The notes under the pieces: model-generated
What the model was told of the DNA's origin: nothing
Databases searched by the model: none
What the model saw: the letters and a program-made list of their open reading frames with translations, nothing else
NCBI GenBank assembly: GCA_036630325.1
Contig: CP142733.1
Location: 1,054,001-1,094,101, forward strand
Source: Vairimorpha necatrix
Taxonomy: Eukaryota
Direction of reading: 5' to 3'
Length of the DNA: 40,101 bases
Part shown: one piece after another, positions 1 through 40,101 of the stretch
Layout: every line of letters starts with the position of its first letter
Numbering within the stretch: the first letter of the stretch is position 1
Program-made: the position numbers and the translations under genes

Positions 1-1056
1 TTAAAAAAACTAAAATGTAATTAAAATTTAGCCGCTATTTTTAGCGAAATTCATGATTTTTCTATTTTCAAAAGGTTATATTGTATTGCAATTTTACGGA
101 AGAGGGGTTTAAAAAATTATAATAGATGATTCCACTAAAAATTTAGCATCAAAGTTTATCAGCAATAATCGAAAAATGGATTTTAAATCTTAAATATATG
201 AAATTATAGATTACCTTTGTCTCACAAAGTATATTATTGTAGTAACAAAAAAACGTAGAGTTAATCTTTTAAATTATTTTTTCAAAACTGATTGCTAAGA
301 GGACTCACAACAGACGAGACGGGCTTAGTATAGCTAGACAAATACTATTTACATCGTTTGTTTGATTAAAGACAGACAAATAAACAATTTAGAAAATTAA
401 AAGCTACTAAAAAGAAGAGTAAAAAATCAAATAAGAATTTTTTAGAACTAGCTTCAAATTTTTATTTTGAAAAGTGATTATAATATTTATTTACAGCTTT
501 TATTTTTCCGTTTCAGTCATATATTAATAAAACATTAAGATGATAGTTATTCAAGGAACCATTCCTAAGTCGCATATATCCAAGAAATTCATTGTAAAAC
601 AGTTATAAATTGAATAGAAAATTACCATTTAGAACAATAAATTTCTACTTTTAGATGGATAAATTTTTTTGTAAATTTTGATGGAGAGGGGTTAATAAAT
701 TCCAAAAAACAATTCTTTCTATATTTTAGAACTGGGTTTTACAAAGATAAAGAGCAGTAAAGGGCATTTAAACACAGAGTACATACAATAATAATTACTG
801 AATTCATTATTAAGCCCCACTCAAATTTACAATTAGTAAAAAATAAGCAATTATGAAAGGTGGAAAAACTTGGAATAAATAATTGGCACACTTAATATAA
901 TGTTATGCTGATCAAAAAATTAATCATTTTATTTATTCATAATAGAATATATATTTAAAAAACGTGTAATATTTTATGAAATTGCCATTTGGTTTTTTGG
1001 AGTCTAAATTTATTCTTTAGTTAGTTTTGTTTTTTAAATTTGGAAATATTTTACCC

Positions 1057-1620
1057 ATGGAAGGATTTCTACTTGTTTTTGATATAAATGATACGTTAAT
1101 TTCTAAGATAAAAAAAACTGATAAATATGTTTTAGACAGTTTAACTGACAATCAGAAAAACAATACATACAGTTGTAATAATCATATTTTGTTGAAAAGA
1201 CCGCTTACAGATTTACTAGTTAAATTTTTAGAGATACACAATATTAATTATGTATTTTGGTCTACATCTATGAAACATAATATCAAAAAGATGATTCCTT
1301 ACTTGGAAGAAATTGGGTATAATTTTCATTTGGGCTATTTTGGACAAGAGGAATGTGAAGAGGGTATTATTACTGAAAAGATAAAAGCAAAAAACAATAT
1401 AAAAAATTTAGAAGTAGTTTCTAAGCACTTTAATGTAAAATTAGAACAATGTGTACTCATAGACAATGATATCGAAAAACATGTTGATGGTCAAAACTTT
1501 ATACACGTAAAGGAAATAAATTTAGGACATGATGAAGAAATCATCAATATATGTAAAAAGCTGGATAAATTTATAGATTGTCAGACAAAATGTTTTGTAA
1601 AATCATTAGCTGTGGAATAA
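1057..1620 (+). CDS. FCP1/SCP (NIF, NLI-interacting factor)-like HAD-superfamily phosphatase domain protein, 187 aa
   Basis: The true start is probably the ATG at 1057 (ttaCCCATG, microsporidian CCC motif), not the TTG at 1027. Motifs LLVFDINDTLI (HAD motif I variant), KRP..., FWSTS, KNL and CVLIDND follow the FCP1-homology domain layout. AATAAA lies shortly after the stop. Confidence 0.8.
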   Translation: MEGFLLVFDINDTLISKIKKTDKYVLDSLTDNQKNNTYSCNNHILLKRPLTDLLVKFLEIHNINYVFWSTSMKHNIKKMIPYLEEIGYNFHLGYFGQEECEEGIITEKIKAKNNIKNLEVVSKHFNVKLEQCVLIDNDIEKHVDGQNFIHVKEINLGHDEEIINICKKLDKFIDCQTKCFVKSLAVE

Positions 1621-2594
1621 TACAACGAGACTGCAAATAAAGATAAGTATTTAGGTCGGTTTAAATGATTAAAACATTTATTTTTAAATATTAATGTTTT
1701 ATTTGGCAAATATTTTTTCTTCTAAAATTATTTTACATAATTTAGTTGTCAATCAAAACCGTCCATTTGTCGAAAGATGATTGGCTAGTTTTTATTATGG
1801 TTTCACATGGAAAGAAATATATATCTTACATAAATTGTTTATATATTATTTATTAATTTTATAGAACAATTGGTCCCCTTACATATAGAATGCATTGTCA
1901 AACAGTTTACTTGTATTTTCCATGCCCTCTTTTGGAAATGATTTTAAAAGGTTACAGTAGCCAATCAAATACGTTCACTTGTCGAAAGATGATTTGCTCT
2001 TTTTGATAGGCTACGATATGCATATTAACTCTTTTCGCAAACAAATTAAATGATTATAATACAAATTAAGTGTTATATCTGTTTTATAAATAATTTGAAA
2101 TTTTTTTTTGACCAAATAGAATAAAAAAAACAATTAAGTAAATGAAAAAATTTTTAGCGCCAGATTTGACTTTTTTTTATCACTTATAGATATTTTTTTT
2201 TGTCAAAAATAGAAAAGAAAATATATAAACACGTGAAAACGATTTAAATTACACAAATAAACGAAAAACATGGGAGAAGTGTTGACGCAATAACTAAATT
2301 TTAGCCTATTTAGTCTCTAACAACGGAAAATAGTACACAATGTATGACGTTGGTTGATAGAAGACAGAACAAATTTAAATAGAGAAATAACTGCATGAGA
2401 AAATATTTAGTTATTTAAAATAGAAATAGATGTTTGAAAATTATGAATAGCTAGATAACTGCTCTACTTCGAATTAAAATTATTTAATTTAACATGAATA
2501 TAAAATAAGTTTTTATTTGAAGAATATTATATAAGTTATATTTTATTTAAAAGCAGATTTATTTCATCATTAAGCTCAAAGCACAAAAACCAAA

Positions 2595-3111
2595 TCATAT
2601 ATATAAAAGAATTTTATTTAATTTTTTACCCCTCTTTTTTGTGACTTTGAAATTTCTAAACTATTTATTTTGATCTTATTAAGTTATAAAAATAGTGTTT
2701 TTAGATTTAATGTTTCAATTTGATAATTATAGATGCGAATACTATATGTTAATACTTTTTTGTTTTTTATAAATTTTTTGTAAAACTCAGTTCCAAAATA
2801 TCGTCAGAATCGTTTTTTAGAATTTATTTAACCCTTCCAGGAAAAAATTTAAAAACAAATAACGAAGAAGAAATTGAATGTAAGTGTCAAAAACTGAGCT
2901 TTAGAAGTTCCCAAAATTATTTCATTGAGATTATTAAATGTTTTAAAACAACACTACTCCTTATATGTTACTAAAAAGTATTTTTGAAAATCATGTTTCC
3001 TCCTTTTCAAATTCATCCCAAAATGGAAACTTAACAACAATAAAAGGGGAAATACATATTAAAAAACTAAACATTTAGATTCCGTTTTCAAAACGGGAAA
3101 GCATAAGCTAG
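2595..3111 (+). mobile_element. Non-autonomous Helitron, copy 1 (517 bp)
   Basis: 5' end is A|TCATATATATAAAAG. A subterminal hairpin (t)CCGTTTTcAAAACGG(g) lies about 10 nt before the terminal CTAG. Confidence 0.85.
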
Positions 3112-3633
3112 TCATATATATAAAAGAATTTTATTTAATTTTTTGCCCCTCTTTTTTGTGGTTTTGTAAAATCTAAACTTCTTATTATAGCTTATTGTGT
3201 TATTGTAATATCAAATATAAACTCATTGAATGATTTTGACTATCATGGGTGTGTGTACTGTATGTTAATACATTTCCATTTTAATTCTTATTTTTAGAAA
3301 ACTCAGTTCCAAAATATTGTCAGAATCGTTTTTTAGAATTTATTTAACCCTTCTAGAAAAAATTCACAAAAATATTAACCAAAGAAAAAAGTTGAATAAA
3401 ACTGTCAAAACTTGAGCTTAGAAGTTCCCAAAATTATTTCAATATGATTCATAAGTGTTTCTAACTTAACTTAACTCCTTATATGTTACTAAAAAGTATT
3501 TTTGAAAACGATGTCTTCCTCCTATCAAATTCAATCATCCCGAAATAGAAACTCACCAAAATTCACCGAGGAGCGACATATTATAAAACAAAACATTCAA
3601 ATCCCGTTTTCAAAACGGGAAAGCATACGCTAG
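3112..3633 (+). mobile_element. Non-autonomous Helitron, copy 2 (522 bp)
   Basis: Starts TCATATATATAAAAG directly after the CTAG of copy 1. Ends CCCGTTTTcAAAACGGG-aaagcatacg-CTAG. Confidence 0.85.
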
Positions 3634-3636
3634 TCA

Positions 3637-4156
3637 TCATATATATAAAAGAATTTTATTTAATTTTTTACCCCTCTTTTTTGTAGTTTTAAAATTTCTT
3701 AACGATATGTTTTGAGCTTATTGTGTTATTAAAATAGTGTTTTCGAATTTAATGCTTTCGTTTGATTATCGTAAGTGCGTACACTATATATTAATGCATT
3801 TTTATTTTAATTCTTTGTTTTGTAAAACTCAGTTCCAAAATATCGTCAGAATCGTTTTTTAGAATTTATTTAACCCTTTTAGAAAAATTGCAAAAACATA
3901 TAACCAATGAAGATCTTACATGTAAGTGTCAAAAATTGAGCTTAGAAGTTCCTAAAATTATCTCATTATAACTATTAAATGTTTTTATATCAAGTTTTTT
4001 TCTTATATGTCACTAAAAAGTATTTTAAAAAATCATGTCTAAACTCTGTCAAATTCAATCAGCCAAAAATGGAAACTTCACAAAATTTACCGAGACGGGA
4101 CATATTATAAAACAAACACATTTATCCCGTTTTCAAAACGGGAAAGCATACGCTAG
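3637..4156 (+). mobile_element. Non-autonomous Helitron, copy 3 (520 bp)
   Basis: A|TCATATATATAAAAG start. Ends with the same hairpin and CTAG|T. Confidence 0.85.
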
Positions 4157-4786
4157 TAAATAATAAATAGAAGTAAGGAAACCCATTATAATATTTTCAA
4201 CAAGTGTTAAATAAAATTCACATGTGATCTCAATCACAATTCAAAAAAACAATTTTTACTTGACTATAACTGAGCACAATATTTCATGGACTAAAATTTT
4301 TTTAAAAATCAATTCGAATTAATATTTACGATAATGTTTAGCAAAGTAAATTATTTTACAAGTATTCTAGATTTATAATGCCAAAAATGATAAATTATTC
4401 TAGTTATCTTTTGCATCTTTTTTTTGCGCTCATTTTTGACACTTTTAAAATTTTTAACGTCATGCTTAGGCAATTCGATAATGCCTCAAGAACACTAATT
4501 GTTTACAGTAAAACATTAAAAATTCAACATTAATAAGAAAAATTTATTTAACATTACAAATCCAATTTTAGAATAATGGAGTTCTACCATTAGAAAATAA
4601 TATTACTTAATAAAATCTTCGTTTTGTTTATATGATGTAATTTTATTCGCTACGTTGTTACATGTCACTAATTGACTTTCATAAATATTTATTATTTATA
4701 AAGTCAAGAAAATACAATTTTTTTATGAAAATCAGACGCAATTTTCTTAATAGTTTAAAGTTAAATGATAAAATTGCATCCCTATA

Positions 4787-5494
4787 ATGTTTTTATTTTT
4801 TTATTCGTTATTAAGTAATTCTTACAATTTCATTGGAAGATCGTTAAATGCCATTGGTCCACAAAATAAAAGCAATGGAATGATTTATAAAAATGCAATT
4901 TTCGACAGGGAACAATCCGTTTTGCCATTTGATATAAAATATAAAAATGTTACTGTTAAAAACTATAAATTATGGTATGATGATTTCGATAATACGCAAA
5001 TATTTGAATGTTATGAACATTTTTTATTCGAGCCAAAAAAAATAATTTATAATGTAATTATATGGGAAAATATATTAAAATCACTAGATGTTGTGTTTGA
5101 TGCTTTGACATCACACACAGATATTATTAAAATTATAAATCTAACTAAGAATATGAAAAAACATGTGTACGTTCAAAATTTAAGATATTATTTTAAAATA
5201 TTTGTAATAAAATTTCTGACAAATCAGCCGGCTAAAATAAAATTGAGACCTATTGGTCATCTCTTTGAATTTTTAGCGTATCATAGTTATGATCTGATCT
5301 TTGATTTAAGTTTTTATTCTTTATTTGAAGATGCCAATGAAATGAAAAAGATTCAAAAGCTTGTTAATAGATTTATTGATGTGAGGATGAAGGAATTTTG
5401 CCCATGGCATGTTATACAATTATATAGTGAACTGATGTATTCTGGTAAGAGAAAAAATCCATTGGACACCTCGTTTGTTGGAAGTAGGGGATAA
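4787..5494 (+). CDS. Hypothetical protein with probable N-terminal signal peptide, 235 aa
   Basis: Intact 708-nt ORF in very AT-rich DNA, with catCCCtataATG start context, a hydrophobic N-terminus (MFLFFYSLLS) and AATAAA right after the stop. No family recognised. Confidence 0.7.
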   Translation: MFLFFYSLLSNSYNFIGRSLNAIGPQNKSNGMIYKNAIFDREQSVLPFDIKYKNVTVKNYKLWYDDFDNTQIFECYEHFLFEPKKIIYNVIIWENILKSLDVVFDALTSHTDIIKIINLTKNMKKHVYVQNLRYYFKIFVIKFLTNQPAKIKLRPIGHLFEFLAYHSYDLIFDLSFYSLFEDANEMKKIQKLVNRFIDVRMKEFCPWHVIQLYSELMYSGKRKNPLDTSFVGSRG

Positions 5495-6349
5495 TTAGAA
5501 ATAATAAAATTTTTATTAAACGTATGTAATGCTCTTTCTTGTAGATTTAAGATTTATATGACGTTTTATATATACTCAAATTATTTTATAATCAATAAAA
5601 AAGGAATATTGTTAATTTATACACTACCGATCTTTGCAATTAATTACATTGCATATTTAGCTACAACAAACAATTTTTTATTTTATACTAAAATTTCTGG
5701 ATTTAAAAATCGTCCAAGGGTGCTTTTACGCTACAAATCAATTGTTTTACATTTCTTTTTGTATAATCTTTCTTGTAAGTATTATTTATACATGAAAATA
5801 ATTTGGGAATAACATCATTAATATTTTTATTAATAAATCAGTAGTGTATTTCTACATTTGTCTTGTTTAACTTGCAAAATTTTGAAACTTCGTATTTAGG
5901 CATAATCTGTCTGTAAAGTAATATTTGTGTTTTTTCTATTCAGATAATTCTATTATAAGTATTTGGAACTATTTTTTTTCAAACTACCTAATTAGCTTTA
6001 ATTTTAATGAAACAAAAGCTATTTTTTAGGCCAATAGAAATATTGAAACATACATACAAATAAAATGCAATTTCAACGTTTAAATTTTTTTTAAATACAT
6101 ATTTTAATCGATTTGAAATTATTTTTAAGACGTTATGTCATCGAAAAATTTTATAGTTATTATAATATTTGAAAACCATTTGGTTCTTGACTTTTAATGA
6201 CTCTTAGAATTATGAAAGTTATGAAAAATTTTGAAATTTATAAAACTTTTTCTAGAATCCAATGTGCAAATATTTCGTATATATTAACTGTTATATATTT
6301 TGATAAATCTTACCCATAATTATGATATAATAGATAAATTTAATTAGAA

Positions 6350-6715
6350 TATGCTTATTGTAATTTATATTTTTAGTTTAACACGAATAGGTTCCGCTTT
6401 AGCGTCTCCTGCTTGTAGGTGGCTTCTCATCTCCATAGTCCTTTCCACATCGGCTTCGTCTCCTCTCCTTCGTTAGTCCAGAGAAATGCTCTCTAGCGTC
6501 TTCTTTAGCGTGATCATCTGGATTTACGCTTCTACCATATTATGGATTAAAAGTCTTGTGGTATAAGATTTGTGAAACTTAGTCACTATACCTTTCCAAC
6601 TAATTACGTAGGATATTATTTCTGTTTTAAAACCATATATTAGACCCAGTTCGTTCAAGGACACCATACTTTTTTAACTTATCGTTTTTACTTGCTGTAG
6701 ATTCTCTTGTGAATT
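6350..6715 (-). mobile_element. 3' remnant of a non-LTR retrotransposon (restriction-like endonuclease, RLE domain C-terminus), pseudogenised
   Basis: Minus-strand translation across frameshifts and stops reads SQENLQQV..DKLKKYGVL/NELGLIYGFKTEIISYVISWKGIVTKFHKSY...VEA*IQMITLKKTLESISLD*RR. This matches the KxxKY..LANELG..IIPYV.xWxGIVT...LKKTLESIS pattern of RLE-bearing elements. Boundaries are approximate. Confidence 0.75.
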
Positions 6716-9006
6716 ATGATAAATAACTACATTTTTTTTAAAACTCTAATTAATGCAATACTAATAGCATGACATATACGCAACTTAGAGGATTAAGCTC
6801 ATAAATAAATAAAAATTTTTAGTTTTTTTCTAAGGAAATGTTTTTTCGTCATACAGTCGCTCCTTTTATACTATTAATTCATTTTTTATGTTATAAATAA
6901 TATAGCATAATCTTTCGATATAGCTTTCCATGCTTTTATGAGAATATTGACAGTACTAAACAAAAAATTAAAATATTCAGTGTTTATTACAATATCTTTA
7001 AAAAGTTATTTACATATGCATATAATCGCATTTACACCTGCTTATATTTTTCAATAATTTTGTTTTATTGACATATAATAGCTGGAAATATATCTCTAAT
7101 TTTATGTAATTTTCTATATTGCTGTACCACTTTTTTTTTTGAGTTTTATCTGTTTTGTTTCTTATACTGTCTATGAGTTTATTTTTATCATGTGTCATAT
7201 ATTTGATAGCGGTTATTATTAAAAATTTTCTATATTGGCAATTTATAATGTTTATCAAACAAAAAAACTTATATTTAGTATATAGAAATGTGAACAAAAT
7301 AATTTCTATAAATTTTGTAGTTTTTAATAAAAAATTTATACTTTTTGTAAGTTTTTGTTATTTTATATTTAAGGCACTAACGGCTGAAATTTTAACAACA
7401 AAATAATGTTTTTAACATCTTGTTATTATGTTCACATAACATCTCTATTTTTATAAGAAGTATTTTAATATTATAAATTATTATCCCTCCTTCGCATTCT
7501 TTAAATATTTTAGTTTAAACCCCACAAGAATAAATGAATTTAAAGGAGACGTACTCAAATAAAAGCATTAATTTAAAAACATATGCAAGCCTGACGGGGA
7601 TAGACGCCAAACATACAGTTCTTTGCATATTAGTTTAGAACAAGCCGCATCCCTGTGCAGCACGCCACATATCTATTTACTTATATGATAATTAAAATAC
7701 AAAAAAATATATATACAAATTTAAAAAATATTTTGAGTGTTTGTTAATAAAATATAAAATAATAATTAAGCCGAGCATATCCTTCCTAAGAAAAATGAAT
7801 CAAACAAGATAAAAATATTGTTCTAATCGTTTCTTGTTCTATACCTTGCCAGAGGATAATTGTTTTTTTTTCTGGTTCATTCATAAGATTAAATTATTTT
7901 TAAACATAAGAATTGGGTTTAAAGCGAGATTTTTAAATTACCTTTAAAAAGTATGATAGCATTTCTATAATAGTTTAAAAAAGGATGTGTTTTGTGTTAA
8001 GTCTATATTTAAGGTTATATTATTTTTTATCGTAATACCAATTATTTGCATTAATAATAGTTTTCGTTTTCTTTTTTATAATTATGTAGAGGGTCAAGCA
8101 ACAAGATATTATAAAAACAAATTAAAGATACTATGTATTGTATTTCAGAATCTTTTAAAAATAATTTTAAATATATTATTTTTCTGTGTTTGAAAAAAAA
8201 ATAAATAAGTAATGCTTAAATTTTTTTTTTCTATATATATCCTGTTATTATAACATCTAATGTATAACTTTCTTTATATTGTATTTAAAAAAAATACTTA
8301 CATATCTCTCAAATGAAAAATTATTAATATAATATACAGCTACAAATTGTCTAATTTATATTTTATCATATTTATATTTCAAAGATTTATATGATGAAGG
8401 CTAAAATAGTAAAGTAAGATTTAAAACTGTGTTAGTAAGATATTGATGAAAAAAATTTTAATTTTTTAAAAGTTAGATTTTAAAAGGATTTCCAATTATT
8501 ACCACAAATTGTGAACATTGTAAAAATAGCCCAACATAGTCAATCAACTGTTTGTATAAATAAAAAATAATACTTTATATTTATGTATAAATAAATATTA
8601 CTTGACTTTGTTACATTTAAAAACAATATATTATGAAATAATCTTTGGTTGATTGTTCATCTTATTTAACAATTTTATAACAGCAAAATCACATATAAGA
8701 TATGGAGAATAATTGCAAGTAAATACATGGGTATGAAAATTTGACAACAAGTTTCCTTTGTATGTTACATTAAAAACCCTTGAGTTATGTTTTTTATTCA
8801 CCATAATTACCTGAAATCTAAAAAATCCTATTAAAATATTACGTATAAGTATAATAGACTCTTTATTTAAATCCCATTACATAATATTTATAGGTTTTTT
8901 TTAAAATTAAATTTTTTTAATTTTGTTTTCTTAATTTTTTGATCGTCAGTTCAGCATAAAATAAATTCATCAATGTTTTTGTAAAAAACAAATCCATTTT
9001 TCTTTG

Positions 9007-9353
9007 TGTCATGTATCCGGGGTACATGGCCATCCTTATAGTATTTTTCTAAATAGTTTTTTATATTAATAGTTTTATTTTGTTTATTATAATCTTTGTT
9101 CTGATTATTTAATGAATCTTCTTTCATCATATCCGCGTACCCTTCTCAGCAATATTTCTTTTATATTTTATTTTTAATTAATTGTTCTTTGTCAACAATA
9201 AACGCAAACATTGGCGTACTTACGAATGTAGTAGCGACCATGGAACTTTCGTTTGTTTGATCGTTTACGTGACTCATCATTACACCCCGTTTAAGATGTT
9301 TGACAGCTGATCGTTTTGACAGTTGTCTATGTGATGTAGTCATGTACATCACA
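9007..9353 (-). repeat. 3' LTR of the Gag-only element
   Basis: TGTCATGTA...TACATCACA termini, preceded on the minus strand by the PPT. Confidence 0.92.
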
Positions 9354-9365
9354 TTCTGCCCTCTC

Positions 9366-10847
9366 CTAAAGCTTTAAATTTTTTAAAGATACCACTTCAT
9401 TCTTATATATTCCTGACCACTCTTCATGTTTCAATATTTCGTCCGGCGGTTCTACTATTATATTATTTTTATTAATTTTTATTATTTCCTGCTTATTCTT
9501 CGTGTTTATATTTTCTAACTTTTCTTTGTGCTTATTTCTTATTTTATATGTCTTCATTTGTTTATCTTTATCACGGTATTTTATTTTTGTTAATTTAATA
9601 TCTCGATTTCTTTTATACTCCTCATTATTATTTTCCTTTTCTTTATTTTTTATCTCATTGTTAAGCTTTTGGTCAACATCTGTGTTTCTTTTAATATTTT
9701 TATCTTTTACTTTAAATATATTTGTTTCAACTACCTTCTCGCGTAGTTTCTCGTTACTAAGCGTGTTCGCTTTTATTTCATCATTTGTTGATGTTTCATA
9801 TTTAATTTTCACTTCTTTTGAATTTTTTTTATTTAATGTTTCTTCTTTTAATAAGTCATTATTCTCGACTTTATTTTTCGTTTCTTTAACTTCCTTCATC
9901 ATGTATAGCTTTACTGGAACATCCTCTTTGACTTTTCGATGTTGCGATGTTTTCCTTAGCTGTTCGGAAGTATTATTTTTTATCGTAAAGCATTCGTTTG
10001 AATCGTGCGTAGTATTTTTGTGTAAACTGCACCATTTACTATTCATATAGTTATCGTTTTGATTCCTAAATCGTTCTCGATCCATGTCAATTTGTCTTTG
10101 TTTGAGACCTCGTCTCTTACCTTCTAATATTAGGCGTTCTTCTACTGATTCTAGATATGTAACAATTTCTTCTACGTTATTTTTTCCAAGTTCCAATATC
10201 TTTAGGCGAGTGGAGAAACCTAGGCCTAAAAAGAAATTTTCTCTTAATTTTCTCTCGTACTCTTTTCTTGTTAAGTTTTCTAGTCTAGCATACTGATCTA
10301 CTAGATTCTTTATTTCAAACAAATATTCTTTAATGTATCTAAAATTAATTTGTTTGCATGCCTGTAGCTTTAAATGTAGCATCTCAGGACTTGATCTTTG
10401 ACTTAAATTTTTCTCAATATATCTTCTTATTTTCTCTAAATCTGGTAATGCAAATATTTGTTGCAATGCGGGATCTCGCACTAATTCTGCTAAGGCGATT
10501 TTCTCTTTTTTAAAATCCCATTTTTTGTTCTTAGAAATTTGGTTGAACTCTTCAAACCATGTATCTAACTCCATTTCATTAAATTCTTTGATATTTTTTA
10601 TTATGCTTAAGCTTTTCTTAACTTCTAAATCGATCTCTTCGATCGTATACTTAAATTCTAACGCTTCCTTAGTTACTGCGTTTTTGTCCCCTTTCGATAC
10701 TTTGTGGGAATTGAATTCAATTATGTCATGTATCCGGGGTACATGGCCATCCTTATAGTATTTTTCTAAATAGTTTTTTATATTAATAGTTTTATTTTGT
10801 TTATTATAATCTTTGTTCTGATTATTTAATGAATCTTCTTTCATCAT
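9366..10847 (-). CDS. gag: Gag-like protein (493 aa) with a CHHC zinc knuckle and a K/N/E-rich tail
   Basis: Helical capsid-like region (LDTWFEEF...W...QINFRYIKEY...FFLGL) and WCSLHKNTTHDSNEC (C-x2-H-x4-H-x4-C). No protease, RT or integrase motif. The ATG lies inside the 5' LTR with a GGG motif upstream. Confidence 0.85.
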   Translation of the reverse strand: MMKEDSLNNQNKDYNKQNKTINIKNYLEKYYKDGHVPRIHDIIEFNSHKVSKGDKNAVTKEALEFKYTIEEIDLEVKKSLSIIKNIKEFNEMELDTWFEEFNQISKNKKWDFKKEKIALAELVRDPALQQIFALPDLEKIRRYIEKNLSQRSSPEMLHLKLQACKQINFRYIKEYLFEIKNLVDQYARLENLTRKEYERKLRENFFLGLGFSTRLKILELGKNNVEEIVTYLESVEERLILEGKRRGLKQRQIDMDRERFRNQNDNYMNSKWCSLHKNTTHDSNECFTIKNNTSEQLRKTSQHRKVKEDVPVKLYMMKEVKETKNKVENNDLLKEETLNKKNSKEVKIKYETSTNDEIKANTLSNEKLREKVVETNIFKVKDKNIKRNTDVDQKLNNEIKNKEKENNNEEYKRNRDIKLTKIKYRDKDKQMKTYKIRNKHKEKLENINTKNKQEIIKINKNNIIVEPPDEILKHEEWSGIYKNEVVSLKNLKL

Positions 10848-11070
10848 ATCCGCGTACCCTTCTCAGCAATATTTCTTTTATATTTTATTTTTAATTAATT
10901 GTTCTTTGTCAACAATAAACGCAAACATTGGCGTACTTACGAATGTAGTAGCGACCATGGAACTTTCGTTTGTTTGATCGTTTACGTGACTCATCATTAC
11001 ACCCCGTTTAAGATGTTTGACAGCTGATCGTTTTGACAGTTGTCTATGTGATGTAGTCATGTACATCACA
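10724..11070 (-). repeat. 5' LTR of the Gag-only element
   Basis: Identical copy of 9007-9353. Contains the gag start codon. Confidence 0.92.
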
Positions 11071-12358
11071 CTTTGATATTTTAATTCATTTCATCGGTAA
11101 TTTTTTTTAACTTGTTTTTATACTCTAATATTATTTATTGTTTACTCGAACAATTATAATTTTTAAAACCATTGCTTCAATGGTCTTTATTCTTTTTTCA
11201 TTAAGTTGTTCTCTAATGTACTCATTTTTTTTACTAAAAAATCTTATAATATTATGGTTACGGATTAATGTGTTATTTTAAATAATTTTTTATTAATTAA
11301 GAATCTTTATTATTGCATAATTTTAACTAACTTATATTCTTTATCTTTTTCCATTTACTTCAAATTTTATATCTTTCGTAAATTTTCGATCAATCGTTCT
11401 TTTAAAATTTTCTTATTTTCACTATCTCGTTTTTATAAAGTGCAAAACTTTCAATGACGTCTTCTACTATAATCTAACAAGTTCTAAGCTATTAATAAAA
11501 TCTGTTGGGGCTTTTTCAATCGCGTAAACTTTGATATCTTTTTACATAAAACAATTAAAGCATCATTTTAATATGTTTTTAAATTGACACATGAACTCTT
11601 TCTACTTCTTAAATTATTTCAAATAAACTCATTTTTTTATGTATTTATTTCTATCTTTTTTAAGCAATATGAGACTTCCGATAACTTTAAAAGTTTTTAT
11701 ATACATCATTGTCTTCATCGCATTTTCATTTATAATTCAGTGCGATTTTTTTTAAAAAAGTGGTGTTATGTGAATTTGACACTTTTGTAAATATTGTATT
11801 GACGAATCCAATTTTTTTTGTATTTCAATACATTCATTCTTGAGCGTTATATTGATTTTTGGATACTTCTATTATTTTATAATGTAAAAGTAAATGGGCC
11901 AGTAAAATAATTTATGCAGAATTTAGTGTTTTTATAATCAAATCGATTAAAAAAAACATTTTATCTTTATAAATACATTATTTTAGACCACATAAACTTG
12001 CTTGGATGGTATTTTCATCAGTTATTATAGTAGTAACATCTATTTTTTTAAAATCTATAAAACATTGCCTATAATTTAGAAAAATGCATTTTTTATAATG
12101 TAAATAATTAAAATAGTCTTTAGAATTTTGAATTAATATATTCATCTGGTTCTATTTTAAATTTAAAAAATATTTTTTTCTTACTTAGACAATACTATTT
12201 AGTAAAATATTTGCAGTAGATTATAAAATGAACCTACAAGTAATGATCTATGACATTTTTATACAATCCGAGAAAAGGCCCAATTATTTTTTAGTCGTAT
12301 ATAGTATCTAGTTTCATTTTATATCATTTAAATAATCAACTTTGTCAGAAAAGTCTAT

Positions 12359-12363
<5 letters not shown>

Positions 12364-12409
<46 letters not shown>
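12364..12409. repeat. (AT)n microsatellite
   Basis: Uninterrupted AT dinucleotide run. Shorter runs occur near 13253-13273 and 26940-26962. Confidence 0.95.
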
Positions 12410-12411
<2 letters not shown>

Positions 12412-14282
12412 GTACGAATATTAAGTAAAAACTGGTTTAAGTTGTAATTAGCATGTTTTATGATGTTTAATAGATAATAAATTTACTAATGTCGAGATAA
12501 TTATCATCAAAATAATCAGGTTCTATACAAACTGTTTCATAATATATTTTACAGCCCTATTTATTTAATATTTTTTAAATTTATGGTTTTTATGGTTTCT
12601 AAAATATTTTTAAAATTAATAGACTTATAAAGACTTATAGAGTTGTCTAGTCGCACTCATTGTAAAATAATACTAAAGATTCGTTATTTGTAAAACTCAT
12701 TAGGCTTGTGTTTTTCTTCTATTTTCAATATTGATTAATAAAAATATTGGTTTTAATATTTATTATTATTATTTTTTGTTTGTTACGTTGAATATTATAA
12801 AAATGGGAGACTTCTATAAAGATATTTTCATCCTTAGCAAATCATAAGCAGTTTAAATATAATACTCGCATAGAATATTGTTGATTAAAAACACATAGTC
12901 TCGACTTTCTTTATTTCAATAAAAATAATTTTCATGTAAAAATTAGAAAGAAAAAAGATTTTCAAGATATCTCTAAACGGTAAAAAAAAATTTATGTTAA
13001 CCTATAAAATAACCATTTTGAAAAACACTATAATTAAGTTCTTAAAAAATTAATTTATTGCTTACACGCGTCAGCTAAAAACTACATTTCAATTAAAACG
13101 TTATGTCAAATTATAAAATTATTGGTAATTACTTTACTTTAATTATTTTTAAATTTTATGACTACTTATTATTAAAAACATATTAATTTGTAGTTTACAT
13201 TTGTTATTTATAAGATTGAGAAATTTATAGTCCTAAGTGGAAAATTTTTTTGAATATATATATATATATATATTTTATGTTTTTTAGAATTTCCAAGTAA
13301 TGGCATGTTCTACGTCAAATTTATTAATATTTTGAAAGCATTTTTTATATACTAAAGACAAAAAAAAATTATTGAAGCTGGGATCAACATATACGTATGA
13401 TACTATTTTTTTTCGTTTATTTTCCCCATAGATTATATGTAAAAAAAATTCTAATTGGTTTTTAATCTTATAACTTGAGTACACGAATTGCTAATTTTGA
13501 CTTTTTGATAGCAAAGTCAAATAAAAAAATTAATAAGCGAATAAATTTTGTTATGGTCTTTATATATTTTTTCTTTTGAAAAATCGATTAAGATTATTTT
13601 CTATAATGGATTTATGATAAAGCGTTAAAATTTGTTTAAAAAAAATATATAATGGCTCTGAGTCGACTTGTAAGAAAAAAAGAGACTTATTTTTAGGACA
13701 ACTAAGGTATGTTTGCTACTCAATTTTCAAATTATCTTTTCAAAGTATTTTATAAAGAAGTTTCTTACTTTATAATATATCACAAAATATAAAAAATAGA
13801 ATACCTATATAATTATTGCTTCAATTAGAGGTCTCGAGTTTTCCTTAAAAAAACAATCTTATATTTTTTGAATCCTTTTTTTTCTGTTATTCCATATGAT
13901 CTCCTGTTCTGATCTTCGAGCATAGTAGATCATGTTTACGTCATTGATAGAGATCAAAGGATATATAACATATTCCAAGGTATAATTTCAGATGTTTTTC
14001 GCCTGTTGATAAAAAAGAAGTGTGTCTATATAAATAAATTATTCTTTGCCGAGGTTTTAATATATCATAATGACCTAAATATATTGCATAAATTCTAAAA
14101 TAACAAATGTGATTGGCTTAAATGTAATCGTAATAGAAACCTATTCTCGATGTATTATGCAAGGCAAAAAAGTACAAATTTTTTTTGTTATATAAAAGTT
14201 TTTTGATCGACGTTTTAGTTTTAAACATTTCATTAATCATTTAATATATGACTTTTTTTATATTTTCTCATAACTTGCCCAT

Positions 14283-16481
14283 ATGCAAATTTTAAGAATA
14301 TTTTTACAATTATTTTTTGTATACTTAAATCATGTATTATACACACTGATTAAGGATAATTTTTTGAACAAAATCGGCTCTTACGATTATATTATATTTG
14401 ATATTAACAAACAATATTGTAAAGTTTGGTTGTTTTTCTTTGAATTAGAAGAAGATATGATGATGACAATATTGGAAAGAAATCATAATTTTTATGATGA
14501 AGTAAATCGCAACATAAATACTTTTTCTATTTTGAATTATAAATATAAGACTATAAGTTTCATAATTGATAAAATTGAAGATAATATTAGAAGATTTTTT
14601 AATTTACAAAATAATCATAGCGTTATATTGTTCTATAATGCATCACAATTAAAAAAATATCCCATCATGAAAGATGTAATAGAAAATATGAAAAATAACA
14701 ACAAAAAAAGAAAGATTAAAAAGAAGACATATGAAATTTATTATGAAAATATTTGTGATCAATTTAATCTTTTAGAACTAATGACCTGGAAACTTAAAAC
14801 ACATTTATCAACAAATAACAACGAAATTATCTTCTCCGACATACCTATTATTTACATCATGAAAGATTATGAAGATAATTATCGAATTACGCTGCGCATC
14901 ATTATAACGGATGTGTTTTATTTATTTGAATTTGATATTAGCGACTTTAGTCATGATGGAATTGATTTACTTCCGATAGATAAATATAAAAACGAACTTG
15001 ACAAAGAAATATTTGCAAAGCTTTTGAAACTATACAAATACGACTTTATTGACGGAGTAATGGAATATTATAAAACAAATAATCTAAAATGTTCGTTAAA
15101 TCAAATAGAACTAGAGAACTTGTCGTTAAAAATTGAGATAGAATCTGACAGGATAATTTTCAATATACCTTGTAATAAATATCTTTACGTCCTAGAAGGA
15201 CAGAATAAATACGAAAATTGCGTGTATATTGATGAACAATGTCATGTTAAGTTTAAGGAAATTTTGAAAAAAATATCCGTTATTGGAAATTTAGACGATG
15301 GAAAAGGATTAGAATTTCTCTTTAGACTACTAAAGAAAAATAAAAAAGTAGAATCTCTCGTAAAGAGAATTCTAAATAAGCAAAGATCGGCTGTAAATAT
15401 TTTTTTTGGTCACATTCTTTTACATACAAAAGAAATAAATAAGTACGAGCTAGATATCATTTTAGGAAAAATAACGAATACAAGAAATATAATTGAGAAA
15501 ATTGAAAAATCATTATTGAGATTGTTTTCAGTTAACAATATGTCAGAATCTTCCTATTTTCTAAAAATTTGTTTAGTGCTAGAGATAGAAGATTTAATGA
15601 CAGAGTGTAAACAGCACAATGATTTTTTTTATAATTCTTTAAATGACATTATAAAATTAATAAAATCTAAAAACCAAAAAGATGAAAAAACTTATATTTC
15701 GCTTGTTATTCATGAAATATCAAATATTTATATTAATGACATTCTTAAATATAATCATGAAGTTATATTTATGATATGTAGAATAATATCTGTACTTACA
15801 GGATTAGATACTGCATTAATTTTTCGAAATAATCCAGAACGCTTTTCAAAAGATGAAGCCATTTCGAATTTGAAACTTTGTAAAAATAATGTCGAACACG
15901 ATTCAAAAATTATAAGAAGAAGATTATTAGAAAATGAACAAATCGATAAAAAATATGAACAAGAGAGAAAATTAAGAGAAGAACAAATGCAAAAAATCAA
16001 ACTAATTGTTTCACAATACGGATTATATGAAAAAATAAATTCAATAATAGTAGATTGTCAAAATAAAAACATAGAAAACATATTTGACGGAGAATTAATT
16101 ACAAAACTACAGAATGAATTCAAAACTAATATATTTAACTTAATTGATCAAATATTCATGGATTTTGTAGGGTTAGAAGGGATAGAAGAAGAATCAATAA
16201 ATGATCATAAAATAGAACTTAAGGAACAAATATATAATGAATTTGCACAAGAATTTACTAGATCAATATCAAATAAGATTTTATCAGAGTTGTCTAATGA
16301 TTTAACAGAAATATTTAGTAGACAATTACAAGACGATTCTTTTGCAAAAAATCATAATGAAAAGGTACACAAAAAATTTAATTTCAATGTGGTAGAAAAT
16401 GATTTGATAAAATTTGTAAATTCCGAATGTGGAATAAAACTTCACGATAATTTGATACAATTATTAAAAGGAAACGTATAA
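14283..16481 (+). CDS. Hypothetical, probably secreted helical protein, 732 aa
   Basis: Intact 2.2-kb ORF with ttgCCCatATG start context, a hydrophobic N-terminus (MQILRIFLQLFFVYL) and a charged coiled-coil-like segment (RRRLLENEQ...EEQMQKIK). No family recognised. Confidence 0.85.
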   Translation: MQILRIFLQLFFVYLNHVLYTLIKDNFLNKIGSYDYIIFDINKQYCKVWLFFFELEEDMMMTILERNHNFYDEVNRNINTFSILNYKYKTISFIIDKIEDNIRRFFNLQNNHSVILFYNASQLKKYPIMKDVIENMKNNNKKRKIKKKTYEIYYENICDQFNLLELMTWKLKTHLSTNNNEIIFSDIPIIYIMKDYEDNYRITLRIIITDVFYLFEFDISDFSHDGIDLLPIDKYKNELDKEIFAKLLKLYKYDFIDGVMEYYKTNNLKCSLNQIELENLSLKIEIESDRIIFNIPCNKYLYVLEGQNKYENCVYIDEQCHVKFKEILKKISVIGNLDDGKGLEFLFRLLKKNKKVESLVKRILNKQRSAVNIFFGHILLHTKEINKYELDIILGKITNTRNIIEKIEKSLLRLFSVNNMSESSYFLKICLVLEIEDLMTECKQHNDFFYNSLNDIIKLIKSKNQKDEKTYISLVIHEISNIYINDILKYNHEVIFMICRIISVLTGLDTALIFRNNPERFSKDEAISNLKLCKNNVEHDSKIIRRRLLENEQIDKKYEQERKLREEQMQKIKLIVSQYGLYEKINSIIVDCQNKNIENIFDGELITKLQNEFKTNIFNLIDQIFMDFVGLEGIEEESINDHKIELKEQIYNEFAQEFTRSISNKILSELSNDLTEIFSRQLQDDSFAKNHNEKVHKKFNFNVVENDLIKFVNSECGIKLHDNLIQLLKGNV

Positions 16482-17773
16482 AATAGTTACTTTGAGTTAT
16501 TTTATAAATCTGTAAGTTATCTATATACATGATAAAAATGTAAAATATAAATTATACTTTTTTAATGCTGTATCGATGAATATAATGGAATATGAAAAAC
16601 TAGATTATATATTTTAAGTCATGCTATTTTTACTAGATAATTTTTTTTATTTTTATGATAAATAAAAGCTTATTGTATGCTTTTTTAACTAATAGATACG
16701 ATTATTTAAGCTTTGAAATTATAAAATAATATTTATATTAAATTTAATATATCATGAAAGAAAAATTTTCTATAATTTCAAAGAGAAATTATAATACAAA
16801 TATATCTTATTGACATATTTATTCTTTCGAGCTACATATTAAGATAATTAAAAGAAATTTTTAGATTTGACGTAATGGGTTATTTATCCAAATGTTTCTT
16901 AGTATATTTGATATATAAACTTTGGTTTCTATTTAGTCAGGATAACATCAAAATGCATTTAAGTAATATATTACTTATTTTAAGAAAAATAAAATTTTAA
17001 AATTAATCATTTCTACAAATAGAGTTTTTATAAGAGATAGATAATTTTTTATGTTTTTGGCGTTTTAAATAATTATATATGATTATCAGTATAAACTAAA
17101 TTCTATTTTTTATGTTTATAAAAGTACTAGATACAAGTGTGACATTTTTAACAACTTCCAAGTAGTGTTTTGTTAGGGAACAGTAAAATTATTCTGTTGA
17201 CAATTGAATTTCTACATAACTTTACAATAAATTTAAATCATACTTTATCATTAAGGTATAAGAAATAGACAATGTTAGAAGCTCAAAAAATATCTGAATT
17301 TTCGATCAAAGCAACTTATACTAATTGAGGAAGCTTAAGGAGAACTTGTGAGCATAGTTTGACTATATGATAAAAAAAGAAACAAGAGGTACATGAAAGT
17401 CTTCAGTCATGCTATTGACTTAATGATGTAAATCTATTTATATTTAATCTATAAATGATTACCATCAATTGTACAATTTCTTTGAAATCCCTTAAGCTCT
17501 TCATTTAATGTCCAAATGCCGACCGATATAGACGATTTCATAATTCAACATTTAAATTGCAAAAAATGTTTCTGGATTTATTTTCGTATTCTAGAAGAAT
17601 TTTGTATTATTAGATAATTTGTAGCATAAGAAATTTTAATAAATAAAAGTTAAACAAATAACCCTCAATGTGATCTGCAAGGTTTGCTTAAATGCAACGT
17701 TTATTTCAAAAACTTTTTTTATAAATAAATTCATATAAGCTGAATGCCCATTTTGTGATAACTACTTAATTAT

Positions 17774-20039
17774 TGTTACGACCCAGCTGGTTACTAAAAA
17801 AAGAATTTTTCTTAATAGAAACCTTACAAAGGTATTTAAAATGCTCTAAGGGAATTGTTTAGAGTGTTTAGCATAAAACATATTTCAATAACACTCAATA
17901 TTATAATTTAATTATAAAAAATATTCGAAAAAAAATAAAGACATTTTTCTTAAGAATTTTTACTACTTTATTATCTAATTTTTATCTTCTATTTAGTATT
18001 TTGAAATTTAAAAAACTTACAAAATTTCAATTAATATTTTTATCAGTATAATTTTTATTATAATACGCATTTTGAATTATACAAATATTTTCAATTATAA
18101 AAGTTGTTTGTTATATATTTAAATACTAAAATTATACTAACAAAACTATATTTAAATTAATTAAAACGGTATACACGTCGAATTATATTCTCAATTTTAT
18201 TTTAGAATAGTTTGTAATTGTGGAAAAGTTAAAAATATAATTTACACAATGAATTAGTGATTAAAAATGATTGGTTTTGAGCATTGTAAACAAGAATTAT
18301 AAATCTAGATTCTGTAATTAAATTAATTGTACAATGAAAATAGGACAATCTATAAATATTATCAGTTGTTTATATATAATTCGATATACTAATGACACAA
18401 ATATTTTTTATGATGAATTATATTAACGCTGGAATAGAAATATGATAAGTATTGAAAAAAAAATCTAGTTTATATTTTAAAGTAAAATTATAAAGAATAA
18501 AAACTCAATTTAACAAAGCTTAACTATTTTTTTAATTTTTTTACCAAATTCATAGACACAATTTCTTCAGAATCTTTAAACTTAACCTTTAACCTATTAT
18601 TAGACAAAATTTCTATTACTTCTCCTAGTTCAGAATAAAACGAGATAATTTTAACTTTTTTGTTTTGGACTTAACGTCAAAATCTTTTTTTAATATTACT
18701 TTATCTCCTATCACAAAATTATTGATAGAACGATGAACGCATTTTTTGTCCATTCTTAAGGGATATTTTTCGTCTAACATAAATCTATTTTCTCGCCCAA
18801 AGTCAAAATACAAGTCTCTATTTTGATTTCCTCATCGTTAACACTGCTTTTACAAGTATTATATCCCTTCCTTCCATAAAATAATTCAAATGGAGATTTT
18901 TTTGTTGCAGAATGTACTGAGATGTTGTATTGATAAACAACTGTGTCAATGAATAAGACTTAGTTTTTATTATTTGTACCAAAATCCTGCGTAGAGGTGT
19001 TTTTGTAAGTATCATAAAATTGTTTGATTTAATCTCTTAACTTGACCTTGACTCTGAGGATTCCTGGGTCGGCCATGAATTAGTAAAATTTCATTCTGAT
19101 CGCAGAATTCAGATAAAAGTGAATTTTTAAATTCTTTACCATTATCACAATGAAGTTCACTAGGAAGCCCGTACCGATTGAAATTAAATTTCGAATTTTT
19201 AAAACTTCCGAAGCAGTTTACGTTTTCATCACAGAAGTAAATGCATACTTAGAATACACATTTATAGCTTCTAGTAACCAACTATTTTCTTCGTTTTGGT
19301 TGGCATAAACCTTCATGTCTACCAGGTCGATAATAATCCTCTCAAAGGGCCTTTTAGCTAATATATGCTTGTAGGTTTCCTTTGTTTTTAGAGGTTGTGC
19401 CTGTGAACAAACATTGCACTCTTTGCAAACCTCACGCACAAGACTTCTTGGGATAGTGAAGTAAAATTGCTGACACAACTCATATAAACGATTGTGTCCA
19501 TAATGATACTTACTATGTAGAGTTTGTACTTCCAATTTCATTGACTGTACCTTACTCTCTACAACTACCCTTTTATGTAAGCCAGAAATATCTCTTAGAA
19601 AGAGAAATTATCTGCAAGAAAGAACTTTTCGGCTCTTTATCTCAGCCTATACCGTAATTGTTGTCGATGATTGCAGTCAAATCATCTCCTTGGAGATTTT
19701 TACCAGAAGATCATACTCTTCTTGGGTTTTGATTCCTTTCATCGAGGGGATAAAAAAATATTTTCCAAAAAAGTTAAAATTTGTTAAAATATTCTAATTT
19801 TTTTAAGTTTAAGTTACTTGGCTCGGTGGTTACTATTGAGTCTTTGACTTCGGCATTTTTTTTGGTTCAGATATCATATGGGTAAAAAATTTTTTAAAAA
19901 ATTAAAAATGTTTCACGTGATAAAACTAACGGAAACTGGGCATAAATTATGAAAACATAGATCATAAATAAAAATTATAAAATACAAGAAAATATGCTGT
20001 GTACTCAGTCGGCTCGGGTAACCAGTTGGGCTCGCGACA
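17774..20039 (-). mobile_element. Ginger/TDD-like DNA transposon with a Gypsy-type integrase (2266 bp), inactive
   Basis: Imperfect TIRs TGTTACGA-CCCAGCTGGTTAC (17774-17794) and revcomp TGTCGCGAGCCCAACTGGTTAC (to 20039). 5-bp TSD ATTAT on both sides. Internal stand-alone integrase gene. Confidence 0.82.
18524..19742 (-). pseudogene. rve-family integrase/transposase pseudogene (HHCC zinc finger + DDE core + C-terminal domain)
   Basis: CCCCtcgATG start (MKGIKTQEEYDLL). Motifs HSKYHYGH...CKECNVC, RPFERIIIDLVDM, LHCDNGKEF, HGRPRNPQSQGQVKRLN (catalytic E changed to K) and FVIGDKVIL. Several stops and frameshifts; joins track ORFs 19218-19541 and 18625-18813. Confidence 0.88.
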
Positions 20040-20287
20040 ATTATTATAAATCTTTTTTAACATTCTTAATCATTACATGTTCACAAATGTAAAATTTTTG
20101 CTTAAGTATTAAAATAACAATAAAAAATTGCATTTAAAGTCATTATGTTTTGGCCTAGAATCCTTTTTTTACTTTTATTTTTGTAATAGAGAAATTTTTT
20201 TTTAGGGAGTAAGAAGCAAAAGAACCTTACATAGAGACCAATTAAATTTAATACAAATCAAACTGATACTATAAGATAATTACAATG

Positions 20288-20602
20288 TGTCATGTATCTT
20301 GGGTACATGGCCATTTTTAATATATTGTTCTAAATATTTTTTAATAATATTATATTTATTGATGGTTTCTTTGGTTCTTTAGTACTCCATATATTCCATA
20401 CCCTTCACAGACAGACTTTCTTTTAAAGTTTATTCTTAATTTGTTAATTGTTGTCAACACTAAACACAAACATTGGCGTACTTACGAATGTAGTAACGAC
20501 CATGCAACTTTCGTTTGATTGTGTGACCCAATATGACATGCCATCCGAAACGGTTGACATATTTTTGACATCTGTCCATGTGTTATAGTAATGTACATCA
20601 CA
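20288..20602 (-). repeat. Solo LTR, diverged relative of the 9007-11070 element LTR
   Basis: TGTCATGTAT...TACATCACA termini. Shares the block CAAACATTGGCGTACTTACGAATGTAGTA with the 347-bp LTR. No matching TSD (CAATG vs GTATC). Confidence 0.88.
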
Positions 20603-21196
20603 GTATCTAAGAAAAACAAAATCTTAATAAAGAATATTAGTTAAATCACGAAATATGTTTTTATTATTTTGTAGTCTAAATTATTAAAAAATGTAGTTCA
20701 TATATAGTTGTAGCAGATCATATACTTACCAATCATATTCTTACAAATGACAGTTTTGATTTGTTGAAAAAATTATTTAAAAAAATTTACTTTAGAGGGT
20801 ATGGAAAATAAGAATAACAAAATTGCCATATATAATAGAGAAATTGAATAACGACGCCAGTAAATCTTAAAATTTGCAATCACATATCAAAGTATTTTGT
20901 ATATAATAAAGGATATATACTCGTTTTTGCCGTGTAAAATGTATCTTATTTTTTAGTTTACTAAATATATATATTACAAAGGTATATTCGGATCAAAGAA
21001 AATCTTATATAATTTTATTTTATATAAGAAAGCATAAAACTAACATTGTAAATTGTTCTTTATTTGATTCATTCAGATTAATGATCTTTTAATCTGACTA
21101 ATATGAAATGTTTTTTTATGCATAGAAAGAAAACAAAAATAAAAGAAGGTTAAACTATAATTGGTTTTCTCAAAGGATAACAAAAAATTAAAATAA

Positions 21197-21268
21197 GTGT
21201 TCTTGGCAGAATAGTTGCACCTTGATTTGGGATATCGAAGGTCTAAAGTTCGATTTCCGTTGGCAATA
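21197..21268 (+). pseudogene. Degenerate tRNA-like sequence (Pro-TGG-like loop); tRNA pseudogene or SINE head
   Basis: A-box-like TGGCAGAATAG with D stem GCAG/TTGC, TTTGGGA loop flanked by CCTTGA/TCGAAGG, and B-box GTTCGATT. Acceptor and T stems do not pair. Confidence 0.35.
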
Positions 21269-22019
21269 AAATTTATATTCGCTGTATCAAATATTTGCTG
21301 TTGGGCATATATATAGACGTCAATAAAATAAAATTGGCAAATTGATAGACTTCAAATAATATGAAAAGTATCTCTTGTTTTGAATTAATTATTAATTTCT
21401 AAAATATATTATTAATTCGAATTTTAATACATATAATTTGTCCTTCTGTGTTTCAAAATACCATAGCTGTATATTCTATAGGGATCTAAAAGCCAATTAT
21501 GCCACTCTTGATGTAGAAATTTATGAAGTTTGTTTTTATACAAACAAGATATAATATAAATAGAGATCTGTTAAATTATTTTATTAGTGACAATGAAGTT
21601 TAAAAAGGTAGCTTTTAGTGTTCTGTGTAAGGAAAGAGATATCTGAGATCTTTATGTTTTATATATATATAGACATTATATTAATACGATAAATCTATAT
21701 AGAGGTTTTAAAATCTTCATTTTAATATATTTATCGATTTAATGACGCGATTAGAGGCTTGTATATAAAAATATTCTTACCAAATCAAATCCCAATGGTT
21801 ACGTCGGAGATAGTGAAGCGCAAGTATTCGATAATAGTTAAGTGAGTAGAAATGCCCTATATCAATTGGATAATTAACTCAATTTCTTTTGAGTTCATGT
21901 ATAAGATTTCATCTTCTCTTCTACTCGCCAAGAATACGAAATTTTAAATTAAATATAGGCTATAAGTCAAAATTATGTTTTTTGAACTTTTAAATTTTTA
22001 ATTATTCAAGGATGACAAG

Positions 22020-22395
22020 TATATATATTCAAACACCAAGAATAAGAATAAAATTATGAAAAAATTATTATCTAAAATGACATAATTTTGATTTCTTTTT
22101 TTCATTGATGAAAAGAATTTATACACATTTATAAAAAAAAGAAGTTGATAAAAATCATGAAAAAATATTTGTCTAACTGGCAATAATTCTTAATTTTAGA
22201 GTTTTGAAATTTTCATTTTTAAAATAAGGAAAATTTTATATATATATATACAATAAGACAGAAAAGAAAATCATGAAAAAATAATTAGTCTAAAATGCAA
22301 TAATTTCTAATTTTAGAGATTTAAATTTTAGATTTTTCAAAGACAACAAGTAAATATACAATGTAATAAGATGAAGAAGAAAATCATGATAATTA
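22020..22395 (-). repeat. Degenerate tandem repeat, about 4 units of 100-115 bp
   Basis: AAAAT(C/T)ATGAAAAAAT...TCTAA...AATAATT recurs near 22050, 22151, 22267 and (partially) 22380. Confidence 0.6.
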
Positions 22396-25300
22396 ACAAG
22401 GAAAATACCCACCCCAAAATAATTCATTACAAAAGAACTTAACTATATCATGAAGGCTTAAAAGTATTATTCTTGACATTTTAAACGACCAATTAATTTT
22501 TAAAAAGAGATGTAAATGTATATGTATATGTATATATATTTAAGAAGAGATAATAATATTGACAAGACAAAAATAATCTGATATTAAAATTCAGAATAAA
22601 CAGTATTGTAAGTACCAAACTTCAAAAGTTTATTTAATATTCTTTGCGAAAAAAAATTCTAATTATATCTATCGCTTGCAAACAAAGTAAAGTTAGTATA
22701 TATAATAGAGAAACATAAATAATTAGTTTGATCGTTTATTCAACAAACAATGTTAAATACATTGTTATATAAATATTTATCTATACAACCAAACTTAGAT
22801 GTTCTAAGAAATTTGTATTTGAACAGATTTCCATTAATACTACAAAATTAAATAATCTATGTGTGACGAGTCATTTGCATACTGAGGCGTGCCCTGCCAC
22901 TAGTATTAGCCATTATTGACTGGCACATAGATAGACTAAAGAAATGATTGACTTTAGATGGCAAAATTGGCAGATATATATCTGTAATGTTGACATATAA
23001 AGATTTATATAACAAATGTTTCTTGTGTTTTAAATATCTCCAATTAGTCATTAGCATTTTACATAAACAAGACACTTTTAGTGGAATACTAGAAAAGATT
23101 ACTTATTAAGGATTGAAAAGCACAGAAAAAATGAACACATTAAAGAAAACAACAATATTCCTTCTTTAGGGCGTAAATTAACCTCGAAGTCTATATATAA
23201 AATAAAATAAAAATTATATGATACTAGAAATTCAAAATGCAAAAAAATTTATAAGCTTTTACTAAGATATGTGTAGATATAATTAAGATGCCAAGTGCTT
23301 AATATAAATATACTAAGAAATAAAAATCATATTAATAAGTTCATATTTATTGGAACAATCAGGTGTATCTATGTATAAAAGAATGAAATATCCCAGAATC
23401 AATTGAATCGAAATTTTTATTTGTACAGACTAAACATAATGAACAATAACGTTTTTAATGATATATAATAAGAAATTATGTTTGTTTCTGAGTTATGAAC
23501 AATATCGATTAATTAATAAAAAAAAATATTCTGTATGTAAAAAGAGTAAACAAATTATATTAAAGAACCCAATCGATGAAAATTAAGTATTGTAAACAAT
23601 CAAACTTTTGTTCTCTTTGTCAAGATAATGCTAAAACCTAAAAAAAATAAATGACAAATTAAAAAATAGAATTTACGTATCTTATATATTCTATAAATAT
23701 AAGTCAGTAAAAAGATATAATTATTAATAATTTATAGGGTGGATTGAAGTAATTTTGACCTACAATAAAAAAAATAAGAGAAATTTATCAGTTATAAATG
23801 ATTATAAAATAAACAAAAGTTAAGAAATAAAAAAAAAACAGTAGAAATAACGAAATTATAATTATTTGTGATTTTGATTAAAAATAAAATCATTTTTTTA
23901 CAACATATATACAATAGAGTAATATAATTCCGCAATTTAATATTTGATATGTTTAGATTTAATTACGTCAACATTTTATTGTGAGATTATATAATCTTAA
24001 CAATGGAAAAATTTTATTTTGGGATACTATATTTTTTGAATATTCCAGAGATGAAAATATTTTTCATAGTATGGGGAGAATGATCATTTAAATATAACAT
24101 ATCTAAAAAAAATTTTTTTTTTATTTTTGAATTACACCCCCTAATAGATATACTTTCTGTTTGCAAATAATTAGACCATCTAAATCATACATAATTCAAA
24201 CAGATAAGAGGACGTTGTATATAATAGAAAAGAAAACAAATAAAAAGATTACAGATCAAAAAATAGTTATAAAAATGTACACTAAATCAAATTTATTGTT
24301 CACATTAGATATTATACATGGATTTAATAATTGCAGACATAAATTTTGACTGAACCTTCCTGGGATTGTTTTGGTTGTAAATTAAATTTTTATAAAAAAT
24401 GCACATATTCTAATTCTGTTCCATAAAAAACAGTAAAATAACATTATATTCACATTATAAGTTACTTTAAAAATATTTTTACACAAAATAAAGTATGCAG
24501 GAAACGAATTGAATCGTTTCGCCCTTATTTCTAATTTCTAAAACAAATTCCTTACACAATTTCAATTTGGTAGAAAAACAAATCCCTAGATGAAAGATTA
24601 TCGAAATGTCGTTTCTTACAATAAAAATTTTAATGTTATGTTCAAGCAATTTATAATTAAGGGCGAAAATATACATATGCGAGAAATTAACATTTACAAA
24701 ATAAAAATACAATTTCTTTGAAAAACAGTCCAATATTTATTTTAGACGAAGCAATAGCTTACTTTCCTAATAAAGGACAAAAAACACATATATCATTATT
24801 AAAATAGTAATACTGATATTGTTATTTGTTTGTTCTGTAAAACCGAACCTGATCCTCTATCGTATAACAAAACATAAGGTTACACATTTGATAATCTTTA
24901 TATATTTTTAGATTGGAATGGTACTGTTTCTTTAATAGAGATATATTGTTTTAATAAATCTCAGTTGTAGATAAAATCTAGACAAGAAATAAATATGAAA
25001 ATTACCTTATAAAACCTAGATGAAATACGCTTAATACGTACAATTCATGTCGAATTAATATAATCAACTTGTTATAAGTTTAGATTATTATGTTAAGCTG
25101 ATTGATTCAATGTATCTGTGTAAAATTAAAAATAAGATAAATTCTTAGTTAAAAAATACATTATGTTAAATTTAATAATTCAAGTATTTATATTTTTTAA
25201 TTATTATTTGAAAATGACAAGAAACGTATCTACAATTAAAATATAATACAAGGATCAAAATGATGCAAATCTCACACACTCTTTTAAAAGCAAAAAAAAC

Positions 25301-27469
25301 TTGCATTTTAGACATAAAACTATCTATGTAGAAATTTTAAAGATGATAAATTTGAAAATAAAACTTGCATCAGCAATATATATAGAGTGGATAAAAAATA
25401 TTATGTTTAAAACAAAATAACAAACCTTTTTTGATACAATTTTATAATCAATAGTGTAATATAAGGGAAATTTACATATAGAGTATTAATAAACTGAAAA
25501 TGAATGTTCTATATATAAATTGCAGGTAATGTTTTCATAAAAAATGATAAGTAATATTGTATAAAGTCTCTTTTAATAAATATTTTTAAATTTTTAGTTT
25601 TTGTAGTAGACACTGAAATTGTAGAACATTTTAAAAATATTTATGAGATATAAAATGAATATCCAGTCCTTTATCTTTAAGATCAACGTCACTAGAAAAA
25701 ACATTGTAACCAAGTCTTTTCCATTATGACTATTAAGATTTGCTTTTTTGAAAAGCCTTTCTTGTTCCCCGCACGACGAAGTTTATTTTGGAAATCATTA
25801 AAAAATTTTAAGTAACAATGAGCTTCAAAAAATACAAAAATAGAACTTTACTATAAATGAACAACTTCACTTACAACTAGAAATAAAATTGATGTTTACA
25901 TCGACCGTGTTTTCAAAAAGAGGCCAGTTTTTTAAAAAAACATTACTGATGCAATGTTTAATGAAATTTGATAATGGCGAATCAACGTTTAAAGAATTTA
26001 TCTAGGAGCATCTTCTTTTCTTTTATACGATTCTATATCCCCATTTTTTAAAATTCGAATAACTGGTGGTCAAAGAAGTCCGTAGAAAGCAGGATCGAAT
26101 TATAGTAATGTTAGAAGTCGCGTAAAAAAATCGTGTAATGATAAGTGTTATTTGTGTTAGTAAATTATGTACATGATTTTGCAATTTAGAATTTATTTAA
26201 ATCTTAGTTTCTTATCAGCAGTGAATCTTGACGATGAAATATAAAGGTAGATCAAAACATATGTTCTGAAACGAAAAAATTTTACAATATGTACTTTCTG
26301 TAGTTTGTATGAGAATTCAAATCGGTATTTATCAATTAACTCTATACACGAAACGTATGAGAACAAATTCATTGTTAACAAAATTCTAAGTAATAGTTTT
26401 CTCTTATCTTTCATGGAAAAAAATAAAAATTAGGAAGAGAATAATATTATGAGAAAGTAGAGAATGTCTAGAGATATTATTTAATGAAGGATTATTAACA
26501 TTTACGAAAATTTTATAACAATCGAAAAGCGAGATTTATCAGATAAGAAATTTAACATATAATAAAATTTTAAAGTTTGTGCATACGGCAATTGATTTGA
26601 ATACATATCTGTCATATAAAGTATATATTGACACTGATTCAGACAAACTTTAAAATCAGCTTTGAAAGTCTTTATTAGTTAACATTCAAGTTTAGATAAT
26701 ATATTAGTAATAAATAGATAGCAAATTATCATATAAACTGTTTACAGTTATAATTAAGATGAATCAGTAGAACAAAAGGCTTCAAATGTAAAGTTATAAA
26801 TATTTAGAACATTATATAAATACCAAATTAAAGACTGTCATTCTATTATAATGAATAATTTTAATGAGTTTAATAAATAAAAATATCATAAAAACGTATA
26901 TATGATATAAAATTCTATAAAGTATGAGAATGATTATTTTATATATATATATATATATATATCAGTAAAAATCTAGAGTTAAGTATAAAAAAAATATATT
27001 AAGAAAAAACATGTTGGCCATGTAAAAGAAGGTGTGTAGTAATTTGGTTGTCGGTAATGAATTTTGCTTTTTTTTAATGATAAAGATAATTAAAACAACG
27101 GATTATATTACAATAAAGACTAAATGAAAAATAAATCATCAGATCAAGCGTTGTAGAATTCTAATATTTTTTATCGATGTAAGGTTCCTATTAATCTTGT
27201 CTATTATATTTAATGAAACTAATCTATTTGTAATATTTAATTTATATATTTTGTGATCTGAAATTATCTTCATTTAAGGAAAATATGTGAAAAAAAATAT
27301 TTTAAATATATTATGATTAAACAAAAATGATATATTAAAAATTTAAATAAGATGGTTTATAGAGTATAATAAAGAAGATATATATACATTTGAATAAAAA
27401 TATAATATTAATATTGTTGTATTATATAAAATAAAAAATAGGTCTAACTATCAAATACTCTAAGAAAGT

Positions 27470-27645
27470 AGATTCGTACATCAAAATGATTAACAGAGAA
27501 GACACGAAAGCATTCCAATAGACCACCGAAGAGATGTGAAGGTTAAGATTTTAAAAAGACTAAGAGCCGAGAAGCTGCCCACAAACAGGAGACGCTAGCG
27601 CGAACCTGTTCAGAATATACTAGAAATATAAACTTTATTACATAT
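27470..27645 (+). mobile_element. Short 3' remnant of an RLE non-LTR retrotransposon related to 6350-6715
   Basis: GAGAAGCTGCCCACAAACAGGAGACGCTAGCGCGAACCTGTTC aligns with the reverse complement of about 6385-6430 (GAGAAGCCACCTACAAGCAGGAGACGCTAAAGCGGAACCTATTC). Translates SYIKMI...ESIPIDHRR. Confidence 0.7.
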
Positions 27646-27865
27646 CCCAAAATAAATTCATTTTTTATAATAGAAAAAAAATAGTAATTATGTTGGATTT
27701 ATTTGTAAAGATATTTAAATATATTATAACAATGGAATCTAATATGTTAATTTCTTATATAAACTATATTGTTTCCATATTTAGATATGAATTAAACAAA
27801 TAAACAAGAAATAAATATATGACAAATTAATAATTTTTTTTTCTTTATGGAGTATCTACACATCT

Positions 27866-28212
27866 TATGATCCGGCATGTAGCCTGATCCGAAGTAGAGG
27901 AGGGCAAGTCAAAACTAACATATTGATTTATATTATCTTCTTGTTTTCTGCTCTTCGAATTGTGGGTCAGGAGTAAATCGTTTAAATAGTCAATTAGATT
28001 AACTGTCAAACTCTTTAAGATGTAAACAAACAAACAAAAACCGAAGTTCTACTAAATACGTAGTACTTCATGTGACATGCACTTTTCTTACTTTAGTCTG
28101 TGAATGTCAAACATGTCTAATGTTTGTTTACAATACTCTAAGATGTTTGACAGCACAAATAATCATTGTTTAATTGGAATTTGTATTGTCAGTGCAGGTC
28201 TGCAGCCTGACA
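27866..28212 (-). repeat. Probable solo LTR of a distant family (347 bp)
   Basis: Flanked by the direct repeat CATCT (27861-27865, 28213-28217). Ends in ...CTGACA. Shares TAAGATGTTTGACAGC with the 347-bp LTR and has hairpins at both ends. The left end is TA rather than TG. Confidence 0.6.
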
Positions 28213-31200
28213 CATCTGAATAAATATTATATTTGTTATTTCGAAAATTATTTTTGCATAATTTAGTACATTTTTTTTGATGTTGCCAACGTATGTATCT
28301 GTATTATTAATATTTTTAGAAATTTAGTTTTTTTGTTCTTTCGTATGAGTACGTAAGTATATAATTTGCTATATATAAAATAATTAAGAAACGCATTATG
28401 TGCAGAATCGCCATAAAAATAAAAAATTGAAGTAAAGTTAAACATATTAAATCGGCTTTGGACACAATACGTTAATTAAACGATATATTTATTTCTTTTT
28501 GCAAGATTAAATCATATTTTTCAAAACAAGTAAATAAGATTCTTTCAAAAAGAAATTAAAACACAATCATTGAGTGATTTAATTACAAGAAATGTCTGAC
28601 ACTATATATTAATCATTTAAGACATATAATTTAGTATAAAAATATATTTGTTGAAAAAATTAGGATATATTATTTAAAAGAAATAAGATTATAAATCTAT
28701 CTAAAATAATTTAGGTAAAGGCATTAGAGTATTTAAATAAATGTTAAAAAACCGAAACTTGATAAACTAAATTCAAAGGTTTCATGGAAGTGTGTAATAA
28801 AGATTACATCATAAGGACAGTTTTCAAAGTTTACTCTGTCAAATATTCACCAAACACGTTCCAACACACCAATAATACAACAAAAAATTAAAAATTTACA
28901 ATATGTTTATCCATTTAAAATAATTAACCTTGAACTTACGTGGCTAAAAATAATTACAATAAAAATAATATTTAAAAAAGAAGTTTGTATACGAAGGGCA
29001 AGGAATATCTATGAAGCAAGTACACAACTATAAAGTTATTAATAGCAAAATATTTTTAGCCTTCTAACTTAAAAGTAGCAAGGTTTTATCTATGAGGAAC
29101 AGATAAATAAAGAAAAAATAAGAACGAGCATATTGGTATAAAGAAAAAAATATCTTTTAAAATTTAAAACGAATTCTACACTCAATCTAAATTACATCAT
29201 AGGTAATAACAAGATAATTGAAATTTGATCTTTCCCTTTTTCTTTTGGTATAAGTACGAAAGCAAAAAATAAAATTATTTTACGATCATTATAGCACTGT
29301 TTTAGAAGTGATACAAATAATATTCAATTATTACAACTAGATAGTAAAGAGATTATAAAGAAAAGATATTCATATGATTTATACATATTGCTCAGCAACA
29401 TAAATACATAAGAATTTAAAATAAAGATATTAGATGAAATACAATTTTCTTTTATATTAAAATCTACGAAAGATGAACAAAAATTAATCCCAATGTTGCA
29501 TATAGTATATATAGATAAAATTAAAACAAGCAATAAAGTTTTTTAATTATCTAGAACATATCAGACGATTTTATAAATAAAAATTATACTAAAAATCAAC
29601 TATATAATATTTATATATGACCAATATGTACACGTTATTAAGTATAATAATTACTAATGGTAAAAAAACGAAAACAAATGTTATATAAAAATTTTTAACG
29701 GATTTCGATTAACCTCGTATATTACATTTTTTTGGTTTATAGAATTCTAAAGAAGTTTCAGTATTGCAACATTGTAGACTTTTTAAATTAAGGTTGGTAA
29801 AATACAAATGTCACAAATATTAATTTGTTGTTTACAATCATATTGACCACACAAAATTAGAAATTATGACCAAAAAATTTTAAAAAGTAAAATCATTAAT
29901 ACTTTTATCTATTTATAAAATTAAATTATTTTATTATTAATTTCAAATAAATGAGAACAAATCAATTCAAAAATCTATCGGTTAAATTTTTAATAATCGC
30001 CCTTTTGAAAGTTATAATACTTCCTATATCGTCTAAGTATAATATTTTTATATAATAATTAGATTTAAATTTAAGTATGAAGATCAAAATATTATAAAAA
30101 AAGTTTATATACGTAAGAAAAAAAAATTCCTAATTCAATCAACAATTATATATTGATGGGAAAATCATTTATTTAATGTATAATTAGTAGAATTGAAAAA
30201 AATTATATACAATAAGACTTATTCATCGTAATATCGTTTAGTAAAGGTAAAAGGAATTTTACTCAGAAACAACATTTATGTTATTGATTTTAGAAAATCC
30301 TAGGGAAAACCCCTACTTGAATACATTTTCCATATTATAATATAATAAGAAATAATAAGTAAATTTTCAATTATGAATAATTAAATAAAAACAATAGCAC
30401 GTACAATTTAATACAAGGTTGTTGTGAATAAAACGTTTTCGAGATTTTCAAAAAGGCATCGCATATTCTAAAAAATAAAATCAAAAATACGGGGGAATAG
30501 AAATGCATATAAATCCATTACATATAATAACAAAATAGAATTAATATGAAATGATATATTTATTATAAAATCTTATATAGTATAGTCACACGCAAACGGA
30601 ATATATATTACAAAATTTATATATTTAAGCAGAAAATAATTTCAATTAATATAAAGAGTAATAACATAAAATAAAATGTTTGCACTAGCTGTAGTTAAAT
30701 TTAAAAACTTACCTAAAAACATGTTAATACAAGATAAATATTTTTCAATAATAATACTATATAATATTTCACCGGGACGTTTTGAAGATTATTTACAAAA
30801 AAATAAAAGAAAGTCTAAAAGTTAGAATTTGATATATTAAATATAACAATATGGTATTACTTCGAAACAAATAAGAATCTTAGAAAAAACACCTAAATAA
30901 TATTTATATATCGTTAGTCTCGAAAATTTAAAAGTATTCTTAAGAAATTAAATTTTTAGAATAAATTAGAATTCATTTACACATATTTAAATAAAAAAGT
31001 AAAAATTTTTATTATTTAGCAAAAAAATGAAATATTATTAGTTACAAGACCAAACTTGAAAATTCCTCTTATAAAGTAAAAAATTTAGTTCTTTGTCTTA
31101 TAATTATCAGATATTTAAATTAATTGAATCAAAAATTTGAATATAACCGTTATAGTATACATTATAGATGAAAAATAGTAATTTAATTAAATATATTATA

Positions 31201-34059
31201 TATTGTCTATAGTTCATTAAATGCGTTAGATTAAAACTAAGTATGAAAAGATCAAGAAAATTTTTTACTTCAATTTAAATTTTTAATGCACAAAGATTGT
31301 TCTACAAGTAAAATAAACATAATGCGTTAAAAATCTTTGAAAAAACTAATATATTAAGAAATGCAATTTCAATAAAGATAATTGAGGTTAATATTACTTA
31401 AATAATTTTAAAAAAAAAATATATTTAAAGTAGTAGGATAACTTTCTTTAAAAAATCTATATTGGACTAAACTCGTTTTGAAAATATATTTTCATCAGAA
31501 TAGTTATAAAAAACATTAAAACTAAACGTTCAAATAATTTAAAATAAGTAAAAAGAAGAAAATTTTCACGACTGATTAATTTAGAAGTCTCAACCATTAA
31601 AACGAAAATAATATTTTTTGATCATTAAATTGAATTTTATATTTTCAAATTTCGCTCTTGATAATACACATACGACTGATTAAAATAACTAAAAGTTTTA
31701 GAACATATAACGACGTAATTTTTTTTAAAAATAATATATCAATCGAAAAATAACAATGCAGTATATTAAACCTACATTGTTAAACATGATGATATATTCA
31801 ACCAACACGAGAAACATATGATTCAATAATGAAAAATTTATAAAAATATTAAAAATTTTCTTATATTGGTATTTCAAAGAAACCATATCACGGAGGGTTT
31901 TAAAAATTATAGATTAGAGTTTTTTAATTACAATCATTTTTTCATAAAGTTTTATAAATGATTTAAATCATTCTTATAGTAAAACATTCAATTCTAATTA
32001 TCACAAGGAAACATTGGAAAGTTCTTCATATCTAAAAACTCATTTTTTTATGCTTAACTTAAGTTTTTAAAATTATTATGAGAATGTAGCATATATAAAC
32101 CAAATAATATCAAGAAAATTCATAAATAAAAATTTAAAGTCTCAAAGAAACATAAAGACATACGACGAAAAAAAATATAAACATCTATAGAGGAACACAA
32201 CGTACGACATTTCATTCTGTTATGGTTTATTACAACAGTATTTTAAAATTTATGGTATTAATCTGTAAAAATATTATAAAAAAAAAATTTTATTTCAATG
32301 GGAATAATGATAAATATCTAGGAAATAAATCTAATAATGGTCAGAAAACATATTAAATACATTTCAAATTAAAAGATAATCAATATTCATACAAATTGTA
32401 AATTTATACACAAAACTAGTCTGGAAATGAATTACGTATTTCTTCATGTGGATTTTTATAGTAAATATCATATAGTCCACGTATTTATTAATGATACTAT
32501 AATTATGATAAAAATAAAATCAAAATAAATACAGAATTAGTAATTTTATTGAAAAAAAATTTACACTAACCATATAATTTAAAAATATAAATCAATAAGA
32601 ACTAAGAAGGGTTAATAAAAAGTATAAACAAACCTCAATACAGCTAATTAATAGATATTTATATAAATTTAAAGATAGTTTAATTTAAGAGCGTATAAAT
32701 TAAAAAAACAAATCTTATCTTCAATAATGACAGAAAATAGTTTAATTAAAATATTTTAATGCATAATTCCAATTACATATTAAACATAGATGTGGTTGAC
32801 GATTTCTAAAAATTATTAAATTATATTTAATTTAAATATTAATTGATTAAAAAAATATAATAATAAATTGATAAATTAAATTTTAATTATTAAACAAAAA
32901 AATTTTCATGAATTTTTTTGTAATAAACATTTTGATTTTCGTAGAATGAAATCAATCTAATGATTTAATTAAAAATTAAAATTTTTTAATAATCCATGAA
33001 TTGGTTTTATCATAAAGAATAACATTTTAGCATAACACATTAAATAAAACATTTTCATTGAGAATGATAGGTTACTTTTAAACTATTCGCAATTTTTTAA
33101 GCAATAATTTTGAATATACAACATATCTGAATCGCAAAAAATTTATCAATATTAACTGGTTATCAAATATATCAAACCAATTCTCTTCATAATTAAAATT
33201 ATATGAAGATCAATCAAGAAGTAAATCCAACGGTTATAAAAGAAAGATATAAGTACAAACAAAACATATCTACTGTATTATGATCACATAATCAAATATA
33301 TTTTCTATAGGATGTATTTTTCAATTATCCAATAGTTTCACACCCTCTTACTTTTAAAATATTATATTTTCTACCATAAAAAATTGAATTTCAAAGAGAA
33401 CATAAAAAATAGACACAATATCATTTGTAATTATAAAGAATTCCTGGACAGTTAGGTAATACATATATAAATAAAATTGTACATTAGAAGAAGCCGCACC
33501 TCTATGCAGCAGCTCAAGTAGATATAAATATTCATAAAAAATTCAAAAAAACAATTTTTTATTTTATAAAAATAAATTATATCATATTAATTTAGATAAA
33601 TCTTAATTACTTTCATTGATCTATTTTAAAATAACAAAAATTTTTATATATGATATTCGAATGTAATTAGTTATTCGTATTGTATTTTCAAACAAACCCT
33701 GGAATCTAGTCCTTAATGTTTCCAAATTATTAAGTCGTTTTACTTTCTTGGAATAATGATTTAATTTATTATTCAAAGTGGTTATCATGAGCTTTCCTAA
33801 AGAGTATAAGCTCTTATGTCTGTATATATGCGTTAATACAGCATTCGAGACTCAAGTTATTTGTATAATATCCCTAAAATATTATTTTTTAGTATAATAC
33901 GAATATTTCCAGTAAAAAAATATGTTAAAACACAAGAATGACATTTTTTACAATAATATATATTACAAATTAAAGAAGTAATTTCATACTTTTACAATAT
34001 ATTATTTCATAAATTTATTCGCAGAATTACACCAAAAATGCTTTGTGTTTTAATTATAA

Positions 34060-37000
34060 TGTTAAAGTTGAACCTCCTATTAAATAAATGTATAACATGG
34101 CAAACACAAAAGACGAAAGGGTAACAAGTGAGACCTGTGTTTAGGAGATAGAAAATTACTAAAAGAAGCTCAGAGAGTAGAAGCAATCATCGGAATGCAG
34201 AAGGATGTAAAAGATGTGACAACGAAGCAGTCGATAAAACAAGTAAGTTCTGAACTTTAGGATTTTATTATTGACAAAAATTAAATCAGTATGATTAATT
34301 GGAATGATATTATTAGTGAAATTTATAAATTAGTTGTTGAAGAGGAAGAGAATAGTAACCGGAAAAAATAATGAGTAGAGAACTAGAAGATATGGTAGAG
34401 GGTATAAAAGAAAAATTAAAAAGAAGATTAAAGGATAACTGACTAGGACTGTAGCAGTGCCAGGAAGACACATCAAATTAAAAGACGAGAACCCCCAAAA
34501 CATTGTTTTATATGTAGAAGAGTTGGATTTATAGTTAGAAGTTGTATATTGCATAAAGGAAGACAGGAAGAGAATAATGAAAATAAAAGTGTTAAATATT
34601 TTGGGATTCGTGATAATAGTAAAATGAAAATATTAAAAGGAAATGATTTTAAATTGAGACTACCAGTGGAGATAGAAAGAGAGAACTCAAGAAACAGTTT
34701 TTATGTAAAAAATACAAACCAAGATAAAAGAAGAAAAAATATTAATAAATATGAAGAATTGGAAGGAAAATTTCCTGAGGCATTCGGAAAAGACGAAGAG
34801 TAAATAAAATACTTAACAGGGATAAAATGTTCTTTTAAAACAAAACAATGAGTGAAAGTAGTAAAAAAGTAAAAAATATTTCTTATAATAATCGAGAAAA
34901 GTATATTAATTTATTAAAGTAGAGGTATTATCAGAAAGAACAAAGAGCGAATGGATAAGCCCAATTAGGCCCATAGAATTACCAAATGGTGGAGTACAAT
35001 TGAGAAGCAATTTGATGGCTTATAATGAACTGGAATAAAAAGATCCGTATGAATTGCCATTGATTAGAGATATTATTGGGGAACGCAAGTTTCTAAAGTA
35101 TTTATGGTTATAGACCTAAAAAAAGGATTCTAACATATAGAAATTGACAGACTTACAAACATAAGACAGTTTTTAAGATAAATGATAGAGTTTACGAGGG
35201 AATGGCATGGTAAAGGGATTTAAAAATGCTTCCCATATTATGCAAAGAGTGATATACGGAGTTTTAGATAAGTTTAGAGGCAAGAGTGTTAAGGTATACA
35301 TGTATGATATTATTATTCATGCAAGAGATAGTAAAATACAAGAAAATTCTTTAAAACAAGTAATTCGAAAATTTAACGAATGTGGATTTTAAGAAACTTA
35401 AAAGATACAATATAAAGAAGAAGTATAACTACTTTGAGTATCAATTAACGGAGAAGACATTACACCTAACAAAAATAAAAAGCATAAGACATTAAAATAC
35501 AAAAGGCCTAACAACATAAAAGATCTTAGAAGATTTTCGAGATCGTGCAGGCTGGTTAAGAGATTTTATTTCTCATTATGCTTATAGGTCAGCGCTTCTT
35601 ACAGAAGCACTAAAAAAAGATAGTAAATGGGAATGATCCGATATATGGAAAGAGCTTTTATGGATATCAAAATGGGTTTGAAGGATATGAAAAAATTAAA
35701 AATAGTAGATAGTAAAAAAATCTATAGAATAAGAACGGATGCATGCGATACGACAATTGGAGCCATACTTCTGCAAGAAGACAAGGAAGATAGGTGGATT
35801 TGAAACAATGGGCATCAAAAATGATAACATTAACAGATAAAAAGTATATGATTACTAAAAAAGAGATGTTGGCAGTGTTATTCGGAATAAAGAAATTTGA
35901 GTCAGATTTGTGAGGAAGAAAAATTCATTTAATAACAGATCATTAATCACTGGCCGAGATTAGAAACAAACCGTTTTTCAATAATTACATAATTAAGAGA
36001 TGGATAGAATATATACAAGAGTTCGATTTTATTTTTGAATATGTAAAAGGAGAATTGATCACGTATTTATATGCTCATAGTAGACAATTTAAAAAAACGA
36101 AGTGAAAGTAAAAAAGCGAAAGTAGAAAAGGCCCAAAAACAGATGAAAGAAAAAGAAATAAAGCGCATGGTTAATAGAAAAGGTAAAAACTATTGGAAGT
36201 TTTCAACAGGAGAAATTAATAAATACAACACAAAGAAATAAGTGAGAACAGAAATTCGTAGAGTTCATGAGGAATTAAATCATCGAGGAGTTAAGGGAAC
36301 ACATTATAAGATTATACAAAGATGGTACTGGCCAGGTATGAAAGACCAGATAACCACATCGCTAAAAAATTGTTAAGTATGTAGCATTAATAACAAAAAA
36401 ACGATCGGAGGTGGCAATTTTTTTTGGCATTTAAGAAATTAGAAAAGTAGCTTATGACGTAATGGATATTGGGGAAATAGAAAGATACGTGCTATTAGGT
36501 ATGGACTACTTAGAACAAGAGTATGTCACGCAAAGATGGAATTTAAGGGATGTGATGTTATTACTAAAATTTTAGAAAAAATTGTTTAAGGAAGATGGAT
36601 ACACAGATAAATATTTTACGGATAACGGTAAGGAATTTGTCAGTAATAAATTTGTAACTTGGTGTAAAGTAAACGAAATTATGCAATAGAAAGTAGGTTT
36701 AGAAGCTCATAGGAGTAATGGAAGAATAGAACTATGTATTTGAACAATAAGGGAATCGATGATCCATGAAAAAGAAGGAAACCCAGAGGAAAAACTAGAA
36801 CAAGCTGTAAGAACTAATAATTCTTACACACAGCGATTAATTCAACACAATTGAAGCATGGAAAGAACAAGGAAAATAAGTCTTTATTGAAAACAATAAA
36901 AAGGGTGTGTATTCAAGTAATTTTAAATTAAGGCATAGAGAAAAATTTGAAGTAGATCAAGCTGTGAGAATTGCAATAAGAGAAAACAAGGGTAAATAGA

Positions 37001-37218
37001 TGAAAAGTATGAAAGGAAGATTTACAAGTGTTGGTAAAATAATGGGAAAGTGTGAGAATGATTCTTATATTGTAAGGACTGATAGCAAAAGATACATTAA
37101 AAAACGACATTATGACCTAAAAGATTATAAAATGATAAATTAGAAGCTTGTAACGTGAGACTACACTTCTGGAGGGGGATGTTAGGGTTGAACTTTCCTA
37201 TTAAATAAATGTATAACA
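34060..37218 (+). mobile_element. Decayed full-length Ty3/Gypsy LTR retrotransposon with ultra-short LTRs (3159 bp)
   Basis: LTRs TGTTA...TAACA at 34060-34097 (38 bp) and 37180-37218 (39 bp). TSD TATAA on both sides, TGG right after the 5' LTR, PPT GGAGGGGGA before the 3' LTR, and RT-RH-IN domain order. Confidence 0.9.
34097..37143 (+). pseudogene. pol: gag-pol pseudogene: short gag with zinc knuckle, RT, RNase H, integrase
   Basis: CFICRRVGFIVRSC (about 34504-34545). RT: WISPIRPIELPNG, DPYELPLI, IDLKKGF, GFKNAS, YMYDII (YMDD mutated). RH: TDACD...GAILLQ, KKEMLAV, ITDH, RW...IQEFDF. IN: HEELNHRG..WYWPGM..C, TDNGKEF, SNGRIE. Many stops and frameshifts. Confidence 0.9.
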
Positions 37219-37379
37219 TATAATCATTAATCTGAAAAAAAATACTTGAATTATAAAGATAGTTAAATAAATTTTATCTAAAAATTTTCATTTTTTATTT
37301 ATTTTAGTTACATATTGATGTAACTGAATTTTTTTAAAACAAAATATTTAGAAATGTTTGAGGGCTAAAAGCATACGTG

Positions 37380-40101
37380 TTAGGTAGGTTAGGTAGGTTA
37401 GGTAGGTAGGTGGTTAGGTTAGGTAGGTTAGGTTAGGTAGGTTAGGTAGGGTAGGTAGGTAGGTAGGTAGGTTAGGTAGGTAGGTAGGTTAGGTAGGTAG
37501 GTAGGTTAGGTAGGTAGGTTAGGTAGGTTAGGTAGGTTAGGTAGGTTAGGTAGGTTAGGTAGGTTAGGTAGGTAGGTAGGTAGGTTAGGTAGGTAGGTAG
37601 GTTAGGTAGGTAGGTTAGGTAGGTTAGGTAGGTTAGGTTAGGTTAGGTTAGTTAGGTAGGTTAGGTGTTAGGTTAGGTTAGGTTAGGTTAGGTAGGTAGG
37701 TTAGGTAGAGGGTAGGTTAGGTAGGTTAGGTAGGTAGGTTAGGTAGGTAGGTAGGTGGTGGTAGGTTAGGTAGGTTAGGTTAGGTTAGGTAGGTTAGGTA
37801 GGTAGGTAGGTTAGGTAGGGTAGGTTAGGTAGGTTAGGTAGGTGGTAGGTGGTAGGTTTAGGGTAGGTAGGTTAGGTAGGGTAGGTAGGTAGGTTAGGTA
37901 GGTATAGGTAGGTTAGGTAGTAGGTTAGGTAGGTAGTAGGTTTTAGGTTTAGGTAGGTTATAGGTTTAGTTAGGTAGGTTAGGTAGGTTAGGTTAGGTAG
38001 GTTAGGTAGGTTAGGTAGGTTAGGTAGGTAGGTTAGGTTAGGTAGGTTAGGTTAGGTAGTAGGTAGGTAGGTTAGGTAGGTTAGGTTAGGTAGGTTAGGT
38101 AGGTAGGTTAGGTTAGGTTAGGTAGGTAGGTTAGGTAGGTTAGGTAGGTTAGGTAGGTTAGGTAGGTAGGTTAGGTAGGTAGGTTAGGTAGTAGGTTAGG
38201 TAGGTTAGGTAGGTAGGTAGGTAGGTAGGTTAGGTAGGTAGGTAGGTAGGTTAGGTTAGGTTAGTAGGTTTAGGTAGGTAGGTAGGTAGGTTAGGTAGTA
38301 GGTTAGGTAGGTTAGGTAGGTTAGGTAGGTTAGGTAGGTTAGGTAGGTTAGGTAGGTAGGTAGGTAGGTAGGTAGGTTAGGTTAGGTAGGTTAGGTAGGT
38401 AGTAGGTTAGGTAGGTTAGGTAGGTAGGTAGGTTAGGTAGGTTAGGTAGGTAGGTTAGGTAGGTTAGGTAGGTAGGTAGGTTAGGTAGGTAGGTTAGGTT
38501 AGGTTAGGTAGGTAGGTTAGGTAGGTAGGTTAGGTAGGTTAGGTAGGTAGGTAGGTAGGTAGGTAGGTTAGGTAGGTAGGTTAGGTTAGGTAGGTAGGTA
38601 GGTTAGGTAGGTAGGTTAGGTAGGTTAGGTAGGTAGGTTAGGTAGGTAGGTTAGGTAGGTTAGGTAGGTTAGGTTAGGTAGGTTAGGTAGGTTAGGTAGG
38701 TAGGTTAGGTAGGTTAGGTAGGTTAGGTAGGTTAGGTTAGGTAGGTTAGGTAGGTTAGGTAGGTAGGTAGGTTAGGTAGGTAGGTTAGGTAGGTAGGTTA
38801 GGTAGGTTAGGTAGGTTAGGTAGGTTAGGTAGGTAGGTAGGTTAGGTAGGTAGGTTAGGTAGGTAGGTAGGTAGGTAGGTAGGTAGGTTAGGTAGGTTAG
38901 GTAGGTTAGGTAGGTTAGGTTAGGTAGGTTAGGTAGGTTAGGTAGGTTAGGTTAGGTAGGTAGGTAGGTAGGTTAGGTAGGTAGGTTAGGTAGGTAGGTT
39001 AGGTAGGTTAGGTAGGTTAGGTAGGTAGGTAGGTAGGTTAGGTAGGTTAGGTAGGTTAGGTAGGTTAGGTAGGTAGGTGTAGGTTAGGTTAGGTAGGTTA
39101 GGTAGGTAGGTAGGTAGGTTAGGTAGGTAGGTAGGTAGGTTAGGTTAGGTAGGTAGGTTAGGTAGGTTAGGTAGGTTAGGTAGGTTAGGTAGGTAGGTAG
39201 GTTAGGTTAGGTTAGGTAGGTAGGTAGGTAGGTTAGGTAGGTTAGGTTAGGTAGGTTAGGTAGGTAGGTAGGTTAGGTTAGGTAGGTAGGTTAGGTAGGT
39301 AGGTAGGTTAGGTAGGTTAGGTAGGTTAGGTAGGTTAGGTAGGTTAGGTTAGGTAGGTAGGTAGGTTAGGTAGGTTAGGTAGGTAGGTTAGGTAGGTTAG
39401 GTAGGTTAGGTTAGGTTAGGTAGGTTAGGTAGGTTAGGTAGGTAGGTTAGGTAGGTTAGGTAGGTTAGGTAGGTTAGGTAGGTTAGGTTAGGTAGGTAGG
39501 TAGGTTAGGTAGGTTAGGTAGGTAGGTTAGGTAGGTTAGGTAGGTAGGTAGGTTAGGTAGGTTAGGTTAGGTAGGTAGGTTAGGTAGGTTAGGTTAGGTT
39601 AGGTAGGTTAGGTAGGTAGGTTAGGTAGGTTAGGTAGGTAGGTAGGTTAGGTTAGGTAGGTTAGGTAGGTTAGGTAGGTTAGGTTAGGTAGGTAGGTTAG
39701 GTTAGGTAGGTTAGGTAGGTTAGGTAGGTAGGTAGGTTAGGTAGGTTAGGTAGGTAGGTTAGGTAGGTTAGGTAGGTAGGTTAGGTTAGGTAGGTAGGTA
39801 GGTAGGTTAGGTAGGTTAGGTAGGTTAGGTTAGGTAGGTTAGGTAGGTTAGGTAGGTAGGTTAGGTAGGTAGGTAGGTAGGTTAGGTAGGTTAGGTAGGT
39901 TAGGTAGGTAGGTAGGTTAGGTTAGGTAGGTTAGGTAGGTAGGTTAGGTAGGTTAGGTAGGTTAGGTAGGTTAGGTAGGTAGGTAGGTTAGGTAGGTTAG
40001 GTAGGTTAGGTAGGTAGGTAGGTAGGTAGGTAGGTAGGTTAGGTAGGTTAGGTAGGTTAGGTAGGTAGGTTAGGTTAGGTAGGTTAGGTAGGTAGGTAGG
40101 T
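37380..40101 (+). repeat. Telomeric tract of mixed TAGG / TTAGG units
   Basis: About 2.7 kb of T(1-2)AGG running to the end of the window, with the G-rich strand oriented 5'->3' toward the end. Variant units are concentrated in the proximal part. Confidence 0.95.

Follow-up and report, generated by a model that had tools for sequence, protein, structure and literature searches.

A decayed Ty3/gypsy-type element in Vairimorpha necatrix with 38/39-nt terminal repeats and a candidate microsporidian lineage of protease-free retrotransposons with minimal LTRs

We found that the window analyzed here, i.e., the whole 40,101-nt stretch of Vairimorpha necatrix contig CP142733.1 (assembly GCA_036630325.1), contains a fossil Ty3/gypsy-type insertion that probably belongs to a microsporidian lineage with a complete LTR of only ~38 to 47 nt and a single protein of ~1000 aa that lacks a protease. 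In total, the element spans 3159 bp (positions 34060 to 37218 of the window, with all features described below on the plus strand) and has an interior of 3082 bp. A TAGG/TTAGG telomere array lies ~160 bp away, and the genome is AT-rich and Nosema-like. In our best reading of the sequence, the LTR of this minimal lineage would combine attachment ends, a host-type C-rich promoter, an AATAAA signal, and a start codon.

An earlier note on this DNA had described direct repeats of 38/39 bp with TGTTA/TAACA ends, and the strings it quoted are exact: the 38-nt 5′ micro-LTR (34060–34097; TGTTA…TAACA) and the 39-nt 3′ micro-LTR (37180–37218) agree in 35 of 39 aligned columns, and the remaining columns comprise two A/G substitutions, one C/T substitution, and one 1-nt indel. 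The final 23 nt are common to both copies, and the longest exact run between them is 24 nt. Comparison of the element with the whole window (blastn) revealed an LTR-to-LTR match of 40 columns that ends there; the upstream flanks are unlike each other (GCTTTGTGTTTTAATTATAA vs ACTACACTTCTGGAGGGGGA), as are the downstream flanks, so that similarity stops at the proposed ends of the repeats. Directly outside the repeats lie the two copies of the target-site duplication, TATAA, at 34055–34059 (5′ copy) and 37219–37223 (3′ copy), and because 137 of the 34131 window positions have an identical 5-mer at this spacing, the chance level for such a pair is 0.4%. The inner boundaries are likewise as the note had placed them, with TGG (34098–34100) directly 3′ of the 5′ micro-LTR and the polypurine tract GGAGGGGGA (37171–37179) touching the 3′ micro-LTR. 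Judged from the intact TG…CA ends and the 5-bp duplication, the element was integrated in micro-LTR form, as had been proposed, and afterward decayed through point mutations and small indels.

Short repeats are plentiful in AT-rich sequence, and a 15-nt core of the LTR (see below) is expected ~1.3 times per shuffled window when up to two mismatches are allowed, which raises the idea that chance repeats happen to surround a retro-derived pseudogene. However, the terminal 23-mer (≤3 mismatches), which is exact in both copies, occurs twice in the window and not once in any of 100 shuffles, the repeats directly abut the polypurine tract and TGG and are flanked by the 5-bp duplication, and they are homologous to the ends of two related loci, L001 and L002. 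Because of the shuffles, the L001 end, and the duplication figure, we regard chance as effectively refuted, with a negligible probability.

Analysis of the 5′ end revealed how closely its signals are packed. AATAAA lies within the 5′ LTR (34083–34088), as the note had read it, and overlaps an in-frame ATG (34088–34090), with a stop codon TAA (34085–34087) just before this ATG. A further ATG (34097–34099) spans the LTR end and TGG and, by comparison with the MANT starts of relatives, is the putative start of the MANT… polyprotein; specifically, the frame 2 translation of the window reads MYNMANT, while Nosema granulosis proteins P0001 and P0004 start with MANTRNQ and MTYMANT, respectively. The gag ATG had been proposed to overlap the final CA of the LTR, and the overlap itself holds, but only the last A takes part in it. 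The sequence directly after the 5′ LTR, TGGCAAACACAAAAG (34098–34112), resembles a primer-binding site, and its equivalent in L002 is TGGCAACACCG. We detected tRNA genes neither in the window nor in loci L001 to L003 (possible primer site, TGGCAAACAC), and self-priming by a Tf1-type fold-back was rejected, as the LTR plus downstream sequence folds no better than shuffles (z-scores of −0.07 for the window and −0.78 for L002).

Between the repeats, a single gag-pol frame (34097–37143) is interrupted by ~46 in-frame stops and at least five frame changes, and the Pfam matches in the window are each in a different frame, with stops read as X. By tblastn, the interior is colinear with N. granulosis proteins P0001 to P0003 (47–74% identity) and with P0006, P0008, and P0014. 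The decayed gag zinc knuckle, CFICRRVGFIVRSC (34504–34545), was located by aligning the ORF at 34447–34803 to CFICKKTGHWARSC of P0001 and has the His of its CCHC replaced. It is followed by a broken reverse transcriptase with the start of RNase H (34937–35800; residues 251–541 of P0001 by tblastn, 48% identity), which includes a Pfam RT_RNaseH_2 match at 35648–35797 (1.7e-07), and by an RNase H domain with two stops (35809–36024; Pfam RT_RNaseH, 8.7e-12; 73% identical to P0001). Further downstream are an integrase H2C2 zinc-binding domain (36233–36397; Pfam PF17921, Integrase_H2C2, 7.6e-11) and a broken integrase catalytic core (36435–36824; residues 355–484 of P0003 by tblastn, 50% identity), in which the Pfam rve match is weak (E = 0.011, at 36486–36683). 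No protease match was obtained with Pfam in the window copy. The Pfam matches and the colinearity bear out the gag-RT-RH-IN interior that the note had described without mentioning that the coding region is dead.

The window copy is thus a fossil rather than an active element. Local blastn and tblastn detected no second copy in the window, and the protein search yielded no closer intact copy from the source genome (three matches, with 73% for the best one), where the family may have died out. Conserved subtelomeres of ~20 kb have been described for Nosema muscidifuracis, and copies that have TATAA in common would accordingly represent segmental duplicates and not new insertions. The same window also contains a second LTR element with LTRs of 347 bp; kinship of the 493-aa ORF of this neighbor with the gag of the micro-LTR family was considered and rejected (E = 1.4).

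The window holds the one complete LTR pair in our data set (n = 1); the 5′ end is missing from L001 and the 3′ end from L002. In L001, a stray contig with an uninterrupted ORF, the polypurine tract has the same layout and is followed by TGTTGGGTTATTAGCCCCTATTAAATAAATGACTAACA (2724–2761) and then by unrelated flank. This 38-nt block ends with …TAACA and is homologous to the window LTR, matching the 3′ micro-LTR in 29 of 39 columns by eye, and the conserved pre-LTR block that ends in the polypurine tract (37157–37179) matches L001 in 21 of 25 columns, also by eye. Since the block runs from the polypurine tract to the unrelated flank, the 38-mer in L001, the one other readable 3′ end, does not form the terminus of some longer LTR. 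L002 contains a candidate 47-nt LTR (2387–2433; 5′ boundary provisional) followed by TGGCAACACCG, while no LTR was seen in the 5′-truncated L003. The LTR core CCTATTAAATAAATG is unaltered in the two window LTRs and in L001 and has one change (T to G) in L002, so that CCTA[T/G]TAAATAAATG is present in 4/4 LTR copies seen, despite the proteins of the core-bearing elements being only ~42–55% identical to P0006, which argues for a cis function inside the LTR. The lengths of the relatives' contigs (many of 3.03–3.16 kb) were rejected as a gauge of LTR length because de Bruijn interior unitigs with k-1 overlaps give the same sizes.

The termini of the relatives' proteins provide a second view of the LTR junctions. 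Among 33 proteins with full gag N-termini, 8 start with M[A/G], in 19 a leader precedes M[A/G], and the remaining 6 start otherwise. In all 19 leader cases, Met is preceded by Y, H, D, or N (each with NAY codons), compared to a background frequency of 15.4% for these four residues, and a NAY codon at this position fits a conserved …ACA/TGG junction. Residues 2–4 after Met differ among subfamilies (ANT, ASA, ATA, APS, and GAT), and any primer site beyond TGG(C/G) would consequently not be uniform. At the other end, 9 of 33 C-terminal tails run through the polypurine tract into TGTT, ending in …GG + ML, …G(G)D + VV/VM, or …GGC, i.e., the polypurine tract plus TGTT in three frames; the pre-LTR block as a whole is translated in three different frames among relatives. 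Read from these termini, both the LTR-end/TGG and the polypurine/TGTT junctions are conserved across the family, and together with the L001 block they lend support to the minimal LTR-retrotransposon lineage that the note had suggested. Its guess at a microsporidian host is likewise consistent with our data.

These data also bear on a more conventional reading, in which the window holds an ordinary gypsy element and the 38-mers are deletion remnants or the tips of longer LTRs carried by other members. The window copy is indeed old and heavily mutated, the gypsy element retroA of Anncaliia algerae has LTRs of 169 bp, and the second element in the same window has LTRs of 347 bp. However, two independent deletions would have had to leave the same 38 nt with TG…CA ends and a 5-bp duplication; moreover, L001, whose ORF is unbroken, carries its contiguous homologous 38-nt block between polypurine tract and flank, and the ORF start falls on the …ACA/TGG junction in 19/19 leader relatives. 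We therefore consider this reading highly improbable.

The family encoded by the minimal lineage consists of one ~1000-aa protein with a gag zinc knuckle, reverse transcriptase, RNase H, and integrase, and many intact ORFs of this length are present in several genera. P0006 matches Ty3 Gag-Pol (7q5b) at 1.7e-61 and Ty3 reverse transcriptase (4ol8) at 4.7e-58, and the Pol order RT–RNase H–integrase with a Ty3-related RT places the family in Ty3/gypsy (Metaviridae). The zinc knuckle residues C140, C143, H148, and C153 are invariant in A1. Retropepsin families in Pfam (E up to 1) matched 0 of 7 intact members. In five proteins inspected, the linker from the zinc knuckle to the RT N-terminal block comprises ~45–115 mostly low-complexity residues, and D[TS]G occurs in the gag-RT segment of 2 of 39 proteins, both among these five. 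Based on the sequences, there is no detectable protease between gag and RT in this family.

How could so short an LTR work? Host signals offer a guide: in published Nosema data, a motif, TTTTTTTACCCC, is located no more than 20 bp from start codons (PMC11592040), and a study on Encephalitozoon describes 5′ UTRs of <7 nt and use of AAUAAA (PMC2803860). In our window, CCC is located 0–4 nt before ATG in 3/3 plus-strand ORFs of ≥120 aa, and L001 has the C-rich TTATTAGCCCC 10 nt before the ATG of its LTR; this motif is degraded to CTCC and TTCC in the window copy. In live relatives, the outer LTR bases (TGTT… and …ACA) would serve as integrase attachment sites, and the C-rich motif, which lies in the LTR's first half, would act as a host-type core promoter and would put the transcription start just downstream of the motif. 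The second half of the LTR (AATAAA, ATG, and ~9 nt to the LTR end) would then be R, present at both RNA ends and guiding the first strand transfer, while also providing the poly(A) signal as well as the start codon that comes first in frame, and hardly any U5 would be left. The primer site would begin with TGG… immediately 3′ of the LTR, the polypurine tract would prime the plus strand, and the gag-pol protein may function without cleavage or be processed by a cellular protease.

Alternatively, the micro-repeats may be real products of reverse transcription without being self-sufficient LTRs, with transcripts arising by read-through from neighboring promoters (a common process in microsporidia) and strand transfer relying on the whole 38 nt or on microhomology; having no protease of its own, the family might depend on other elements or host factors. 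The absence of a protease from the family is compatible with this, as are the transcription overrun and blurred 3′ ends described for Encephalitozoon (PMC2803860). Set against it are the LTR core retained in all four copies of such divergent elements, the host-type C-rich motif 10 nt before the ATG of the L001 LTR, and the many intact ~1000-aa ORFs across several genera, so that we judge this possibility unlikely, albeit worth keeping in mind.

Taken to its full extent, the all-in-one LTR would hold attachment ends, a C-rich core promoter, a poly(A) signal, an R of ~10–20 nt, and the start codon, and we tentatively propose, as a possibility somewhat short of an even chance, that these elements represent the smallest known autonomous LTR retroelement lineage (~3.1–3.2 kb), spread over several microsporidian genera, with an all-in-one LTR of 38–47 nt and protease-free replication. 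Our literature search found no description of this lineage or of LTRs of <100 bp in microsporidia, and, judged by titles and listed abstracts, none of the papers returned for very short LTRs dealt with microsporidia. If 38 nt suffice for a working LTR, this would set a new lower bound on the cis needs of reverse transcription and integration and would show the extent of mobile-element compaction alongside host gene-expression signals; a gypsy lineage without a protease likewise leads one to ask if cleavage of Gag-Pol is needed at all. In practical terms, the defaults of LTRharvest (minimum LTR of 100 bp, seed of 30 exact bases; PMC2253517) miss repeats of 38/39 nt with an exact run of 24 nt, as the note had anticipated of default LTR finders, and the ORFs are consequently named as host proteins. 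Family ORFs are labeled, e.g., ‘krab-a domain-containing protein’ or ‘Pol polyprotein from transposon 17.6’ and turn up even in bacterial MAGs, and such misfiled copies distort both the number of genes and the repeat content estimated for microsporidian genomes.

Among known systems, the closest are proteins of the same family as the window element, namely the N. granulosis entries named ‘Retrovirus-related Pol polyprotein’ (P0001, P0003, P0004, and P0045) and unnamed relatives in Vairimorpha, Enteropsectra, Pseudoloma, and Nematocida. N. granulosis and other relatives are colinear with the window at the 47–74% identity given above, likewise have MANT starting at the LTR/TGG junction, and have a single ~1000-aa gag-RT-RH-IN ORF without a protease family; they are annotated as proteins only, and many are intact, whereas the window copy is dead. 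LTR length is commonly stated as a hundred to several thousand bp, a range that the 38/39-nt window repeats fall below. Terminal-repeat retrotransposons in miniature (TRIMs) also have a primer-binding site, a polypurine tract, and terminal repeats that are unusually short, but their repeats still measure ~100 bp or more, and they are non-coding and non-autonomous, while the micro-LTR family carries its own RT and integrase. Ty3 of Saccharomyces cerevisiae, which provides the best solved matches (PDB 7q5b and 4ol8), shares the RT–RNase H–integrase order, the TG…CA LTR ends, and the 5-bp duplication, but is longer (~5.4 kb, with LTRs of ~340 bp), encodes a protease, and keeps gag and pol in separate frames. 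Specifically, residues 247–649 of P0006 align to residues 612–1010 of Ty3 Gag-Pol, leaving 246 residues before the aligned RT stretch in P0006 vs 611 in Ty3. Parisot et al. 2014 (PMC4202319) describe microsporidian single-polyprotein gypsy groups and a microsporidia-specific clade. As presented there, the A. algerae Ty3/gypsy consensus retroA differs from the window family in its LTRs (169 bp as counted here from PMC4202319, vs 38–39 bp), in LTR ends that are not TG…CA, and in having two zinc knuckles and a protease active site, FDTGASES (by eye). According to PMC4202319, retroA resembles the window family in being a compact microsporidian gypsy element (3614 bp) with a single long ORF, in its polypurine tract AGGAGGGGGA, which touches the 3′ LTR as in the window, and in the AAATAAATG motif that follows a C-rich run inside the LTR.

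The 38-nt and 39-nt micro-LTR sequences that the earlier note had placed around a gypsy-type retrotransposon (34060-37218) were found exactly, at 34060-34097 and 37180-37218. The two copies are identical at 35 of 39 columns, with the final 23 nt the same in both; sites of suspected drift fall at 34065-34066 versus 37185-37186 and at 34074-34077 versus 37194-37198. The terminal 23-mer occurs twice in the window (allowing up to 3 mismatches) and not once in 100 shuffles. When the element was compared with the window by blastn, the sole alignment was that of the two LTR copies (40 columns), and flank comparison revealed unrelated outer flanks, so similarity stops at the proposed repeat ends. TATAA is duplicated immediately 5′ of the 5′ copy and immediately 3′ of the 3′ copy, as described before, against a background at this spacing of 137 of 34131 window positions with the same 5-mer (0.4%). 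Also as reported, TGG follows directly after the 5′ micro-LTR, the polypurine tract GGAGGGGGA adjoins the 3′ micro-LTR, and AATAAA lies within both (34083-34088 and 37204-37209).

Stops occur throughout every frame of the interior. Pfam analysis of three frames (with X at stops) recovered RT_RNaseH, RT_RNaseH_2, Integrase_H2C2, and a weak rve, with no match to RVT_1 or a protease. An RNase H piece of 104 aa shares 70-74% identity with three Nosema granulosis "Pol polyprotein" entries, and the N. granulosis proteins are colinear with 34150-36824 (gag, RT, RNase H, and integrase). The path against P0006, a full-length relative used as the protein reference, requires at least 5 frame changes and crosses about 46 stops, a few of which may be counted twice in overlapping segments. 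Because the interior is full of stops and frame changes and its zinc knuckle has lost the His, the window element is a fossil copy and dead; its GC content is 0.30, versus 0.23 in the remainder of the window.

The junctions can also be read from protein termini, with counts drawn from related proteins, so that the trials are not independent. Of the proteins whose gag N-terminus is complete (n = 33), 8 open directly with M[A/G], 6 begin otherwise, and the remaining 19 carry a short leader ahead of M[A/G]. All 19 leaders end, just before that Met, in Y, H, D, or N (background, 15.4%), and 9 of 33 C-terminal tails run through ...GG into ML, DV, or C. NAY codons specify exactly Y, H, D, and N. Since the pre-Met residue is always NAY-coded though the amino acid varies, the nucleotides ...AC ATG G, with the junction after the A of ATG, are therefore conserved. 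Those 9 tails correspond to the polypurine tract plus TGTT in three different frames. Such changes of frame and residue point to conservation at the DNA level, and the protein termini extend the micro-LTR junction evidence across the whole family.

The DNA ends of relatives were examined in three loci, L001 to L003, which are stray contigs within bacterial MAGs. In L001, which has an unbroken ORF, the polypurine tract is followed by a 38-nt block, TGTTGGGTTATTAGCCCCTATTAAATAAATGACTAACA, at 2724-2761 and then by unrelated flank; this block matches the window 3′ LTR at 29 of 39 columns (manual count) and shares its start and end points. L002, a decayed copy truncated at the 3′ end, contains a candidate 47-nt LTR at 2387-2433 (5′ boundary tentative), followed by TGGCAACACCG; no LTR was found in L003. 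The core CCTA[T/G]TAAATAAATG is present in 4 of 4 LTR copies (two in the window, L001, and L002), and the L001 and L002 proteins are 55% and 42% identical to P0006, respectively. Comparison with L001 suggests that both window LTR copies shifted to A/T after insertion, through a GG-to-AA change in the 5′ copy and a C-to-T change in the 3′ copy, which fits AT-biased decay in this genome. Contigs of 3.03-3.16 kb from many relatives were rejected as evidence of LTR size, because interior unitigs plus k-1 overlaps are equal in size regardless of LTR length. The MAG records that contain the three loci carry the names Clostridium sp. and Turicibacter sp.; the contigs encode microsporidian-type gypsy polyproteins (34-37% GC) and appear to be eukaryotic contamination binned with bacterial genomes; one protein from the MAG contigs is labelled a Clostridium reverse transcriptase.

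According to portions of two reports, microsporidian genes use AAUAAA, their 5′ UTRs are very short, and a C-rich motif lies no more than about 20 bp from the start codon (PMC2803860, PMC11592040). In the window, CCC lies 0-4 nt upstream of ATG in 3 of 3 plus-strand ORFs of at least 120 aa. The L001 LTR runs from a T-rich stretch through GCCCC, 10 nt with AATAAA, and ATG to 7 nt ending at the terminal A, and the LTR-internal ATG shares its reading frame with the one at the junction (N. granulosis reads MTYMANT, the window MYNMANT). From these host-type signals, the L001 order, and the in-frame ATG, we propose a U3/R/U5 split in which U3 would occupy about the first 18-22 nt, with one attachment end and the promoter, and R about the last 16-20 nt, where the other attachment end would lie together with the start codon and the poly(A) signal. 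Almost nothing would remain as U5, with poly(A) added at the LTR end or just past it, and short minus-strand strong-stop DNA would then transfer via 10-20 nt of homology. Self-priming by fold-back was rejected, as the priming structure had no support.

The element lies about 160 bp from a composite TAGG/TTAGG telomere array (37380-40101; 2.7 kb, 353 TAGG and 241 TTAGG units), whose G-rich strand runs to the window end; window GC is about 23%. The array is of the same composite type as in Nosema muscidifuracis, for which sections of two papers give a TAGG/TTAGG telomere, a GC content of 22.6%, and subtelomeres conserved over ~20 kb (PMC11592040, PMC10133504). If the genome of the window contains further copies flanked by the same TATAA, these could have arisen by subtelomere duplication instead of fresh insertion. 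Elsewhere in the window, a second, conventional LTR element (9007-11070, minus strand) has 100% identical 347-bp LTRs (TGTGATG...CATGACA); CAAAG is its 5-bp duplication, and purine-rich sequence forms a tract ahead of the 3′ LTR. Its sole ORF, a 493-aa gag-like frame (9366-10847) starting inside the 5′ LTR, is unrelated to the micro-LTR family gag (E = 1.4). This second element lacks pol as well as a TGG behind the LTR, and it appears to be young and non-autonomous. An integrase-like fragment (19018-19170, minus strand; 35% identity over 51 aa to P0003, an N. granulosis "Pol polyprotein") sits where GC content climbs locally to 0.32 (19-20 kb) and is probably a further retroelement remnant. 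Tandem repeats of about 520 bp (about 2594-3660; offsets 516-523 and 1042) carry TTTTTT(A/G)CCC, like the Nosema promoter motif, at 2622, 3139, and 3664, with no long ORF downstream.

A search with P0001, another N. granulosis "Pol polyprotein", yielded 116 proteins at E ≤ 1e-10; the nearest ~70 include Nosema, Vairimorpha, Enteropsectra, Pseudoloma, Nematocida, and Pancytospora, and many of these consist of one ORF of about 1000-1050 aa. A protease family is absent from the precomputed Pfam lists of all close members, and a fresh Pfam scan detected a protease in 0 of 7 members at E ≤ 1. In five gag-RT linkers inspected, about 45-115 residues, mostly low-complexity, separate the zinc knuckle from the conserved RT N-terminal block; across the wider gag-RT segment, 2 of 39 proteins contain D[TS]G, both times within inspected linkers. 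Naming in public records is inconsistent across P0001-P0071 ("krab-a domain-containing protein", "endonuclease", "Transposon Tf2-9 polyprotein", "Pol polyprotein from transposon 17.6"), and the lack of a protease shows in no name.

Overall, the observation is confirmed and its interpretation as a micro-LTR gypsy element is supported. The lineage is microsporidian Ty3/gypsy, a known kind, in an extreme variant of which we found no description, and the value of the dead window element lies in the lineage that it reveals. Our literature search returned nothing on microsporidian LTRs of <100 bp, though earlier descriptions of microsporidian LTR elements could give lengths that affect how new this variant is. 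Yeast Ty3 has 611 residues ahead of the aligned RT stretch, versus 246 in P0006. Parisot et al. 2014 described gypsy elements of microsporidia that encode one polyprotein, and the portion of its text consulted held no discussion of LTR length or protease (PMC4202319). The Anncaliia algerae consensus retroA printed there is 3614 bp long with 169-bp LTRs (manual count of printed lines) and, unlike the window family, codes for a protease active site (read by eye; PMC4202319). Both share the polypurine tract AGGAGGGGGA and a AAATAAATG motif following a C-rich run in the LTR, whereas the LTRs of the window family are four times shorter. The window family thus appears to be a relative that has undergone more reduction, with shorter LTRs and its protease lost.
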